The notes below the pieces were generated by a model. That model was not told where the DNA came from. It worked only from the letters and a program-made list of their open reading frames with translations, and ran no database searches. A stretch of DNA of 64,000 nucleotides from Omnitrophica WOR_2 bacterium RIFCSPHIGHO2_02_FULL_50_17. GTDB taxonomy: Bacteria; Omnitrophota; Gorgyraeia; Zapsychrales; Zapsychraceae. Location: the NCBI GenBank assembly GCA_001805645.1, contig MHGQ01000049.1, positions 66,216 through 130,215 of the forward strand, written 5' to 3'. Made by a program: the position numbers and the translations under genes. This document shows positions 1 through 64,000 of the stretch, piece by piece; position 1 is the stretch's first letter; the number at the start of each line of letters is the position of its first letter.

Positions 1-679
1 CGCGAAATACCATGTCATACATGAGCCTTAATTCCTTTTTCTTGTTGGGGATATTCTGAATCTGGTGTTTGGCAACTTCCGAGGCTGTCCTTGAAAAACC
101 CGTAAAATACAACAAGAGGTGATCCTGCAGACGGCGCAGCCTCTCCTCGGGGATCGTCACCATTCTTACCTGAAGATGGTTCTTCCCGCCGAACTCAATC
201 AGATTAAATCCGCCGTAAGCCGCCAGGGTCTGGTCTTGACAGCCCACATTATCGAGGCACTTTTCCTGCTCGACAAAAATGGCCTCCCTGGCCAGCCGCT
301 CCTTGGTGGGCATAACCCCTTTGAGCGCATAGAGGGCGTTTAAGAGCCCCACCGTAAACGAGGAGCTTGAGCCAAGACCTGTCCTGGCGGGGAGATCCCC
401 GTCATGATGGATTTCCACCCCCTGCCTGATCCTCAAAAACTTCAAGACCTCCCGCACCGCCGGATGGTCAATCTCGCTTACCTTTTTGACATGCTCCATC
501 TTGGAATAAATAATCCTGGATTTGTGGTCAAAAAAGGGCGGCAGATACCGGCAGCTGATATAGCAATATTTGTTAATAGTCGTGGCTAGAACCGCCCCCT
601 GATGCCCTTCAAACCATCCGGGATAATCGGTCCCCCCGCCGAAGAAAGAAACACGAAAAGGTGTGCGGCTTATAATCAT
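1..679 (-). CDS. GHMP-family sugar kinase (heptose-7-phosphate kinase / fucokinase-like), partial; the 3' end lies beyond the window start
   Basis: I translated the minus strand from the ATG at 679-677: MIISRTPFRVSFFGGGTDYPGWFEGHQGAVLATTINKYCY...PARTGLGSSSSFTVGLLNALY. This carries the GHMP kinase ATP-binding motif P-x-G-x-G-L-G-S-S. There is no stop within the window, so the ORF track does not list it. Its ATG overlaps the stop of the upstream radical SAM gene (ATGA). Confidence 0.7.
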   Translation of the reverse strand, partial: MIISRTPFRVSFFGGGTDYPGWFEGHQGAVLATTINKYCYISCRYLPPFFDHKSRIIYSKMEHVKKVSEIDHPAVREVLKFLRIRQGVEIHHDGDLPARTGLGSSSSFTVGLLNALYALKGVMPTKERLAREAIFVEQEKCLDNVGCQDQTLAAYGGFNLIEFGGKNHLQVRMVTIPEERLRRLQDHLLLYFTGFSRTASEVAKHQIQNIPNKKKELRLMYDMVFR

Positions 680-2187
680 AAGACAGAGGCCTCCTCCAAA
701 ATTTTACGCTTGAGTTGAATTTGGGTAGACCTCAATGTTTCATCAACAGCTGTCTGCCCGAATTTTTGTTTCAATAAATTCAAAAATTGCGGATGCGTAT
801 GATACGTCATCCACGCCTTATCCCGGAAGGCCAAGACCTGATCGGCGGTTAAGTACCTCGTCGGCAAAGGCTGCGTATAATAGGAATGCTGAGAATATCC
901 GGCATAACAATCCGGAAGCCTCCAGCCCTTTTTCTTCGCCTCGCCGTAAAGGGGGCTCCCCGGATAGGCCATGGCTGAATAAAAATTGACCTCCTCGGTA
1001 TTCAATTCCAGAGCCAGATCGAGAGTCATCTGCATCGTTGCCATCGTATCCTCGGGAAGGCCGAAGATATAATTGGCAATCACACAAATATCATGGTCCC
1101 GAATCTTTTTAACGACAGCCCTGATATCCACGTCTTCAAAACGCCCCTTCGTGACGTCTTGGCGCACCTTGGTATTTCCGCTCTCAATGCCTAAAGCAAG
1201 CCACTTGACGCCCGCCCTTTTAAGCGTCTCAAGAAAATGCTCCTTGACTGTATCCACGCGGGAATAGCACCAGATGTTAAAATTAAACCCTCGCTCAATA
1301 ATCAATTCACACAACCGCATAAAATGATTCGTATTTAAGACAAACAACTCGTCGGCAATCTTAATGTTTTTGATTCCCTTCTTGGCAAACCCATCGAACT
1401 CTTCGATAATAAAATCAGGATCCCAATAACGAAATATAGCGCTGCCGTCGGCGTATTCGTTTTCCTGACGGTTAATAATGTTGATCATACAGAAAGAGCA
1501 CCGCATCGGACACCCCAAACTGGTATAAAGCGCGGCAAAGGGCTGCCTCTGGCAATTATTGGGATACGAATGCCACAAAGAGGTCCGGTACCTCTCTAAG
1601 GGAAGTTTATCCCACGCCACCCCGGGCAGTTCCTGCGGTAAATCCCACCTAGACACGATGGGAGACGGCTTGTTTAAAATAATCTCCCCGTCCTGACGAT
1701 ACCCCAAACCGTCCACCTGCTCAAGCTTGTCCTCTAAATTGGTTCTTAAGAGGTTGGAGATGGTGTAAACCCCCTCGTTCTGGCAAACCATATCCACGCA
1801 AGGGTGTTTCTCCAAAACTTCCCGCGGCAGGGCCGCCACATGCCCACCGACGAATAATGTCTTCCCTTGAGGCCATACCTCTTTGAGGGTCCCTGCTAAC
1901 GCAACCGCCCCATCCATATTCTGGGAGCTCGCCGACGGCTGCTGGCCGTAGACCACAAAACACGCCGCCCTCGGATTTAATTCTTGTATCCTGTAAGCCG
2001 CCTCTTGGTCGCTGAGACGCAAAGCCGCGCAATCCAGGATTTCCGCGCTGAAACCTTTATGCAGGCAGTGGGAGGCCAGCATTCCGGCCCATATCGGCGG
2101 CTCAACGGCAGAAAAATCTTTACTGAGATCCTGATAATTCTTCTTTGCGGAATCAGAATGGATAAAAAGAATGTCTAATTGGCTCAT
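676..2187 (-). CDS. B12 (cobalamin)-binding radical SAM protein
   Basis: The N-terminal cobalamin-binding-like domain reads ILFIHSD...PPIWAGMLASHC. The radical SAM cysteine triad CPMRCSFC fits CxxxCxxC. Length is 503 aa. Confidence 0.8.
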   Translation of the reverse strand: MSQLDILFIHSDSAKKNYQDLSKDFSAVEPPIWAGMLASHCLHKGFSAEILDCAALRLSDQEAAYRIQELNPRAACFVVYGQQPSASSQNMDGAVALAGTLKEVWPQGKTLFVGGHVAALPREVLEKHPCVDMVCQNEGVYTISNLLRTNLEDKLEQVDGLGYRQDGEIILNKPSPIVSRWDLPQELPGVAWDKLPLERYRTSLWHSYPNNCQRQPFAALYTSLGCPMRCSFCMINIINRQENEYADGSAIFRYWDPDFIIEEFDGFAKKGIKNIKIADELFVLNTNHFMRLCELIIERGFNFNIWCYSRVDTVKEHFLETLKRAGVKWLALGIESGNTKVRQDVTKGRFEDVDIRAVVKKIRDHDICVIANYIFGLPEDTMATMQMTLDLALELNTEEVNFYSAMAYPGSPLYGEAKKKGWRLPDCYAGYSQHSYYTQPLPTRYLTADQVLAFRDKAWMTYHTHPQFLNLLKQKFGQTAVDETLRSTQIQLKRKILEEASVL

Positions 2188-2191
2188 GGCA

Positions 2192-3148
2192 TCAAACGTT
2201 CGTCAAGTGACTGGACATGGATCGGTTCGCGTTAATAACGGTAAACCCTTTAATTAATTCCTGGATACCCGCGGAAAGAGATACTTGCGGATGGAACCCC
2301 GTCTTTTCGATTTTTTCATTGCTGACAATATAATCCCTCTTATCGGGGTCTTTCCCCGTTTTGGATTCCGTAAATTTAAAATCGGGGACGTGTTTTTTGA
2401 TCGCCTCGCACAGTTCCAGTTTGCTCAAATTGGCGTCGCTTAGGCCGACATTGTACGCCTGATCCTTAACCTTGTCGAAATTCTTGAGCATATGCAAAAA
2501 GGCGTGCGCGACATCCCGGACATGGATAAAGTTACGCTTAAAATGGGGCTCAAAGAGTTCGACGTAACCTTCCTTCACGGCCCGGAAGGTAAAGTCATTC
2601 ACCAGAAGATCGAGGCGCATCCGCGGGGATATGCCAAAGGCCGTGGCGAGGCGCAGCGTCACGCCGTTTCCAGCGCTCAAGACTGCTTCTTCAGTATGGA
2701 CTTTCAACCGGCCATATAAAGAAATCGGTCTCAAAGGCGTTTCCTCCGTGCAGAATTTTCCCTTTTCCCCTACACCGTAACCGCTGTTCGTCGTCGGGTA
2801 AATGATCATCTGGCTTTTGCTGCGCAGTTTTAAGATCAGTTTCAACGCGTCCAAAATGATTTCCTGCGCCTCTTGCGGCTTCTTGTCACACAAAGGCGCC
2901 CCGGTCAAACACGCCAATGGGAAAATGGCGTCAGATTTCCTGATGAGTTCACCCATCAATTTTTCATCGCGCGCGTCGCCACGGATGATGGTCAGCCCCG
3001 GATAATGACAGCAATCCAAAAGCGAGGTCTGGCCGTACATAAAATTATCCACGACTGTGACCTGATGCCCCGCCGCCAAAAGCTGCGGGACCATAACCGA
3101 ACCGAGATATCCTGCCCCGCCTGTGACTAATATATTCATAGCACACAC
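2192..3148 (-). CDS. NAD-dependent epimerase/dehydratase (extended SDR) family protein
   Basis: Rossmann motif NILVTGGAGYLGS and catalytic YGRLK (YxxxK). The likely true start is MNILV, a few codons inside the track ORF. Confidence 0.75.
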   Translation of the reverse strand: MCAMNILVTGGAGYLGSVMVPQLLAAGHQVTVVDNFMYGQTSLLDCCHYPGLTIIRGDARDEKLMGELIRKSDAIFPLACLTGAPLCDKKPQEAQEIILDALKLILKLRSKSQMIIYPTTNSGYGVGEKGKFCTEETPLRPISLYGRLKVHTEEAVLSAGNGVTLRLATAFGISPRMRLDLLVNDFTFRAVKEGYVELFEPHFKRNFIHVRDVAHAFLHMLKNFDKVKDQAYNVGLSDANLSKLELCEAIKKHVPDFKFTESKTGKDPDKRDYIVSNEKIEKTGFHPQVSLSAGIQELIKGFTVINANRSMSSHLTNV

Positions 3149-3153
3149 TCCCT

Positions 3154-4143
3154 CTAATCCTTTATCCCTTTGATCCTTTCCTCCTCTAATCCTTTATCTC
3201 TATTTTTATGCCACTCATACGTCCTGCGGATCCCCTCTTCCAGGGATACCTTCGACTGCCACCCCAACTGCCTGATATCGCTGTTGTCCAACAGTTTCTG
3301 CAGAGTCCCGTCGGGCTTGGACTCATCAAAGACAACCTCTCCCTGGAAACCTGAGACCCGTTGAATCATCTGCGCTAACTCTTGAATAGTTAAATCGCTC
3401 CCGTAACCCATATGAATCACCTTCTCTCCCTCGTAGCGATCCATCAAAAGATGGCACCCTTGCGCAAAGTCATCCGTATAGAGAAATTCCCGTCTGGGCC
3501 GGCCCGTGCCCCAGACGACAACCTGCTTTTGATTATTCTTAACCGCCTCGCAAAATTTATAGATTAAAGCGCCCATCACATGCGCCGTTTCCAAGCAAAC
3601 ATCGCTTCCAGGGCCGAAAAGGGTCGGAGGAATAGCGACAATGGCATTAAGCCCGTATTGCCTGCGGTAGGCCTGGCAGAGTTTAATGCCGGCGATCTTG
3701 GCAACGGCATACGGTTCGCTTGTTTTTTCCAGGTCCCCTGTCAGCAGGTATTCCTCTCGAATAGGCTGAGGACAGTTTTTGGGATAAACACAGGAACTCG
3801 CCAAAAAGAGCAGCTTTTTCACGCCAAATTTATGCGCCGCATAGATAACATTGTTCTGGCTCTCCAGATTATGATAAATAAACTCCCCCGCCTGCCTTTG
3901 ATTGGCCTCAATGCCGCCGGAGCGCGTCGAGGCCAGAAACACATATTCCGGCCGGTATTTAGAGAAACATTCGTAAACGGACGGCTGTATCGTTGTGTTG
4001 AGGGCTATCGCCGACGAAGAAACAACATTTTTGAAACCATAGGATTGAAAATGCCCCGTTAACGTCTGCTCGAGGATGTCGTTATGTCCGACAATGAGAA
4101 TTTTCGCATTTTTATCCATAACGTAAATCGCGTAGGGGCGCAT
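3154..4143 (-). CDS. fcl: GDP-L-fucose synthase-like (Fcl/WcaG family) 3,5-epimerase/4-reductase
   Basis: KILIVGHNDIL..., LLFLASSCVYPK and AIPPTLFGP are typical Fcl motifs. The probable start is MDKNAKIL. Confidence 0.7.
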   Translation of the reverse strand: MRPYAIYVMDKNAKILIVGHNDILEQTLTGHFQSYGFKNVVSSSAIALNTTIQPSVYECFSKYRPEYVFLASTRSGGIEANQRQAGEFIYHNLESQNNVIYAAHKFGVKKLLFLASSCVYPKNCPQPIREEYLLTGDLEKTSEPYAVAKIAGIKLCQAYRRQYGLNAIVAIPPTLFGPGSDVCLETAHVMGALIYKFCEAVKNNQKQVVVWGTGRPRREFLYTDDFAQGCHLLMDRYEGEKVIHMGYGSDLTIQELAQMIQRVSGFQGEVVFDESKPDGTLQKLLDNSDIRQLGWQSKVSLEEGIRRTYEWHKNRDKGLEEERIKGIKD

Positions 4144-4160
4144 TGCTCCGACATTCGCTC

Positions 4161-4206
4161 TGCTCAGTCGGAGTCCCGACCGACGAAGTCGGAGTGTCGG
4201 GACAAT
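4161..4206. repeat. REP-like cluster of overlapping inverted repeats built on GTCGGAGTCCCGAC / GTCGGGAC
   Basis: Arms gtcccgac (4173-4180) and gtcgggac (4196-4203), plus gtcgg/ccgac pairs. It lies in the 74-bp gap between the transketolase-C stop and the fcl start. The same motif in reverse orientation recurs at 21881-21902. Confidence 0.5.
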
Positions 4207-4217
4207 ACGCCCCTACA

Positions 4218-4754
4218 TTATTTTTCGTTATACAAATTCCCATGTTCAATCAGAAGGGTGGCCCTGGCCTCTTCGCGTTCCAGGGCATGTTTGTACGCCG
4301 GGAAGATTTCATCCGGCTCATTGAGTTCAACGACCTCAATCCAGGAAAACATGCGCCGGAAAGCCTCGGCGTAATTGCCTACGTGCTGATGCCCGGGATG
4401 GACAGGCGCATCCGGCCCTGAGGCCGCGCGGATAATGACCTTAGGCAGAACTCGGTTGGAACTGATGGCCGGCATTTTATCCAGCATATTCACCATATCC
4501 GCCGTTGCCAATAAAAGAAAATTCTGCCGAGGGTACACAGATATGGGGATATATCCCGCCAGGGCCAGGCCTAAGGTAAACTGCATCTGAAAGCTTTCGT
4601 TGACAGGCATCTCAACTCTTTTATCGGGGGAGACGTCCTGAAGGGTGGAATACATAAATGTCCCAGGCCCTGCTACGGTCTGGCCGATAAAAATCGTTTT
4701 AGGGTGCTGGGCAACCCATTCCATCGTTCGTTTAATTTCGTCAAAGTATCGCAT
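4218..4754 (-). CDS. Transketolase-like C-terminal subunit (split ThDP enzyme)
   Basis: 178 aa with pyrimidine-binding / C-terminal-half transketolase-like sequence (FIGQTVAGPG..., LLLATADMV). It is adjacent to the N-terminal-subunit gene, as in sugar-cluster split transketolases. Confidence 0.6.
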   Translation of the reverse strand: MRYFDEIKRTMEWVAQHPKTIFIGQTVAGPGTFMYSTLQDVSPDKRVEMPVNESFQMQFTLGLALAGYIPISVYPRQNFLLLATADMVNMLDKMPAISSNRVLPKVIIRAASGPDAPVHPGHQHVGNYAEAFRRMFSWIEVVELNEPDEIFPAYKHALEREEARATLLIEHGNLYNEK

Positions 4755-4775
4755 CGTTTAAGACCATGGTCCCCA

Positions 4776-5408
4776 TCAAAATTTAATTTTCCACCCCAGC
4801 CCCGAGTGAGGATAATTGTTCTTATACCGGAAATAAATAATCTTCTTCTCATATTTTGTCCCGAGAAACCACGGTTCCGGGGAGCCCCAGACCTTCCGCG
4901 TCTCGGTCATCACGCTCAATCCGTTATCGCAGACCACAAACACGACCGGCAGGTCGAAAGAAACGGCGTATTTGACCGCCTCGTGAAAAATTCCGGTCTC
5001 AGAAGACATATCTCCGCAGAAGATATAAACCCGGCCCCTTTGGTTCTGCCTTTGGAGCGCCCAGGCCACACCCACGGCGGTCCCCATGAGACTCCCGACG
5101 ATGCCGGTGCAGAAAATCTTGTATTCCGGAAAACATAAGGAGATACTCTTTCCATCCAAGATAGCCTGCTTGACCTCTTCCCGGGGCACACCCTTGAGAA
5201 GCGCCAGCTCGTGGGAATCCCAATGCCCAAAGACATAATCTTCAGAGGCGATACTGTTGTCTTTGAAGATTTGGATCAGTTGCTCCTCCCTGCCGGAGCG
5301 CAAGTGCACCGGAGCTTTGATGACTCCCGTCGCATAAATCTCAGCGATTTCCTTCTCAAAATCGCAGAGATCTTCTTTAGTTATCTCGCGATATTTTGTT
5401 TGAACCAT
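4776..5408 (-). CDS. Transketolase-like N-terminal (ThDP-binding) subunit
   Basis: HLRSGREEQ..., GHWDSHE... and the GDMSSETG ThDP-binding GDG-like motif. Confidence 0.65.
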
Positions 5409-6334
5409 CGGATCGTTTCCTGAAGGCCATCCTCTAATTTAACCTGCGGGGACCATTTCAAATATTTCTTGGCAAAGGTGATATCGGGCCTGCGCTGCTT
5501 CGGGTCATCCACCGGTAGCGGCTTAAAAATAATCTTGCTCTTTGCATGGGAGACATCCATAACCAGCCTGGCGAATTCCAGAATCGTGAATTCATCCGGG
5601 TTGCCTATATTAACCGGCATCGTGACATTCGACCTCAAAAGACGAATAATTCCCTCGATAAGATCGGAGTAATAACAAAACGACCTGGTCTGCGCACCGC
5701 GGCCATAGACCGTCAGGGGCTTATTGTGAATAGCCTGATAGATAAAATTCGGCACGACCCGGCCGTCCTGGATGCGCATCCGCGGGCCATAGGTGTTAAA
5801 GATGCGCACAATCCGCGTATCAATTTTATGATAGCGGTGATACGCCATGGTGATGGCCTCAGCAAACCGTTTGGCCTCATCATAAACACCCCGCGGCCCA
5901 ATGGGATTCACGTGCCCCCAATAGGATTCCTTCTGGGGATGCTCTTCGGGGTCCCCGTAGACCTCAGAGGTCGAGGCCAACAGATACCTCGCCTTCTTCA
6001 GCTTGGCCAGACCGAGCGTAATGTGACTCCCCAGCGCCCCCACTTTAAGGGTAGGGATAGGATAATTCAGATAATCCACAGGGCTTGCCGGAGAGGCAAA
6101 ATGAAGGACATAATGCACATGCCCTCCCAGACGAAATTCTTTGGAGATATCGTGCTTAATAAACTCAAAATTTTTATCCTTCCAGAGATGCCGGACATTA
6201 TCCAAGTTTCCTGTAATGAGGTTATCCACGCAAAAGACCTTTAAGCCATCCTGGATAAACCGGTCACAGAGGTGGCTTCCCAAAAAGCCGGCCCCGCCGG
6301 TGATGACAATTCTTTTCTTCTTATCGGACAACAC
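5381..6334 (-). CDS. uxs: UDP-glucuronate decarboxylase (UDP-xylose synthase)
   Basis: [15 protein letters not shown] and [13 protein letters not shown]...DGRVVPNFI...[14 protein letters not shown] are UXS signatures. Confidence 0.8.
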
Positions 6335-6350
6335 CCTCTCCTTCTATGCG

Positions 6351-7652
6351 TTAGAACTTAACAACCTTGTTGCTCCTTACGCCTGCGTAGACATTGCGGA
6401 TATCATAAATCAGACGACCATGCTTTAATATGTCTTTATAATCAACCCGAGTATGGTCTGTGGCAATAATGATGCAATCGTAACGGGACAATAGAGTCTC
6501 CGACAGCTTAATAGAGCTCAAGCGAATTCCCCCGATATCCAAATAAGGGATAATGGGGTCATAATACTCCACCCGGGCGCCCTTGCCTTGCAGGATTTCA
6601 ATCAGTTTAAGCGGAGGCGATTTGCGCAGGTCCTTGACGTCTTTTTTATAGGTAACCCCTACGATTAACAGCCTTGCCCCTGAAAGGCGTTTTTTCTTTT
6701 TCCCCAGAATACCGGCCAGACAATCCGCAACGTAACGAGGCATATTGGAATTGATATCCGCTGAGAGTTTAATAAATTTCGAGCTAAAGCCGTGATGCTT
6801 CGCCTTCCAATAAAGATAGAGCGGATCATCCGGAATACAGTGCCCCCCCACCCCAAGACCGGGATAAAACGGCATAAAACCAAACGGCTTGGTCTTGGCG
6901 GCCTCGATGATTTCCCAGACGTCAATCCCTAATTTGTGGCACATCATGGCCACCTCATTAACCCAGCCGATGTTGATGATCCGAAACGTGTTCTCGAGAA
7001 GTTTCGTCATCTCCGCGGCCCTGGCCGAAGAAACCAGATGCACCTGCCGGATAATCTTCTGATACAATAATTGGGTCAACTCCCCGCTTGCCGCCGAAAG
7101 TCCACCGACAATCTTAGGAATTCGCGTCACGTCATACTTGGGATTGCCGGGGTCAATCCGTTCCGGAGAAAAGGCCAGAAAGAAATCCTTCTCGGCCTTA
7201 AGACCGCTTTTCTCCAACTCGGGCTTGATCAGCTCTTCGGTCGTGCCGGGATAAGTGGTGCTTTCCAAGACAATCAGCATATTTTTCTTTAAAAATCGGC
7301 GGATCGTCCTGACGGCACTGACGATATAGGTAATATCGGGCGTATACTTGCGCTTAAGAGGCGTTGGGACACAAATGATAATAACATCCGCCGTTTTTAA
7401 CACCTCAAATTCCGTCTCCGCCCGTAAACGGCCGTTGCCAACCACCTCGGCCAGTTCTTTACTTGGGATATCCAGGATATAGCTGACCTTCTTATTGACA
7501 TTGGCGACACGGTCGGTATCTTTGTCGAGGCCGAAGACCTGAAATCCCTTCTTGGCAAAATTGACCGCCAAAGGAAGCCCCACATACCCCAATCCGATAA
7601 CGGCAATTCTGGCCTTGCCGGCCGCAATCTTTCTATTAAGGAAATTTGTCAT
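6351..7652 (-). CDS. Nucleotide-sugar dehydrogenase (UDP-ManNAc / UDP-GlcNAc 6-dehydrogenase WecC/TviB family)
   Basis: N-terminal IAVIGLGYVGLPLAVNFA Rossmann fold and UDP-glucose/GDP-mannose dehydrogenase family architecture. Length is 433 aa. Confidence 0.75.
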   Translation of the reverse strand: MTNFLNRKIAAGKARIAVIGLGYVGLPLAVNFAKKGFQVFGLDKDTDRVANVNKKVSYILDIPSKELAEVVGNGRLRAETEFEVLKTADVIIICVPTPLKRKYTPDITYIVSAVRTIRRFLKKNMLIVLESTTYPGTTEELIKPELEKSGLKAEKDFFLAFSPERIDPGNPKYDVTRIPKIVGGLSAASGELTQLLYQKIIRQVHLVSSARAAEMTKLLENTFRIINIGWVNEVAMMCHKLGIDVWEIIEAAKTKPFGFMPFYPGLGVGGHCIPDDPLYLYWKAKHHGFSSKFIKLSADINSNMPRYVADCLAGILGKKKKRLSGARLLIVGVTYKKDVKDLRKSPPLKLIEILQGKGARVEYYDPIIPYLDIGGIRLSSIKLSETLLSRYDCIIIATDHTRVDYKDILKHGRLIYDIRNVYAGVRSNKVVKF

Positions 7653-7676
7653 TTCTCAATCCTCGATTCTCAATTT

Positions 7677-9005
7677 TTACTTTCGGATGTTGCCGCGCCC
7701 TATCCCATAATACTCGAACCCAAGCTCTTCGAGGCTGCGGTCATGATAAACGTTGCGGCCGTCAAAAAGGATTGGGTGCCGCATCAAACGCTTTATCTTC
7801 TTAAAATCCAATTTCTTAAATTCCTCCCATTCGGTCAAGACCAAAAGACAGTCGCATCCCTTAGCCAAGAGATACGGATTGGGACAATAGGTCACTTTCT
7901 TTAATATCTTTCTGGCATAGGGGACGGCCTGGGGGTCATAGGCCTTGATTCTGGCCCCTTCATGTTGAAGGGCATGGATAATATCAACGGCGGGGGCATT
8001 GCGCATATCGTCGGTGTTGGGTTTAAAGGCCAATCCCAAAACCCCCAGCGTCTTATCCTTCACAATCCACAATTTATCTTCAATAAGACGGACAAAAAGA
8101 TTCTTCTGCTCTTCATTAACCTGCCGCACCTCTTTCAGGAGATTAAAATGATAACCGCTCTTTTCACTGAGACGGATAAACGCATCCACATCTTTCGGGA
8201 AACAGCTCCCCCCGTAGCCGATGCCCGCATCGAGAAACCGGCGTCCGATGCGCTTGTCTAGGCCCATGCCGTCGGCGACTTTTAAAACATCGGCCCCCAC
8301 ATGATCGCAAATCTGGGCGATGGCGTTAATAAAAGAAATCTTGGCCGCCAGGAATGAATTGGAGGCGTGTTTAATCAATTCGGCGGAATGGATGTCTGTT
8401 ACCACTATATGGGGCTTAAGAGGTTCGTATATCTCCCGCAGGAGATTCTCGGCCTTCTTGGACTCTACCCCGATAACGACACGGTCCGGGTGCATAAAAT
8501 CATCAACCGCCGATCCCTCCCGCAGAAATTCCGGATTGGAGGCCACGTCAAAATCGAGCGTCACTTCACTCCCTCTCTTAAATCTCCCCGGCAGATTCAT
8601 GGTGATCGTGCGTTTAATACGCTGCCCAGTCTCCGCCGGCACCGTGGACTTTTCAACAATCAACTTGTAAGAATCCATGGCCAGCGCAATCTGGCGAGAG
8701 ACATTTTCTACATATGTCAAATCAGCCTCCCCGTTTTTCTTGGAAGGCGTCCCGACGGCGATAAAAATGACTGTTGACTTTTTTGTTGCCTCCTGGATGG
8801 AAGCGGAAAACGCCAGGTATCTGGTTTTAAGATACTTCTTGAGTAAATCCTCCAAATCAGGTTCATAAAAAGGCACTTTCCCCTGCTTTAATTTCTTGAT
8901 CTTTTCTCGGTTGTTGTCCACACAGATAACCCTGTGTCCCAAGTGCGCCAGGCACACCCCTGTCACCAGCCCCACATACCCCGATCCGATAACAGCGATA
9001 TTCAC
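7677..9005 (-). CDS. ugd: UDP-glucose 6-dehydrogenase
   Basis: MNIAVIGSGYVGLVTGVCLAHLGH, GGSCFPKD catalytic-Cys motif, 442 aa. Confidence 0.85.
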   Translation of the reverse strand: MNIAVIGSGYVGLVTGVCLAHLGHRVICVDNNREKIKKLKQGKVPFYEPDLEDLLKKYLKTRYLAFSASIQEATKKSTVIFIAVGTPSKKNGEADLTYVENVSRQIALAMDSYKLIVEKSTVPAETGQRIKRTITMNLPGRFKRGSEVTLDFDVASNPEFLREGSAVDDFMHPDRVVIGVESKKAENLLREIYEPLKPHIVVTDIHSAELIKHASNSFLAAKISFINAIAQICDHVGADVLKVADGMGLDKRIGRRFLDAGIGYGGSCFPKDVDAFIRLSEKSGYHFNLLKEVRQVNEEQKNLFVRLIEDKLWIVKDKTLGVLGLAFKPNTDDMRNAPAVDIIHALQHEGARIKAYDPQAVPYARKILKKVTYCPNPYLLAKGCDCLLVLTEWEEFKKLDFKKIKRLMRHPILFDGRNVYHDRSLEELGFEYYGIGRGNIRK

Positions 9006-9007
9006 GT

Positions 9008-11164
9008 TTAATTCCCTTCTGAGCTTTGAGAACCAGCCTTGCGTTTATTAAAACTTGTCCCAAAATCCAACATCATGTCGGGGAAGGCCTTCAGCGTAAA
9101 GACAATCCAGATCTCACTGCCCTCTCTTCTCGTTTCATTGAAATTGATATCCATGGTCCAATCATGCAGATCGCGCGTTACGGTGTATTGCTGCTCTTTA
9201 TGAATACCATTCTTTAAATCAAAACGGTTATACATTTTTACAGCCCATTTAGGATTGAACTTCCATGCCCAGTCCGTCGTGATTTGATCGTCCACCTCCC
9301 GGTTCCATCTCTTGCCGATATTGGCAGACCACTTCTTGCCGCCGTTAATAAAGAGATCGAAATTGGCAGTAGTCAGATAGTCTTTTCGCGTATCATAGAT
9401 TGAATCAAAATAGAACGTGACCCAGTCCTTCGGACGGAAATCAATATCTGTCGTGATCTGATCAAAACCGCCGGTGGTGGGGTGCTCTTTAAGCCGGAAA
9501 TCGGTGCCGATGACGGCGCGCAGCAATTCCACCACATTGCCTTCTCTTTTTGTCTGCAGTTTATTCTCGAAGGAAAAATTGATGGTATGGCTTAAATCTT
9601 TACTGTCAATGCCGTCAAAGGAATCTAATTGATCCGAGGGAAGGGTGGGGCCGTGATCGTAGGTGTAGGAAACCGCCGGGGTAATAATATGCCTGAGGCG
9701 GTGGACATCCAAGCCCCATTTCTCGACTTCCATATCAAAGACCCTGTAAAACTTCGTGCTGAGACTCGCCCCCGTGCGGAATATCCCGCGGATGGAATTG
9801 TATTCATCCGGATCCTTGGTTTTGCTGTAATAGGTATGCTCCCCGCCGACAAAAGGCCTCATCTCGATGAATCCGATTTTCAACGGATAGGACAGCTCAT
9901 TATCCGCATCCAGCCGCATGGTCTCGAAACGAACCTCGCTGGGAGAGGCGTCCTTTTTCGTCAAATTGGAATAGGTCGTGACATTCTTAAAATACAATCC
10001 CGTCTCGCCTATCGGCTGGCTCGAGAGGTCATAGCGCACCTCCGGCAGGCGCTCCACCGCCGACTCAAAGCGGTTCACACGGGCGTCGGTACGGAAATTA
10101 AACGTCCCCGCCGGCAAGACATGCGTCAAAAGGAAAAAGGTGTCCGGCGATGAGTCTTTGTCAAATTCCCGGTTAAAGTAATCCTTCAGAAGCGTTGAAT
10201 CGCTTAATTTATAATACTGCCAAATAGCGTTTGTCTTCTCGTCGATATCCCATTTGTGGCGCCATTCCACCTTAAACCGTTCCCGTTCAATCGTAGGGCT
10301 GGGACGTTCCTGATAGAAATGCTTGGAGGTAATACTGCGCTCGTTCATATAATAAGTCTTAATGACGCCTTCTCCCGCGGCAGGTGTCTGGTAGCGCGTA
10401 TCCCAGCCCCAGGCGATATCCTTCTTTTCCCTGGCATCCAAATGAAAAGTGCCTTTCACCTGCTCATTGAATTGATACCGCCACGCGCTCAGCAAAAACA
10501 TCCCCCACTGCTTGTCATAACCGGGCGTTAAAGTCACAATCGGCCTTTTACCGGTCAAATCCTGGGTAAAACGCGGGATATAAAGAACGGGCACTTTGCC
10601 TATTTTCATGCGGACATGGCGGGCAATCAATTTATCATTCGGATAAACATCCATCTTGCGGGAGACCAGACGGAAATGAGGACGGTCATGGTCGCATGTG
10701 GTCAGATAGCCGTTTTGCATAATGATATGGTTTTCGGAAACCTTAGAGACCTTTTCGCCCTCTCCATAATAAGGATTGGCAACAATCCCGGCCGGCTCAA
10801 AATCGCCGTTCATCGTCTCGAAATTAAAGGCCATCTTCTCGCCGTTTATTTCATCCACGCCTTTTTTCAGATGGACGTTGCCTTCGGCATAAGCCGTGCT
10901 GGTCCCGCGGGAGAATTCGACCCGGTCACAGGTCAAAATTACGTCCTTATAAAGGATAACCACATTGCCGCTGGCCGTGATTTTATTGCCGTCCACCGAA
11001 TATTCGACGACATCGCCGTTTAATTCGACAGAAGCACCCGGTGCGGATTTTGCCTCATCCGTCCCCTCATCCGCAAAGCCGACAAGGCACGCGCCCCCCA
11101 CCAGCGCCAGTATCAAGAGCGAAAAAAAGGCGGCTTTAACCATAGCCCATTTAGCGTCTAACAA
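9008..11164 (-). CDS. lptD: LPS-assembly outer membrane protein LptD (OstA family)
   Basis: Signal peptide, an OstA-like N-terminal domain (GNVVILYKDVILTCDRVEF...GNVHL) and a large beta-barrel region. Length is 718 aa. Confidence 0.75.
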   Translation of the reverse strand: MLDAKWAMVKAAFFSLLILALVGGACLVGFADEGTDEAKSAPGASVELNGDVVEYSVDGNKITASGNVVILYKDVILTCDRVEFSRGTSTAYAEGNVHLKKGVDEINGEKMAFNFETMNGDFEPAGIVANPYYGEGEKVSKVSENHIIMQNGYLTTCDHDRPHFRLVSRKMDVYPNDKLIARHVRMKIGKVPVLYIPRFTQDLTGKRPIVTLTPGYDKQWGMFLLSAWRYQFNEQVKGTFHLDAREKKDIAWGWDTRYQTPAAGEGVIKTYYMNERSITSKHFYQERPSPTIERERFKVEWRHKWDIDEKTNAIWQYYKLSDSTLLKDYFNREFDKDSSPDTFFLLTHVLPAGTFNFRTDARVNRFESAVERLPEVRYDLSSQPIGETGLYFKNVTTYSNLTKKDASPSEVRFETMRLDADNELSYPLKIGFIEMRPFVGGEHTYYSKTKDPDEYNSIRGIFRTGASLSTKFYRVFDMEVEKWGLDVHRLRHIITPAVSYTYDHGPTLPSDQLDSFDGIDSKDLSHTINFSFENKLQTKREGNVVELLRAVIGTDFRLKEHPTTGGFDQITTDIDFRPKDWVTFYFDSIYDTRKDYLTTANFDLFINGGKKWSANIGKRWNREVDDQITTDWAWKFNPKWAVKMYNRFDLKNGIHKEQQYTVTRDLHDWTMDINFNETRREGSEIWIVFTLKAFPDMMLDFGTSFNKRKAGSQSSEGN

Positions 11165-12083
11165 TTGATTCCCTCACCAAAACGTAGGCCCCGATAATCC
11201 CCGCCTCATCCCACAGCCGGGCGCGCACGATTCTGACCATATTCTTCTGAACCTTCATCGCCCGCTGCCGGATGACCTTATGAATTGTCTCTTTCATAAA
11301 ACGGTAATTGGAGGACACCCCTCCACCGATAATGACAAGCCGGGGGTTAAGAAGATTAATGATGCCCACGAGAGCATTTCCGATATGCGCGGCAGTCTCC
11401 TGCCAAAAGCGGATAGCACTGCTATTCCCCTGTCTGGCCAGATGAAAAATGTCTTCGAGGCGGATATTCTTATTCCTGAAAATTTTGACCGCCCTGGCCA
11501 GAAGATAATGGTTGCCGACGTAACGCTCAAAACACCCCAAACCGCCGCAGTTGCAGACGGGCCCTTTTTCGTTAAGAGGGATATGCCCTATTTCCCCTGC
11601 CGCAGAACCCTCGCCGCGGTAAAGCGCGTTATTCAAGACAAGCCCGCCGCCCACCCCGGTGCCCAACGTCATACAGATAAGATTCTTATATTCCTTTCCC
11701 GCTCCAAACTTCCATTCACCCAAGGTAATAAGATTGACATCGTTATCGATAAAGACAGGGACATGCAGCCTTTTTTGAAGGATGGTTTTAAGCGGAACGT
11801 TTTGCCATCCGCGGATATTGGGCATAAAAATAACAACGCCGCGTTGAAAATCCACAAGCCCCGGCAGGCCTATTCCTACGCCAAGAATATCCTTTCGGGC
11901 TATTTTATTCTCTTGCGCTAATTTCTGGATAGCGTGAACCAGGCCGTCTATTAGCTTCGCCCTGCTATGGTTATAACCCTTTGTCGATAAATTGGTTTTG
12001 GCCAAGATTCGGCCAGAGGGGCCGACCAGTCCAAGCTTAATATTCGTTCCTCCGACATCAACCCCAATAATATATTTTGCCAT
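11151..12083 (-). CDS. ROK-family sugar kinase (glucokinase-like)
   Basis: IGVDVGGTNIKLGLV and the CNCGGLGCFE zinc motif of ROK kinases. Confidence 0.8.
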   Translation of the reverse strand: MAKYIIGVDVGGTNIKLGLVGPSGRILAKTNLSTKGYNHSRAKLIDGLVHAIQKLAQENKIARKDILGVGIGLPGLVDFQRGVVIFMPNIRGWQNVPLKTILQKRLHVPVFIDNDVNLITLGEWKFGAGKEYKNLICMTLGTGVGGGLVLNNALYRGEGSAAGEIGHIPLNEKGPVCNCGGLGCFERYVGNHYLLARAVKIFRNKNIRLEDIFHLARQGNSSAIRFWQETAAHIGNALVGIINLLNPRLVIIGGGVSSNYRFMKETIHKVIRQRAMKVQKNMVRIVRARLWDEAGIIGAYVLVRESIVRR

Positions 12084-12213
12084 AATTGGTAAAAAGGAAA
12101 ATAGAATATTTAATAATATTTTAATAGTAAGGAAGGTATTTTACACGATTATATCCAATGATTCAAGCCGAATTGAGAAAAATCCGTATGAAATCCCAAG
12201 CCTTAAAGATATC

Positions 12214-13233
12214 CTACCCGCGATAGACGCCAAAGGCGCAGACCCGGTTTCTCCCCTCCTTTTTAGCCCTGTAAAGTGCCCAGTCGGACTTATCAATCAA
12301 TTCCTCCATATGCAGCCCATCCTCTGGATATGTCGAAACGCCGATACTAAGCGTAACCTTGACCTGTGTATCATAGGCCTTGACCAATGCGCCTTCAGCC
12401 GCCTGACGGATACGCTCCGCAACGAAACGCGCCCCTTCCCTGTCCGTATCGGGTAGGATCACGCAGAATTCCTCACCACCATAACGGCCGGCCACATCTA
12501 TCTCGCGGATATTCTCTCTAATAAGACGCCCCACTTCCCTCAAAATCTGGTCCCCTGTCAGATGACCGTATGTATCGTTAAAATCCTTGAAAAAATCCGC
12601 GTCGATCATAAGAAACGACAAAGGGCTGCCGCGCATCTTGGAGCGCCGGATCTCCTCCTGGAGGCGCCCCAGCGCATAACGCCGCGTGTAGATCTCGGTC
12701 AGACTGTCGGTAATCGCGATGCGTTCTATCTCCTGATATAATTTGACCCGCCGAAAGGCCAGGGCGAACTGGTTTCCCAAGATCATAAACTTCTCCCTGT
12801 TTGCCTCGGCGAGCCCTTTGATGACCAGGTAACCCGTCTTTTTCTTCTCGCCCTGAAGGACAAATACGAAATAGTCTTCGGACTTCTTGTAATCTTTGAT
12901 CTCATGAGAAAGGGGATGAACCAACAAACACTCCTCAAATGTCCCATGACGGCTCAATGTATTCTTAAAAATCTCGAAGGCCTCCTGTTCGCTGAGGCTC
13001 TTGGTGATATCCTTCGTAAGCTCATATAAAGTAAAAATCTCAAGCGTTTCGTTCTCCAGGCGCATCTTCTCCAAAAACAGCGATTCCTTCTTATTAGCTA
13101 ACTTTTGCGAATGGACGCTTTCCTCAAACACCTTTTCCTGCGCCCTCAACTCCTGCTCCACGGATACCTTGCGGGCACAATACATAACAAGCCCCGCATA
13201 AGCCATAACGATAATGGAAGATATCACTATCAT
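12214..13233 (-). CDS. Membrane-anchored diguanylate cyclase (GGDEF)
   Basis: N-terminal TM helix, coiled-coil sensor region, and GGDEF domain with RYGGEEF. Confidence 0.85.
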   Translation of the reverse strand: MIVISSIIVMAYAGLVMYCARKVSVEQELRAQEKVFEESVHSQKLANKKESLFLEKMRLENETLEIFTLYELTKDITKSLSEQEAFEIFKNTLSRHGTFEECLLVHPLSHEIKDYKKSEDYFVFVLQGEKKKTGYLVIKGLAEANREKFMILGNQFALAFRRVKLYQEIERIAITDSLTEIYTRRYALGRLQEEIRRSKMRGSPLSFLMIDADFFKDFNDTYGHLTGDQILREVGRLIRENIREIDVAGRYGGEEFCVILPDTDREGARFVAERIRQAAEGALVKAYDTQVKVTLSIGVSTYPEDGLHMEELIDKSDWALYRAKKEGRNRVCAFGVYRG

Positions 13234-13246
13234 GGGTTACCCATCC

Positions 13247-14542
13247 TTAAGCCGCGCACACCCGGTTGCGTCCCTCAGCCTTGGCGCCATAAAGGGCCAG
13301 ATCCGCTTGATGAATCAGCTCTTTGGGGTTGGCGGCATCTTCCGGACAAGAGGCCACCCCAATAGAGACGGTAATCCGCGTTCTTTCCCGCCGCAAAATA
13401 ATAGTCTGCTCGGCGATTTTTTTTCTTATCTGCTCGGCTAATTCCCGTGCTTCCTGTTTGGAAGAGTCCGGAAGAAGAACCGAGAATTCCTCGCCCCCAT
13501 AACGGCAGATCAGACTGCCGGGCTGAGGGAAAAAATCCGCCAGGAGCATCCCGACGGTGCGCAGGACAATATCCCCGGCGGTATGCCCGAATTTATCGTT
13601 ATACTGTTTAAAATTATCCAAATCCAGCATTAAAAAGGAAAGCCGGCCTCCTTGCCGCAGCTGACGGCTGATCTCCTCCGGCATGCGCTCCAAAAGGTGT
13701 CGTCTCAGATATAAGCCGGTCAGGCTGTCTTTGATGGCGAGCTGCTCCAGGCGTTCGTACAACTGGGCGTTTTCGATGGCGACCGCGCCCAAATCGCCGA
13801 TGGTCGTCAGAAACCGCAGATCCTCCGTCGTCAAATCACCCTCCCGGGGGCTGTCAACACGCAAAATCCCCAAGGCCTTATGCCCGACCACCAAGGGGGC
13901 GCCTATCAGAGAACGGACAGGCCTGAATTCCTCCGTCGGCATCTTATCCGTGTCAAAACGATAATCGCTTTTTGTATCTTCAATCAGCAAAGGCTGCATG
14001 CTCTTGACTACCCACTGATCAAAGAGATCCCCTTTTTTGGATTTGAGATTGACCCGCATCTCTCCCTTATGAGAGGCGGAAATCCCCAAATCCCCTGTCT
14101 TGGAATGAAAAAGATAAAGGATGACCGTCCTTTCGTGATCGCCGAAAAGTCTGTTGACTTCCTCGGAAAGCGTTTTGGACGTCTCTTCCAAAGACAGGCA
14201 CACCCCAATCCTCTCGGTCAGCCCCTTCAGGCGGGCATAATTGACGATTTTTTTCTCGAATGATGCGATCGCCTTTTTTTCTATTTGGACCTCGGCTTCA
14301 ATAAGATTGCGCCGTTCTTCCAAGTTCTGAATCTGCAGGTTAATCTCGGACTGTTTGACATTCAGGCGCGCACGCAGAAAAAATAAATCAAGGAGGATGA
14401 TTAATAGTCCCAGGGAAAGAAAAACAAAAAAGGCGGGATTCACAAAAACGGCATAGACAAAAAAGCCGGTGAGAAAAACAAACAGGACAGCGGCGAGAAG
14501 AAAATCAGAACTATATGATTGTTTTTTCGGTTTCTCGGTCAA
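13247..14542 (-). CDS. Diguanylate cyclase with two TM helices and a GAF-like sensor (GGDEF)
   Basis: Two N-terminal TM segments, a coiled coil, a GAF-like domain, and a GGDEF domain with RYGGEEF. Confidence 0.85.
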   Translation of the reverse strand: MTEKPKKQSYSSDFLLAAVLFVFLTGFFVYAVFVNPAFFVFLSLGLLIILLDLFFLRARLNVKQSEINLQIQNLEERRNLIEAEVQIEKKAIASFEKKIVNYARLKGLTERIGVCLSLEETSKTLSEEVNRLFGDHERTVILYLFHSKTGDLGISASHKGEMRVNLKSKKGDLFDQWVVKSMQPLLIEDTKSDYRFDTDKMPTEEFRPVRSLIGAPLVVGHKALGILRVDSPREGDLTTEDLRFLTTIGDLGAVAIENAQLYERLEQLAIKDSLTGLYLRRHLLERMPEEISRQLRQGGRLSFLMLDLDNFKQYNDKFGHTAGDIVLRTVGMLLADFFPQPGSLICRYGGEEFSVLLPDSSKQEARELAEQIRKKIAEQTIILRRERTRITVSIGVASCPEDAANPKELIHQADLALYGAKAEGRNRVCAA

Positions 14543-15614
14543 AGAAGTGCACCTTGCTCATATCGAACACGAGATCCATATCCCGATTGACTTCCGGTCT
14601 GTTATGAGCTCCAACGCGTGCAATGAATGTGTGTCTACCCGAATTTAGATACAAGTAGACCTCCGAACCGAGCGGTTCAACGACCTCACAGGCGGCACGG
14701 ATGGTATTGTCCGCAGAGGCCTCCGAGACGAATAATTTGTCATAAATATCTTCCGCACGGATACCGAAAATGATTTCCTTGCCCTCATAAGGCCCCATGA
14801 CCTTATACATATCTTCGACAAGTTTTACCTGAAGCTTCCCTTCCTCGAAATAGTATTTTCGCTCTTTTTTGATAATACGCCCCTGCATCAAGTTGATGGG
14901 CGGCGAACCTATGAAACTGGCGACAAACTTATTAGCGGGCTTGTCATAAATCGTTATCGGATCCGCACACTGCTGCACCTTGCCGTCTTTCATCACCGCA
15001 ATGCGGTCCCCCAGCGTCATGGCCTCTGTCTGGTCGTGCGTGACATAAACAAACGTCGTCTGGAGTCTTAACCGTAACTTGTGGATCTCGGTGCGCATCT
15101 GGACGCGCAATTTGGCATCCAGATTGCTTAAAGGTTCATCGAACAAAAAAGCCTGGGGCTTGCGGACAATCGCCCGGCCCAGGGCCACACGCTGACGCTC
15201 CCCGCCCGAAAGCTGCCGGGGCCGTCTCTCCAGCAAGGGCTTGATGCCTAAAATTTCGGTCGCCTCCTGCACCCGGCGGACAATCTCATGCTTGGGGTAT
15301 CTGCGCAGCCTCAACCCAAAAGACATATTTTCAAAAACCGTCATGTGGGGATAAAGGGCGTAGTTCTGAAAGACCATCGCGATGTCCCTGTCTTTGGCAG
15401 GGACATCATTGACCAGGCGGTCCGCGATCCAGATTTTCCCATCCGTAATCTCTTCCAGTCCGGCAATCATGCGCAATGTCGTCGACTTCCCGCATCCGGA
15501 AGGCCCCACCAGCACCATGAATTCCTTGTTTTCGATACCTAAATTGACATCGTCGACGGCTTTGACGCCGCCTTTATAAACCTTTGTCACATTCCTGACG
15601 CTGATTTGAGCCAT
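14511..15614 (-). CDS. ABC transporter ATP-binding protein, MalK/UgpC/MsiK type (sugar import)
   Basis: Walker A GPSGCGKST, the LSGGERQRVALGRA signature, and a C-terminal TOBE-like regulatory domain. There is no cognate permease nearby. Confidence 0.85.
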   Translation of the reverse strand: MAQISVRNVTKVYKGGVKAVDDVNLGIENKEFMVLVGPSGCGKSTTLRMIAGLEEITDGKIWIADRLVNDVPAKDRDIAMVFQNYALYPHMTVFENMSFGLRLRRYPKHEIVRRVQEATEILGIKPLLERRPRQLSGGERQRVALGRAIVRKPQAFLFDEPLSNLDAKLRVQMRTEIHKLRLRLQTTFVYVTHDQTEAMTLGDRIAVMKDGKVQQCADPITIYDKPANKFVASFIGSPPINLMQGRIIKKERKYYFEEGKLQVKLVEDMYKVMGPYEGKEIIFGIRAEDIYDKLFVSEASADNTIRAACEVVEPLGSEVYLYLNSGRHTFIARVGAHNRPEVNRDMDLVFDMSKVHFFDRETEKTII

Positions 15615-15664
15615 TTTGAAATAGTGAATAGTTTACGGGGAATGGTTAATGGTTTTCATTCTAT

Positions 15665-15700
15665 AGAAGAACACCCCCAAATGCAACGAATTTGTTGGGG
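15665..15700 (-). terminator. Possible rho-independent terminator downstream of accD
   Basis: Imperfect hairpin cccccaaat...atttgttgggg, followed on the minus RNA by U-rich UGUUCUUCUAU. Confidence 0.3.
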
Positions 15701-15724
15701 CTGGCCGTGGCTGTCACGCCTTTT

Positions 15725-16570
15725 TTATTCCCTCCGCGTATATTCCAGGATTTGGCCGATGACATCGCGGCTTTGTTTGCGCTCGACAATCATATCAATG
15801 AGGCCGTGAGCCAGGAGGAATTCAGATCGCTGAAACCCTTCCGGGAGCTTCTGGCGGATCGTCTGTTCAATCACCCGCGGCCCTGTAAATCCGATCAGTG
15901 CCTTGGGTTCTGCAAGGATCACATCACCGATGCCGGCAAAAGAGGCCATAATGCCGGCCATGGTCGGGTTTGTCAAAAAAGATATGTAAAGGAGCCCTGC
16001 CTGATGATGCCGTGACAGGGCGGCACAGGTCTTGGCCATCTGCATGAGGGAATAGGCGCCCTCGTACATCCTGGCACCGCCCCCTGACCCCGAAATAATA
16101 ATCGCAGGCAAACGGTTTTGTGTGGCCGACTCCACAAGCCGCGTAATCTTCTCCCCCACCACGGCCCCCATAGACCCCATGATAAACCGGGAATCTGTCA
16201 CAGCCACAGCTATGGGTTTGCCTTTCAGCTTTGCCGTTCCCGTAATAACCGCATCCTTCAATCCTGTGGCCTGCTGATCAGCCTCGAGCTTTTCCTTGTA
16301 TGTCTTGGGCCCCTTAAATTCCAGAGGGTCAAGGGACGACAGGCGGGCATCGGTCTCTTCAAATGTCCCTTCATCCGCAAAACAATCGATTCTCTGACGG
16401 GCGGAGATAGAAAAATGATAACCGCATTTGGGGCAGACATAGAGATTATTCCCCAGCTCTTTTCGGTATGTCGGCGCTTCGCACTCGGGGCACTTTGTCC
16501 ATAGCCCGACGGGGATATCTTTCTTCTTAACCGTCACGAGGGTGTAATTTTTTCGTCCGAATAAAGCCAT
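15725..16570 (-). CDS. accD: Acetyl-CoA carboxylase carboxyltransferase beta subunit
   Basis: N-terminal zinc ribbon CPECEAPTYRKEL...CPKCGYHF and the carboxyltransferase domain. Confidence 0.9.
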   Translation of the reverse strand: MALFGRKNYTLVTVKKKDIPVGLWTKCPECEAPTYRKELGNNLYVCPKCGYHFSISARQRIDCFADEGTFEETDARLSSLDPLEFKGPKTYKEKLEADQQATGLKDAVITGTAKLKGKPIAVAVTDSRFIMGSMGAVVGEKITRLVESATQNRLPAIIISGSGGGARMYEGAYSLMQMAKTCAALSRHHQAGLLYISFLTNPTMAGIMASFAGIGDVILAEPKALIGFTGPRVIEQTIRQKLPEGFQRSEFLLAHGLIDMIVERKQSRDVIGQILEYTRRE

Positions 16571-16611
16571 AATCTAGGGTGCAGGGTTCAGGGTATAGGG
16601 GTTACCCTGTA

Positions 16612-17880
16612 TTATTCCATCTTATAAACCGTCAGGCCGGATAAAACCTTCGGATAGAAATATGTTGTCTTGGGCGGCATTTTCTCTCCGTTCAGGGCTA
16701 TGGCTTTCAGTTGAGAGATCTTGACAGGATTCATAATAAAACCCGCATCGGCCTGTGCGGCATCCACTTGACTGAGGACATCCGGGTAGTCTTTGGTATA
16801 AATGATATCCTCCGACTTTATCCCCATCCGGTCAAAAACAAAATACCTTAAGATCGTCGCATCCAAATGCTTATAGTCCCGTGACCCCTCATGGATATAC
16901 TGATCCACAAGCAGTTTATTTTTCAGCCGCAGGAGTTTCACCCCCTCTCTGGTATAAAGGCCGAAGGCGTGCTCGTTTTGCCCAGCCCGCGCCAAGGGGA
17001 CCAACAATTCGTCGCGGTGGCGTATTCTGTCGATGCGGAAAAATTCCTCAAGCAGACTAAAGTTTAGAGGGAAATGTTTGACGATCCGGTGCATCGGGAA
17101 AATCTGCAGATCCTTCGAATCGATATTCGTAAAGTAGGTCATAACATAATTAAACGGCTCTTCGCCGGTGGGCTTCTGCGTCATCTGCGCCAGCCGGCTA
17201 CGGCGCAGTTCCTGGGCCACCCTGTAACGATGATGCCCGTCCGCGATAAAAAGGTGCTGGTCTACCATAGATTCGTTGATCTCGTTAATCAAATCCATTT
17301 CGTCCAGGCGCCACAATTTATGTCCCGCCCCGTTATTATCTACGATATCCGCCGCTGGTTTCTGCGCCAAAATTTTTTTATTGAAAATCTTCTCAATCTT
17401 CTTTTGCCGATCGGAATAGCAGACGAAAATACAGCTTAAGTTCGCATTCAGGCTGCTCCAAAGCGTGAGCCGGTCCTCAACCGCATAGTCATGGGTATTC
17501 TCATGGGGCTTAACCCTGGAATCCGCCCCATCCTGCAATCCCATGAGGGAGATAAACCCCAGACGGCTGTATTTCTGCCCCTGGGATTTATACTCCTGCT
17601 TGCAGAAATAAATGGCCTCTTTCCCATCTTGGACCAGAATGCCGCTGTTCAGCCAATCCTGGTATATCTTTTTCGCCCGCGTATATTTATTGTTTGTCTT
17701 ATCATCCCCTGGCCTCTCTTTCCCGAGGAGGATATGTATAAAATTATACGGGCTAAGCTCATGCAGATGATCCTGCTCCTCTGGAGAAATCACATCGTAA
17801 GGCGGGCACACGACCTGCCTAAAATCCTTAATCTTTTCTGGATTGTAATGGACAGCCCTAAACGGCTTAATGCTCAGCAT
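16612..17880 (-). CDS. DUF1015 domain protein
   Basis: N-terminal MLSIKPFRAVHYNPEK...VVCPPYDVIS resembles the DUF1015 signature as I recall it. Length is 422 aa. Confidence 0.6.
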   Translation of the reverse strand: MLSIKPFRAVHYNPEKIKDFRQVVCPPYDVISPEEQDHLHELSPYNFIHILLGKERPGDDKTNNKYTRAKKIYQDWLNSGILVQDGKEAIYFCKQEYKSQGQKYSRLGFISLMGLQDGADSRVKPHENTHDYAVEDRLTLWSSLNANLSCIFVCYSDRQKKIEKIFNKKILAQKPAADIVDNNGAGHKLWRLDEMDLINEINESMVDQHLFIADGHHRYRVAQELRRSRLAQMTQKPTGEEPFNYVMTYFTNIDSKDLQIFPMHRIVKHFPLNFSLLEEFFRIDRIRHRDELLVPLARAGQNEHAFGLYTREGVKLLRLKNKLLVDQYIHEGSRDYKHLDATILRYFVFDRMGIKSEDIIYTKDYPDVLSQVDAAQADAGFIMNPVKISQLKAIALNGEKMPPKTTYFYPKVLSGLTVYKME

Positions 17881-17886
17881 GAACTT

Positions 17887-18354
17887 TCACCTTGAGAGCG
17901 TGTTTTGTGTCTTTTTCATCAGAAAAAAGTAGATATATGCCCCTACCCATCCGCCCAGCGTATCAGCCAAAACATCCCATGGGCTTACGTTTCTTCCCGG
18001 CACAAAGGATTGATGGTATTCATCACTTATCCCATAGAGGAGGGCGCAGAATGCCACCGCCATTGAAACCCCTCTCTCCGAAAAAACCCGTCCGGCTTTG
18101 AGCGGCGGGGAGCCTTGGCCAGTCCCGAATCCGCTTAAAAAAGCCCTTGTTAACAAAAAGCCAAAAGGAGAATATATCAAAAGATGCAAAATTTTGTCGA
18201 AGTAATCATCCCCCAAAGGGGTTTGGACATCGGGAATCGAAGAAACAAGGAAGATAATACCAGAATAAAGGATGACGGGAAACCAAAATTTAATAAATTT
18301 TGGCCCCTTCTCCCCTCTTCCGGCCATTAAGAGGCGCACTTGCACTCCGCGCAA
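17887..18354 (-). CDS. VanZ-like family membrane protein
   Basis: Multi-TM protein with the GISDEYHQSFVPGR motif characteristic of VanZ. The probable start is the internal MAGRGE. Confidence 0.65.
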   Translation of the reverse strand: MRGVQVRLLMAGRGEKGPKFIKFWFPVILYSGIIFLVSSIPDVQTPLGDDYFDKILHLLIYSPFGFLLTRAFLSGFGTGQGSPPLKAGRVFSERGVSMAVAFCALLYGISDEYHQSFVPGRNVSPWDVLADTLGGWVGAYIYFFLMKKTQNTLSR

Positions 18355-18608
18355 CAGCCTTTGGATTCAGGCAGACTTCCCTTGGGGGATGCCGCAACCG
18401 GGGCGTCTTTTTCAGACGGCTGCTTTCTCTTATAATCGGTCTCATAAAATCCGCTTCCTTTAAAAATAATCCCGCCACCGGCGCCTATCAGACGATGGAG
18501 CTTGAACTTCCCGCACCGGGGGCACTTCCTCAGCTTGCCCTCTGTCATGGATTGAAAGGTCTCAAAGGCATGGCCGCAGGCGGAACACTCGTATTGGTAT
18601 GTCGGCAT
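18327..18608 (-). CDS. FmdB-family zinc-ribbon protein
   Basis: MPTYQYECSACGHAFE...CPRCG is the FmdB CxxC...CxxC pattern. There is an extra C-terminal Cys cluster, GCCAECKC. Confidence 0.7.
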   Translation of the reverse strand: MPTYQYECSACGHAFETFQSMTEGKLRKCPRCGKFKLHRLIGAGGGIIFKGSGFYETDYKRKQPSEKDAPVAASPKGSLPESKGCCAECKCAS

Positions 18609-18622
18609 AATTTGTCTCCTTT

Positions 18623-19765
18623 TTACTTAAACACTTTTTTTATTTTCTCGGCAATCGAACTGGCCTGGGGGTCGACCTTCTCCCCGCTAATCTGAGCAAA
18701 TTTCTCCAATAACTGCCTCTGTTCGGCAGTCAATCTTTCAGGCACCTCCAGCATCACCTTTACATACTGATCACCCGGTACCCCCCCACGCAAACCAGGC
18801 ATGCCCTTGCCCTTCAGGCGAAAGACCTTGCCACTTGGCGTACCTGCCGGGATTTTCATTTTAACGGTATCGTTGAGAGTGGGGACGGACACCTCCGCGC
18901 CCAAGGCCGCCTTGACAAAACTTACCGACAGCTGCATATAGATATCATCCTCATTGCGCTCAAAGAGAGAATGGGACAGAACCCGGATGTACAAATAGAG
19001 ATCCCCGGCGCCGCCGCCGCCAATTTCTCCCTCTCCGGCGATCCTTAGGCGTGTGTTATTGTCCACACCCGGCGGGATAGTCACGTCAATCTTTCGCGTC
19101 ACACGCACGACCCCTTTACCGTGACATTGGGGGCAAAACTCCGTAATAATCTGTCCTGCCCCGCCGCAGGCTGAACATGTTTGCTGCATCCTGAAAAATC
19201 CGCTGGACATCACCACCTGACCGCGGCCGCCGCAAGTGCTGCAGGTCTTAGGTTTCGTTCCTGGCTTGGCCCCCGACCCCTCACACGACGCGCAGTGCTC
19301 ATGACGGGGGATTTTTATCTTTTTGGCAACTCCCGCGAAGGCCTCTTCTAAAGTCACCTCAACCTCATACTGGATATCATGGCCCCGCCGTGGCCGCCGG
19401 CTCCGGCGGCTGGCCCCTCCAAAAATATCAAACCCTGCATCGCCGAAGAACTGGCCGAAGATATCCCCCAATCCTAAATCCTCAAAGATGCCGCTGAAGT
19501 CGGCCCCTCGGAAGATATCCTCTGTCGTATACTGCTGATCGATGCCGGCATGACCGTATTGATCATACATGGACCGCTTCTTGGCGTCGGACAAAACGCC
19601 GTAGGCCTCGGAAATTTCCTTAAATCTCTGTTCCGCCTCGGCCTTTTCCTCTGGGGGGACGCGGTCCGGATGGAACTTCAACGCCAGGGAACGATACGCC
19701 TTCTTGATTTGCTGCGGCGCGGCATCCTTGGGGACGCCCAGTATTTCGTAATAATCTTTCTTCAT
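18623..19765 (-). CDS. dnaJ: Molecular chaperone DnaJ
   Basis: J-domain with HPD (YYEILGV...FHPDR), a G/F region, and four CxxCxGxG zinc-finger repeats. Confidence 0.95.
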   Translation of the reverse strand: MKKDYYEILGVPKDAAPQQIKKAYRSLALKFHPDRVPPEEKAEAEQRFKEISEAYGVLSDAKKRSMYDQYGHAGIDQQYTTEDIFRGADFSGIFEDLGLGDIFGQFFGDAGFDIFGGASRRSRRPRRGHDIQYEVEVTLEEAFAGVAKKIKIPRHEHCASCEGSGAKPGTKPKTCSTCGGRGQVVMSSGFFRMQQTCSACGGAGQIITEFCPQCHGKGVVRVTRKIDVTIPPGVDNNTRLRIAGEGEIGGGGAGDLYLYIRVLSHSLFERNEDDIYMQLSVSFVKAALGAEVSVPTLNDTVKMKIPAGTPSGKVFRLKGKGMPGLRGGVPGDQYVKVMLEVPERLTAEQRQLLEKFAQISGEKVDPQASSIAEKIKKVFK

Positions 19766-19791
19766 GGATTCTGCCGGAGATTAAGACGCAA

Positions 19792-19823
19792 AGAGGCAAG
19801 CGACTTATTTGTCTCTTGCCTCT
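19792..19823 (-). other. Intercistronic hairpin between dnaK and dnaJ
   Basis: agaggcaag (19792-19800) pairs with cttgcctct (19815-19823) around a 14-nt loop. Confidence 0.4.
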
Positions 19824-19887
19824 CTTTTAAAAATAACGGTTTTTACAAAATTCCCCGCTCTGCTTTCTGTTTTTTATCTTTTATTTC

Positions 19888-21828
19888 TTATTTTTTATCT
19901 TTATTGTCGTCTTCCGCTTCGAAATCGGCGTCGATAATATCTTCATTAGAGGCACCCTGGGGACCCTCCTGCTGGGCATGATGTCCATGTGTCTTGTGCT
20001 GCCCCCCCTCAGGACCGCCCCCGCCTTTTGCTCCGGCTGTCTGCTGCGCCGCTGTGGCCTTGTAAACCTCTTCGGCCAATTTATGACTTGCCTTCTGAAG
20101 CGAGTCCATGGCCCCTTTGATCTTTCCCTCATCGCCGGATTTAATCGCTTCTTTCAGATTATTCAGCTCTCTTTCGATATTGGACTTGTCGTCAGCCGAG
20201 ATCTTATCTCCGTAATCGCGGATGGATTTCTCGGTCGCATAAACAATCACATTGGCCTGATTGACCAATTCGACCTTCTCTTTACGCTTCTTATCCTGAT
20301 CGGCATATTGCTCGGCCTCTTTGACCATCTTCTGGATCTCTGCATCCGAGAGCTTGGTCGGGGCGGTAATACGAATCGACTGTTCTTTCCCTGTCCCCTT
20401 GTCCTTTGCTGCAACATGAACGATGCCGTCCGTATCGATATTGAAGGTAACCTCGATTTGCGGGATACCGCGCGGGGCCGGCGGAATCCCCACCAGGTCA
20501 AAACGCCCCAGCTCGACGTTATCATCTGCCATGGGGCGCTCCCCCTGAAGGACGCGGATAGTCACCGCGGGCTGATTATCATCGGCCGTCGAGAAGACCT
20601 GACTCTTGCGCGTAGGAATGGTTGTGTTGCGCTCAATGAGTTTTGTAAAGACGCCCCCCAAGGTCTCGATCCCCAGAGTCAACGGTGTCACGTCCAAAAG
20701 AAGGACTTCTTTGGCCTCTCCCCGGATAATCCCGCTCTGAATGGCCGCCCCCAGGGCCACACATTCCATAGGGTCTATCCCGCCTTCAATTTTACGGCCA
20801 ATCTCTTTCTCGACAAAGGCCTGAACACAAGGCATACGCGTGGGGCCGCCCACGAGAATGACGCGGTCAACCTTGACATCTTCGCCCATCTTAGCCGAGG
20901 CGTCTTTAACGGCCTGACGAATGGGGCCGTGGCAACGGTCAATAAGAGGAGACACCAGGCTTTCCAGCTTGGCGCGATTGATAGTAAGGGTCAGATGTTT
21001 GGGGCCGTTGGAGTCCGCCGTAATAAACGGAAGATTGATATCTGTCGAGACAGTGCTGGAAAGCTCCACCTTCGCCTTCTCCGCGGCCTCGCGCAGGCGC
21101 TGAAAGGCCATTTTATCTTTCTTGAGATCAATCCCCGCGTCCTTCTTAAACTCCTCACAAATGTGATTGATCAAAATGTTATCCATATCCGTTCCGCCGA
21201 GCTCATTGTCTCCGCTGGTGGATATGACCTCAAAGGTGGCGGCCTTGTGTCCCTCATCCCATCCCATCTCAAGGATCGTCACATCGAGGGTCCCGCCGCC
21301 AAAATCAAAAACCATGATCTTCTGTTCCTTGCCGGCCTTGTCCAGTCCATACGCCAGACACGCCGCGGTCGGCTCATTGATGATCCGAAGCACCTTCAAG
21401 CCCGCAATCTCGCCGGCATCTTTGGTGGCCTGCCTTTGATTGTCATTAAAATAAGCGGGGACTGTGATCACGGCTTCTTCGACGGGTTCGCCAAGATATT
21501 TCTCGGCATCCGCCTTGATCTTCTGAAGGATGAAGGAGCTGATCTGCTGCGGGGTGAATTCCTTGCCGCCGACATGATATTTGTGGTCCGTCCCCATCTT
21601 CCTCTTGGCGGCATAGATCGTTCCTTCGGAATTCATCGGTGCCTGACGGCGGGCCGGCTCTCCCACCAATCGTTGCCCGTCTTTGGTGAATGCCACAAAA
21701 GAAGGGAATGCCTTGCCAGAGGAAACCCCAGCCCCTTCCGCCGAAGGGATAATCGTCGGACGCCCCCCCTCCATGACCGCCGCCGCGGAATTGGATGTTC
21801 CCAAATCAATGCCTATTGCTTTTGCCAT
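19888..21828 (-). CDS. dnaK: Molecular chaperone DnaK (Hsp70)
   Basis: [18 protein letters not shown] and other Hsp70 signatures. 646 aa with an acidic C-terminus. Confidence 0.95.
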
Positions 21829-21923
21829 TTTGTCCTCCTTGCTTCATGTCATAGGTCACTCCCGACGCGCCATCTTTGATGTCGGTCGGGACTCCGACCG
21901 AGGCTTGAGCCGAGCGTCGGAGA

Positions 21924-21955
21924 AGGTCACCAGGACACATGTGTCTTGGTGACCT
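21924..21955. repeat. 32-bp near-perfect palindrome directly abutting the grpE stop codon
   Basis: aggtcaccaggacacatgtgtcttggtgacct has one mismatch against its reverse complement. Confidence 0.6.
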
Positions 21956-22549
21956 CTAATTCTTTTTTTTCTCTTTATTCGTAGCTACTTTCACCTTACT
22001 CGTCCGAATCACCCGGTCGCCTAAGGTGTATCCCCTTTGAAACTCCTCGAGAATGGTTCCTTCTTCAACCCCCTCGGATTCTTCCTGCAGAAGAATCTCA
22101 TGACAATGCGGATCAAACATCTGCCCCTTGACCTCGATCGGCCTGACGCTGTTTTTCTTGAGCATCTCATGAATCTGCGCCATGATCATTTCAACGCCTT
22201 TGAGGAAAGCCGCGTAATCCTCGTGTTTGGCCTGGGCGGCTTCCACCGACCGTTCCAGATTATCCAGGATATTGAGAAACTCCGCAATCAGCCCTTCATT
22301 GGCGTATTTGACGAATTCCTGTTTGTCGCGTTCCATGCGCTTACGCGCATTTTCAAACTCGGCGTACAAACGAACATATTTATCCTTGTATTGAGCGGCT
22401 TCTTCGATCAATTTCTTATGCTCGGACTCCGTGAGCGTGATCGTCCTGCCCTCTGAGGATTTTCCCGCCGCTTCTGCCGCCTTTTCGTCCGCCAGCGTTT
22501 CCTTGCCGGTGATCTTGGCGGCACCCTCTGTTTTATTCTTGTTTTCCAT
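21956..22549 (-). CDS. grpE: Nucleotide exchange factor GrpE
   Basis: Coiled-coil N-terminus and a GrpE C-terminal domain (FDPHCHEIL...). Operon context with dnaK. Confidence 0.9.
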   Translation of the reverse strand: MENKNKTEGAAKITGKETLADEKAAEAAGKSSEGRTITLTESEHKKLIEEAAQYKDKYVRLYAEFENARKRMERDKQEFVKYANEGLIAEFLNILDNLERSVEAAQAKHEDYAAFLKGVEMIMAQIHEMLKKNSVRPIEVKGQMFDPHCHEILLQEESEGVEEGTILEEFQRGYTLGDRVIRTSKVKVATNKEKKKN

Positions 22550-22641
22550 TGAGATAAAAAGACAAACCCGCGGCGACGCTGCCCCGGGACGATCCTAAAA
22601 CGCCTCTCTATGCCCTGCTAGGAGGCACTATCTATCCCCTA

Positions 22642-23379
22642 TCACAAGATATCTTCCATCAAACCGGAAAAATAATCGACGACGGAAACCACCTTCTTGT
22701 AATCCATGCGTGTCGGCCCCAAAACCGCTATCCGGCCGCTCACGCCCTGTCTGGACCTGTAACGGGAGACCACCAAAGAGCACGTATCTATATCCGCACA
22801 CTCCATCTCATCACCGATAAAAATTTCGATCCGCTGGACCAGCTCTTTATTAATAATCTCCAAGAGCCGTTCTTTCTCATCCAGGGCGGCCAGAATAGCC
22901 CTTATCTTATCGGTGTCCTGATATTCCGGATACCCCACGATAAAACTTGTCCCCTGGCAGAAAACCTTATTGTCCAAGCCATCAACAGAAACGAAGGTTG
23001 TATAATGGGTCATCTGAGATAAAACGCGTGAGGTCTTCTCAAGAAGGACATCCAGCTCGGCGTACTCACGTTCATACTCGGCCCGGATACGATTTTTTTC
23101 CTCTTCAAGAAGATGGATTTCATCCATGAGATAGTCCACGTAATAGCGGTATCCATTCTGCGTCGGCACACGCCCGGAGGATGTATGCGGATGAGTGAGA
23201 TATCCCTCCTCTTCCAATTCGGCCAGGACATGACGGATCGTTGCCGGACTTAAGTCAAGACCGTATTCTTTGGCGATAAATGCGGAACTCACCGGTGATA
23301 CGGTTCGGATGTATTGGTCCACCGTAATGGTAAGAATCTTCTCTTTTCTCTCTTTAAGATCTGTTTTTCGCGGTGTCAT
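22642..23379 (-). CDS. hrcA: Heat-inducible transcription repressor HrcA (short variant, 245 aa)
   Basis: N-terminal wHTH (ILTITVDQYIRTVSPVSSAFIAKEY...LSPATIRHVLAELEEEGYL) and a CIRCE immediately upstream. Confidence 0.85.
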   Translation of the reverse strand: MTPRKTDLKERKEKILTITVDQYIRTVSPVSSAFIAKEYGLDLSPATIRHVLAELEEEGYLTHPHTSSGRVPTQNGYRYYVDYLMDEIHLLEEEKNRIRAEYEREYAELDVLLEKTSRVLSQMTHYTTFVSVDGLDNKVFCQGTSFIVGYPEYQDTDKIRAILAALDEKERLLEIINKELVQRIEIFIGDEMECADIDTCSLVVSRYRSRQGVSGRIAVLGPTRMDYKKVVSVVDYFSGLMEDIL

Positions 23380-23411
23380 AATGATAACCCTATTCGAGCA
23401 ATCAGGTCAGA

Positions 23412-23438
23412 TTAGCACTCTCTATAATAGAATGCTAA
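23412..23438. promoter_or_regulatory. CIRCE operator (HrcA binding site)
   Basis: TTAGCACTC-N9-GAATGCTAA has one mismatch to the consensus TTAGCACTC-N9-GAGTGCTAA. It lies just downstream of the hrcA promoter. Confidence 0.85.
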
Positions 23439-23444
23439 GGCGTC

Positions 23445-23472
23445 ATTGTAACAAAAACATCATTGTTGTCAA
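23445..23472 (-). promoter_or_regulatory. Probable sigma-70 promoter of the hrcA-grpE-dnaK-dnaJ operon
   Basis: On the minus strand, -35 TTGACA (23472-23467), a 16-nt spacer, and -10 TACAAT (23450-23445). CIRCE begins 6 nt downstream. Confidence 0.6.
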
Positions 23473-23531
23473 TAAAAAATTTCATTTCTAAATTCATTTC
23501 CACAAAACAAAACCTCATTACCCCCAAGATG

Positions 23532-24227
23532 TTAGGACCGCTCATCCTGCAGCAGCTTCACAATCCTTAAAAATTTTTCCAAATAATTTTCCATAGAAGA
23601 TATATGACGCATGAGGGCAGCCCGACTGGGGTTCTTCTGCATGGAAGAATAAAACTCCAATATAACCTCACCATCGACAATCCGAAGGGGCATAGAGGGA
23701 CAACCGCGGGCATCGATGTTCTTCAGTTGTGAAAAAATAGAGACGACCTTATCATTCTCCAAAAGGGTGTTGGCACGCTGGACATCGTTCGTATGGATAT
23801 TAAGACCTTTGAGCTTAGGAGGCACATGGACACGCGTCTCCTGGGGCGTCGGCTCATCAGGGATTTTAGAGGCGATGATGACGTCTGAGCGAACAAAAGT
23901 CGTTGATCGCGGCTCTTCCGTAAAACTCAACGTAAAATGGCCAGCTGTTTTGGTCTTTAAATAGGCCTTATAGACCCCCTCCTGTCGGAAGAGGGGGCGA
24001 GCAAACCCCCGGTCAGACACATCCTCATACATAAAGGATTGTCCTTCAAATATGAAACGAATGCCATAAGCATCCGGCTCTCCCTCAATAGCCCGAAGGT
24101 CCCCCTCTACAAATTTTGCCAAAGAGCGCAAAAATTGTTCCCGCGTTTGTTTCTTAGGGGAAGAACTCCCGCTTAATAAAATAATCCCGGCCAATAAGAC
24201 AATAACAACAAGGATAATCCAAATCAT
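23532..24227 (-). CDS. Hypothetical membrane-anchored protein
   Basis: N-terminal TM (IWIILVVIVLLAGIILL). No recognisable motifs. Length is 231 aa. Confidence 0.45.
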   Translation of the reverse strand: MIWIILVVIVLLAGIILLSGSSSPKKQTREQFLRSLAKFVEGDLRAIEGEPDAYGIRFIFEGQSFMYEDVSDRGFARPLFRQEGVYKAYLKTKTAGHFTLSFTEEPRSTTFVRSDVIIASKIPDEPTPQETRVHVPPKLKGLNIHTNDVQRANTLLENDKVVSIFSQLKNIDARGCPSMPLRIVDGEVILEFYSSMQKNPSRAALMRHISSMENYLEKFLRIVKLLQDERS

Positions 24228-24231
24228 TTTA

Positions 24232-25518
24232 TTACGTTATGGTGTTACGAATATCGTATTTGTAGAATTTTCCAGCAATCCGTGTCGGCACCATCGCGCG
24301 GATATGGATGGTCTTAGCGTAATATTTAATCGAATACACCTCACCCTCCTCATGGGCAAGGCTGACCAAATCCATACGGTTTATCGGCACCTCGACCTCA
24401 ACCTCCGTGACCAGACACGAGAGCATCCGGCTCATCTCGTCCAAAAGAAGAGAGATATTTTCCCCCGTCTTTGCCGAAATACAGACCCCATGCTCCTGGT
24501 TATCCTTAAATTGTTTAAGCCAATGCCTGTCTTCCAATTTATCGATTTTATTGAAAACCAGGATCGTCGGCTTGTCGTAGGCCTGCAGATCCTTGAGGAC
24601 ATCCACCACCGACTCCTGAAGCTGACGAAAACGGGGATGACTGACATCAACCACATGCAGCAATAAATCAGCCTCCTTGACCTCTTCGAGGGTGGCCTTA
24701 AACGCCTCAATCAGGCGGTGGGGCAGTTCATGCATAAATCCCACGGTGTCAGAGAGAATAATCCTTTGATGATTCGGCAGAGTCAACTGCCGGGAGAGCG
24801 AATCCAGGGTCGTAAATAAACCGTCGTAGACGGGCTGATCGGCCTGAGTAAGGGCATTCAACAGCGTTGATTTCCCCACGTTGGTATATCCGACGAGAGA
24901 AACGGCCGGGACTCCTTTGTCTCTGCGGTGTTTGCGTTTGAGGGCACGGCTGGCCGCCACCTCATCGAGATCCCGCCGCAGATTAACGATGCGCTGGTCG
25001 ATACGGCGCCGGTCTATCTCCAGCTTTGTTTCCCCCGGGCCTGAGGTTCCGATGCCGCCGCCAAGCTGGGATAATTGAATCCCTTTCCCCACCAGACGCG
25101 GCATCAGATACTCCAACTGGGCTAATTCCACCTGCATTTTCCCCTCTTGGCTGGTGGCATGCTTGGCAAAAATATCAAGAATAATCTGCGTGCGATCAAT
25201 TGTCTTGGCTTTGATGGTCTCCTCCAGATTCCTCTGCTGGCTTCCCTTCAGATCTTGGCTAAAAATGACCGTATCAACCCCCTTCGCCCCAACGACTTGC
25301 GCGATATCTCTGACCCGCCCTTCCCCGATAAGATACCCGGCAGTAGGCTTGTCCACATGACAAATAATACGCTCAACCACCTCGCCGCCGCAGCCGGCGA
25401 TAAGCTCCTCCATTTCCTCAAGGACATCCTGGGCGCTCCAGCGCTCACGCTCCTTTTTAAAATCAACAATAACCAGGAGGACTTTCTCTTTTTCTCTTTT
25501 ATTCTCGTAAGACATCAT
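24232..25518 (-). CDS. hflX: GTPase HflX
   Basis: HflX N-terminal domain plus a G domain with VGYTNVGKSTLLNALT and DTVGF. Confidence 0.9.
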   Translation of the reverse strand: MMSYENKREKEKVLLVIVDFKKERERWSAQDVLEEMEELIAGCGGEVVERIICHVDKPTAGYLIGEGRVRDIAQVVGAKGVDTVIFSQDLKGSQQRNLEETIKAKTIDRTQIILDIFAKHATSQEGKMQVELAQLEYLMPRLVGKGIQLSQLGGGIGTSGPGETKLEIDRRRIDQRIVNLRRDLDEVAASRALKRKHRRDKGVPAVSLVGYTNVGKSTLLNALTQADQPVYDGLFTTLDSLSRQLTLPNHQRIILSDTVGFMHELPHRLIEAFKATLEEVKEADLLLHVVDVSHPRFRQLQESVVDVLKDLQAYDKPTILVFNKIDKLEDRHWLKQFKDNQEHGVCISAKTGENISLLLDEMSRMLSCLVTEVEVEVPINRMDLVSLAHEEGEVYSIKYYAKTIHIRAMVPTRIAGKFYKYDIRNTIT

Positions 25519-26446
25519 CCCTCCCGATAACGGCTATGATTCTCTCCGCCACACCTGCCACCGTATCATTCTTCTCAATCATAATCCATTGCAATCTCTT
25601 TTCTCTGCGAAACCACGTAAGCTGGCGTTTGGCAAACCGGCGGGTATTCAGCTTAATCAAATGCCTTGCCTGATTTTCATCATATTCCCCGTTTAAATAA
25701 CCCCGAATTTCCCGAATGCCGATAATCCGTTCAGCCGTCAGGCTGAGCGTTAAATGTCCCAGGCCGTTAATCTCCTGCACAATCCCGTCACAAAACATCT
25801 TATCCACCCGCTCATTGATTCTTTCATGCAATCTTTGCCTCTCCATGCTCAAGGCCACGATCTTTATATCATATTTCCCCCAAATCCCCTCACGGTTTTT
25901 CTGGAGACTGGAAATAGGCTGGCGGCGCAAAATCCACACCTCCAAGGCACGGATGACGCGCCTTAGATCCCGGGGATGGATTTTATCCGCGGTCTTAGGA
26001 TCCGCCTTTTTGAGCCTATCATAAAGGTAATGAGGACCGTGCATCTGCGCCTCGGCTTTAAGCCCCTCCCGCAAAAGGCTGTTTTTAGGACCGTCCGGAA
26101 AAATCCCGTCTAGAAGAATCTGCATATAAAGACCGCTTCCTCCGACAACAATAGGGATATGACGGCGGGCATGGACCGCCTGAATGGCCTCCATGGCCAA
26201 AGCGGCAAACCGCGCCGCATCAAATTCATCCCGCACAGAGACAATATTAATCAGATGATGAGGGACAGCGCGCAGCATTTCATCCGATGGTTTATTCGTG
26301 GCAATATTGATTTCTTTGTAAACCTGCATGGAGTCGCAGGAGACGATTTCCCCTTGCATGCGCTGGGCTAAAAGGCAGGCCGTCTCGGATTTACCGACCG
26401 CTGTCGGCCCGACGATAAAGATAATTTTCTGAGAATTTACACCCAT
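25499..26446 (-). CDS. miaA: tRNA dimethylallyltransferase
   Basis: IVGPTAVGKSETA P-loop and IPTP family sequence. Confidence 0.9.
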   Translation of the reverse strand: MGVNSQKIIFIVGPTAVGKSETACLLAQRMQGEIVSCDSMQVYKEINIATNKPSDEMLRAVPHHLINIVSVRDEFDAARFAALAMEAIQAVHARRHIPIVVGGSGLYMQILLDGIFPDGPKNSLLREGLKAEAQMHGPHYLYDRLKKADPKTADKIHPRDLRRVIRALEVWILRRQPISSLQKNREGIWGKYDIKIVALSMERQRLHERINERVDKMFCDGIVQEINGLGHLTLSLTAERIIGIREIRGYLNGEYDENQARHLIKLNTRRFAKRQLTWFRREKRLQWIMIEKNDTVAGVAERIIAVIGRDDVLRE

Positions 26447-26453
26447 TATGAAA

Positions 26454-27227
26454 CTACGGGTAAATCTGGGTAGGATACCCTAATTGGGCTAACTTAATCT
26501 TCAGTTTTTGCGCCTCTTTCAAAATGGCCAGCTGACCAACCCGCACACGATAGAACCTGCGATCGCGGGAATCCATGGTTTCCACAATATAAGCGTACTC
26601 TCCTTTTCGTTTTAACTCGGCCGCCAAGGCCTCTGCCTTCTCGCGCTCCGAGAAAGAGCCCACCTGCACAGCAAAGTATTGTTTCTCTTCGAGCAGTTGT
26701 CTGGCTGTAAAAACCTCCAAACTGTTAGGGAAAGTGCGGATAATTTTCTCCAGACAATCGCGGGCATCTTCCCATTGGGCAAGTTTTAAATTAACCCTCG
26801 CTAGTTTTAAATACACTAAGCTCATCGCTTCCGGCCGCGGAGTCTGCCGTAGAAACTCTTGGGCCACGCCATAAGCCTCCTTATATTTTTCCTCCAGATA
26901 ATAGGTATCAAGCAATCCCAGAGACACCTTATCCCGCAACTGCGGGTCAATCCCGTTTTTTCCCGCCCCTTGGAATGAGGCCCGGGCTTCCTTGTAGTTC
27001 CCTAATTTCAATTGGCTTAATCCCAAATAATAGCGGACTTTCTGCGCAACGGCCTTCTGAGGCTTATGGGAAAGTCCCTGTTGGGCGAATTCTTGGGCTT
27101 GGGCATAATCCTCTTTGAGGATCGCCGTTTCAATGTCGGCTAACGCCGCCCAGGCCGCATTCCCGTGAAAGAAAAAAATACAAACGCCTACTGCAGGAAA
27201 AATCAAACTTAGTCCGCGTCTGTGCAT
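26454..27227 (-). CDS. Periplasmic TPR-repeat protein with C-terminal SPOR domain
   Basis: Signal peptide, TPR-like repeats, and a C-terminal SPOR-like domain (FAVQVGSFSEREKAEALAAELKRKGEYAYIVE...FYRVRVGQL). Confidence 0.7.
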   Translation of the reverse strand: MHRRGLSLIFPAVGVCIFFFHGNAAWAALADIETAILKEDYAQAQEFAQQGLSHKPQKAVAQKVRYYLGLSQLKLGNYKEARASFQGAGKNGIDPQLRDKVSLGLLDTYYLEEKYKEAYGVAQEFLRQTPRPEAMSLVYLKLARVNLKLAQWEDARDCLEKIIRTFPNSLEVFTARQLLEEKQYFAVQVGSFSEREKAEALAAELKRKGEYAYIVETMDSRDRRFYRVRVGQLAILKEAQKLKIKLAQLGYPTQIYP

Positions 27228-27244
27228 AGGAGTTATCTTAACAA

Positions 27245-27274
27245 AAATTACAGCTTTTTCTAGTGCATTGTCAA
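27245..27274 (-). promoter_or_regulatory. Candidate sigma-70 promoter for the TPR-SPOR gene
   Basis: On the minus strand, -35 TTGACA (27274-27269), an 18-nt spacer, and -10 TAATTT (27250-27245). Confidence 0.35.
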
Positions 27275-27298
27275 AAAAGTGGCAGGCCTAGGGATGGC

Positions 27299-27380
27299 GT
27301 CATTGCGAGGCCGTTAGGCCGAAGCAATCTCATCCGTCGACGTTGGGATTGCTTCGCTCCCGTTGGTCGCTCGCAATGGC
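27299..27380. other. Nested long inverted repeat (two stems separated by internal loops)
   Basis: Outer stem cattgcgag (27301-09) with ctcgcaatg (27370-78). Inner stem gaagcaatc (27321-29) with gattgcttc (27347-55), around a 17-nt loop containing cgtcgacg. The internal bubble segments ccgttagg and ccgttggt are direct repeats. Confidence 0.5.
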
Positions 27381-27433
27381 ACATTGCTTATTGCGTTTGT
27401 ATTAGATCAAAACTTTCTCTGACGCAATGAAAT

Positions 27434-27470
27434 AGCAAGGCCTTAATCCAGAAAGGACTAAGGCCTTGCT
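27434..27470 (-). terminator. Hairpin just downstream of the repeat-protein gene; likely a terminator
   Basis: Perfect 12-bp arms agcaaggcctta and taaggccttgct around a 13-nt loop. On the minus RNA it is followed by AUUUCAUU. Confidence 0.5.
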
Positions 27471-27490
27471 ACGTCATCCCCGCAATAATG

Positions 27491-29065
27491 TCATCTTCTT
27501 CTTTTCATGGCTCCTGAGGCAGACCCACCCTTTTGCGGATTTCTCTTAGCGGCGCCATAAGCTTTCTTTGCAGCTCCAGGATGCCTCTCGGCGGCCCGAT
27601 AAACTTTCTTCGCCGCACCAGGATGTTCCTGGGCCGCGCGATAAGCCTTTTTGGCAGCGGCGGGATGATTCTCCGCCGCTCGGTAGGCTTTCTTTGCCGC
27701 TCCAGGATGCCTCTCGGCGGCCCGGTAAACTTTCTTCGCCGCATCAGGATGTTTCTGGGCATCCTTATAGAGTTGTTTTGCCGCACCAGGATGTTCCTGG
27801 GCCGCACGGTAAACCTTTCTGGCAGCATCGGGATGCTGGGCGGCATCTTTGAGCACCTTAGGGGGTAGAGCCGGCTGAATGCGGTCACGGACATCTTCTC
27901 TGCGATCGCGCACATCCTCCTGGCGATCAATAACATTTTCCCGTCGATCCCGAACATCTTCTCTGCGATCACGCACATCCTCACGCCGGTCACGAACATC
28001 TTCTCTTTGATCCCAAACGTCCTCCCTCGCGTCACGGATATCTTCGAGTTTATCCTTACGGCCGCCTTCATGCTGACTGTCCCAGACATCTTCCCGTGCG
28101 TCCAGAATATCTTCACGGCGGTCGCGGACATCTTCGCGTTTGTCCCACACATCCTCCCGATGGTCGCGGACGTCTTCGCGCCGGTCATGGACATCTTCCC
28201 GCCGGTCGCGATAATCTTCCCTGCGGTCACGCACATCCTCAACACGATCCTTAAAATGCGGGCCAGTCCCTGGGCCTCCAACAGGCCCCGGCGGATTCAC
28301 TCCAGGATGCTCCTCTAAAAACTTGCGATGTTTGTACGCCTCTTGCGCCACCTCCGGATGCTGATTAAGCCACTCCCGTTTTTCATAAAGTTTTTTCGCC
28401 ACATCAGGATGGTTCTCCAAAAACTCCCGATTTTTGAAAACCTCTTTAGCGACACCAGGATGTTGACCCAGCCACTCGCGATTTCCGTAAACTTCTTGAG
28501 CCACGCCGGGATGCTCCTTAAGCCATTGACGGTTGGCGATTAGCTTTTGGGCAATGCCGGGATGTTCCTCAAGCCATTTGTGGTCTTTATAAAGATACGG
28601 AAGCTCTCCCTTATGTTCAATAAGCTTCTGCTTCTCAGCCTGTTTGTAGGCCTTGGCCTCGTCCAAATCCAGGGCGCCGTCGCCGTCGGCATCAAACATG
28701 ACAGCCCTGTCCCAGCGCTCATCCCCAAAGGCCTGGGCCTCTCGCTGTGTGCGGTTATTCGTCCAATCCTCTTCTGTTAAAAGCCCGTCATCGCCGGCCA
28801 GTGTGTCAAATTTACTCCTGTCATAATAGTCATCATACTTCTCTATGATCCCTTCCCCGGTTGCGCCGGCGTGTCTTTCCTTGAATTCCTCCAGCCTTTC
28901 CTGCCTGGTTTCGATAACCTGCGCCGCGCCGGGATGCTTCTCCTCAAATGCCTCGATGCGTTCGGTACGCTTTTCGATGGCGGTGGAGATTCCGCCGCCT
29001 TCCTGCGCCCCCGCGACCGGCACCATCCAGATGCCGAACGCTAAAACAAGGAATAATCTCTTCAT
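27491..29065 (-). CDS. Secreted tandem-repeat protein (EF-hand, WLxxHPGVA 17-mers, REDVRDR heptads, HPGAAKKAYRAAE 13-mers)
   Basis: The true start is probably MKRLFLVLAFGIWMVPVAGA, a signal peptide, preceded by the RBS GGAGGG. The track ORF begins 23 codons earlier. It carries a canonical EF-hand loop (DADGDGALDLDE), about 6 repeats of 17 aa, about 20 repeats of 7 aa, and about 8 repeats of 13 aa. The repeats are also visible at DNA level. Confidence 0.7.
   Translation of the reverse strand: MKRLFLVLAFGIWMVPVAGAQEGGGISTAIEKRTERIEAFEEKHPGAAQVIETRQERLEEFKERHAGATGEGIIEKYDDYYDRSKFDTLAGDDGLLTEEDWTNNRTQREAQAFGDERWDRAVMFDADGDGALDLDEAKAYKQAEKQKLIEHKGELPYLYKDHKWLEEHPGIAQKLIANRQWLKEHPGVAQEVYGNREWLGQHPGVAKEVFKNREFLENHPDVAKKLYEKREWLNQHPEVAQEAYKHRKFLEEHPGVNPPGPVGGPGTGPHFKDRVEDVRDRREDYRDRREDVHDRREDVRDHREDVWDKREDVRDRREDILDAREDVWDSQHEGGRKDKLEDIRDAREDVWDQREDVRDRREDVRDRREDVRDRRENVIDRQEDVRDRREDVRDRIQPALPPKVLKDAAQHPDAARKVYRAAQEHPGAAKQLYKDAQKHPDAAKKVYRAAERHPGAAKKAYRAAENHPAAAKKAYRAAQEHPGAAKKVYRAAERHPGAAKKAYGAAKRNPQKGGSASGAMKRRR
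27540..27850. repeat. Intragenic tandem DNA repeat, about 39-bp period (encodes the HPGAAKKAYRAAE 13-mers)
   Basis: Periodic recurrence of ccaggatg...cggcggcccgataaactttcttcgccgc. Confidence 0.7.
27873..28255. repeat. Intragenic tandem DNA repeat, 21-bp period (encodes the EDVRDRR heptads)
   Basis: Recurrent gcggtcacggacatcttctct-like units. Confidence 0.7.
28300..28610. repeat. Intragenic tandem DNA repeat, 51-bp period (encodes the WLxxHPGVAxEVYxNRE 17-mers)
   Basis: CCAGGATG / CCGGGATG recurs every 51 nt. Confidence 0.7.
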
Positions 29066-29163
29066 GGTTTTACCCTCCCTTTCCAATCTTGCCGCATGTT
29101 TTGTACGCTTGGTCATATCTATCCCATTAAACACAGTGTTTGTCCAAAAGTTTCGCAGAAATT

Positions 29164-29937
29164 TTACCGACTGCCTCGTTTGCGGTAAATTGGCCCCGGG
29201 CCGGGGCCGCCCGATTTCTGACGCACGTCAGAAATCTCCCCGCCACCCGCCGAAGGCGAGGCTCGCCCTTGACGGCCCGCCGCGGGACGCGGCCTGTTTT
29301 CTTCCAAAGGACGCCGCGCCTGTACAGGAGGCTCTTTAAGAAACCGGCCTCCCCGACGTTCATTTGTTCTTTGCCTAAACTCTTCCCTTAATTCCTGCTT
29401 TCGTTCCGGCGCAAGATTCTGCCATTTTTCCCTTCGTTCCCTTAGCTGCTGTCTTTGTTCAGGGGGCAATCCCCTGAAACGCTTATACCGCTCCCGGATC
29501 AACTGCTTTTTCTCAGGCGGAAGCTGCTGCCATCTTTTATACTTTTCAACAATCTCCTGACGCCTGTTCGGCGGCAAATTCCTAATCCTTCCCCAATTCT
29601 GACGTACTTTCTTTTTTAATTCGGGAGGCAGCTGTTGATACCGCTGAAATCTCTGCTTGATTTCAGCTTTCTGGGCCGGGTCCAGATTTCTCCATCGCTC
29701 TAATCGCTTCCTTAACTTCTGTTTCTGTTCAGGGGGTAGTTGTTGCCACCGGCGGCGGGCCTGCGGAGAAACTTCTCCGCCCTCACCAACACCTTCCTGA
29801 ACGGCTTTTTGTTGTTGTGACGGCATGGGTGTTGTCTGCGCTTGGTCTTGCGCCGTATAAGCGATGCCGCAAGCCAACACAGCAATCAGAACAAAAGAAA
29901 ATATATACAATCGGCGTCGTTTATTGTTCATTTCCAC
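29164..29937 (-). CDS. DUF3106-like periplasmic repeat protein (W-x2-L-P-P-E-x-K/R repeats)
   Basis: Signal anchor, then about 8 repeats such as RWQQLPPEQKQKLRKRLERWRNLDPAQK. From memory this matches the DUF3106 pattern. The tail is Arg/Gly-rich. Confidence 0.6.
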   Translation of the reverse strand: MEMNNKRRRLYIFSFVLIAVLACGIAYTAQDQAQTTPMPSQQQKAVQEGVGEGGEVSPQARRRWQQLPPEQKQKLRKRLERWRNLDPAQKAEIKQRFQRYQQLPPELKKKVRQNWGRIRNLPPNRRQEIVEKYKRWQQLPPEKKQLIRERYKRFRGLPPEQRQQLRERREKWQNLAPERKQELREEFRQRTNERRGGRFLKEPPVQARRPLEENRPRPAAGRQGRASPSAGGGEISDVRQKSGGPGPGPIYRKRGSR

Positions 29938-30151
29938 TCACCTCCCATTCATCTAAGACCTCATAGTCATCCAAAAAAACCGCATTTTCCTCCAAGAACT
30001 CCAGACTCTCTAGAAATTCCAGATTCGTGATAACCTCCGCGTCCTCTTCGGAAATTCCCTCCGCTTCTTGAGCGGAGTCAGTAACCACGTCCGCCGCAAG
30101 GGGCGCTGTCCATATCAAGACCAAAATACCGGCCATGAACAACGTTCTCAT
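29921..30151 (-). CDS. Small secreted acidic protein (76 aa)
   Basis: A signal peptide (MRTLFMAGILVLIWTAPLAA) followed by the acidic LEFLESLEFLEE...DDYEVLDEWEV. The motifs echo the C-terminal tail of the upstream anti-sigma factor. Confidence 0.5.
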   Translation of the reverse strand: MRTLFMAGILVLIWTAPLAADVVTDSAQEAEGISEEDAEVITNLEFLESLEFLEENAVFLDDYEVLDEWEVSGNEQ

Positions 30152-30729
30152 ATGAGCTCCAAACTATCCGCGTTCTCGATCACTTCCAGATCCTCAAAAA
30201 AATCTATGTCCTGAATAATGTCAAAATTTTCGGCCAGCTCGATGTCTTCGGCCGCCCCCAGAGAAGGATGGTCGAAGACCATCTCCAGTTCCTCCTGGTT
30301 CAAGTTGGCGGCCAGATCCTGCGCCTCCCGCATCTGCCAGTAATTGCGCAAAGAAAAAATCCCGGTAAAAACCAGGACGCAAACCGCGGCGAAGACAGGC
30401 GCTAAGCGTTTCCTGCGCAAGCCCTCAAGTGATTCCTGGATCCCCCGCGCGACCCTTTCCCTCCATGGCCGCTGAAGGGAAACCCTAGTCCAAAAGCGGG
30501 AGACATAGCCGGGGGACGGCTCAATGTTTTGCCACTCTCCCAGCATCTTCCACGAGCGTTCCAGGGCATGGAGTTCCTTCTGGCAGGCCGCGCAGGACGC
30601 CAGATGCTCTTTAACGGCCATGGTCTCTTGCGGGTCCGATTCACCGTCTAAATAAACAGGGATGAGTTTTTTTATCTCAACACAGCGCATTTTTGTCCCT
30701 CCCACATTTATAACACATCGCCTATTCAA
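30148..30729 (-). CDS. Anti-sigma factor, zf-HC2 type, single TM with an acidic periplasmic tail
   Basis: The HLASCAACQ motif (H-x3-C-x2-C), the TM segment LAPVFAAVCVLVFTGIFSL, and a C-terminal acidic region. The probable start is the internal MRCVEIKK. Confidence 0.7.
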   Translation of the reverse strand: MNRRCVINVGGTKMRCVEIKKLIPVYLDGESDPQETMAVKEHLASCAACQKELHALERSWKMLGEWQNIEPSPGYVSRFWTRVSLQRPWRERVARGIQESLEGLRRKRLAPVFAAVCVLVFTGIFSLRNYWQMREAQDLAANLNQEELEMVFDHPSLGAAEDIELAENFDIIQDIDFFEDLEVIENADSLELI

Positions 30730-31336
30730 AAGTTTCGGCGGGCGTTAATTTATTTTTAAGGTTCTCTTTGGCCCGGCTCAGAAGCGATTTGACCGCCTTA
30801 ACCGATAGGCGCATGGTCTGAGCAATCTCCTCATAGGAAAACTGTTCGTACCGGCGCAAAATCACGGCCATACGCTGGTTCTGCGGCAAAGAGTCAATGG
30901 CCTCCCGCACCGCCGCCGCGGCCTCCTCGCGCAATATCTGTTCATCCGCCCGCGGGGCCGCTGTATCCTCTATTTGTCTCTCCATCGGGCCGTCATCGGA
31001 TACAAAAGGATCATCGAGGGAAACAGCTATTTTTTTATGATGCCTCAGCTCATTAAGGCTGATATTCTTTGCGATGGTATAAATCCATGTCTGAAACTTG
31101 GATTTTGGCCGATACCGCGACGCCGCATGGTAGACCTTCAGAAAAACCTCCTGGGTTAAATCCTCAGCGATTTCCCGGCGGCCGACAAACCGAAAGATAA
31201 AATTGAAAAGACGGGGATAATATTTGTGCATGAGGGTCTCAAAGGAACGATTATTGCCCCCTTGCACCTCAAGCATTAAACGGACATCAGGGTCATCCAG
31301 GAAGGGATTGGGTTTATCCACAAAGAGCATGATCAA
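30722..31336 (-). CDS. ECF (sigma-24 / RpoE-type) RNA polymerase sigma factor
   Basis: Sigma-70 region 2 (LTQEVFLKVY...) and a region 4 HTH (FSYEEIAQTMRLSVKAVKSLLSRA). Confidence 0.85.
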   Translation of the reverse strand: MIMLFVDKPNPFLDDPDVRLMLEVQGGNNRSFETLMHKYYPRLFNFIFRFVGRREIAEDLTQEVFLKVYHAASRYRPKSKFQTWIYTIAKNISLNELRHHKKIAVSLDDPFVSDDGPMERQIEDTAAPRADEQILREEAAAAVREAIDSLPQNQRMAVILRRYEQFSYEEIAQTMRLSVKAVKSLLSRAKENLKNKLTPAETFE

Positions 31337-32480
31337 GATCGTTAATCAAATCCTGCACACCTTCGATACCGGCCGAGATGCGGATTGTCTCCGGGGTAAT
31401 ACCGGAGGTCTTTAAAGCCGCCTTCCCCATGGAGGCATGGCTCATCGAATAAGGGTGTTCGACGAGAGATTCCACCCCGCCTAACGATTCGGCCAAAGAA
31501 AAATATTTTAACTTGCGGAAGAACGCATCCAGCGGGACGTTCTGCGTATCCAGCTCAAACGATACTATCCCGCCGAAACCTGTCATCTGCTTTTTAATGA
31601 GGGCGTACTGAGGATGACTCTGGAGTCCTGGATAATAGACCTTCTTGACAGATTTATGTTTCTCTAAGAATTGGGCAATTGTCCTGGCATTGGCCTGATG
31701 GGCTTCCATGCGCTGAGCCAGGGTCTTCACCCCGCGTAAAACCAGCCAGGCATCAAAGGGGGCCTGCGAGACGCCGAGGGCGTTAATGAGAAAGCGCCCT
31801 TTTCTCTCCAGCTCCTTGTTCCCGTAAACAAGGGCGCCGCCCACGACATCGCTGTGACCGTTCAGATATTTGGTCGTTGAATGCATCACCATGTCCGCTC
31901 CGAATTCAAAGGGCTTTTGAAAATACGGCGAGAGAAACGTGTTATCAACAACCGTCAAAATATCTTTCTTGCGGGCAAGAGCAATAACCGCCTCCAAATC
32001 CACAATGTTTAAAAGCGGGTTGGAGGGCGTCTCAATCCAGACCATCTTTGTTTTTTTCGTCAAGGCCTTGCGAAGTGTGTTCGGATCGCGCATATGGACA
32101 AAATGGAAATCAATTCCCCAAGAGGAAAAAACCTGGTCAAAGAGCCGGTAGGTCCCGCCGTAGATATCATCACCGGTAATCACATGATCCCCCGGCTTTA
32201 AAAAAAACAGGGCGGTCGTTATAGCCGCCATGCCGGTGGCCGTGGCCGAGGCCCCCACACCGCCTTCTAAAGAGGCGATGTTTTCCTCAAGGGCTGTCCG
32301 GGTCGGATTGCCGCTTCGGGTATAATCATAGCCCTTATTCTTTCTCAAGGCATCGAAATAAAACGTAGATGTGGGATAAATCGGGGTTGTAACGGAATTG
32401 TAACTGGCATCTTTGTAGACACCCGTGTGAACGGCTCTTGTGCGGATATCTTTTTTATCCCGCTGTAGAGGCATATTCAT
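31314..32480 (-). CDS. Cys/Met-metabolism PLP-dependent enzyme (cystathionine gamma-synthase / beta-lyase family)
   Basis: PIYPTSTF, the TRSGNPTR motif, and the STTKYLNGHSD PLP-lysine motif. Confidence 0.85.
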   Translation of the reverse strand: MNMPLQRDKKDIRTRAVHTGVYKDASYNSVTTPIYPTSTFYFDALRKNKGYDYTRSGNPTRTALEENIASLEGGVGASATATGMAAITTALFFLKPGDHVITGDDIYGGTYRLFDQVFSSWGIDFHFVHMRDPNTLRKALTKKTKMVWIETPSNPLLNIVDLEAVIALARKKDILTVVDNTFLSPYFQKPFEFGADMVMHSTTKYLNGHSDVVGGALVYGNKELERKGRFLINALGVSQAPFDAWLVLRGVKTLAQRMEAHQANARTIAQFLEKHKSVKKVYYPGLQSHPQYALIKKQMTGFGGIVSFELDTQNVPLDAFFRKLKYFSLAESLGGVESLVEHPYSMSHASMGKAALKTSGITPETIRISAGIEGVQDLINDLDHALCG

Positions 32481-32854
32481 CCTATCAACTGCTCAACCTT
32501 GGCCTTCAGCACATTATTATCAAACGGCTTCTGCAGCGTATCCTCAACGCCCATTCTTTTGATCTCCCCTTGATTCGCCGCATTGATAACGGCCGAAACA
32601 ACCAGGATCTTAACTCCCTTATTGTCTGGGTCATTACGAATAGCTGTGCACAATTTATAGCCGTCCACCCGCGGCATCCGTAAGTCCAAGATCACCAAAT
32701 CGGGTTTGCCTTCCATGAAATATTGCACGGCCTCAAGACCGTCGTAGGCCACCTTAAGATCGTATTTATTCTCTAGGCTCAACGTCCGCTTGATCGCCTT
32801 GGCCATGGCCTCGTCATCATCAACAATTAAAATCTTCTTTTGATCCCCACCCAT
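32477..32854 (-). CDS. Single-domain response regulator (REC)
   Basis: KILIVDDDEAM...DLVILDLRMP...ILVVSA. Length is 125 aa. Confidence 0.8.
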   Translation of the reverse strand: MGGDQKKILIVDDDEAMAKAIKRTLSLENKYDLKVAYDGLEAVQYFMEGKPDLVILDLRMPRVDGYKLCTAIRNDPDNKGVKILVVSAVINAANQGEIKRMGVEDTLQKPFDNNVLKAKVEQLIG

Positions 32855-32886
32855 TTCAGTATCCCCCCAAATGTTCTCAGCCGGTT

Positions 32887-33894
32887 TTAGTTCACCTGCA
32901 GCACCATCCGGTAACGGGCCTTCCCCTGCCGAACTTTCTCGACAGCCGTGTTGACCTCCTTTAAAGGAAGCACCTCTGTTTGGGCCCGGATATTATGGCG
33001 GGCAACAAAGGCAAGCATATCCCTGATTAAGGACGGGCTTCCGATCACGCTGGCGATCACCCCCTTCTGCCCCGAGATGATAGCGCCGGCAGGGACTTCC
33101 AGCGGCTCAGGGACAGCCCCGACGACAATGAGCCGGCCGTTGGGTCTGAGCATACTCAGATACATCGCCCAGTCCAGATTGACATTTACGGTCGTCAAGA
33201 GAAAATCAAAACGGCGTTTCAACTTTTCCAGCCACGATTTATCTGTACTGCTTACGAAATAATCCGCTCCCAACTGCTTGGCCTCTTGGACCTTATCCGG
33301 CGTATGCGAAAAAGCCGTGACCTCACATCCCATGCCATGGGCGAATTGAAGGGCAAAATGCCCCAGGCCCCCTATCCCGATGACCCCGACCTTATCGGCT
33401 GCCTTGACAAGCCGGCGCAACGGCGAATAGACGGTTATCCCGCCGCAAAGAAGCGGGGCCGCCGTTTGAGAATCTATCTCCTCCGGAATCGGAAAAGCGA
33501 AGCGGCTGTCGACCATCACCTTCTCGGCAAATCCGCCGTAGTGCCCGACGGCCGTCGCCACATCATCGGCGCACAAGTTCTCTTCGCCTCTTAAACACCA
33601 CTCACAACGCATACAGCTTCCCGCCTGCCAGCCCACCCCGGCACGCTGTCCGATCTTTAAATCTTTAACATCCTGGCCGATGCGCTCAACTGTCCCGACG
33701 ATCTCATGCCCCGGCACAAGGGGATATTGACTGATCTGCCAGTCATTATCAATAAGATGAATATCGCTGTGGCAAATTCCGCAGTGGGAAATCTTAATAA
33801 CAGCCTCCATCGGCCCTAACTGCTTAGGCTCCTCATAGCGAAATTCCCTTAATTTCTCCCCGGCCTTATAGACGGCATAACAGCGGATACCCAT
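32887..33894 (-). CDS. Zinc-dependent alcohol dehydrogenase (CAD/YahK-like)
   Basis: GICHSD Zn ligands, the structural-Zn Cys cluster CMRCEWCLRGEENLC, and the GIGGLGH Rossmann motif. Confidence 0.85.
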   Translation of the reverse strand: MGIRCYAVYKAGEKLREFRYEEPKQLGPMEAVIKISHCGICHSDIHLIDNDWQISQYPLVPGHEIVGTVERIGQDVKDLKIGQRAGVGWQAGSCMRCEWCLRGEENLCADDVATAVGHYGGFAEKVMVDSRFAFPIPEEIDSQTAAPLLCGGITVYSPLRRLVKAADKVGVIGIGGLGHFALQFAHGMGCEVTAFSHTPDKVQEAKQLGADYFVSSTDKSWLEKLKRRFDFLLTTVNVNLDWAMYLSMLRPNGRLIVVGAVPEPLEVPAGAIISGQKGVIASVIGSPSLIRDMLAFVARHNIRAQTEVLPLKEVNTAVEKVRQGKARYRMVLQVN

Positions 33895-33909
33895 AAAAAT
33901 AGCCCCTCG

Positions 33910-34977
33910 CTAAAACCACTTCTTTCTTTTGAAATAAATAAGCATAAAGACGCTGAGGGCGGCCATAAAAGACAAAAGCGCAAAATAGCCGTACCGCCAC
34001 TTCAATTCCGGCATATACTCGAAGTTCATGCCGTAAATACCCGCTAGAAAGGTGAGGGGAATAAAAAAAGCGGAAAACATCGTCAACACCTTCATCACCT
34101 CATTCATGCGGTTGCTGACGCTGGAGAGATACACATCATGCATGGCCGAAAGAGACTCCCGGAAGGCGTCAATGGTGTCATTGATCTGGATCGTATGGCC
34201 GTAAACGTCGCGCAGATATATCTGGGTGGTTTTCGTCACTAAACGCGGCTCATCCCTCAGGAGGCTGTTAATCACATCCCTTAATGGCCACATCTGCCTA
34301 TGCAGGAAGATCATATTCTTTTTCAGTCTGTGAATCTCAACCGGCATCTCCCGGCGGATGCCGCTCATCAATTCCGCCTCCAGCGAATCAATGCGATCCC
34401 CCAGCCTCTCCAGGATAACAAAGTAATAATCGGCAATCTCATCTATCAGGGAATAAGCCAGGTAATCGGCGCCCTCTTTACGGATGCGTCCCTTGGCGCT
34501 GCGAAGGCGCTCGCGCACGCCGTCAAAGACATCGCCGGGCCGTTCCTGTTCCTGAAAAGAAATAACAAAATTCTCCCCCCACAGTAAACTCACCTGCTCC
34601 GAAAAAATATCGCTGCCGTCCCCGTTAAAATAAATCATCCGCAGCACCAGAAAGACATGGTCTCCGTGATCCTCCGCCTTGGGCCGCTGATGGGTATCGA
34701 TGATATCCTCCAAAACCAAGGGATGTATGCCTAAATGGGTGTCAATTTTCTGGATGACGTCCTCATCGCATCCGTCAATGTTAATCCATGTCACGCCCTC
34801 TTTGCCGCGTAAGGGGAAGCACTCCTCAATTGTCTGCGCCTCTTTTTCCTGGAAGGAGTCGGCCGTCCAATCCATGACACTGATCTTGACGACCTTAGAT
34901 TTTCGCTCCAGGGTCGGCGTTAACACCTTACGGGGAAACCCCGCTTTCTTTATCTGTCTATACAGTTTCGGCGTCAT
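33910..34977 (-). CDS. corA: Magnesium/cobalt transporter CorA
   Basis: C-terminal TM helices with the YGMNFEYMPEL (GMN) motif. Confidence 0.85.
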   Translation of the reverse strand: MTPKLYRQIKKAGFPRKVLTPTLERKSKVVKISVMDWTADSFQEKEAQTIEECFPLRGKEGVTWINIDGCDEDVIQKIDTHLGIHPLVLEDIIDTHQRPKAEDHGDHVFLVLRMIYFNGDGSDIFSEQVSLLWGENFVISFQEQERPGDVFDGVRERLRSAKGRIRKEGADYLAYSLIDEIADYYFVILERLGDRIDSLEAELMSGIRREMPVEIHRLKKNMIFLHRQMWPLRDVINSLLRDEPRLVTKTTQIYLRDVYGHTIQINDTIDAFRESLSAMHDVYLSSVSNRMNEVMKVLTMFSAFFIPLTFLAGIYGMNFEYMPELKWRYGYFALLSFMAALSVFMLIYFKRKKWF

Positions 34978-34982
34978 CTATT

Positions 34983-35516
34983 CTACTCATTGGGGAAGAT
35001 ACCCTCGCTGACGGATCGCACGTCTTCAATGGTATAAAACGCCTTTGGATTGAACCGCTTGATGATATTTAAGACCTTCATCAAATCCGAACGCTTGATA
35101 ATGGTAAAAATCATATGCACCTTGCCCGTGCTGCCCTGAGCCTCCATGCTTGTGACGCCGTAGCCTTCCGCTTTCAGATAATTGATCAATTCCGCAACCT
35201 CTTTCTTTGTGATGACACGGATGACCTGTGTCCCGATAGCCAGCCTGTCCTCAATCAGCATCCCCACGAAAGTCCCGATGCTGAAACCGCCGGCGTAGGC
35301 GACATAACAAACGACATTGGTAAGATTCAATGATATCTGACGGATGGCCAAGAGCCAGATAAGCACCTCAAAAAATCCGATGAGGGAGGCGATATAGCGC
35401 TTGCCCTTGGAAAGAAGGATAATCCTGACCGTACTCATGGAGACATCGCATGCTCTCGCCAGGAATATCAAAAAAGGCAGGATCCCCCATTTGAAAAGGG
35501 GGGCATCGATTAACAT
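34983..35516 (-). CDS. UPF0316 / DUF2179 family membrane protein
   Basis: Three N-terminal TM segments and a C-terminal DUF2179-like domain (my recollection of that family). Confidence 0.55.
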   Translation of the reverse strand: MLIDAPLFKWGILPFLIFLARACDVSMSTVRIILLSKGKRYIASLIGFFEVLIWLLAIRQISLNLTNVVCYVAYAGGFSIGTFVGMLIEDRLAIGTQVIRVITKKEVAELINYLKAEGYGVTSMEAQGSTGKVHMIFTIIKRSDLMKVLNIIKRFNPKAFYTIEDVRSVSEGIFPNE

Positions 35517-35598
35517 AAAGATCTCCTCTTAACCGTCCTGGGAGGCAGCCGATTGACCGGCCAGCAACACCACATCTGCTGCGTTGTCCAGCGCAATA

Positions 35599-35889
35599 TT
35601 ACGACACAGAAGCCTTTTCCTGAGAAGAAGCGAGATTTCCCCTCATTAATACGGCCCGAGGGGAAGTGGAGTCCTTGGAAGAGACGGAAGACGCTTCTTT
35701 GTTATACACAATTCTCCCCTCGGCGATTTCTTCCAAGGCAATCGTTGTCACCTTATCGGAAGACGGCTTCCGCATTAAAGAAGGCCTTCCCTCGGAAAGT
35801 TCCAAGGCCCGCCTGGCGGCCATACGGGTAAGCCTATAAACACTGCCGCCCGCCTTCGGCAATAATTCCTCGATAAAAAAATGTTTCAT
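35599..35889 (-). CDS. rpoZ: DNA-directed RNA polymerase subunit omega
   Basis: YRLTRMAARRALEL and TTIALEEIAEGRI resemble the RpoZ motifs (RYxLvxxAAxRARQL; ALxEIxxG). Length is 96 aa. Confidence 0.65.
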   Translation of the reverse strand: MKHFFIEELLPKAGGSVYRLTRMAARRALELSEGRPSLMRKPSSDKVTTIALEEIAEGRIVYNKEASSVSSKDSTSPRAVLMRGNLASSQEKASVS

Positions 35890-36377
35890 GGAATTTTATT
35901 CTCCAGTAATTGCTGTTGTGTCTCCCCTGCTTCGAGATCCAATCCTTCCTCCTCATCCCACTCATACGTATCCATCTTGGCAACGGTCACGGCCTTTTTC
36001 TGGCCGTTCTCTTCCTTGTAGAAAACCTCCACCTCCTCGTCCGCCGCAATCTCATCCAGGGACTTAAAATTCTCAAAGACAGTCTCAGCGCTAATCATAT
36101 AAATCACTTCGCGTTCGATTTCTTCTTCCCCCTCGTAATCGGCTTCGCTTAAAGTGATCTGATCAACCGCCGCCTTCACCGCCTTCCCAAAAGTATAATG
36201 GATCTCCTCTTCTCCAAAACTCATTGCCGGAGAAAAAGAAAAACTCATTAAGACAATCCCGCAAATGGGAAAGACAAGACTCCCTTTTATTTCTTTTGAA
36301 ATCTTCTTGCCCCATGATGCTATTTCCATTTCATGCCCCTCCTTCTCATTGACCGTTTTTCCTATCAAGCGAGACAA
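35886..36377 (-). CDS. Hypothetical secreted, highly acidic protein
   Basis: An internal start MEIASW... gives a signal-like hydrophobic segment (LVFPICGIVLMSFSFSPAMSF). The remainder is rich in Glu and Asp. Confidence 0.4.
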   Translation of the reverse strand: MSRLIGKTVNEKEGHEMEIASWGKKISKEIKGSLVFPICGIVLMSFSFSPAMSFGEEEIHYTFGKAVKAAVDQITLSEADYEGEEEIEREVIYMISAETVFENFKSLDEIAADEEVEVFYKEENGQKKAVTVAKMDTYEWDEEEGLDLEAGETQQQLLENKIP

Positions 36378-36379
36378 CG

Positions 36380-36946
36380 TTATTTCCCCTCATCCAAAAT
36401 CTTCCGGATTTTTTCATGCAAAGGCACCGGGCCAGAGGATGTTTTCTTGCCCCTCAGATCACCCTTATAGACATCCGCCGCCTTGTATTTCGTCTTATCC
36501 GTGCGATCTGTTTCCCGCACAGAGGTGTCCGCACCAGCGGCCTCCACCGGCTTCACTTCGTTTAAAACCCTTTGAACTGTTTCTAATACCTTTTCTTTAT
36601 TAAACGGTTTTGTAATAAAACAGGAGACCCCCGTTATGGCAACCAATTCTTTCATCTCCTCGCGGGAGGTTATAACAATAATAAAAATATTTGTGAAAGA
36701 AGCATCGTTCTTAATCTCTTGAATCAACTGAAACCCGTCCATCTCGGGCATCATCATGTCGGTAATCACCAAATCCGGGTTATGCTGCTTAATCATGGCA
36801 AGGGCCTCAACGCCGTTCGTGGCGGCTATAATATTCGTAAAGCCGCCCTGGCTGAGCGTCTCGGATAAAATCAACCGAACGATTTTGTCATCGTCCACAA
36901 TCAAAATTTTCGGATTCTTCTCCATAACAAAAATCCCCAAGAACAA
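36380..36946 (-). CDS. Response regulator (REC domain) with a Lys-rich C-terminal extension and no known output domain
   Basis: KILIVDDDKIV...DLVITDMMMPEMDG...IIVITS. The probable start is MEKNPKIL. Confidence 0.75.
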   Translation of the reverse strand: MFLGIFVMEKNPKILIVDDDKIVRLILSETLSQGGFTNIIAATNGVEALAMIKQHNPDLVITDMMMPEMDGFQLIQEIKNDASFTNIFIIVITSREEMKELVAITGVSCFITKPFNKEKVLETVQRVLNEVKPVEAAGADTSVRETDRTDKTKYKAADVYKGDLRGKKTSSGPVPLHEKIRKILDEGK

Positions 36947-36954
36947 ACCATTTT

Positions 36955-38424
36955 TTATTCTAAACCGACCCGTATCCTATAAGCAACCTTAACCTCCTCG
37001 TCTTTTAAAACAGGCACATCGAAACGGATCGTCCAGGCATCGAGTTTTTGAAAGGCGTGGCTTCGCTCAACAACCTGCCAATTCCCATACAGCGGCTCGA
37101 TAATACCGACGACGATGTCCTCTTCTTTGTGATTGCGCAGCGTCACCTCCCAGGCGGTCTCATAAAGCTGGGTCGTCAATTGTTTGAAATCGGTCTGACG
37201 GCGCTCCGCCACCACATCAAAGGCCTCGCCGACCTTGACCTTGACCTCTTCGTCTTTGGGGGTATGCTCGATCCGGTCTTCCCCCGCAAACTGCAGACTC
37301 TTTTGAGAATCTTCCTTGTAAAGACGCAGCACCCCGGCCGGAAGCGGCATGCCCAGATGGTTTTCTTCTGAATTCTTAAACTTCACATACACCGAGACCG
37401 GCTGCTTGGGATTTTGAGGACGGTAATACTGCGTAAAGAAGCTTTGGACGCCATAAACAAGGAGTTCTTTTTCGGCCTTGATGCCCGCGGCCTCCAGCAA
37501 ACTGATCTGCTTGGTCTGTTTATCCTTGATCGTGGTCTTTCTCTGCAAATCATAGATGTGATATTCAAAGAATCCTTCTTCGGCAAACTGAGGAGCCTTG
37601 GCCTCGGCCATCATTGCCATTCCAAGCTTATAATTCATCCGGCCCATCGGCGCCTGGACTCTTTGCACCTCGCCGGCGACCAGTTTCAGCTTCGCATTTT
37701 CATAAGCGGCCCCGCTTTTATTATCGATCGTCACCCAGCCGGATAAATCACCGCCCGTGTCCTCTTGATTCAAGACAAAAACATAATCCGCGGCCCACGA
37801 GATGTTATTCGTTAAATAGGAGACCTCAATCTCGTGGGGCTCGTCAGCCTCATTGGCATACAGCCACATCAAGGTAGGCTTGGCAATCAGGTTCTCAGGC
37901 AGTTCCGGCAAGACTTTATAGCCTGGATGCCCCAAATAAATCTCGTTATCAATCTTAAAAACCGGATTATTGTCATTATTGCTGATAAGCGCCGCCTCGA
38001 CAATCTCTTTGCGATCCTGAAACTGGTTCCAGTCAATCAGCTTAATTTTCCTGCCCACATATTTATCTAAGAGCTTACCGTAGTTCATGAGATCGTATTC
38101 ATAGTTCTGTTCCATGACCTGAAATGCTTCAGGGTTACTCAAGGACTTCACATGGACTGTCACCGGCATAATATAGGAAGCCACATCCATAAACCTTAGT
38201 TCTCCCTCGCCGGAAGGAAGGGCGATACGCCGCGTATCTTTGATAAGACCAAGGTTATTGTTATAAACGGTAACATCGATCTTTGTTTGATCCTTCTGGG
38301 TGCTCTTAACCGCATCCTGCGCAGATACACTTGTCCCCGAAAAGAGTGCCATCCCTAAAACGATAATACCGATACGCATAAAATCCCCTTTCTCCTTCAT
38401 GCAGATATGGTTCCGGTTATGCAT
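36955..38424 (-). CDS. DUF4139-like (MuiA-type) secreted protein
   Basis: A signal peptide (internal start MRIGIIVLGMALF) and a long beta-rich sequence. The family assignment is from memory only. Confidence 0.45.
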   Translation of the reverse strand: MHNRNHICMKEKGDFMRIGIIVLGMALFSGTSVSAQDAVKSTQKDQTKIDVTVYNNNLGLIKDTRRIALPSGEGELRFMDVASYIMPVTVHVKSLSNPEAFQVMEQNYEYDLMNYGKLLDKYVGRKIKLIDWNQFQDRKEIVEAALISNNDNNPVFKIDNEIYLGHPGYKVLPELPENLIAKPTLMWLYANEADEPHEIEVSYLTNNISWAADYVFVLNQEDTGGDLSGWVTIDNKSGAAYENAKLKLVAGEVQRVQAPMGRMNYKLGMAMMAEAKAPQFAEEGFFEYHIYDLQRKTTIKDKQTKQISLLEAAGIKAEKELLVYGVQSFFTQYYRPQNPKQPVSVYVKFKNSEENHLGMPLPAGVLRLYKEDSQKSLQFAGEDRIEHTPKDEEVKVKVGEAFDVVAERRQTDFKQLTTQLYETAWEVTLRNHKEEDIVVGIIEPLYGNWQVVERSHAFQKLDAWTIRFDVPVLKDEEVKVAYRIRVGLE

Positions 38425-39083
38425 AAATGCCGGTCACTGACGGCTCTAACCGAAAGACCACCCAGTTTAGCCTTCTTAAGTTGGTCATGTATCTCTCTGA
38501 CCTCAAAAGCGGCTAAAAAAGAATTATAAAAATCTTGGTTAAATACATCCGAATCGCTCGTCGAGTATTTTGCCACCAATGCCCTGGCTTCCTGAGTTGT
38601 CTTCGGGCGCATTAAATCCATCACAAAAATACGGCTCCCTTTCTGAGAGTACTGTTTGATTGTCTGCCAAAATGCCGCAGGACGGCGCATATGATGCAGG
38701 ACACTGTTACTAATAATGATATCATATTCGTCTGTAGGAAGAGATAATTGGGGCAAGATGCCTTTGAAAAGCTGGATGCGATCAGAAACCTCGCTGGAGG
38801 CTACATTTTTTTTCCCATAAGACAACATGGCCTCTGACCCATCCACGCCATGAACGATACACCGAAGGAATGTCCGCGCAAACCGGACAGCGATATTTCC
38901 CGGGCCGCACCCTAAATCGAGGACATAACCGCAAATATCCTGGCCGAAACTTTCCTGAAACTGCCGCATAAAAAAATCGCGTGCTTTTTCAAAATCACCC
39001 TCGACATAGGCCTTGACCTGCCTTATATCCGCCATGAGTTCGAGTTCGTGCCTGCGTCGCATTATAAGGCGACATTGTAACAT
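38397..39083 (-). CDS. Class I SAM-dependent methyltransferase
   Basis: VLDLGCGPGNIAVRFA (motif I) and IISNSVLHH (motif II region). Confidence 0.8.
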   Translation of the reverse strand: MLQCRLIMRRRHELELMADIRQVKAYVEGDFEKARDFFMRQFQESFGQDICGYVLDLGCGPGNIAVRFARTFLRCIVHGVDGSEAMLSYGKKNVASSEVSDRIQLFKGILPQLSLPTDEYDIIISNSVLHHMRRPAAFWQTIKQYSQKGSRIFVMDLMRPKTTQEARALVAKYSTSDSDVFNQDFYNSFLAAFEVREIHDQLKKAKLGGLSVRAVSDRHLCITGTISA

Positions 39084-39149
39084 AATTTAAAGAAAAGCGG
39101 AAAGGAAATATCTTCGGCCGATGGGAAGGCAAATGACAGCGGCCAAGGT

Positions 39150-40757
39150 TCATGGCGGGAAAGGGATAACGTTCTTGAAATTCCCGATATCGCTTTTCAA
39201 ATAACAATAAGCGCTGGGGTCATTGCCTGTCTTCAAAAAATGGCAGTCCCTGCCGCCGTCCATGGCCTTATTCTCGGCAAGAGTATAAGTTTTCGTTTCC
39301 TCTCCTTCGCTGAGCTTCACGATAAGGGCGTTGTTCGCCGGCACCTCATCCGTAAAGGCCAGCGACAAATTCATATTCTTAAATTTCTGAATGATATCTT
39401 CCACCTTGCCTTTTTCCATGTCTTCGCCGCCAGAGGTTTTCCAAACTGATTCTTCTTTCTTCTCTTGCTCTGTCTCGGCTCCCGGGGTCTCCCCGATCCC
39501 CGTCGACACCTTCACAGCCCTCACGGCGCTGAACTTCTTTTTCGCCACCACATCCTGAATCTCGACCTTAACAATCCCCTCGTCTTTTATCTCCAGAGGA
39601 TTGGCAATCAGAATATCCCCGCTATTTTTTATAAAATTATCAAATGTCGAAACAGGAACCAGGAAACAATGGTCATCGGCCATCTTCACGTAATAATTAT
39701 ACCCCTCTTTGTCTTTGTTGCTCCGGACAAGCGTAAGGGGCCCTCCCTCTGCGAGTTTTAATTCAACTTTCCAGAAAGAATCCCCCAAGGCATCGTGAGT
39801 ATCGGCGGCGACCACCTTGGAGACGCGTATGTTCTGCAGATTTTGAAGCTGATTTTTTATCTTGGCAGCGCTTAAACCGAAAGTATACGGAATATGAGAC
39901 TCCCATTTTGTCTTGTCATCGGCGGTCTTGAGCTCCAAATCTAACCATGTTTTCTCAACACCCTGGCGGATCTCTGAAATTTTAAAGACAACCGCATCCT
40001 TTGGCTCAAAACGGACGACCTGTTTATCAAACCATTTATCCGTGTTGAAATTCTCCGCCTTGGGCTCTCCCCACAAGCCGAATTCCGCCAAGAGATCCTC
40101 CTCCACCACGTAGACCTCATTTTTGTCTCTGGGACGGATAAAATTCCCCGACGAGCCGGAGCGCTTGGACCCGACGACAAGATGGGCGACGGCGACCCCA
40201 TCCCTGCTAAGAACGATATGCACACCCGCCTCATCGGCAATACCGTAATCTGCCAGCAGACCCGCCTCATTGGAGCGCAACTCCCCTTCAAGGCCGTTTA
40301 ATTTGTTAAGAAACGCCGTCAAGGCATTTTCATCGGCATAGACGCCGTAAAGGCTTTTCACCTTCCATCGGCCTTCCTCTTTAATAAGATGGACTTTTGT
40401 TTCTGTGGTGCCTGCCTGTCCGGCAGGCAGGCCGAAGCGAAAAACCGCCTCACTGAGATTCTCCAAATTCAAAGAAGAGGTAATAATATCGGCCATTTCC
40501 TCTGTTGTCGGCACGGTCGGCTCCATACCTTTTTTGACAAAGACAATGCCCACAAGGACAATAAAAACGGCCAAAAGGATGATCAAGTTTTTGAATTTCA
40601 TTTCTACTGCCCTCTCAGAATAATTATTTTTTACAGTTTTGCGGCAGGTAATAACTTTAAGTACTGTTCTTTCTCTTTGCGGCGCCATATCGCGCGGATG
40701 CTTCCCACCACAATAAGGACGCAAGGCACCGCCAATATCGTCATAAAGCGGTACCAT
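39150..40757 (-). CDS. DUF4340-like periplasmic protein associated with the GldG-type ABC system
   Basis: An internal start MKFKNLIILLAVFIVLVGIV gives an N-terminal anchor. It sits directly downstream of the ABC-2/GldG gene. Confidence 0.5.
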   Translation of the reverse strand: MVPLYDDIGGALRPYCGGKHPRDMAPQRERTVLKVITCRKTVKNNYSERAVEMKFKNLIILLAVFIVLVGIVFVKKGMEPTVPTTEEMADIITSSLNLENLSEAVFRFGLPAGQAGTTETKVHLIKEEGRWKVKSLYGVYADENALTAFLNKLNGLEGELRSNEAGLLADYGIADEAGVHIVLSRDGVAVAHLVVGSKRSGSSGNFIRPRDKNEVYVVEEDLLAEFGLWGEPKAENFNTDKWFDKQVVRFEPKDAVVFKISEIRQGVEKTWLDLELKTADDKTKWESHIPYTFGLSAAKIKNQLQNLQNIRVSKVVAADTHDALGDSFWKVELKLAEGGPLTLVRSNKDKEGYNYYVKMADDHCFLVPVSTFDNFIKNSGDILIANPLEIKDEGIVKVEIQDVVAKKKFSAVRAVKVSTGIGETPGAETEQEKKEESVWKTSGGEDMEKGKVEDIIQKFKNMNLSLAFTDEVPANNALIVKLSEGEETKTYTLAENKAMDGGRDCHFLKTGNDPSAYCYLKSDIGNFKNVIPFPP

Positions 40758-43162
40758 AATTTCTGGACCTTGCCCAAAGGCTGTATCCTTCGCTCAACCT
40801 CCTGATGGCTTCGAATATTGATGAGTTCACCGCCGAGCGTCAGGGCATCCACGGCATTCGTGAAAAAATTCAACATGCCGCCGTTTTTGATAATGTCTTC
40901 CTGAAACATCTGAGAGCATCCCGCCACCAAGAGCTTGCCGGGCCTCGGCGTAAGCGTTGGGGTTTTCTCTGTCTCTTGTTCCACGGACGAATCAACCGTC
41001 TCTGCCCCTTCCTTGGGCCAGGCCGGCATATCCTGCCCCTGAAAGGCATCCGGGAACTGCCCTTCCAATAAAACAGCCAGAGGATACGAACCGTAAGTGC
41101 CATCCGAAGGCTGTTTCACATCATTGGGAGATAAAGGCCCGCCCTTAAAGGGAAGAGACCAGCTTTTTTTACTCGAATTAAACAATATTGTCTTTCTCAG
41201 TTTTAGGTCCTCAAGCTTTTTATTGTCCAGATCAAGTGCGGATCCCCATAAATAGAGAATAGAGGCTAACCGTCCCGTGAGAGAGACATCCTGATTCATA
41301 TTCTCCTGGGTGACTAAAATCTGCATAGGGGCTTTGACAGGCACAGACACCTCAAACGGCCCAAAGGACATGGCCCCCGAGATGGAGATCGTATCGCTCT
41401 GTTCGTCCATAAGCATCTTGTCGCTTAAGGTAACCCCCAAGGGGCGGAGCACGTCGTTGACATTCATATCCTTCTGTTCCGCCGCAATTTCAATTCCCAT
41501 GCGTCCGGACTGCCCGTAACGGTAGCCATATTGCTGAGCGGCGATGATAACATTGCCGCCCTCATGAAGGAAACGGCTGATTTCATACCGCTGGCGGTCA
41601 TTAAGCCTCTCGGGATCCACGACAATAAGCGTATCCACCCCCGCAGGCAGAGGGCTTTCCTTGGTTAGACGGATCCGATACAGCTCATAATCTTCATATT
41701 TCAAGGCCGCATCCAGGATCTTGTATTTGTCATCCACATACTGATCTGGAGCCGTCTGCCCCAATTGGGCCAGAAGCGCCCGCATCTGTGGATCCACGAC
41801 CCTCTGCGTAAAAGGAGCCACCAAGGCCACCTTCGGCGTCTTCTCCAGCGTCATACGATAAATCTTGGAAATCAATTCATATTCAAAATTATTAAGATTT
41901 TGCGGGGTAATGCCGGGGAGGATTTCCTCCTTTTTCTCCTTATAAGCAATGGCGATGGCCGCATAAACCAATTTAATATCCATCTGGTCCTGTTCGATGC
42001 TGCGCACCTGAAAAGGACGGATACCCTTCTGCTGCAACTTGTTCTCCAAGGATTCCTCTTGTCCCTCCTCTTGGGGCTCCTGGGCAACCGCCTCCATGTG
42101 ATAGACATTGTAACGCAGTTTCCCGCCGGAAAAAACTTTAAGCTCATCCAGACGGTCATGGATATCCCGCTCCAGGGATTTCAAAGCGGTCGGCATCTTC
42201 TCCGACGGAGAAATATACAATTTAACCGTAACAGGCGCTTTAAGGGATTTTAAAATCTTTTTCGTCGTTTCTGTCACCGTATACAGTTTCCCTTCCGTAA
42301 GGTCGTAGCGCCCCAGAGGGATATCCGCGAACAAAAAGTTTAAGACCATGCTCAATCCCATACAGACGGCCACGGCCCCCGCAAAGACAATCTTGGCCTT
42401 GGGACGAAGCCGGTCTTCAATCGAAAATATATTCAACACCAGAAACACGCCCGTCATAACAATAAAGTAAAGGCCGTCACGGTTGTCAATCACACCGCGC
42501 TGAAAGCTCTCAAAGTGCCGGGTCATGCCGAAATTCTCTTTCAGGAAAGTCCCCACCCCCGGAAGCCAGCCGTCCATGACGCCCGCCATGAAATCAATCC
42601 CCGCCAGAAAGAAGAAGAAACAGACAATCATGGCCACAATGAAAGAGACAATCTGATCTTTACAAAGGCCGGAGATGAAAATACCGACGCTTAAGAAAAA
42701 CGCCCCCATCAGGACACTGCCGATATACCCTCCGATAATAGGCCCGATGTCGGGGTTGCCCGCCATGGCCAGCATTGCCGGTATCAACAATGTCCCGGCT
42801 AAGGCGATAAGATAAAAAAGAAAACCGGCGCCGAATTTTCCTAGGACCAGCTGATAGGTCTCCATAGGAAAGGTGAGGAGCATTTCAAAAGTGTTTCCCC
42901 TTTTCTCCTCAGCCCACAGCCGCATGGTAATCGCAGGCACAAAGACGCACAGGATAATCGGCATAAAGTAGAAAAACGAGCGCATATCCGCACTGCCGAT
43001 TAAAAAAAACTGAGACATAAAAAGACCTGCGTTGAGAATCACAAAAACCATGATAAAGATGTAGGCAATGGGGGAGTTAAAGTATGAAGACATCTCCCGG
43101 GAAAAAATAGAGCGGCAATGAGCGATATTTTTCATGTCATCTCCCTCCCGGCACGGATTCAA
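40631..43162 (-). CDS. ABC-2 family permease fused to a GldG-like (gliding-motility-associated ABC auxiliary) domain
   Basis: N-terminal ~260 aa with 6 TM helices (ABC-2), then a ~550-aa soluble GldG-like domain, then a C-terminal TM (FMTILAVPCVLIVVGSI). Length is 843 aa. Confidence 0.65.
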   Translation of the reverse strand: MNPCREGDDMKNIAHCRSIFSREMSSYFNSPIAYIFIMVFVILNAGLFMSQFFLIGSADMRSFFYFMPIILCVFVPAITMRLWAEEKRGNTFEMLLTFPMETYQLVLGKFGAGFLFYLIALAGTLLIPAMLAMAGNPDIGPIIGGYIGSVLMGAFFLSVGIFISGLCKDQIVSFIVAMIVCFFFFLAGIDFMAGVMDGWLPGVGTFLKENFGMTRHFESFQRGVIDNRDGLYFIVMTGVFLVLNIFSIEDRLRPKAKIVFAGAVAVCMGLSMVLNFLFADIPLGRYDLTEGKLYTVTETTKKILKSLKAPVTVKLYISPSEKMPTALKSLERDIHDRLDELKVFSGGKLRYNVYHMEAVAQEPQEEGQEESLENKLQQKGIRPFQVRSIEQDQMDIKLVYAAIAIAYKEKKEEILPGITPQNLNNFEYELISKIYRMTLEKTPKVALVAPFTQRVVDPQMRALLAQLGQTAPDQYVDDKYKILDAALKYEDYELYRIRLTKESPLPAGVDTLIVVDPERLNDRQRYEISRFLHEGGNVIIAAQQYGYRYGQSGRMGIEIAAEQKDMNVNDVLRPLGVTLSDKMLMDEQSDTISISGAMSFGPFEVSVPVKAPMQILVTQENMNQDVSLTGRLASILYLWGSALDLDNKKLEDLKLRKTILFNSSKKSWSLPFKGGPLSPNDVKQPSDGTYGSYPLAVLLEGQFPDAFQGQDMPAWPKEGAETVDSSVEQETEKTPTLTPRPGKLLVAGCSQMFQEDIIKNGGMLNFFTNAVDALTLGGELINIRSHQEVERRIQPLGKVQKLWYRFMTILAVPCVLIVVGSIRAIWRRKEKEQYLKLLPAAKL

Positions 43163-44105
43163 CTTTTTTGCGTTTGCTCAACAAGGAAATGAATAAATCC
43201 TCCAAATTGAAACGCCTTTCGGCCAAGGTGCGCACGGGCCATTTTTTTTCTTTATTCAAATTGTCCATCTCCTGAACGATCAAGGGATCCTCGAAGGCGC
43301 TCATGACATCAAATGTGACAAAGCCATCCTTCGATTCGCTGACAAAAGATATGTCTTTGGCGTGCAAAAGGCCTTTGAGAGCCTTCTCAACCGTTTCCTT
43401 AGGTTCTTTTACCGTCAAGGTGTGACAGCGATACCTCATCGCCTCCCGGGCCAATTCCTCTTTGGTCCCCTGCGAGACAATCCTGCCCTCATTAATAATG
43501 ACGATTCTGTCCGCCAGGACTTCCACCTCCTGCAGAATGTGCGTTGAAAAGATAATCGTTTTTTCTTTGGCCAGTTCCTTGACCAGCCGGCGGATGCCGA
43601 TAATCTGCAAAGGGTCAAGACCGCTGGTGGGCTCATCCAGGATAAGAATCTTGGGATCATGAATAAGAGACTGCGCAAGCCCGACGCGCTGGCGGAATCC
43701 CTTCGAGAGCTCATGAATGCCGTGTTTCCAAACGCCTGTAATGCCGCAGGCATCAACCAGCCAATCGAAACGTTTTTGAAGAGCCGATCCCCTTATGCCG
43801 CGGGCGTTGCCGACAAAAGCAAGATATTCATCCACGCGCATATCCATATAAAGAGGCACCGTCTCCGGCATGTAACCTACCAATTCACGCACCCTCAAGG
43901 GCTGTTCCAGGATATCATAACCGCCTAAAACGGCCGTGCCGCGAGTGGGATAAATAAAGGTAGTGAGAATCCGCATCAGGGTGGATTTACCAGCCCCGTT
44001 GGGACCCAAAAGACCTAGAATCTCTCCCTCCTTCACACAGAAAGAGACATCCTCCAAGGCCACGGTAGAGCCGTAATGCATATAAACGTTCTTAATGGTA
44101 ATCAT
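43137..44105 (-). CDS. ABC transporter ATP-binding protein (ABC-2 / GldA-like)
   Basis: Walker A GPNGAGKST, the LSKGFRQRVGLAQSL signature, and Walker B ILILDEPTSGLD. Confidence 0.9.
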   Translation of the reverse strand: MITIKNVYMHYGSTVALEDVSFCVKEGEILGLLGPNGAGKSTLMRILTTFIYPTRGTAVLGGYDILEQPLRVRELVGYMPETVPLYMDMRVDEYLAFVGNARGIRGSALQKRFDWLVDACGITGVWKHGIHELSKGFRQRVGLAQSLIHDPKILILDEPTSGLDPLQIIGIRRLVKELAKEKTIIFSTHILQEVEVLADRIVIINEGRIVSQGTKEELAREAMRYRCHTLTVKEPKETVEKALKGLLHAKDISFVSESKDGFVTFDVMSAFEDPLIVQEMDNLNKEKKWPVRTLAERRFNLEDLFISLLSKRKKVESVPGGR

Positions 44106-44264
44106 AGCCCCTCCTGATTACTGGTCATCAGCATTGATGCTGCCATATTATCATAAAATTTTTTGATGATTCAAGAAAAAATTTAAAAATCAGCATCGGG
44201 CAGCCAAAGAATCCTGTCCTTCCCGGCTGTCCTTAGGACCGTTGGCTCATTTTAAAAAGTATTC

Positions 44265-44294
44265 TTGTCAATTTCCATGGAGCGCAGGTATAAT
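44265..44294 (+). promoter_or_regulatory. Probable sigma-70 promoter for the NSS transporter gene
   Basis: -35 TTGTCA (44265-70), an 18-nt spacer, and -10 TATAAT (44289-94). An RBS GAGGGA precedes the ATG. Confidence 0.55.
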
Positions 44295-44328
44295 ATAAAA
44301 AAATTGAAATCCACAGGACGAGGGATCT

Positions 44329-45924
44329 ATGAATTATCCCAAAGGGGATGGGGTTATGGAGAAAACACATTCTCATCGGCAAAGATGGTCGTCCCGCCTC
44401 GGGATTATCATGGCGGTGGCCGGTTCTGCCGTCGGGCTTGGAAATTTTTTAAGATTCCCGGCCAAGGTGGCGGCCAACGGCGGCGGGGCATTCATGATTC
44501 CCTATTTTATCTCTCTTCTGCTCCTGGGGATTCCCCTTATGTGGATCGAATGGACCCTGGGACGCTACGGCGGCGGCTTTGGCCACGGGACAGCGCCGGG
44601 AATTTTTCACAGCATATGGCAGAAGAACCGTTTCATCAAATACTTCGGCGTCATCGGCATCTTTGGACCTCTGGTCATTTTCATTTACTACACCTACATC
44701 GAATCCTGGACTCTCGCGTACAGTTTTTTTGCGCTCGCCGGAAAATACAGCGGCTTAAGCGCCCAGGCCGATATGAAAAATTTTTTAAGCGGCTACCAAG
44801 GGCTTGAACAAAACCAACATTTTAGCAGTCTAGGCCCTGCGTATATATTCTTTCTCATAACATTCCTTCTCAATGCTATTATTATTTACAAAGGTATCAA
44901 AGGAGGGATCGAACGTTTTTGTAAATGGGCCATGCCGGCCTTATTTTTCTGCGCCCTTATCCTTTTCGTGCGGGTCCTCACCTTAGGTGCCCCTGATCCG
45001 GCCAAACCCGACTGGAACATCATCAATGGCCTCGGCTTTGTCTGGAATCCCGATTGGACAGCGCTCAAATCCGCCCGCGTCTGGCTGGAGGCCGCCGGCC
45101 AGATTTTCTTTACCCTAAGCGTTGGGATCGGCGTCATCCTCACTTATGCCAGCTATCTCTCTAAAGGTGATGACATTGTGCTTTCCGGAACGACCGCAAC
45201 CAGCGTCAATGAATTTGCCGAGGTTATCTTAGGGGGAAGCGTCATCCTGCCGGCCGCATTTGTCTTTTTCGGTCCTGTGGACATTCAAAACATTGCCCAA
45301 TCTGGTCTTTTTAACTTAGGATTTGTCACTATGCCGCTTGTCCTGAAGCAAATGCCTTTATCCAGTCTCATGGGATTCGCCTGGTTTTTCCTGCTTTTTC
45401 TGGCAGGCATCACCTCATCCGTTTCCCTCGCGCAGCCGGCGGTTGCTTTTCTCGAGGATGAATTCAACATCAAACGCGGCCGGGCGGTTCTCATCTTTGG
45501 GGCAGTCGCTTTTATCTTATGCCATCCGGCCATATTTTTCCTCAAAAACGGCGTCGTGGATGAGCTTGATTTCTGGGGAGGAACGCTCTGCCTGGTTGTC
45601 TTCGCCACCGTCGAGGTAATCCTTTTCTCCTGGGTGTTCGGCATGGAGAATGCCTGGAGTGAGGTCCATCACGGCGCGGACATGGAAGTCCCTAAAATTT
45701 ACAAATTCATCATCAAATACATCACGCCCCTTTTTCTTATCACGATTCTGGGCGCCTGGCTCTACCAGGACTGGCTTAAAGTAATTTTTATGGAAGGCGT
45801 CCCTCCCGAAAACAGGATATACATCCTGGCAACACGCTTAACACTTCTTATCATGTTCATCGTTTTAGCGGTACTCGTCAGGCACGCCTGGAGGCGTAAA
45901 TACAGAGAAGAGGTGAGGCCATGA
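44329..45924 (+). CDS. Sodium-dependent transporter, NSS (neurotransmitter:sodium symporter) family
   Basis: The AVGLGNFLRFP motif and about 12 TM helices. The alternative start MEKTHSH lies 9 codons in. Confidence 0.9.
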   Translation: MNYPKGDGVMEKTHSHRQRWSSRLGIIMAVAGSAVGLGNFLRFPAKVAANGGGAFMIPYFISLLLLGIPLMWIEWTLGRYGGGFGHGTAPGIFHSIWQKNRFIKYFGVIGIFGPLVIFIYYTYIESWTLAYSFFALAGKYSGLSAQADMKNFLSGYQGLEQNQHFSSLGPAYIFFLITFLLNAIIIYKGIKGGIERFCKWAMPALFFCALILFVRVLTLGAPDPAKPDWNIINGLGFVWNPDWTALKSARVWLEAAGQIFFTLSVGIGVILTYASYLSKGDDIVLSGTTATSVNEFAEVILGGSVILPAAFVFFGPVDIQNIAQSGLFNLGFVTMPLVLKQMPLSSLMGFAWFFLLFLAGITSSVSLAQPAVAFLEDEFNIKRGRAVLIFGAVAFILCHPAIFFLKNGVVDELDFWGGTLCLVVFATVEVILFSWVFGMENAWSEVHHGADMEVPKIYKFIIKYITPLFLITILGAWLYQDWLKVIFMEGVPPENRIYILATRLTLLIMFIVLAVLVRHAWRRKYREEVRP

Positions 45925-46022
45925 CACTCGGGGGGTGGATATTTCTTGTCATTTCGTGGGGATTTATTATAGGGATGACTGTTTTCTGCTTCATCCGCGT
46001 TTTTTCTAAAAAAACAGTTTAG
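45921..46022 (+). CDS. Small hydrophobic ORF (33 aa) overlapping the NSS stop codon; candidate MetS-like NSS small subunit
   Basis: ATGA overlap at 45921-45924. Translation is MTLGGWIFLVISWGFIIGMTVFCFIRVFSKKTV, a single TM with a basic C-terminus. It is below the size cutoff of the ORF track. Confidence 0.45.
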   Translation: MTLGGWIFLVISWGFIIGMTVFCFIRVFSKKTV

Positions 46023-46081
46023 ACTTCCAGCGAAAAAGCAGAATCAAGGGAAAAACAAACAACCGGCAAAGGCGCTCTCTG

Positions 46082-46498
46082 CTAATGGCGTTCTAATTCG
46101 GTCCTGATAATCATCATTATTTCCAAATTATTATTGGAAATAATTACGCTGCGGTTAATCTCAGCGCTTTCATCAACGCTCCCATAGACAAGAGCCAAAT
46201 CCACACCAGCCTCGGCAATCTTGTCGGTGACCCGCTGAAGGGCCCCCGGCTGGTTATCAATAGAAAGCAGGATGACTTCTTCCTCCTGGATATCATACCC
46301 TTTGGCCTCCAGGAGTCTTTTGGCCTCATTATTATCGTCGGTCACAAACATAACGGCAACATTATTCTCGATAGAATAAGCGCACAGGGCAACCAAATTG
46401 ATATTGGCCTGGGAAATCACGCGCGTTATCTTGGCCAGCATGCCGATTTCATTGTCACCGCGCACCATCAATTGTCTAGCGAGCTCTGCCTTGACCAT
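46082..46498 (-). CDS. ACT domain-containing protein (tandem ACT)
   Basis: Two ~65-aa ACT-like repeats (GMLAKITRVIS...; PGALQRVTDKIA...). Confidence 0.65.
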   Translation of the reverse strand: MVKAELARQLMVRGDNEIGMLAKITRVISQANINLVALCAYSIENNVAVMFVTDDNNEAKRLLEAKGYDIQEEEVILLSIDNQPGALQRVTDKIAEAGVDLALVYGSVDESAEINRSVIISNNNLEIMMIIRTELERH

Positions 46499-46731
46499 AT
46501 CTTCTCCCTTTCCTGCTTACATGAAAACCTTTAGGATAATATTCTACAATAAATATAACACCAAATCGAAATGAAATCTAATGCCTTATTTCATAAGTTT
46601 ATTTCATAAGTTCTTGAAGCATTTTCAGAGGTAGGCACTAGAGATCGCGTTTTTTTGAACGTCCCGCCTTGGCGGGACAATTTGTAAAACGCAATACTAA
46701 AAAATTTGCCCCCGCCTCCTTTTTACGCTCC

Positions 46732-47664
46732 TCAATCAAAGCCCTTCTCCACCAAATATTCTTCAATAATCTCTTTATGATCAAAGGCATACTCCAGCTC
46801 CAACAAATCCTCATAACGGACGATTCTTAAATCCCCGGCATCATCGCCGGCTCTCGGCTCTCCCTCCCCCTCCGCAACAAAAACCGTAGAGACGGTATGA
46901 AAACGGGGATCGCGGTCCGGATGAGAATAAGTATGAAACTGCCTTAAGTCAACAAGCTCCAAATTTGTTTCTTCTTTAGCCTCACGGATAGCCGCCTCTT
47001 CCAGGCTCTCCCCGTAATCAACAAATCCGCCGGGCAGGGCCAGCCCATAAGGCGGACTCGAGCGCTCGATGAGGACAATGCCGCCCTGGCATTCAATAAT
47101 AATATCCACCGTCACGTAAGGGCCCGATTGCTCCGCCATATGCCGGACATAACCGCGGATAGTCTTGTCCGATATATCAAAAGTCTCTTCGTCGTATAAA
47201 CAAAAAATAATCTTGCGTAATGTTGCCTGAGGATTCCTGCTCTCCTTCATAATCTCTTGAACCGCGATCTTAGCCGCTCCCTCCATTGGGAGCCCTCCCT
47301 CATCACCGCCTAAGGGCGCAAGGCCTAAAGAATTTAGTTTAAGTTCATTGGCGCACTTAAGGGCGCTGGCGACGGCCTTTCGGACATCCCCCTCGCCGCA
47401 AAAAACGTCATTCCTCCTCGCAGCGGCATGGATAACATATTGAGCCGGCAGACCGCCGGCCTTCGTCCAGACCGCCTCACCCGGCGGGATAGGCCCCTTG
47501 CTGACGGCCTCCTCTTCGATCTCGGCCCCGCCTTCTTTTTTAATAAATTCCGCCACGCCTTTATCCATCCTGAGCGTAGAAGAGGCGGTATACACAATTG
47601 CCTCTACCTTAAGCCGCGTGATGTCAGCTTTGACTACCTCAATCTCGATATCCCTGATTTTCAT
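46732..47664 (-). CDS. Macro domain (ADP-ribose binding / processing) fused to a NUDIX hydrolase
   Basis: N-terminal macro domain (KADITRLKVEAIVYTAS...IHAAAR). C-terminal NUDIX box GGFVDYGESLEEAAIREAKEETN. Confidence 0.75.
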   Translation of the reverse strand: MKIRDIEIEVVKADITRLKVEAIVYTASSTLRMDKGVAEFIKKEGGAEIEEEAVSKGPIPPGEAVWTKAGGLPAQYVIHAAARRNDVFCGEGDVRKAVASALKCANELKLNSLGLAPLGGDEGGLPMEGAAKIAVQEIMKESRNPQATLRKIIFCLYDEETFDISDKTIRGYVRHMAEQSGPYVTVDIIIECQGGIVLIERSSPPYGLALPGGFVDYGESLEEAAIREAKEETNLELVDLRQFHTYSHPDRDPRFHTVSTVFVAEGEGEPRAGDDAGDLRIVRYEDLLELEYAFDHKEIIEEYLVEKGFD

Positions 47665-47686
47665 ATCTCAAACTTTCTATAATATC

Positions 47687-49126
47687 TCACAAGGCCGAAT
47701 TCTTCTGCGCTATATTCTTTGCCAATTCCAGCGCCTCGGCCTTTGCCTGAATGCTTCCCAAGGCTTGTTTCTCCGCCACTTCTTTCAAAATTTTGCCAAA
47801 AAGAGGAGACGGCTTTAGGCGCAGCTTCTTAATCAAATCATGCCCGTTGATAAGGCGCACAAAGGGCTTCTCTTCCTTCTTGTCAAAATACCGACGGATT
47901 AACCCCAGACAAATTTCTTCATGATGCCGCTGGTCTTCCTCTGTCGTCAACGGCCCGCGCGTGGCGCGCTGGTCCGCCAGAGACAAAAGCAAAATACCAA
48001 CGGCCTCTCCTTTGGCATCACGAAAATAACGGTAAATCGCCCTCTCGCTTGGCTTCTTAAAATTCGATAAATACCCTGGCCGCAGATGCCATAAAACCAT
48101 ATCCTCGAGGGCATGCCTTTCCCGTGTCGAGAGTTTCAACATCTTCGCAATGGGACTGACAATATCTCTTCCCACCCGTTCGTGGGCATGAAAGACAAAC
48201 CGTGCTCCTACCTTACGGCGGGGATCGGGGTTTCCAATATCATGCAACAAGGCGGCCAGTTTCAACAAAGCCTGCCGCCGGCGATCCCCGCCGAAAAACT
48301 CTCGACAATAATCCATGACATCCTTATCCCGCCGCAATTCTTTGAAAACTTTCTCAAGTTGAACAACTGTCTCAAGAGAATGCGGCCAGACATCCAAATG
48401 ATGGTATGTCCCCTGCCGGCAGCGATACATAACCTTGATCTGAGGGATAACCTTCTCCAGCAAACCGGCTTTATCCATAGCCTTGAAAGTATCCGCCGCC
48501 CGCTCTGTGGCTAAAATCTTGAACAATTCATCGCGAATCCTCTCATAAGAGACGCCCGGCAAAAGATCCTTATCCTTCTTAATCTGAGCAAGGGTCCTGC
48601 GTTCAATCTTAAAGCCCAGCGCCGCCCTGAGGGTAAAGGCGCGCATCATCCGTAAAGGATCCTCCCGAAAAACCTTTACCGACACCTGCCGGATACATTT
48701 TCCCTTTATATCTTTCAAGGCGCCTTTACGATCGATTAAGGCCTGCGGAATCTCCGTCACTGGATAAATACGCGACAAATCGACGGCCAGCGTATTGATG
48801 GTGAAATCCCGGTGGGCGAGGTCTCCGGGGAACGTCGGGGCGCGAAAATCCGCAAAGTCGAATGTCATCACCTGCCCTTTATGTTTCTTAACGACACGGC
48901 CGCAGCCCCTTTCTGAATCCAGAAGCACAAAGGCGCCCTTGATGTGGCGGGCCAAAAGACGCGCCAGCCTCAAGGCATCCTTCTCCACGGCAAAATCAAA
49001 ATCCAATTTAGGGTTCCCCAAAAAATAATCCCGCAGAAAACCGCCAACCAAATAGAGGGGAGTTTTCTTATGTTTTGCTATCTGCTGGATAATTTTTATG
49101 TAGGGGTAATCCTTCAGGAAGGGCAT
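47687..49126 (-). CDS. cca: CCA tRNA nucleotidyltransferase / poly(A) polymerase family protein with HD domain
   Basis: LYLVGGFLRD...DFDFAV nucleotidyltransferase head and an HD motif (LLHDIGN). Confidence 0.8.
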   Translation of the reverse strand: MPFLKDYPYIKIIQQIAKHKKTPLYLVGGFLRDYFLGNPKLDFDFAVEKDALRLARLLARHIKGAFVLLDSERGCGRVVKKHKGQVMTFDFADFRAPTFPGDLAHRDFTINTLAVDLSRIYPVTEIPQALIDRKGALKDIKGKCIRQVSVKVFREDPLRMMRAFTLRAALGFKIERRTLAQIKKDKDLLPGVSYERIRDELFKILATERAADTFKAMDKAGLLEKVIPQIKVMYRCRQGTYHHLDVWPHSLETVVQLEKVFKELRRDKDVMDYCREFFGGDRRRQALLKLAALLHDIGNPDPRRKVGARFVFHAHERVGRDIVSPIAKMLKLSTRERHALEDMVLWHLRPGYLSNFKKPSERAIYRYFRDAKGEAVGILLLSLADQRATRGPLTTEEDQRHHEEICLGLIRRYFDKKEEKPFVRLINGHDLIKKLRLKPSPLFGKILKEVAEKQALGSIQAKAEALELAKNIAQKNSAL

Positions 49127-49146
49127 AACAAGAAACCGTGAACCAT

Positions 49147-49554
49147 TTATTCTATTTTCGTAATCGCCGCTTTTTTCAAGACATCTTCTTCCACGAAGAT
49201 TGCGGCACTTGTGCGCACCGCCAGGGCAATACCGTCGGAAGGCCGGGCGTCAATGATCCTGATTTCGCCCCCCTTTGTCTTAAACTCTAATTTGGCATGA
49301 AAGGTATTGTTGACCATCTTATCAATAATAAGACGCTCCAGTTTGGCATCCAGCCCCTCAAAGGTGGAAACCAAAAGATCGTGGGTCATCGGCCGGGGCG
49401 GCTCGACCCCGGCAAGCTTCATCTTGATGCTGGAGGCCTCTAGGAAGCCAATCACAATGGGAAGCTGGCGGTCACCGTTTTTCTCCTTCAGGACGATAAT
49501 CTGATCCTGCCTTTTCTCGTCAATAATAATTTTGCTTAACTCGACTTGCACCAT
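49147..49554 (-). CDS. Bifunctional nuclease family protein (BFN / DUF151)
   Basis: LPIVIGFLEA...THDLL...IIDARPSDGIALAVR are BFN motifs. Confidence 0.7.
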   Translation of the reverse strand: MVQVELSKIIIDEKRQDQIIVLKEKNGDRQLPIVIGFLEASSIKMKLAGVEPPRPMTHDLLVSTFEGLDAKLERLIIDKMVNNTFHAKLEFKTKGGEIRIIDARPSDGIALAVRTSAAIFVEEDVLKKAAITKIE

Positions 49555-49563
49555 TCTCTTTCC

Positions 49564-50034
49564 TCACAATCCGCTGTTTTTTTCTTTATTCAGCATCAAT
49601 TGCAATTCACTCATAAATTGATTTACGTCGCGAAACTGACGGTAAACCGAGGCAAAACGGACATACGCCACCTCATCTAAGCCGGCCAGTTTTTCCATCA
49701 CTAATTCCCCAATCTCCCGGGAGCCGACCTCACGGTCATATTTGCGCTGAATCGCGCGTTCGATTGCATTGGTAATCTCCTCCAGCTTATCAATGCCAAC
49801 AGGCCGCTTCTCGCAGGCCTTCATCAAGCCGGAAATAATTTTTTTGCGGTCAAACGACTGGCGGCGGCCGTCGCGTTTAACAACCATCAGCGCAACATGT
49901 TCGACGTATTCATAGGTCGTAAAACGCTTCCCACATTCCAGGCATTCCCGGCGCCGGCGGATAGATGTCCCGTCGCCATTAAGCCGCGAATCAACAACCT
50001 TTGTCTCCTGATAATGACAGAAAGGACATTTCAT
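49564..50034 (-). CDS. nrdR: Transcriptional repressor NrdR
   Basis: MKCPFCHYQETKVVDSR...CLECGKRFTTYE zinc ribbon and an ATP-cone. The start is trimmed to MKCPFC; the track ORF extends 28 codons upstream. Confidence 0.9.
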   Translation of the reverse strand: MKCPFCHYQETKVVDSRLNGDGTSIRRRRECLECGKRFTTYEYVEHVALMVVKRDGRRQSFDRKKIISGLMKACEKRPVGIDKLEEITNAIERAIQRKYDREVGSREIGELVMEKLAGLDEVAYVRFASVYRQFRDVNQFMSELQLMLNKEKNSGL

Positions 50035-50164
50035 TTTAAACGTTTTACGATTGCGGTTACGTAGCGCGAATCGCCGGCCGTCTTTTGGGTAACGTATAAA
50101 TTTAACGCGGCCAATCAACGCTCAACAATTCCAGCTGCGCAGCCTATGAACGGTCAACTATTGA

Positions 50165-51442
50165 TCAATTGCATAAATCTTTATATATCGGAAACTCCTG
50201 CGTCAGCCGCTCCACCGCTTCTCTGACCCTGCTTAATTCCTGCGTATTGTCTTTATGGGTCATGGCCTGGTCCATTAAATCGGCAATTTTTTCCATCTCT
50301 TTTTCCTTCATCCCGCGGGTTGTAATAACCGGCGTCCCTATGCGGATCCCGCTTGTCACAACCGGAGGCTGAGGATCGAAGGGAATAAGATTTTTATTCA
50401 CGGTAATCCTGACTTTATCTAAGACCTCCGCCGCCTCTTTGCCTGTAATATTCTTAGAACGCAGGTCAACCATAAAAAGGTGGTTATCTGTCCCGCCGGC
50501 GACAATCCTGTAGCCTAAAGCGGCCATTTCTGCGGCAAACGCCCTGGAATTTTTTACAATCTGGCGCTGATAGTCTTTGAATTCGTCCGCAAGCGCCTCT
50601 TGAAAGGCCACGGCCTTGGCGGCAATAACATGCATCAGCGGCCCTCCCTGGGTTCCGGGAAAAACAGCCGAATTGATTTTCTTGGCAAACTCCTGACGGC
50701 AGAGAATCATGCCTCCTCTGGGGCCGCGCAGGGTCTTATGCGTCGTCGTTGTCACAAACTCGGCGTAAGGAACAGGATTGGGATGAAAACCGGCCGCCAC
50801 CAACCCTGCAATATGGGCCATGTCCACAAACAAATAGGCCCCTACCTTGTCGCATATCTCCCGAAATTTTTTAAAATCAATCGTCCGGGAATAGGCCGAG
50901 GCGCCGGCCACAATCATCTTAGGCTTATGCTGTTGAGCCAAGGCCTCAATCTCATCAAAATCCAGCATCTCGGTTTTCTTATTCACCTTATAGGAAACAA
51001 AATGATAAGAACGCCCAGAGAAATTAATTTTCAATCCGTGGCTTAAGTGTCCGCCGCAAGCCAAATCCATCGCCAAGACCGTATCGCCATACTCAAGGGC
51101 GGCCAGATAGACCGCCATATTCGCCTGAGAGCCGGAATGCGGCTGGACATTCACGTGTTCGGCGCCAAACAGCTTTCTGGCACGCTCAATGGCCAGCTGT
51201 TCTGCCATATCTACAAATTCACAGCCGCCGTACCAGCGCGCGGAGGGATACCCTTCGGCGTATTTATTGGTCATAAGGCATCCTTGCGCCTCCAAAACGG
51301 CCTCGGAAACCATATTCTCGGAGGCAATCAATTCAAGATTGTCCCTCTGCCGATTAAGTTCATGAATGATCGCCTGATAAATCTCTGGATCCGTCTCCTT
51401 CAAATGCTGCATGGCCATCCTCTTTCCCATGGTTGGATTCAT
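50165..51442 (-). CDS. glyA: Serine hydroxymethyltransferase
   Basis: [25 protein letters not shown] and the [13 protein letters not shown]-Lys motif. Confidence 0.95.
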
Positions 51443-51455
51443 TTTGAATCGTCTT

Positions 51456-51487
51456 TCGTACTTCGTACATCGATGTACGAAGTACGA
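51456..51487. promoter_or_regulatory. 32-bp perfect palindrome (candidate operator) between rpiB and glyA
   Basis: tcgtacttcgtacatc|gatgtacgaagtacga has 16-nt arms that are exact reverse complements. It sits 14 nt upstream of the glyA start. Confidence 0.5.
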
Positions 51488-51497
51488 TGTACAAATT

Positions 51498-51971
51498 TTA
51501 CTTTAAATTTCTTTTTTCAATCCTCCGAATCTGCTCAAACCGCCGCCGGTGGCGTCCACCTTCGAATTCGGCAGAGAACCACGCCTCCAGAATTTTTGGT
51601 ACGTCCTTTTCCTTGACGAATTTGGCGCTCAAAACAAGGATATTCGCGTTGTTGTGCCGGCGCGACAACGCCGCAGCTTCGGGATTATAACACAACGCCG
51701 CATAAGCGCCACGCACTTTATTCGCCGCAATAGCCTGTCCGATGCCTGACATACACACCAGGACCCCACGGCCGTTCTTGGTCTTGGCCACTACCTGAGC
51801 AACCTTGTAGGCCACATGCGGATAATCGCAAGCTTGGGTCTCCTCAAACGTGCCCATATCTTCGACGGCATATCCCCGTCGGCCCAGCAGCTTAACAATT
51901 TTACTTTTGAGCGAAAATCCTCTATGATCCGCTCCGACATAAATCTTTAACATTGTATCTCTTTCCCCCAT
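51498..51971 (-). CDS. rpiB: Ribose-5-phosphate isomerase B (RpiB/LacA/LacB family)
   Basis: [13 protein letters not shown]...[16 protein letters not shown]. Confidence 0.85.
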
Positions 51972-51974
51972 TGT

Positions 51975-53039
51975 TTAAACAAGCTCAACAATCTTATGCA
52001 TCGCCTCTTTAACAATGGCGTAACATTCCTTATACGCATAATGCGGCTGGCCGATCGGATCCGGCACGTCCAAATCTATCTGAGAGCCGGCCGGCGCATT
52101 GACGAATTCCCTCAAAAGATACACCCTTTTTTCAACCTCCGGCACGCGCTCTAAGACCTGCTGGCGGTGATTACGCGTCATCACGATAATGAGATCGGAT
52201 TTCTTAAGAAGAATCGTATGGATGGCCTGGGACAAATGCTGAGAGGCGTCAATCCCCTCCTCCTTGAGAATAGAGATAGTCTCGGCGCTGGCTGTCGTCT
52301 GGAGAAAAACCCCTGTCCCGGCAGAAAGCACCTCAATATTATCCCTGCCCCCTGCCATGCTCTTTAAAAGATACTCAGCCATCACCGAGCGGCAGCTATT
52401 ACCCGTGCACACGAAAAGTATCGTTTTTCTTTTTACCACCCGATCAATGTCTTCTTGCTTGACAACTCCTTCTCTTAAGATCGTCGGATTCCCCTTGGAA
52501 AAGTCAACGACGGAAGAGCTGATGCCGATCTTGGCCGTCCCGCCGTCAATGGCCGCCTCCACCAATCCATCCAGATCCCTTAAGGCCTCCTGACACGTCG
52601 TAGGCGGGTCATTGCCCTCGAAATTGGCCGACGGGGCGGCAATAGTGCACTGGGATTCCTGCACCAATTTAAGAGCGATAGGATGATCCGGCATGCGCAC
52701 GCCGATTGTCTTATCCGGTTCTTTGGCCGGCACAACAACCGTCAAAGGCCCCGGCCAGTACGCGTCAATCAACTTGTAGAGGGCCGGATCCGTCATCAAG
52801 GTATAATTCGATATCAACCCCGCTTGGGAAATGAGGATGGAAAAGGGCTTTTCCTCGGCCCGCCTCTTGACCTCCCGCAGGCGTTTCATGGCCCTTTCGC
52901 TGGAAAGATCCGCGGCAATGCCGTAGACCGTTTCCGTAGGGAAGACGACCAATCCGCCCTTGCGAATGATGCCCGCGCAATAAGCTATTTTCTTATAATC
53001 GGGAAACTGGGGATGGACTTCGATGACTTCTGTTTTCAA
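51975..53039 (-). CDS. Fusion of L-threonylcarbamoyladenylate synthase (Sua5/YrdC/TsaC) with a low-molecular-weight protein phosphatase (LMW-PTP / ArsC-like)
   Basis: N-terminal YrdC-like domain (VVFPTETVYGIAAD). C-terminal LMW-PTP P-loop ILFVCTGNSCRSVMAE and a DP motif. Confidence 0.8.
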   Translation of the reverse strand: MKTEVIEVHPQFPDYKKIAYCAGIIRKGGLVVFPTETVYGIAADLSSERAMKRLREVKRRAEEKPFSILISQAGLISNYTLMTDPALYKLIDAYWPGPLTVVVPAKEPDKTIGVRMPDHPIALKLVQESQCTIAAPSANFEGNDPPTTCQEALRDLDGLVEAAIDGGTAKIGISSSVVDFSKGNPTILREGVVKQEDIDRVVKRKTILFVCTGNSCRSVMAEYLLKSMAGGRDNIEVLSAGTGVFLQTTASAETISILKEEGIDASQHLSQAIHTILLKKSDLIIVMTRNHRQQVLERVPEVEKRVYLLREFVNAPAGSQIDLDVPDPIGQPHYAYKECYAIVKEAMHKIVELV

Positions 53040-53521
53040 TTAAGGTCAATTTCCAGTATTTTTCTTCTCTGTTCCTCTTTAAATCCTTCCAGCTTCTTCT
53101 CAATCGTCTTATCTTGCGTGGCAAGAATCCTTAAGACAAACAAGGCGGCATTCTTGGCCCCAGCCTTGCCGATGGCCATAGCGGCCACCGGCACCCCCGG
53201 CGGCATCTGCACCGTGGAGAGAAGCGCATCCAGGCCGCTTAAAGGAGCGGCATCAATGGGGACGCCAATGACGGGCAAATCCGTATGAGCGGCAACCACC
53301 CCGGCCAGGGCCGCCGAGACTCCTGCCCCGCAGATCACCGCTTTGGCACCCCTCGATTTTAACTGTTCGGCATAAGCGGCCGTTTCTTTGGGAGTGCGGT
53401 GAGCCGATAAAACCTTCATCTCGAAGGAAACCCCGAACTCCTTGAAAACACCTGCCGCCTCCTCCATCACGGAAAGGTCTGATTTGCTTCCCATCATAAC
53501 AGCCACTTGAATATCGCGCAT
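53036..53521 (-). CDS. purE: N5-carboxyaminoimidazole ribonucleotide mutase
   Basis: VAVMMGSKSDL...AHRTP...GAGVSAALAGVVAAHT. Confidence 0.9.
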   Translation of the reverse strand: MRDIQVAVMMGSKSDLSVMEEAAGVFKEFGVSFEMKVLSAHRTPKETAAYAEQLKSRGAKAVICGAGVSAALAGVVAAHTDLPVIGVPIDAAPLSGLDALLSTVQMPPGVPVAAMAIGKAGAKNAALFVLRILATQDKTIEKKLEGFKEEQRRKILEIDLN

Positions 53522-53559
53522 ATCAAATTCCTCATTAAAGAAAGTTTAAGGACATTCTT

Positions 53560-54864
53560 TCACCTTCTGGCGGCATGAGAGACAGGATGGATGTGCTTCA
53601 AGGCCTTCGCCCCTATATCCCGCCGAAAAAAACACCTGTCAAATTTAATTGTTTCCACGGCATGATAGGCCCGTTCCATAGCCTTTTCAATATTGTCCCC
53701 TAAACTGGTGACGCCCAGCACACGCCCGCCGGCGGTCATGATCTTATCACCCGTCTTTTTTGTACCGGCATGAAAAATCATTGTATTCTTATCATGGATT
53801 TTATTCAAACCGGTAATCTCTTTGCCCGTTTCATGTTTCCCCGGATAGCCTCCTGAGCTCATCACCACACACACACAGCTGCGTTTATCCCATTCCATCT
53901 TGACTTTATCCAGGCGGCCCTCGCAGCTGGCCAGCATCACCTCCACCAAGTCGTTTCTCATCCTGGGCAAAATAGCCTGGGATTCGGGGTCCCCCAACCG
54001 CACGTTAAATTCCAGCACAAACGGCCCCTCATCGGTAATCATCAAACCGGCATACAAGACCCCCTTGAAAGGAATCCCCTCCTTATACATCCCGCGGATG
54101 GCCGGATCAATAATCTGTATCCCTATCTTTCTGAAAAGCTCTTCGGTAATAACCGGCGCCGGTGAATACGCCCCCATGCCGCCGGTATTAGGGCCCAAGT
54201 CATCGTCAAAAATTCTTTTATGATCCTGCGAAGAATCCAGGATAATATAATTCTTCCCGTCGCAAATAGCCAGGATGGAGGCCTCCTCGCCGACAAGGCA
54301 TTCTTCAATCACCACCCGTGCGCCGGCTTCTTTAAAAATCTTTTGATCCATGATCTGCTTAACGGCCTCTTTGGCCTCCTTAAGGTCATTGCAGATCATC
54401 ACACCCTTACCGGCGGCCAATCCGTCGGCCTTGACCACAACCGGAAACGGCGCTATGGCCAGAAAATCGCGGGCATCTTCCGCACGGTCGAAAATCTTAA
54501 AAGAGGCCGTGGGGATATTGTACGTCTGCATAAACTCTTTGGCAAAAACTTTGCTGGCCTCCAGCTGAGCCGCCTGCCTCTTGGGGCCAAAAATTTTAAG
54601 GCCTTCTTCTTCAAAGGCATCCACCATACCGGCAACCAAAGGACCCTCGGGCCCGACGACCGTAAGACCGATATGCTTATCCTTGGCAAAACGGACAAGT
54701 CCCTCGATATCATCCGCCTGGATATCCACGCACTGCGCCACCTCGGCAATGCCGTCGTTTCCCGGCGCGCAATACAACTCTTTAACCAAAGGACTTTGCC
54801 GGATCTTCCATGCCAAAACATGTTCCCGCCCGCCGGAACCAACAATCAACACTTTCATAATCAA
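53560..54864 (-). CDS. purD: Phosphoribosylamine-glycine ligase
   Basis: MKVLIVGSGGREHVLAWK and an ATP-grasp domain. Confidence 0.9.
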   Translation of the reverse strand: MIMKVLIVGSGGREHVLAWKIRQSPLVKELYCAPGNDGIAEVAQCVDIQADDIEGLVRFAKDKHIGLTVVGPEGPLVAGMVDAFEEEGLKIFGPKRQAAQLEASKVFAKEFMQTYNIPTASFKIFDRAEDARDFLAIAPFPVVVKADGLAAGKGVMICNDLKEAKEAVKQIMDQKIFKEAGARVVIEECLVGEEASILAICDGKNYIILDSSQDHKRIFDDDLGPNTGGMGAYSPAPVITEELFRKIGIQIIDPAIRGMYKEGIPFKGVLYAGLMITDEGPFVLEFNVRLGDPESQAILPRMRNDLVEVMLASCEGRLDKVKMEWDKRSCVCVVMSSGGYPGKHETGKEITGLNKIHDKNTMIFHAGTKKTGDKIMTAGGRVLGVTSLGDNIEKAMERAYHAVETIKFDRCFFRRDIGAKALKHIHPVSHAARR

Positions 54865-55895
54865 CTCTCCTTGCCACGGCCTCTTTCAAGAGGCTGAAAA
54901 ATAATCTTCCGCTCGGCATCATGGACTATGTCGCCGATAAGATAATGTCTTATCTTCTTCCCCTGGAGATAAATTTGCGCCGCCCTCACATCATGAGGAC
55001 CAAAGACCATGGCCAGCCCAATCCCCATATTAAAAGCGCGGTACATTTCTCGAGCACTTATTCTACCTTTTTTCTGCAGAATTTGAAATATTTTATGCAC
55101 CGGCCAGCTTCCCTTATGTACAACACAACATTTCCCATCCGGCAGGATCCTCGTTAATTTATCATAAAATGCCCCGCCCGTGATATGCGCGATGCCTTTG
55201 ACTCGAAATCCCTTTGTCAGCGACAAAACTTCTTCGGCATAAATCCGCGTTGGAGTTAACAGCTCTTGGGCAAGTCTTTTCTGTTCGCCTAACGAGAGCA
55301 CCTTTCTCACCAGAGAAAAACCGTTGGAATGCAGACCGCTGGAAGGCAGCCCTATAATTTTATCCCCTGCCCTGATGGCCGATCCGTCAATAATTTTGTC
55401 CTTCTCAACGACACCGACGGCAAAACCGGCCAAGTCATATTCGCCCGGCTTATACATCCCAGGCATCTCAGCCGTCTCTCCGCCGATGAGACTGCATCCG
55501 GACAACCGGCATCCTTGAGCGATACCCTTGACAACCGCCCCTAAAACCTTTGCCTCCAATTTGCCGCAGGCAATATAATCTAAAAAAAAGAGTGGTTTTG
55601 CCCCCGTGCAAAGGATATCGTTGACATTCATGGCCACCAAATCAATGCCGACGGTGTCATGCCTGCCGACATGCTGGGCAATCAATAATTTCGTTCCCAC
55701 CCCGTCGGTTGAAGAAACCAAAACAGGCTCTTTATATTTCCCTTTAGCTAAGGCAAAGAGGGCGCCAAAGGAACCTTTCCGCGAAAGAACCGAAGGGGTA
55801 AAGGTGCCTGTGACATCTCCTCCGATGCCCTTCACAAAACGATTGGCCTTGTCAACATCAACTCCACTTGACTTATAAGTGATTCCCGGGTTCAT
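54861..55895 (-). CDS. purM: Phosphoribosylformylglycinamidine cyclo-ligase (AIR synthase)
   Basis: YKSSGVDVD...VSSTDGVGTK...DLVAMNVND. Confidence 0.9.
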   Translation of the reverse strand: MNPGITYKSSGVDVDKANRFVKGIGGDVTGTFTPSVLSRKGSFGALFALAKGKYKEPVLVSSTDGVGTKLLIAQHVGRHDTVGIDLVAMNVNDILCTGAKPLFFLDYIACGKLEAKVLGAVVKGIAQGCRLSGCSLIGGETAEMPGMYKPGEYDLAGFAVGVVEKDKIIDGSAIRAGDKIIGLPSSGLHSNGFSLVRKVLSLGEQKRLAQELLTPTRIYAEEVLSLTKGFRVKGIAHITGGAFYDKLTRILPDGKCCVVHKGSWPVHKIFQILQKKGRISAREMYRAFNMGIGLAMVFGPHDVRAAQIYLQGKKIRHYLIGDIVHDAERKIIFQPLERGRGKES

Positions 55896-55911
55896 TGCCT
55901 TAAGGATACGA

Positions 55912-56724
55912 TTATAACAAATTCTTCTCTACATAATTTACGCCGTTATTAAAAATTCTCGCCCCTTGACCGTGCCGGCCGCCTCCAGGCAGCCGCGTCC
56001 AAAACGGATGCTGTCTAAAAAGAAAATGCCTCTCGGGGTGCGGCATAAGACCCAGGAGGCGTCCCGTCGTATCCGTGATGCCGGCGATATCATCCGCCGA
56101 ACCATTGGGATTTTCAGGATAAACCCCTCTTTCTCCACCCCTTGTGCAATATCGAAAAGCGACCTGGCCGTTTTGCTTTAACCGCTCTAAGACTGCCTCA
56201 TTGCCCGGCACAAACTTGCCCTCAGCGTGGGCCACCGGATAATAAACAATATCTTCCAGCCCCTCGGTCCAGATACTCTTACCCCCGGCCTTCAAATGGA
56301 CCCAGCGCGCCTCAAACTTTCCGGAATCATTGGAGACCAACGTGGCCGTCTGACCTAAATTGTCCTTTTGACTTTCTTCTTCCGTTAAAGGTCCCGGCAA
56401 TAAACCGGCTTTCACCAAAACTTGAAACCCGTTGCATATCCCGATAATCAATTTACCGTCGGTAATGAACTGCTGGAGATGATCTCCCAGACGCAGACGT
56501 AATTCATTCGCCAAAAGGCGTCCGGACTCAATATCATCGCCATAGGTAAATCCGCCGGGGACAGCCAAAATATGATAATCCCTCAGATGCGCCTTGCCCT
56601 GAAACAGCTGGTTGATATGCACCGATTCAACTTGCGCGCCGCAGGAATGGAAGGCAAAGGCGGTTTCGGCATCACAGTTTGTCCCTGCGGTGCGCAAAAC
56701 GATAACCTTTACCTCCTTGGCCAT
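55912..56724 (-). CDS. purQ: Phosphoribosylformylglycinamidine synthase, glutamine amidotransferase subunit
   Basis: VIVLRTAGTNCDAETAFAF, GICNGFQ (catalytic Cys) and a class I GATase fold. Confidence 0.8.
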   Translation of the reverse strand: MAKEVKVIVLRTAGTNCDAETAFAFHSCGAQVESVHINQLFQGKAHLRDYHILAVPGGFTYGDDIESGRLLANELRLRLGDHLQQFITDGKLIIGICNGFQVLVKAGLLPGPLTEEESQKDNLGQTATLVSNDSGKFEARWVHLKAGGKSIWTEGLEDIVYYPVAHAEGKFVPGNEAVLERLKQNGQVAFRYCTRGGERGVYPENPNGSADDIAGITDTTGRLLGLMPHPERHFLFRQHPFWTRLPGGGRHGQGARIFNNGVNYVEKNLL

Positions 56725-56821
56725 AAATCCTCCAAATGCCGGAATGAACTTTTCCCAGACAAATCTTCAATAGAGGACTTCATTGCGGCATCACAGTTTG
56801 TCCCTGCGGTGCGCAAAACGA
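56667..56821. repeat. 37-bp direct repeat: the purQ 5' coding segment is duplicated 118 bp upstream
   Basis: cggcatcacagtttgtccctgcggtgcgcaaaacgat at 56667-56703 and again at 56785-56821. The upstream copy lies in a 47-codon minus-strand uORF (MKGTAKVIVLRTAGTNCDAAMKSS...) that runs into the purQ start. Confidence 0.7.
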
Positions 56822-56839
56822 TGACTTTCGCTGTCCCTT

Positions 56840-57550
56840 TCATGTTTTCTTCTTCGTATTATAAAAATCCCGGATAAATTTGACGGCTTCTTCGGGCGTA
56901 TCAACGATCTTGAAAAGATTCATATCCTCCGGATCAATGTTCTTGGCTTTCAGAACGGTTTTCTTGAGCCACTCAATCAATCCATGCCAATAATCTTTCC
57001 CGAAAAGGACAACAGGGAATTTCTCCATGCGCCGCGTCTGAATGAGGGTAATGCTTTCAAAGAACTCATCCAGCGTGCCGTATCCGCCGGGAAAGATAAT
57101 AAAGGCACTGGCATATTTGACGAACATGACCTTGCGAGAAAAAAAGTAATGGAAGCCCATCAATTTTTTAACATAACGATTGGGCTTTTGTTCGAAGGGC
57201 AGGTCAATGTTAAGCCCTATGGACATTCCCTTGGCGCGCATGGTCCCCTTGTTTCCCGCCTCCATAATCCCCGGTCCGGCGCCGGTAATCACCGCATACC
57301 CTTCTTTGACTAAAAGCTGCGCCGTCCGTTCAGCCAGTTTGTACCACACTTGCGTCCTCTTGGTCCTCGCCGAGCCGAAGATGCTGACCGCCGGCCCGAC
57401 TTCGGAAAGCTCATGGAATCCGTCGACGAATTCCGCCATGATGCGGAAAACCCGCCAGGGATCCTCCGACCTCAAATCCTCAACAACCTTTTTTTTCTTG
57501 GTTATGTTCATCGCTGCTCCTTGCATTACCACCTCAACGGTTTTTGCCAT
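56840..57550 (-). CDS. LOG-family protein (TIGR00730; cytokinin riboside 5'-monophosphate phosphoribohydrolase-like)
   Basis: SIFGSAR...AVITGAGPGIMEAGNKG...FPGGYGTLDEFFE are LOG motifs. Confidence 0.8.
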   Translation of the reverse strand: MAKTVEVVMQGAAMNITKKKKVVEDLRSEDPWRVFRIMAEFVDGFHELSEVGPAVSIFGSARTKRTQVWYKLAERTAQLLVKEGYAVITGAGPGIMEAGNKGTMRAKGMSIGLNIDLPFEQKPNRYVKKLMGFHYFFSRKVMFVKYASAFIIFPGGYGTLDEFFESITLIQTRRMEKFPVVLFGKDYWHGLIEWLKKTVLKAKNIDPEDMNLFKIVDTPEEAVKFIRDFYNTKKKT

Positions 57551-60500
57551 GCCTGCTTAAGATAATCCACAGAAATCCTAACGCATACTTCTTGGTCAAG
57601 GCCATAGATCATACACTCCGGTGTGTCTTGCACCTGCCCGATCAGGGCGAAAGGCACTCCCCGCAAGGAACGCTCAAAAAATTTCTGATGCCGCGGCTCC
57701 ACCTCCGCAATAAACCGCGAATTGGATTCTGAAAAAAGAACGATATCGCTGCGCTTCTTTTCCCCCTGATAAACCGCGTCTTTAAGACGCACCGTGACAC
57801 CGAGTCCTCCGCTAAAAGCCATCTCGGAGACGGCAACGCCCATGCCGCCTTCTGAGCAGTCGTGCATCGAGCGGATCAAGCCTTTCCTGACGGCCCCCGC
57901 CAAAGAAAGGAAAATCTCGCTGCCGCGCTTGGTGTTAACCTTAGGCACCGAATGCCCCAAGAGGCCAAAGGTGTCCCAATAAATCGATCCGCCCAGCTCC
58001 TCATGCGTTTCTCCGATGCAATAAACAAGATTACCCGCTTCTTTAAAATCCATTGTAACCGTTTTCGTCACATCCTCAATAATGCCAATCGCCGAAATAA
58101 GAAGCGTCCCTGGAATAGCGATGGATTTCTTTTCCCGACGTTCCAGCTTCGCTGGAAGTCGGGATCCCGACCCCTGCCCCAAGGGCAGGGCGTCGGGACA
58201 TTGCGCATACTCATTGTAAAGACTGTCTTTCCCGGAAATAAAAGGAACCTGATAGCCGACAGCCGTCTTATAACACCCTTGCGCCGCGCGCACCAAGCCG
58301 CCTAAGCGGGCGGGTTTATCCGGACTGCCCCAGCAGAAATTATCCAAAATAGCAATCCTTTCGATACTGCCGCCCACCGCGATAATCTGACGAACAGCCT
58401 CGTCAATACACGAAGCGGCCATCCAGTAAGGGTCAATCATGCCGTAACGGACATTGATGCCGTTGGCAACGGCTATCCCCTTTGTGGATCCCAGCCGCGG
58501 GGTAATCACAGAGGCATCCGATGGGCCGTCGCAGTGCACCCCCACCAAAGGCTTAATGACACTTAGCCCCTGCACCTCGTGATCGTATTGACGGATAACC
58601 CATTCCTTAGAGCAGACATTATAATGGGAAAGAACCTCCAGTAATTTCTCATTCAAATCCACGGACGGCGGAATCCTCACCCTGGGAATTTTTGGCAGAT
58701 GCCAATAAGCCTCCTTGGTCACCTGCGGAAGTCCCCCATGCAGGAATCCCATATCCAAATCGCAGACCTGCTCCCCCTGAAAGAATAATTTCAGCTGTCC
58801 TTCTCCTGTAAATTCTCCGATGACCGCCGCCTCCACATTCTCTCCCGCAAAGATATCAAGAAGCGCCTGCCTGTTCTTCGGCGGCACAGCCAAGACCATC
58901 CGCTCCTGAGACTCAGAGATCCAAATCTCATCGTAACGCAGTCCCCGATACTTCAACGGCACTTTTTCCAGATCCACGCGCGCCCCCCGATCCTTCCCCA
59001 TCTCGCCTACAGCGCTCGACAAGCCGCCGGCGCCGCAATCGGTGATAGCTGTATAAAGATTTTTATCCCGCGCCTGCAGAAGGGCATCCAGCATTTTCTT
59101 TTCCTGAATCGGATCGCCTATCTGCACCGCGCCCGAAGAGACAACCTCGGATTCCTCCGTCAACTCGCCGGAGGAGAAGGTCGCCCCGTGAATGCCGTCG
59201 CGTCCCGTGCGCCCGCCGACAACCACAACCAGATCGCCTTTCCTCACCTTTTTCTTAACCCTATCCTTAGGGATGATCCCGACATTACCGCAATACACCA
59301 AGGGATTTCCGACAAACCCTTTGTCAAAGACAATGGCGCCGTTCACCGTCGGGATTCCCATCTTGTTGCCATAATCCCGAACACCTCCTACCACTCCCTT
59401 CATAATCCGCTTAGGATGCAGTGTCCCGGCGGGCAGCTGTTCAAATGTCATATCCGGCGGCGCAAAACAAAACACGTCCGTACTGCAAATGGGTTTTGCC
59501 CCTAGACCGGTGCCTAATATATCGCGAATCACGCCGCCCACGCCTGTATTCGCTCCGCCGAAGGGTTCCAAGGCCGAGGGATGATTATGGGTCTCGACCT
59601 TAAAACACACATGGGTGTCCTCATCGAACTTAATCACGCCGGCATTATCGTGAAAAACAGATACGCACCAGGGTTTATCAACCTCGCGGGTTGCCTTGAC
59701 AATCGTGGACTTTAAAAGATTGCGGATGACCCGTGTCCTGGTTTTGCCGTTTTCCAGGCAACGGTAACGGATATTCCCGCGGAATGTCTTATGGTAACAA
59801 TGCTCGCTCCAGGTCTGGGCAATCGTCTCCAGCTCGCAATCGGTGGGATTTCGTTTTAACTTTTTAAAATATTTTCGAATGGCCTTCATCTCATCGTGAT
59901 TCAAAAAAAGCTGGCCTTCACGGCTTATCTGCATAAGTTTTTTATCCGAGGCTTGAATTAAATCGATATGCGTCAAAAGGAAACCGCCCTCTTTGAAGGG
60001 AACGCTGAGCGTCTTAGGCGCCGGCGCCCGCCGAACGACATGCTGAATCAGCTTGTTGGAGAGAATTTTATTGACGATCACATCCAATTGTTCAACAGAA
60101 ACCATGCCGTAGAGACGATATTGGCGGGCGGTGCGGACGGCCTGAATCTGGTTAATCCCCAGATCTCGAATTCCTTTGATGACCGATGCCTCGACGGGGT
60201 CTGTCACACCTGGATTATAAGCAATTTCGACGATGTGACAGCCGGACTCCCCTTCCTCGCATGAGGGCGGCAAGGCGCCTTGAGGGGAATAATCATATTC
60301 CTGCGTAATGGGGTCCGCCAACAGTTCGCGGCAGATTTTCTGGATATCCCCTTCAACGAGATCACCTTCCAGATGATAAACAAGGGCGACTTGGACTTTG
60401 GCAATCCCCGCCAACCCCAAATCTACAATATCTTTTTGAATGCCTTCCCCTAAGGCATCAAACACACCCTGCCTTTGTCTGATTTCAACGCGCCAAATCA

Positions 60501-60552
60501 TGTTTAATGAATGACGAATGGATACGGGTTGTGTGAGGAGTTGTAAATTCAA
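57526..60552 (-). CDS. purL: Phosphoribosylformylglycinamidine synthase: tandem PurS-PurS fused to PurL (FGAM synthase II)
   Basis: 1008 aa. Two ~80-aa PurS-like modules (IWRVEIRQRQGVFDALGE...; HIVEIAYNPGVTDPVEASV...), then a PurL AIR-synthase-related duplication (FKVETHNHPS...). Confidence 0.85.
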   Translation of the reverse strand: MNLQLLTQPVSIRHSLNMIWRVEIRQRQGVFDALGEGIQKDIVDLGLAGIAKVQVALVYHLEGDLVEGDIQKICRELLADPITQEYDYSPQGALPPSCEEGESGCHIVEIAYNPGVTDPVEASVIKGIRDLGINQIQAVRTARQYRLYGMVSVEQLDVIVNKILSNKLIQHVVRRAPAPKTLSVPFKEGGFLLTHIDLIQASDKKLMQISREGQLFLNHDEMKAIRKYFKKLKRNPTDCELETIAQTWSEHCYHKTFRGNIRYRCLENGKTRTRVIRNLLKSTIVKATREVDKPWCVSVFHDNAGVIKFDEDTHVCFKVETHNHPSALEPFGGANTGVGGVIRDILGTGLGAKPICSTDVFCFAPPDMTFEQLPAGTLHPKRIMKGVVGGVRDYGNKMGIPTVNGAIVFDKGFVGNPLVYCGNVGIIPKDRVKKKVRKGDLVVVVGGRTGRDGIHGATFSSGELTEESEVVSSGAVQIGDPIQEKKMLDALLQARDKNLYTAITDCGAGGLSSAVGEMGKDRGARVDLEKVPLKYRGLRYDEIWISESQERMVLAVPPKNRQALLDIFAGENVEAAVIGEFTGEGQLKLFFQGEQVCDLDMGFLHGGLPQVTKEAYWHLPKIPRVRIPPSVDLNEKLLEVLSHYNVCSKEWVIRQYDHEVQGLSVIKPLVGVHCDGPSDASVITPRLGSTKGIAVANGINVRYGMIDPYWMAASCIDEAVRQIIAVGGSIERIAILDNFCWGSPDKPARLGGLVRAAQGCYKTAVGYQVPFISGKDSLYNEYAQCPDALPLGQGSGSRLPAKLERREKKSIAIPGTLLISAIGIIEDVTKTVTMDFKEAGNLVYCIGETHEELGGSIYWDTFGLLGHSVPKVNTKRGSEIFLSLAGAVRKGLIRSMHDCSEGGMGVAVSEMAFSGGLGVTVRLKDAVYQGEKKRSDIVLFSESNSRFIAEVEPRHQKFFERSLRGVPFALIGQVQDTPECMIYGLDQEVCVRISVDYLKQAWQKPLRW

Positions 60553-60555
60553 AGG

Positions 60556-61263
60556 TTATCGGCTGACTCTGCTTAATACTTCCCGGTAGGCTTCCTCAAT
60601 CTCCCCCAAATCATGCCGAAAGCGGTCTTTATCAAGCTTCTTGCCCGTACCGATCTCCCACAGACGGCAAGTGTCGGGCGAAATCTCATCGGCGAGGATA
60701 ATCTTATCCTTGTATCTGCCAAATTCCAATTTAAAATCTACCAGTTCCAGTTTCAGCTTTGCAAAAAATTCCTTCAATAAATCATTGATTTTAAACGTAA
60801 ACCCTTTCATGGTCTCAATTTCCTGATCGGTTGCCAGATGAAGGGCACGGATGTGATATTCGTTGATCAACGGATCGCCGAGGGAATCGCACTTATAACA
60901 GAACTCCAACACCGGCGAGAGAAGCGCCATTCCCTCCTTGAGGCCTAAAAGCCGGCACAGAGAGCCGGCCGCCTTGTTGCGCACGACCATCTCAATGGGA
61001 ACGATCTCCACTTTTTTAACAAGCATATCGCGGTCATTGAGACGCCGCTCAAAATGGGTGGGGATCCCCTGGGCGGAGAGAAACTCGAAAATCTTCGAAG
61101 AGATCTGATTATTCATAATGCCCTTATCAACAATTGTTCCTTTCTTCGCCGCATTAAAGGCGGTGGCATCATCCTTGAAATACTGGATAAGCAAATCGGG
61201 GTTATCCGTCGTATAAATGATCTTCGCCTTGCCCTCGTAAACCTTATGCCCCCTTTGAACCAT
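60556..61263 (-). CDS. purC: Phosphoribosylaminoimidazole-succinocarboxamide synthase
   Basis: The start is trimmed to MVQRGHKVYEGKAKIIYTT, the PurC N-terminal signature. The track ORF extends 64 codons upstream into purB. Confidence 0.9.
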   Translation of the reverse strand: MVQRGHKVYEGKAKIIYTTDNPDLLIQYFKDDATAFNAAKKGTIVDKGIMNNQISSKIFEFLSAQGIPTHFERRLNDRDMLVKKVEIVPIEMVVRNKAAGSLCRLLGLKEGMALLSPVLEFCYKCDSLGDPLINEYHIRALHLATDQEIETMKGFTFKINDLLKEFFAKLKLELVDFKLEFGRYKDKIILADEISPDTCRLWEIGTGKKLDKDRFRHDLGEIEEAYREVLSRVSR

Positions 61264-61264
61264 T

Positions 61265-62557
61265 TCACAGTCCCACTTTCTTAAAGATTTTGTCGGTATG
61301 CCGCATATAATAGCGGATATCAAAACAACCGTCGATCTCGCTGGGTTTAAGATACTTGCGCACCTTTCTGTCCCTATACAGGATATCCCTGAAATCCGAA
61401 GTCTCCTGCCAGACCTGCATGGCGCAGCGCTGAATAAGTTCATAGGCCGCCTCACGGGTTAAGCCCTTCTTCATCAATTCCAAAAGCACCCTCTGCGAGT
61501 AAATAAGCCCTTTGGTTTTGCTAAGGCTGGCGATCATGTTTTTCGGATAGACCAGCAAGCCGTCGATAATCGGGATCAGTTTATAAAACATGTAATTCAA
61601 GGCGATCGTGCAATCCGGCAGGATAATGCGCTCTACGGAGGAATGGCTGATATCCCGCTCATGCCAGAGACTGATATTCTCAAAAGCGGCCTGGGCATTG
61701 GCGCGTAATATACGCGAAAGCCCCGAGATGCGCTCGCACGTGACGGGGTTACGCTTATGAGGCATGGCCGATGAGCCGATCTGCCCCTTGAAGAAAGGCT
61801 CCTCCACCTCCATAACTTCTGTCTTCTGCAAAAGCCGAATTTCCGTAGCAATCTTATTGAGGGAGGAACCTATCAAGGCAATGGTTGTAACAAATTGACA
61901 GTGATGATCCCTCTGGATAATCTGGGTAGCGATATTGACCGGCTTTAAATTCAACTTTTCGCAGACATACTCTTCCACATAAGGGTCAATATTGGCATAG
62001 GTTCCGACAGCGCCGGATAATTTCCCGAACCGCATCATCTCCTTGGCCTGTTCCATCCGCTCATAATTGCGTCCCATCTCATCATACCAAACGGCCAATT
62101 TTAAGCCGAACGAGGTCGGCTCCGCATGGACGCCGTGGGTGCGGGCGATACAGGGTGTGTCCTTGTATTTTCTGGCCTTTTGTTTAAGGATAAGCAAAAA
62201 TTTTCTTATATCCGCCAAAAGGATGTCACTGGCCTCAACACACTGAACAGAAAGCGCCGTATCCAGCAAATCCGAGGAAGTAAGCCCCATGTGCAGATAA
62301 CGGGCCTCCGGCCCTAAATATTTCCCAACATTGTTGATAAAGGCGACCACATCATGCTTAGTCTTCTCCTCCAGCCTCTTGACCTCGTCGATATCAAATT
62401 TGGCGCTCTTCTTGATCTTTTCCAAAGCTTTCTTGGGAATAATCCCCAGCTTGCACATCGCCTCACAGGTCAGGACCTCAATTTGAAGCATAATCTCCAT
62501 CTTGTGCTTTTCCGACCAGATATTGCCCATCTTGGATAAAGTGTAACGGTCAATCAT
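61265..62557 (-). CDS. purB: Adenylosuccinate lyase
   Basis: MIDRYTL..., the GSSAMPHKRNP fumarase/ASL signature, and the RBS GAGGAGAG 7 nt upstream of the ATG at 62557. The track ORF begins at an upstream TTG. Confidence 0.9.
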   Translation of the reverse strand: MIDRYTLSKMGNIWSEKHKMEIMLQIEVLTCEAMCKLGIIPKKALEKIKKSAKFDIDEVKRLEEKTKHDVVAFINNVGKYLGPEARYLHMGLTSSDLLDTALSVQCVEASDILLADIRKFLLILKQKARKYKDTPCIARTHGVHAEPTSFGLKLAVWYDEMGRNYERMEQAKEMMRFGKLSGAVGTYANIDPYVEEYVCEKLNLKPVNIATQIIQRDHHCQFVTTIALIGSSLNKIATEIRLLQKTEVMEVEEPFFKGQIGSSAMPHKRNPVTCERISGLSRILRANAQAAFENISLWHERDISHSSVERIILPDCTIALNYMFYKLIPIIDGLLVYPKNMIASLSKTKGLIYSQRVLLELMKKGLTREAAYELIQRCAMQVWQETSDFRDILYRDRKVRKYLKPSEIDGCFDIRYYMRHTDKIFKKVGL

Positions 62558-62635
62558 ACGAATTGTCTCTCCTCTTTCGGGGGGGGTTAGAATCCTCTCT
62601 TCATGTCCCAACGGCTTTCATCCATGAGAGGTTGT

Positions 62636-62664
62636 AATATACCAAAGAATCGCCTAAAGGTCAA
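62636..62664 (-). promoter_or_regulatory. Probable sigma-70 promoter of the pur operon
   Basis: On the minus strand, -35 TTGACC (62664-62659), a 17-nt spacer, and -10 TATATT (62641-62636). A ~70-nt leader with a hairpin follows (cctctcatgg...catgaagagagg). Confidence 0.5.
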
Positions 62665-62822
62665 ACAAAAAGAAGAAAAGGACCCTTCACGAACGGCACA
62701 AAGATTATATAACATGTCTAATAGCAACGGGTTGTATCCCTATTCTATTTATTTGCCGTTTCGATAAAAGACAGGCCAAGACGCTTTAAGAAGACAAAAA
62801 GGGGCAAGCGGCGAAAAATATC

Positions 62823-63404
62823 CTACGGAGCGGCTTTCTGTTGAAAATATTCGACACTCACCTGAAGCGCCTCTTTCATGATCTGGGGAGTTGCCTCGAC
62901 GAGCTTCTTGCCGGGCGCACTGCGGTAAAAATCAATCATCGCCTTTAATTCCTCTTGCGTATAATATTTATCATAAATCGGGATGAGCTGTTTGATAATC
63001 TCATCGATGTCAAACAACGCCTCAAAATCTGGCCTTCGCTCCAAAGGGGCCTGGGCAATAATCTGTTCGATATTGGTCTGCATATTCTGCCGCGTCCCAT
63101 TCACCTCCATCAGCGTAATAATCAAATTTACCTTCTCCGGAGATACATCCTCAAATTGGGACGGGTCAATATGCACGGCATCCAGCTCATAGTCATAAGA
63201 CTCCTCATCCTTCTCGATGCGGAGAATCTGATCATTGTAGTAGCGCCGGGGCATCTTCCCCTCCATGACAATCACGTAATAAGATCCTTCGTTGACGATT
63301 TTGCCCTTGACTATTCTCCCATCCTTCAAATAGATAGTCTCGGCGAAGCCAAGAGCCGCTATCCCCGAAAAAAATATGGCCATAAGACCTATTTTAACGT
63401 TCAT
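62823..63404 (-). CDS. DUF2059 domain periplasmic protein
   Basis: A signal peptide, then C-terminal ELKAMIDFYRSAPGKKLVEATPQIMKEA, which resembles DUF2059 as I recall it. Confidence 0.5.
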   Translation of the reverse strand: MNVKIGLMAIFFSGIAALGFAETIYLKDGRIVKGKIVNEGSYYVIVMEGKMPRRYYNDQILRIEKDEESYDYELDAVHIDPSQFEDVSPEKVNLIITLMEVNGTRQNMQTNIEQIIAQAPLERRPDFEALFDIDEIIKQLIPIYDKYYTQEELKAMIDFYRSAPGKKLVEATPQIMKEALQVSVEYFQQKAAP

Positions 63405-63798
63405 AATCCCCTCTTCCTGGCAATAGATGCCTTATTCTACTGAATCCCTGTACGCCTTAGGCGGACGGGCTATATGAGCAGAATGAAACTTCGATTGTTT
63501 CGGATCCTTTAAACATATTTTTCGATTTCCCCAACATTCAACCCCCCCGACAAGCTCTTCCACCAAAAGCATGTCAGGAAAGAGCGCCGTCGCCCCGCGA
63601 ACGTTAGTGAGCAGGTGTCCAAAAACGCCTGGCCTGGCACGTTGATTTTTCGCCATGCCTGTCCCCGCCCGAGTGACTGGCACCTGTTCTGTTCCTGATG
63701 TTCCTGAAATCCCTTATTGTCCTAACGGCTCTCGGCGGCATTTTTCTCTAAAAAATCGGATTGCCTCAACGGCATGCTACCCCTGCACGGGTTCTCAC

Positions 63799-64000
63799 TT
63801 AATCATTTGCATTTTTGATCAATTCGTTGTACTTCTTTTTATCCTTTTCTTTGAGCCCTTCCAAAATGTTATTTACCTCTGCAAAATCAGGATGCCCTGC
63901 TGTTGGCCTATTTAACGTAACAAATTCAAATCCATCTTTTCCCTTAGAAAAGCTAATAAGTCCGATATTCGCAGATATAGCAATTCCCTCTATACGATCG
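63799..64000 (-). CDS. Hypothetical protein, C-terminal 66 codons only; low GC (about 37%)
   Basis: On the minus strand, an open frame from the window end to the TAA at 63801-63799: ...FVTLNRPTAGHPDFAEVNNILEGLKEKDKKKYNELIKNAND*. Its composition differs from the rest of the window. Confidence 0.35.
   Translation of the reverse strand, partial: DRIEGIAISANIGLISFSKGKDGFEFVTLNRPTAGHPDFAEVNNILEGLKEKDKKKYNELIKNAND

What the first reader, a model, noticed from the sequence alone, without database searches (positions are those of the whole stretch)
29921..30729. Small secreted acidic protein echoes the periplasmic tail of the adjacent anti-sigma factor
The anti-sigma C-terminus reads ...EDIELAENFDIIQDIDFFEDLEVIENADSLELI. 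The downstream 76-aa protein reads ...EDAEVITNLEFLESLEFLEENAVFLDDYEVLDEWEV. Both are acidic, with amphipathic LE-x-LE periodicity, and both sit after a hydrophobic anchor or signal. The genes overlap by 4 nt. This looks like a duplicated sensing or decoy module, and I do not know of an equivalent in known anti-sigma systems.
Basis: seen in the sequence. Interest (0 to 1): 0.55.

Follow-up and report, generated by a model that had tools for sequence, protein, structure and literature searches.

The report
Secreted copy of anti-sigma sensor tail
A small secreted acidic protein encoded right after a membrane anti-sigma factor is built from the same six-residue repeat as that factor's outer tail, and this pairing, always next to a very basic DUF3106 protein, is conserved in many uncultured bacteria, pointing to an undescribed way of tuning a stress-response switch from outside the cell membrane.

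Summary
The window comes from an Omnitrophota genome (GCA_001805855.1). The 76-aa ORF (29921-30151, minus strand) is a real gene, represented by 57 clusters at 50% identity in a 1.8-billion-protein library, all 58-104 aa long. Both it and the anti-sigma tail are tandem arrays of one hexad, x-x-Φ-[E/D]-Φ-Φ, where Φ is a hydrophobic residue. Direct BLASTP between them is not significant (E 2.7). Profile comparison is significant (hhalign 97%, E 5.6e-11). A profile of the small family scores real tails at 12-33 bits, whereas shuffled tails never exceed 14. Permuting the order of the hexads leaves the scores unchanged. So the two share a repeat unit, and duplication of the whole tail is not shown. 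The order sigma, anti-sigma, small acidic protein, basic DUF3106 protein occurs in 17 of 20 distinct loci. In unrelated lineages, DUF3106 genes also follow an ECF sigma gene and a membrane protein with this acidic tail (P 4e-22). DUF3106 is predicted with high confidence as a basic stack of 18-residue helix repeats with no solved relative. My best mechanism, which is inferred and untested, is that DUF3106 binds the tail and the secreted mimic competes for it. I found no literature on this. I class it as a new variant of ECF signalling.

The parts
30722..31336 (-). ECF (group IV) sigma factor, 202-204 aa; its start overlaps the upstream PLP-enzyme gene
   Evidence: Pfam Sigma70_r2 9.3e-20 and Sigma70_r4_2 1.9e-17. 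NCBIfam TIGR02937 sigma70-ECF scores 125.7 bits against a cutoff of 42.9.
30148..30690 (-). Single-pass zinc-finger (zf-HC2) anti-sigma factor, 180 aa
   Evidence: Pfam zf-HC2 1.6e-10. H29, C33 and C36 are nearly invariant in 24 homologues. AF2 is confident for residues 1-130 and gives a helix at 97-129 that includes the transmembrane segment.
30349..30402 (-). Transmembrane helix of the anti-sigma factor (residues about 97-114), preceded by RRKR on the cytoplasmic side
   Evidence: Read directly from the sequence and from the AF2 helix. The topology is inferred from the positive-inside rule.
30151..30294 (-). Periplasmic acidic hexad-repeat tail (residues 133-180): EELEMV [9-aa insert] EDIELA ENFDII QDIDFF EDLEVI ENADSL ELI
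   Evidence: Hexad register and period 3/6. The tail is conserved in all homologues. AF2 pLDDT is 44-47, so it is probably disordered on its own. There is a sub-threshold Pfam LED_rpt hit.
   Evidence: 16 close homologues. 57 clusters at 50% identity, all 58-104 aa. No Pfam or NCBIfam family matches. ATGA overlap with the anti-sigma stop codon and a GGAG ribosome-binding site.
30092..30151 (-). Predicted Sec signal peptide of the small protein (MRTLFMAGILVLIWTAPLAA | D)
   Evidence: The basic N-region, hydrophobic core and AXA-like site recur across family members, for example VQA|S, VYA|E and LAA|E. Cleavage is inferred and was not predicted with a dedicated tool.
29939..30046 (-). Hexad-repeat region of the small protein: EDAEVI TNLEFL ESLEFL EENAVF LDDYEV LDEWEV
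   Evidence: This is the most conserved part of the family. It aligns to the anti-sigma tail in hhalign.
29164..29931 (-). DUF3106 protein, 255 aa from ATG 29931, with a signal or anchor sequence and net charge about +36, pI 11.4
   Evidence: Pfam PF11304 scores 99.3 bits against a cutoff of 24.3. Charge. The ATG and ribosome-binding site overlap the end of the small ORF.
29341..29766 (-). Seven to eight 18-residue repeats of DUF3106 (W-x-x-L-P-P-E-x-K-x-x-L-R-x-R-x-x-R), predicted as a stack of 15-residue helices
   Evidence: Repeat register. AF2 pLDDT is 94-97 for residues 58-199, with eight helices separated by 3-residue turns. No solved structural relative was found.
27491..29134 (-). Downstream secreted repeat protein (524-547 aa); a possible fifth, variable member of the cluster
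   Evidence: No family match. Proteins with similar REDVRDR-type repeats follow DUF3106 in L017, L020, L011 and L026, but not in L012, L025 or L029.

Best explanation
**Shown.** The 76-aa ORF is a real gene for a small acidic protein with a signal-peptide-like N-terminus, so it is probably exported to the periplasm. After that N-terminus it consists of five to six tandem copies of the same hexad (x-x-hydrophobic-E/D-hydrophobic-hydrophobic) that makes up the roughly 45-residue periplasmic tail of the zf-HC2 anti-sigma factor encoded just upstream. The four genes (ECF sigma, anti-sigma, small acidic protein, highly basic DUF3106 protein) overlap or abut, and this order is conserved. The acidic hexad tail also travels with DUF3106 in unrelated lineages.

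**Inferred mechanism.** The basic DUF3106 helix-repeat protein is the periplasmic binding partner of the acidic tail. By binding, it sets the stability or the inhibitory state of the anti-sigma factor. The tail is otherwise short and probably unstructured, which would leave it open to regulated proteolysis. The secreted hexad protein is a free mimic of that tail and competes for DUF3106. The ratio of mimic to DUF3106, or anything that perturbs their electrostatic and hydrophobic pairing, would then set how much sigma factor is released. This would be a partner switch by mimicry on the outer side of the membrane.
For: - **The gene is real and conserved.**. All 57 clusters are small proteins.
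- **Shared module.** hhalign E 5.6e-11, the shuffle control, and reciprocal specificity within the window.
- **Hexad register.**
- **Operon coupling.** ATGA overlap, ribosome-binding sites, and an 11-nt overlap with the DUF3106 gene.
- **Cassette conservation.** The small gene lies directly after the anti-sigma gene in 17 of 20 distinct loci, and a DUF3106 gene follows in every locus long enough to show it. Net charges are -11 to -20 for the small protein and +17 to +57 for DUF3106.
- **Link between the tail motif and DUF3106 in other lineages.**
  - Three DUF3106 genes taken from other lineages all follow an ECF sigma gene plus a single-pass membrane protein.
  - Two of those membrane proteins carry recognisable hexad tails, for example KDLDLLENLELLEEMDTLEKL in L033.
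  - Among 5420 ORFs from 123 loci, 12 of the 13 ORFs scoring at least 10 bits with the Omnitrophota tail or small-protein profiles lie immediately upstream of a DUF3106-like gene (hypergeometric P 4e-22). They come from 8 DUF3106 clusters at 60% identity.
- **A tail that probably folds only on binding.** AF2 gives the tail pLDDT 44-47 when modelled alone.
- **A structured partner.** DUF3106 is predicted as a confident, regular, very basic helix stack, pLDDT 94-97.
Against: - No interaction was tested.
- Three related loci (L013, L022, L023) lack the small gene yet keep the same six-hexad tail and DUF3106. The mimic is therefore dispensable for the core system.
- There is no same-locus co-variation between tail and small protein (0.29 against 0.28 identity).
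- DUF3106 could simply be a regulon product rather than a ligand of the tail.
- I did not establish that the sigma factor controls its own operon. Reading the DNA upstream of the sigma genes showed no recognisable ECF-type promoter, and a sigma-70-type scan found no more sites than in shuffled sequence.
- The direction of the effect (whether the mimic activates or dampens the response) cannot be derived from sequence.
Confidence: 0.4

Rival explanations
1. The small protein binds the anti-sigma tail itself. Because both carry the same repeat, they could co-assemble into a folded hetero-oligomer. The small protein would then be a co-sensor or protective cap on the tail, with a role like RseB on RseA or YhdK with YhdL. 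DUF3106 would be a separate player or an output of the system.
For: The repeat unit is the same in both proteins. The tail is not confidently folded on its own. Tight translational coupling would give near-stoichiometric production. The pairing is conserved.
Against: Both partners are strongly acidic (small protein net -19; tail rich in E and D), so pairing would need counter-ions or a basic third partner. Hydrophobic residues have no 3.6-residue periodicity, which argues against a simple coiled coil. This model does not explain why hexad tails co-occur with DUF3106 in lineages that have no small protein. There is no same-locus co-variation.
Confidence: 0.2
2. Both acidic arrays are independent cation-binding elements, for divalent metals, polyamines or cationic peptides. 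The small protein would be a periplasmic buffer, or a solubility partner for the extremely basic DUF3106 protein, made as part of the regulon. The resemblance would reflect the same biophysical job rather than competition for a signalling partner.
For: The charges are extreme and opposite. The similarity lies in the repeat unit only, with no colinear signal. The small gene is dispensable in three loci. Acidic sensor patches that read cations are known elsewhere, for example in PhoQ (from my own knowledge, not tested here).
Against: The hydrophobic positions of the hexad are as conserved as the acidic ones. That points to a specific protein interface rather than bulk charge. The strict gene order and overlaps point to a stoichiometric complex.
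Confidence: 0.15
3. The small protein is a decoy or competitive substrate for the periplasmic protease that makes the first cut in the anti-sigma tail. It would slow or gate regulated proteolysis.
For: zf-HC2 single-pass anti-sigma factors are commonly controlled by regulated proteolysis (established knowledge for RseA and RsiW). The mimic carries the same repeat as the presumed cleavage target.
Against: No protease gene is linked in any of the loci examined. This model gives DUF3106 no role, although it is the component that is present in every locus long enough to show it.
Confidence: 0.1
4. The resemblance is a low-complexity or compositional artefact, or the small ORF is not a real gene.
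For: Pairwise BLASTP gives E 2.7. Both sequences are E/D/L-rich.
Against: The shuffle control, the profile comparison, the reciprocal unique hits in the window, the 57 conserved clusters of matching length, and the conserved position next to the anti-sigma gene.
Confidence: 0.02

Closest known systems
RpoE-RseA-RseB (E. coli sigma-E envelope-stress module)
   Same: An ECF sigma factor, a single-pass anti-sigma factor with a periplasmic part, and a co-transcribed periplasmic accessory protein that (in E. coli) binds that part and controls its proteolysis.
   Different: The periplasmic part here is only about 45 residues of hexad repeats, not the RseA periplasmic domain. DUF3106 is a basic helix-repeat protein unrelated to RseB. 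The E. coli operon encodes no secreted paralogue of the anti-sigma tail.
CpxP-CpxA feedback (periplasmic inhibitor titrated away from a sensor)
   Same: This is a resemblance in proposed logic only. A small, helical periplasmic protein with a basic surface sits on an acidic sensor region, and the signal arises when it is removed.
PhyR-NepR-sigma EcfG partner switch by mimicry
   Same: A module in which a paralogous copy of one partner's binding surface titrates the regulator.
   Different: In PhyR the mimic copies the sigma factor and acts in the cytoplasm after phosphorylation. Here the mimic copies the anti-sigma factor's external tail and would act in the periplasm. There is no sequence relationship.
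Pfam LED repeat (PF20854)
   Same: This is the only curated family that brushes both proteins. It weakly hits the anti-sigma tail (E 0.027), some anti-sigma homologues and 20 of 63 small-protein family members (best E 7.6e-4).
   Different: Every hit is far below the curated cut-off (14.7 bits against 59 for the window's tail). The window's small protein has no hit. I found nothing published on this family.
Proteobacterial ECF sigma - DUF3619 - DUF3106 (- RDD) clusters
   Same: The same three-part logic of sigma, small single-pass membrane protein with an acidic C-terminal tail, then DUF3106 (L031).
   Different: The membrane protein there is DUF3619, not zf-HC2. Its tail (EELADIDSAVLSDDLPVSAYLD) only loosely fits the hexad. 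There is no secreted tail-like protein. This cluster is also uncharacterised in the searchable literature.

Membership tests
ECF (group IV) sigma-70 factors | Sigma regions 2 and 4 present, no region 3 or 1, about 200 aa | tested here: met
   Sigma70_r2 9.3e-20 and Sigma70_r4_2 1.9e-17. Region 3 appears only at E 0.032 with no matched stretch. TIGR02937 scores 125.7 bits against a cutoff of 42.9.
Class I zinc-binding (zf-HC2) anti-sigma factors | N-terminal anti-sigma domain with the H-x3-C-x2-C motif, encoded next to the sigma gene, followed by a transmembrane helix | tested here: met
   PF13490 scores 41.3 bits against a cutoff of 22.2. H29, C33 and C36 are nearly invariant. AF2 is confident for the N-terminal helices and the transmembrane helix. 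Zinc binding and sigma binding are not testable here.
DUF3106 (PF11304) | Score above the Pfam gathering threshold | tested here: met
   99.3 bits against a cutoff of 24.3, in two stretches. 133 homologues were found, nearly all carrying PF11304.
Pfam LED repeat (PF20854) | Score above the Pfam gathering threshold (59 bits) | tested here: not met
   The anti-sigma tail scores 14.7 bits. The window's small protein has no hit. 20 of 63 relatives have only sub-threshold hits.
CpxP/Spy-type periplasmic helical adaptors | Shared fold with solved CpxP or Spy structures, or membership of the LTXXQ or Metal_resist families | tested here: not met
RseB-type anti-sigma-binding periplasmic proteins | Sequence or fold similarity to RseB/MucB | tested here: not met
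   No Pfam or NCBIfam hit for the small protein, and no RseB/MucB-type hit for DUF3106, whose only above-threshold family is PF11304. No PDB sequence or fold hit.
Proposed 'tail-mimic' module (this report) | Direct, mutually exclusive binding of the tail and the small protein to DUF3106 | not testable with these tools
   Only single-chain structure prediction was available. The support is gene context and co-occurrence.

The most novel reading that the evidence does not exclude
DUF3106-linked ECF systems across several phyla sense the envelope through a short acidic hexad-repeat tail that is read by a basic helix-repeat protein. Omnitrophota and some other lineages have added a secreted copy of the tail that works as an extracytoplasmic mimic. 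This would be the periplasmic counterpart of the cytoplasmic PhyR-NepR mimicry switch, and the first assigned role for DUF3106.
Probability: 0.3. Interest if true: 0.75.

Novelty: new variant of a known kind. Interest (0 to 1): 0.55.

Why it matters
ECF sigma/anti-sigma pairs are the most numerous alternative sigma systems in bacteria. For most groups the way the outside signal is read is unknown.

This analysis does four things:
- It shows that the family shares a repeat with an anti-sigma sensor tail.
- It ties that repeat to DUF3106, a widespread domain of unknown function that recurs as the third gene of ECF operons in several lineages.
- It gives a concrete hypothesis, tail mimicry competing for a basic repeat protein, that can be tested with three small proteins in vitro or in a heterologous reporter.

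If the hypothesis is right, it adds a new extracytoplasmic regulatory logic and gives DUF3106 a function. If it is wrong, the conserved four-gene cassette still marks a distinct, uncharacterised ECF group.

Tried and rejected
- **Pairwise BLASTP of tail against small protein.** Not significant (E 2.7). Profiles were needed to see the relationship.
- **Colinear homology or whole-tail duplication.** Tested by permuting the hexad order. The native order scores no better than the permutations, so I do not claim duplication of the tail as a unit.
- **Concerted evolution or same-locus co-variation.** Absent, apart from L014.
- **Profile search of 1.8 billion proteins with the small-protein family.** It returned only small proteins. 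Anti-sigma tails are too short to reach E <= 0.001 at that database size.
- **The search for related loci with the broad small-protein and DUF3106 alignments.** I replaced these with the anti-sigma alignment and a WQQLPPE DNA pattern. Only 17 of the 120 pattern matches were DUF3106-like.
- **PDB sequence searches for the small family and for DUF3106.** Nothing meaningful.
- **AF2 of the anti-sigma factor.** The tail has low confidence, so there is no structural inference for the repeat.
- **Promoter search.** Reading the DNA upstream of the sigma genes across loci showed no conserved ECF-type motif, and a sigma-70-type scan found no more sites than in shuffled sequence. Autoregulation is therefore unproven.
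- **Literature searches.** LED repeat, PF20854, DUF3106, DUF3619, anti-sigma mimicry, and Omnitrophota sigma factors all returned nothing relevant.
- **Amphipathic alpha-helix reading.** Rejected, because hydrophobic periodicity is 3/6 with none at 3.6.
Full report
**Where the window comes from and what is there.** The small ORF's exact protein is found on 15 contigs. One of them is GCA_001805855.1 (MHHB01000003), which NCBI names Omnitrophica WOR_2 bacterium RIFCSPLOWO2_12_FULL_50_9. The minus strand carries a tightly packed gene row:
- An ECF sigma factor, 30722-31336, with Sigma70_r2 and r4_2 domains.
- A zf-HC2 anti-sigma factor, 30148-30690, 180 aa.
- The 76-aa ORF, 29921-30151.
- A DUF3106 protein, 29164-29931, scoring 99.3 bits against a cut-off of 24.3.
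- A 524-547-aa secreted repeat protein, 27491-29134.

The anti-sigma stop codon and the small ORF's start codon share ATGA, and GGAG sits 7 nt upstream of that ATG. The DUF3106 ATG, with its own GGAGG, lies 11 nt inside the end of the small ORF. No terminator-like site on the coding strand lies between these genes; the only minus-strand site falls inside the anti-sigma coding sequence.

**Checking the observation.** The quoted peptides are correct. Direct BLASTP with composition adjustment is not significant (E 2.7), so the claim had to be tested with families.

The small protein has 16 close homologues. Their acidic segment is far better conserved than their signal peptide. A profile search of 1.84 billion representative proteins found 57 clusters, and every one is a protein of 58-104 aa with the same layout. 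The anti-sigma factor has 40 homologues with a conserved tail, consensus EELEMV ENIELA ENFDII QEMDFL EDLEVI ENLDSL.

Four results put the similarity beyond composition:
- Profile-profile comparison gives E 1.7e-5 with the narrow small-protein family.
- With 63 small proteins against 24 anti-sigma factors it gives probability 97.1% and E 5.6e-11. The alignment covers small-protein residues 22-74 and anti-sigma residues 119-179.
- As an empirical null, I scored the last 60 residues of 21 distinct anti-sigma factors against the small-protein HMM. Real tails give 11.9-33.4 bits. The 4200 shuffles give a mean of about 0, an sd of about 2 and a maximum of 14, and reversed sequences score below zero. 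The window's own tail is the weakest at 11.9 bits, because a 9-residue insert (FDHPSLGAA), seen only in the window and the L021 clade, interrupts the array.
- In a six-frame translation of all 64 kb, each profile's only hit besides its own gene is the other gene.

**What exactly is shared.** Both segments are tandem hexads of the form x-x-Φ-[E/D]-Φ-Φ, where Φ is a hydrophobic residue. Hydrophobic periodicity peaks at 3 and 6 and is absent at 3.6, so these are not classical amphipathic helices.

When I permuted the order of the six hexads in each tail (720 orders each), the native order scored no better than average, with ranks of 46-557. The detectable relationship therefore sits at the level of the repeat unit and its tandem arrangement. 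I cannot show that the small gene arose by copying the whole tail.

Within the aligned block, tails resemble other tails (49% identity) and small proteins resemble other small proteins (44%). Tail-to-small identity is 28-29% whether or not the two come from the same locus. Any split is therefore old, and there is no gene conversion. L014 is a partial exception at 58%.

Both proteins brush the Pfam LED repeat, but far below its threshold.

**Conservation of the pairing.** Across 20 distinct loci the small gene sits directly after the anti-sigma gene in 17, usually overlapping it. These loci are Omnitrophota MAGs, plus MAGs labelled Planctomycetales or Desulfobacterales that share the same synteny. 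A DUF3106 gene follows in every locus long enough to show it. Net charges are -11 to -20 for the small protein and +17 to +57 for DUF3106.

Three related loci (L013, L022, L023) lack the small gene but keep the six-hexad tail and DUF3106.

**The wider link to DUF3106.** I looked at three DUF3106 genes from other lineages: a Burkholderiaceae MAG, an unlabelled 1.1-Mb contig and a Deltaproteobacteria MAG. Each directly follows an ECF sigma gene and a single-pass membrane protein. Their tails are acidic:
- The Deltaproteobacteria tail is an obvious hexad array (KDLDLLENLELLEEMDTLEKL).
- The tail on the unlabelled contig is DADLQMLQDMDMLGAF.
- The DUF3619 tail from Burkholderiaceae fits only loosely.

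A metagenome scan with the DUF3106 motif WQQLPPE gave 120 stretches, 17 of them carrying DUF3106-like genes. In the resulting set of 123 loci and 5420 ORFs, 12 of the 13 ORFs scoring at least 10 bits with the Omnitrophota tail or small-protein profiles lie immediately upstream of a DUF3106-like gene (hypergeometric P 4e-22). The thirteenth overlaps the over-extended DUF3106 ORF of L103. The hits come from 8 DUF3106 clusters at 60% identity. One locus (L039) has the complete four-part cassette, including an 84-aa small protein.

The acidic hexad tail and DUF3106 therefore belong together well beyond this genome. The secreted tail-like protein is an add-on in some lineages.

**Structure.** AF2 models the cytoplasmic anti-sigma domain and the transmembrane helix with confidence. 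It gives the tail pLDDT 44-47, which fits a segment that folds only on a partner.

**Mechanism.**
- Shown: a conserved four-gene module with overlapping or abutting genes, in which two proteins present the same acidic repeat on the outer side of the membrane. One is tethered to the anti-sigma factor and one is predicted to be secreted. The third protein is a strongly basic repeat protein that co-occurs with this tail in several lineages.
- Inferred: DUF3106 binds the tail and sets the anti-sigma factor's stability or activity, and the free repeat protein competes for DUF3106. I put this at about 0.4.
- Rivals:
  - Direct co-assembly of the small protein with the tail, 0.2.
  - Independent cation-binding or charge-buffering roles, 0.15.
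  - A decoy for the protease that makes the first cut in the tail, 0.1.
  - An artefact, 0.02, which the controls already refute.
- The sign of the effect and the natural signal are unknown. Autoregulation was not established.

**Comparison with known systems.** In logic this resembles RseA-RseB, CpxP-CpxA feedback and the PhyR-NepR mimicry switch. It is a member of none of these families. DUF3106 has no CpxP/Spy or RseB similarity. The mimic copies the anti-sigma tail rather than the sigma factor. The LED-repeat threshold is not met. The sigma factor, the anti-sigma domain and DUF3106 do meet their own family definitions.

Searches of the held literature found nothing on LED repeat, DUF3106, DUF3619, or a secreted paralogue of an anti-sigma tail. 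That library omits most subscription journals, so this is absence of evidence only.

**Verdict.** I rate it a new variant of a known kind (an ECF sigma/anti-sigma module with unusual periplasmic accessories) and give it an interest of 0.55.

Noticed in passing
window 27491-29134 (-): A 524-547-aa secreted protein with three different repeat types: EHPGVAQEVYxNREWL units, a long run of REDVRDR units, and HPGAAKKAYRAAE units. It matches no family. Proteins with similar RxDxRDR-type repeats follow DUF3106 in L017, L020, L011 and L026, but not in L012, L025 or L029. It may be a variable fifth member or an output of the module.
   Followed up: partly
window 30250-30276 (-), anti-sigma residues 139-147: A 9-residue insert (FDHPSLGAA) interrupts the hexad array between hexads 1 and 2. 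It occurs only in the window's clade and in L021/P0031. This insert is why the window's own tail scores lowest against the small-protein profile.
   Followed up: partly
L013 5001-6229; L022; L023: Three related Omnitrophota loci have the anti-sigma gene followed directly by DUF3106, with no small acidic gene. The tail still has six hexads. Their DUF3106 proteins have somewhat lower net charge (+17 to +29), but the sample is too small to interpret.
   Followed up: partly
L108 about 960-1103; L068 222-545: In two proteobacterial-type metagenome loci, a different short secreted ORF carrying DMEFLEFLGSWQTRDG or LEFLGTWQTRDG lies between the tail-bearing membrane protein and DUF3106. It may be an independent small partner protein.
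   Followed up: no
L113 26-313; L144 740-1261: Another ORF lying between the anti-sigma gene and DUF3106 carries DAQMLLDLELLREAD...RMLEVLRMLES. This could be a further, more basic variant of the tail-like protein.
   Followed up: no
window 29341-29766 (-) versus 30151-30294 (-): The DUF3106 repeat is exactly 18 residues (a 15-residue helix plus a 3-residue turn), which is three times the 6-residue unit of the acidic arrays. This may be coincidence or may reflect how the two fit together.
   Followed up: no
window 31314-31336 and flanks; L001-L012, L017-L029: The sigma gene start overlaps the end of a Cys/Met-metabolism PLP enzyme gene by 23 nt. The wider synteny (PLP enzyme upstream; SPOR/TPR protein, miaA and hflX downstream) is kept across many loci. 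Reading the DNA upstream of the sigma genes showed no ECF-type promoter.
   Followed up: partly
L018, L020, L024, L026 (labelled Planctomycetales); L027, L028 (labelled Desulfobacterales or Desulfosarcinaceae): MAGs carrying these taxonomic labels have the same cassette and flanking synteny as the Omnitrophota MAGs. The labels may be unreliable, or the cassette may be shared across these groups.
   Followed up: no
L031 2534-4745: The Burkholderiaceae cluster of sigma, DUF3619, DUF3106 and an RDD protein has the same three-part logic but a different anti-sigma-like protein. Like the rest, it is uncharacterised in the searchable literature.
   Followed up: partly

What the first reader, a model, noticed from the sequence alone, without database searches (positions are those of the whole stretch)
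45921..46022. Unannotated 33-aa membrane micro-ORF translationally coupled to the NSS transporter
ATG at 45921 overlaps the transporter stop (ATGA). It encodes MTLGGWIFLVISWGFIIGMTVFCFIRVFSKKTV, one TM helix with a KK-rich tail. Small subunits of NSS-family amino-acid importers (MetS-type) have this shape and genomic position. The ORF is absent from the supplied track (under 60 aa).
Basis: partly seen in the sequence, partly recalled or inferred. Interest (0 to 1): 0.5.

Follow-up and report, generated by a model that had tools for sequence, protein, structure and literature searches.

The report
Hidden small partner of LeuT-type transporters
A real, conserved 33-residue single-helix membrane protein is encoded in overlap with the stop codon of a LeuT-type sodium/amino-acid transporter; it belongs to a widespread, unnamed family that current MetS models do not detect and that is absent next to Aquifex LeuT-type genes.

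Summary
ATG 45921 overlaps the TGA (45922-45924) of a 531-aa NSS transporter and opens a 33-codon ORF. The ORF is a real gene. It is complete in 73 of the 80 closest orthologous loci, and 52 of the 74 copies (window included) have the ATGA overlap. Its frame is under purifying selection (pN/pS 0.40, against about 1.0-1.3 in the other frames). An SD-like motif precedes it in 62 of 74 copies. Conservation lies on one face of a predicted helix. 137 cluster representatives exist in public protein sets, all unnamed or "hypothetical". Four of five distant members sampled, on contigs with different flanking genes, also sit directly after an SNF gene; the fifth contig was too short to tell. It has the shape and position of MetS, but none of 74 members matches the curated MetS models, and profile-profile similarity is marginal. 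The partner transporter is in the LeuT clade, not the MetS-linked clade. Five sampled Aquificota loci, including three at 88% identity to LeuT, lack the ORF. The most likely role is a laterally bound accessory subunit of the transporter. Binding and function are untested.

The parts
44265..44294 (+). sigma-70-like promoter candidate (TTGTCA-18-TATAAT, 11/12) about 35 nt upstream of the transporter start
   Evidence: This is a consensus match only. The upstream neighbour is on the minus strand, so a promoter is expected in this gap.
44329..45924 (+). LeuT-clade NSS (SNF) Na+-dependent transporter, 531 aa
   Evidence: PF00209 E 4e-55 and NF037979. It aligns end to end with LeuT PDB 2a65 (E 8e-146, residues 16-527 against 4-511). 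It is 47% identical to an Aquifex LeuT-type protein and groups with the LeuT clade.
45910..45918 (+). Shine-Dalgarno-like GAGGTGAGG inside the 3' end of the transporter gene, serving the micro-ORF
   Evidence: An SD-like 4-mer lies at -18..-4 in 62 of 74 family copies, against 15% at random positions inside the same transporter genes.
45921..46022 (+). 33-aa micro-ORF: single-pass membrane protein, putative accessory subunit of the transporter
   Evidence: It is the only hit of the family HMM in the whole window (E 4.9e-22).
45936..45995 (+). codons 6-25: hydrophobic transmembrane core, with conserved residues at 5, 9, 12, 16, 19, 23 and 26 spaced as along one helical face, plus Trp6, Trp13 and Phe24
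   Evidence: Conservation profile with a periodicity peak at 100 degrees; 39 of 5000 permutations reach it.

Best explanation
The ORF is a genuine gene for a 33-residue, single-pass membrane protein, predicted to have its N-terminus outside and its basic C-terminus in the cytoplasm. It is transcribed with the LeuT-type NSS transporter as a two-gene unit and translated by coupling (ATGA overlap plus its own Shine-Dalgarno). Most likely it packs laterally, through one conserved helix face, against the transporter as an accessory subunit that aids assembly or stability or tunes activity. This is the role MetS is reported to play in the two-subunit NSS importer MetPS. Shown here: coding constraint, initiation signals, strict and phylogenetically broad linkage to LeuT-clade NSS genes, and one-sided helix conservation. 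Inferred: physical binding to the transporter, topology, and any effect on transport. The partner is probably modulatory rather than indispensable, because some lineages lack it next to the gene, including Aquificota, the phylum of the LeuT reference protein.
For: (1) The frame is conserved. It is complete in 73/80 closest orthologous loci, one further copy is cut by a contig end, and two are decayed remnants.
(2) Selection acts on this frame. pS is 0.78, pN is 0.32 and the ratio is 0.40, against 0.99 and 1.32 in the shifted frames. Third-position entropy is 1.58 against 0.67 at second positions.
(3) Coupling signals are conserved. 52/74 copies have the ATGA overlap and 62/74 have an SD-like motif, against a 15% background.
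(4) Linkage holds across different neighbourhoods and lineages. Distant members P0133, P0144, P0256 and P0221 each lie directly after a gene, overlapping it by 4 nt or starting 2 nt after it. That gene is an SNF gene for the first three and an end-truncated, unannotated gene for P0221. LeuT-clade loci L106-L108 (L108 is Dadabacteria) also carry the ORF. The 80 loci include MAGs labelled Auribacterota, FCPU426 and Planctomycetales.
(5) In the window the pair stands alone between a divergent and a convergent gene.
(6) Conservation has alpha-helical periodicity, with G5, S12, I16, L19 and C23 invariant or nearly so, as expected for a helix-helix interface.
(7) K+R counts are 0.4 in the N flank and 3.95 in the C flank, with more in the C flank in 204/209 sequences.
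(8) AlphaFold2 predicts a single helix, pLDDT 89.7.
(9) There is precedent. MetPS is described as a two-subunit NSS importer (PMC3219685, citing Trotschel et al. 2008). Annotated MetS genes occupy the same position.
Against: There is no direct evidence here of translation, membrane insertion or binding. Purified Aquifex LeuT works without any partner (established knowledge). The five sampled Aquificota loci have no family member within 2-2.5 kb. Four of 80 close orthologues lack it entirely. No natural transporter-small ORF fusion was found among 240 homologues. No cluster of transporter residues distinguishes partner-bearing sequences from Aquificota sequences. In 30/80 loci a lipoprotein gene is coupled downstream, so the small protein could serve that protein too.
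Confidence: 0.68

Rival explanations
1. It is a true but highly divergent member of the MetS family, sharing common ancestry with the methionine/alanine importer small subunit, and does the same job for a different NSS clade.
For: It has the same size, topology and gene position as verified MetS genes. hhalign gives an ungapped end-to-end alignment with probability 41% and score 18.3, above the shuffled mean of 10.4 +/- 3.0. Both families have a mid-helix W-G and a basic C-terminal flank.
Against: 0/74 members reach any MetS model at E<=10. Local cross-HMM scores are at most 14 bits, below the 25-bit cutoff of NF033493. 5/200 shuffles equal the real hhalign score. The conserved Trp is offset by four residues, and the invariant G5 and C23 have no MetS counterpart. 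The partner transporters form separate clades.
Confidence: 0.3
2. The small protein works mainly with something other than the transporter. It could anchor or partner the DUF3568-like lipoprotein encoded after it in many relatives, or act as a general small membrane regulator. On this view its linkage to the NSS gene reflects only operon history.
For: In 30 of 80 loci a lipoprotein gene follows at once, often with its ATG overlapping the small ORF's stop.
Against: The lipoprotein is absent from the window. It is also absent from the called genes of the distant loci L085, L089, L091, L094 and L106-L108, where the NSS gene is always present. L022 and L032 keep the lipoprotein without the small ORF.
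Confidence: 0.08
3. The ORF is not an independent gene. It is either a chance or spacer ORF that only supports ribosome traffic, or a C-terminal extension added to the transporter by programmed frameshifting as a 13th helix.
For: The ATGA overlap places it in another frame of the same mRNA, and no peptide evidence exists.
Against: Amino-acid-level constraint and invariant residues argue against a spacer. The ORF has its own start codon and SD-like motif. Its position varies from -55 to +171 nt relative to the transporter stop, including intergenic gaps, which does not fit a fixed frameshift site. No fused forms were found.
Confidence: 0.03

Closest known systems
MetS, small subunit of the NSS methionine/alanine importer MetPS (NCBIfam NF033493/NF033494; Pfam PF16951)
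   Same: It is a 30-50 aa protein with one TM helix, a short N-terminus and a basic C-terminal flank. It is encoded directly after an NSS (PF00209) gene, overlapping or within a few nt of it. The complex is described as a two-subunit NSS transporter (PMC3219685).
   Different: No curated MetS model matches (0/74). The conserved residues differ: G5, W6, S12-W13, I16, L19 and C23-F24 here, against S-A-I..MMV..VWGGL in MetS. The partner is a LeuT-clade transporter rather than the MetS-linked clade. Homology is unresolved.
LeuT of Aquifex aeolicus (PDB 2a65 and many others), the structural reference for NSS/SLC6
   Same: The window's transporter aligns with LeuT over its whole length (E 8e-146) and belongs to the same clade.
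   Different: LeuT has been studied as a stand-alone protein. Aquifex-type loci (88% identical) and two other Aquificota loci have no such micro-ORF nearby. Their sister lineages L106-L108 do have it.
Single-helix small subunits and regulators of bacterial transporters (AcrZ-AcrB, MgtS, MgtR/MgtU; KdpF from own knowledge)
   Same: These are proteins under 50 aa with one TM helix that bind a large transporter in the membrane and change its stability or activity (review PMC10710835).
   Different: Those proteins are unrelated in sequence and act on RND, P-type ATPase or PiT transporters. None is reported for LeuT-type NSS. Several are encoded apart from their target, whereas this one is translationally coupled to it.
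Collectrin/ACE2 single-pass partners of eukaryotic SLC6 amino-acid transporters such as B0AT1 (own knowledge, not tested here)
   Same: A single TM helix from an accessory protein packs against an NSS/SLC6 amino-acid transporter.
   Different: These are large eukaryotic type I proteins with ectodomains. There is no sequence relation, so this is an analogy only.

Membership tests
MetS family NSS transporter small subunit (NF033493 / NF033494 / PF16951) | Scores above the curated cutoff of the family HMMs | tested here: not met
   The window peptide has no hit at E<=10. 0 of 74 family members hit any of the three models. The positive control, Priestia MetS, scores 54.9 bits (cutoff 25) on NF033493 and 29.5 bits on PF16951.
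MetS family NSS transporter small subunit (NF033493 / NF033494 / PF16951) | Small protein with one transmembrane helix and a basic cytoplasmic tail | tested here: met
   33 aa. AlphaFold2 predicts a helix at residues 3-31. The core is hydrophobic, and K+R is 0.4 in the N flank against 3.95 in the C flank.
MetS family NSS transporter small subunit (NF033493 / NF033494 / PF16951) | Encoded immediately downstream of, and co-oriented with, an NSS (PF00209) transporter gene | tested here: met
   ATGA overlap in the window. The same arrangement occurs in 73/80 relatives and in distant members.
MetS family NSS transporter small subunit (NF033493 / NF033494 / PF16951) | Detectable remote homology to MetS by profile-profile comparison | tested here: inconclusive
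   hhalign probability 41%, score 18.3; 5/200 column shuffles score at least as high. Cross-HMM scores are at most 14 bits. The MetS alignment held only 9 sequences from 4 genera.
MetS family NSS transporter small subunit (NF033493 / NF033494 / PF16951) | Partner transporter belongs to the MetP-type clade | tested here: not met
   In a neighbour-joining tree of 14 NSS proteins the MetS-linked transporters (Priestia, Acinetobacter, Peptoclostridium) form their own clade. The window's transporter sits with LeuT-type proteins and is 28-32% identical to the MetS-linked ones.
MetS family NSS transporter small subunit (NF033493 / NF033494 / PF16951) | Needed for methionine/alanine uptake by its partner | not testable with these tools
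   This requires genetics and uptake assays.
LeuT-type NSS transporter (for the upstream gene) | PF00209 domain and full-length similarity to LeuT | tested here: met
   PF00209 E 4e-55. LeuT chains E ~1e-146 over residues 16-527 against 4-511. 47% identity to an Aquifex LeuT-type protein.
LeuT-type NSS transporter (for the upstream gene) | Na+-coupled transport of small hydrophobic amino acids | not testable with these tools
   Substrate and ion coupling were not examined.

The most novel reading that the evidence does not exclude
Single-helix partner proteins may be the ancestral and normal state of LeuT-clade bacterial NSS transporters, and possibly of NSS transporters more widely if this family and MetS share an origin. 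The Aquificota lineage that supplied LeuT would then be a secondary loss. In that case the reference structural model of the SLC6 family represents a transporter stripped of a subunit that, in most relatives, shapes stability, oligomeric state or kinetics.
Probability: 0.3. Interest if true: 0.65.

Novelty: new variant of a known kind. Interest (0 to 1): 0.5.

Why it matters
Small subunits of NSS transporters are known from one system, MetPS, and annotation pipelines recognise only that sequence family. This finding defines a second, sequence-distinct family. It has at least 137 clusters at 50% identity and spans Omnitrophota, contigs labelled Planctomycetales or carrying Planctomycetes-type neighbour genes, Dadabacteria, Auribacterota and others. 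It is tied to the LeuT clade, whose Aquifex member underlies much of the mechanistic picture of SLC6 neurotransmitter transporters. If the peptide binds and modulates the transporter, it offers a simple natural system for studying how a single helix tunes a LeuT-fold protein. It would also justify a new annotation model for a gene that callers miss inconsistently. It was not called in L106, L108 or L110, the last being the public contig that carries the identical transporter.

Tried and rejected
2. A homologous-protein search with the Acinetobacter MetS returned almost only Acinetobacter sequences. The MetS alignment therefore stayed shallow and the homology test weak.
3. Literature searches for MetS or NSS small subunits were mostly noise. 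The primary MetPS paper (PMID 18991398) is not held.
4. A Rosetta-stone search for transporter-small ORF fusions in 240 homologues found none.
5. Transporter residues that separate partner-bearing sequences from Aquificota sequences were sought to locate a docking site. Only 4 scattered positions appeared.
6. A PDB profile search with the family found nothing.
7. Chance ORF, frameshift extension and a lipoprotein-only partner were considered and set aside, for the reasons given under rivals.
8. A complex prediction was not attempted, because the structure tool takes single chains from the window only and returns no contact or PAE data.

Full report
**Observation**

The sequence reads ...GAGGTGAGGCCATGACACTC.... 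ATG 45921-45923 shares its TG with the TGA stop (45922-45924) of a 531-aa ORF at 44329..45924.

The upstream ORF is an SNF/NSS transporter (PF00209, E 4e-55; NF037979). The neighbour upstream of the pair (43137..44105) is on the minus strand, and so is the neighbour downstream (46082..46498, an ACT-domain protein). The transporter and the micro-ORF therefore form an isolated two-gene unit. A promoter-like TTGTCA-18-TATAAT lies at 44265-44294 (a consensus match only).

**Is it a gene?**

The transporter's nearest relatives are from Candidatus Omnitrophota (75-85% identity). A scan of one genome per species confirmed 581 relatives, and the best 80 loci were kept.

- **Frame conservation.** In 73 of the 80 loci a 30-35 aa ORF of the form M-x-x-x-G-W-I-F-L-x-x-S-W-G-x-I-L-x-L-x-x-F-C-F-x-K-V-F-S-K-K follows the transporter.
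- **Overlap and start codons.** Of the 74 copies (window included), 52 start with the same ATGA overlap. The rest start from -55 to +171 nt relative to the stop. Start codons are ATG in 68, GTG in 4 and TTG in 2.
- **The seven loci without a complete copy.** L080 holds the beginning of the ORF, cut by the contig end. L020 and L065 hold decayed copies. L022, L032, L069 and L078 have none.
- **Codon statistics.** Entropy by codon position is 0.98 / 0.67 / 1.58. Mean pairwise pS is 0.78 and pN is 0.32, a ratio of 0.40. The two shifted frames give ratios of 0.99 and 1.32 and carry stops in 73/74 and 33/74 sequences.
- **Initiation signal.** An SD-like tetramer lies at -18..-4 in 62/74 copies, against 15% at random positions inside the same transporter genes.

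**What the protein looks like**

- **Conserved residues.** M1, G5 and C23 are invariant. S12, W13, I16, L19 and F24 are conserved at 90% or more.
- **One conserved face.** Over 209 family sequences the conservation profile has its strongest periodicity at 100 degrees per residue. Only 39 of 5000 permutations reach that power. The most conserved positions (5, 9, 12, 16, 19, 23, 26) follow a 4-3-4-3 spacing, as expected along one face of a helix. That pattern is expected for a helix that packs against another protein.
- **Charge distribution.** The N-terminal flank carries 0.4 K+R on average and the C-terminal flank 3.95. The C flank has more in 204 of 209 sequences. By the positive-inside rule this predicts N-out, C-in, which is an inference.
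- **Structure prediction.** AlphaFold2 on the single sequence gives one helix, residues 3-31, mean pLDDT 89.7.

**How wide is the family?**

A full HMMER pass of the 33-aa peptide over 1.84 billion cluster representatives found 137 with E<=0.001. All but one are 30-85 aa long, with the same core and variable, often charged, tails. The exception is a 227-aa repetitive protein that was excluded as a probable false positive.

The nine clusters looked up carry no name or "hypothetical protein", apart from two evidently mis-assigned names. The window's exact peptide is not in the collection.

Five distant members were traced to contigs.

- P0133 lies on a 251-kb contig with Planctomycetes-type neighbour genes, directly after an SNF gene with a 4-nt overlap.
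- P0144 is followed by an argininosuccinate-lyase-type gene. It lies directly after an SNF gene with a 4-nt overlap.
- P0256 is followed by a DUF3078 gene. It starts 2 nt after an SNF gene.
- P0221 overlaps by 4 nt a gene truncated by the contig end and carrying no Pfam annotation.
- The fifth contig was too short to tell.

The neighbouring genes differ in every case, so the conserved unit is the pair.

Gene callers are inconsistent. The ORF is called in L107 but not in L106 or L108. It is also not called in L110, the public contig carrying the identical transporter and an identical copy of the ORF.

**The partner is a LeuT-type transporter**

Against PDB sequences the transporter aligns end to end with LeuT of Aquifex aeolicus (2a65 and about 25 other LeuT sequences, E ~1e-146, residues 16-527 against 4-511). 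BLASTP identity to an Aquifex LeuT-type protein is 47%.

A neighbour-joining tree of 14 NSS proteins (rough) shows these groups.

- **A LeuT clade.** It holds the window's transporter, L091, L089, L107, L108 and the two Aquificota proteins.
- **A sister branch.** Acetoanaerobium sits next to that clade.
- **A MetS-linked clade.** It holds the Priestia, Acinetobacter and Peptoclostridium transporters.
- **A clade of ~450-aa transporters with no small ORF.**

Loci were then sampled from the LeuT side.

- **With the micro-ORF.** L106, L107 and L108 (L108 is Dadabacteria) are 61-65% identical to Aquificota LeuT-type proteins. They carry it at or overlapping the stop: MELNALILMTISWGFSLGLLTFCVVKL..., MELDALIFMVCAWGATLGLLSFCVITL... 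and MEISALIFLILSWGSAIGLLGFCLSKFHS.
- **Without it.** Three Aquifex-type loci at 88% identity to LeuT have an SppA-type gene overlapping the transporter stop. An Aquificae locus (L109) and a 622-aa Aquificota variant (L111) also lack it. The family HMM finds nothing within 2-2.5 kb in any of the five.

In the rough tree Aquificota is nested among partner-bearing lineages, so loss or relocation in Aquificota is the simpler reading. This is an inference. The VF5 genome itself could not be fetched.

A Clostridia transporter at 34% identity (Acetoanaerobium, L085) is followed by MTGAALGFLVITWGIVFSVVGISLKAILDSEKKKK. It shares the FLVI[ST]WG block and scores 17.4 bits on the family HMM. This is a possible outlying member.

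**Relation to MetS**

Annotated MetS genes were recovered from PLSDB records.

| Source | Length | Sequence | Position relative to the NSS gene |
|---|---|---|---|
| Priestia | 38 aa | MDGSSITMMVVGMVIIWGGLAASIAHAVKKAKESKASG | 1-nt overlap |
| Peptoclostridium | 36 aa | MAGSAVLMMVIGCGAVWGGAVIAIIIALRADKKAYK | 2-nt gap |
| Acinetobacter | 47 aa | MNTSAIVMLIISMVFVWGGLALSILHLTKHPEELDEVLEEVKDQHTL | 12-nt gap |

Family membership does not.

- **Curated models.** The Priestia control scores 54.9 bits on NF033493 and 29.5 bits on PF16951. The window peptide, all 74 aligned members and the Acetoanaerobium peptide give no hit to any MetS model, even at E<=10.
- **Profile-profile comparison.** hhalign between the family (209 sequences) and a shallow MetS alignment (9 sequences) gives an ungapped 29-column alignment, probability 41%, score 18.3. 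Column-shuffled MetS alignments average 10.4 +/- 3.0, and 5 of 200 reach the real score.
- **Cross-HMM scores.** Local cross-HMM scores are at most 14 bits.

I treat common ancestry as open (about 0.3) and file the protein as MetS-like in architecture and context, not as a MetS family member.

**How it most likely works**

Transcription probably starts from a promoter in the 44106-44328 gap (candidate only). The ribosome finishing the transporter either re-initiates at the overlapping ATG or is recruited by the embedded SD. The two proteins are then made in the same place and in linked amounts (inferred from the conserved signals).

The peptide would insert N-out, C-in and pack its conserved face (G5, L9, S12, I16, L19, C23, with W6, W13 and F24 alongside) against lipid-facing helices of the transporter. 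That would make it an accessory subunit. MetS is the direct precedent: MetPS is described as a two-subunit NSS importer (PMC3219685, citing Trotschel et al. 2008). AcrZ, MgtS and MgtR/MgtU show how such helices stabilise or tune transporters (PMC10710835).

LeuT itself is active alone (established knowledge), and a few lineages lack the ORF. I therefore expect modulation or stabilisation rather than an obligatory catalytic role. Binding, topology and effect are all untested.

**Rivals**

- **Divergent true MetS homologue (0.3).**
- **Partner of the DUF3568-like lipoprotein (0.08).** That gene follows the small ORF in 30/80 loci. The lipoprotein is absent from the window and from all distant loci, while the NSS gene is always there. 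L022 and L032 keep the lipoprotein without the small ORF.
- **Chance or spacer ORF, or frameshift extension (0.03).** This is contradicted by amino-acid constraint, the ORF's own start and SD, variable spacing and the absence of fusions.

**Novelty and verdict**

The kind is known: a single-helix small subunit of an NSS transporter. The sequence family, its link to the LeuT clade and its breadth are not captured by Pfam, NCBIfam or the PDB. The text searches I could run found no report of it.

I rate it a new variant of a known kind, with interest 0.5. It is a solid, testable small-protein family attached to a much-studied transporter clade. It has no functional evidence yet and a clear conceptual precedent.

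Noticed in passing
L008 ~4660-5035 and 29 other loci of L001-L080; absent from the window: In 30 of 80 orthologous loci a ~125-150 aa lipoprotein gene (MKK...GC..GGAVGALGGYAVSKDT...) follows the micro-ORF, often with its ATG overlapping the micro-ORF's stop (AAAATGA). Its Pfam match to DUF3568 is weak (18.6 bits, below cutoff). This gives a three-gene coupled unit. L022 and L032 keep the lipoprotein directly after the transporter without the micro-ORF.
   Followed up: partly
P0454-P0507 (606-622 aa) and locus L111 2001-3869: A subgroup of LeuT-clade transporters, including one labelled Aquificota, carries an insertion of about 107 residues. It lies between positions equivalent to LeuT ~222 and ~223, after TM5 and before TM6. 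Both termini are normal. No micro-ORF lies nearby.
   Followed up: partly
window 46082-46498 (-): A 138-aa protein made of ACT domains (amino-acid-binding regulatory fold) converges on the amino-acid transporter operon. A hairpin at 46066-46082 lies between the two units. Whether the adjacency has meaning was not examined. The same neighbour is present in L110.
   Followed up: no
window 46732-47664 (-): A 310-aa protein whose identical copy on L110 carries Macro (PF01661) plus NUDIX (PF00293) domains.
   Followed up: no
L085 3114-3221 (Acetoanaerobium noterae NZ_CP154629.1): An unannotated 35-aa ORF, MTGAALGFLVITWGIVFSVVGISLKAILDSEKKKK, lies 14 nt after a 527-aa NSS gene in a Clostridia genome. 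It is a possible outlying member of the same small-protein family (17.4 bits). The 2.6-Mb record is filed as a plasmid in PLSDB and has only 4 annotated features.
   Followed up: partly
L002 and L004 (closest relatives, 84-85% transporter identity); also L075: In these loci the micro-ORF sits 149-171 nt downstream of the transporter stop instead of overlapping it, so extra sequence intervenes between the two genes.
   Followed up: no
micro-ORF region of L006, L008, L031, L070, L072 and others: The reading frame of the downstream lipoprotein stays open backwards through the whole micro-ORF. ORF finders therefore list 150-180 aa 'extended' lipoprotein ORFs that overlap the micro-ORF. Across the 74 copies this alternative frame lacks a stop in 41. 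The likely cause is a codon-composition effect that could mislead gene callers.
   Followed up: partly
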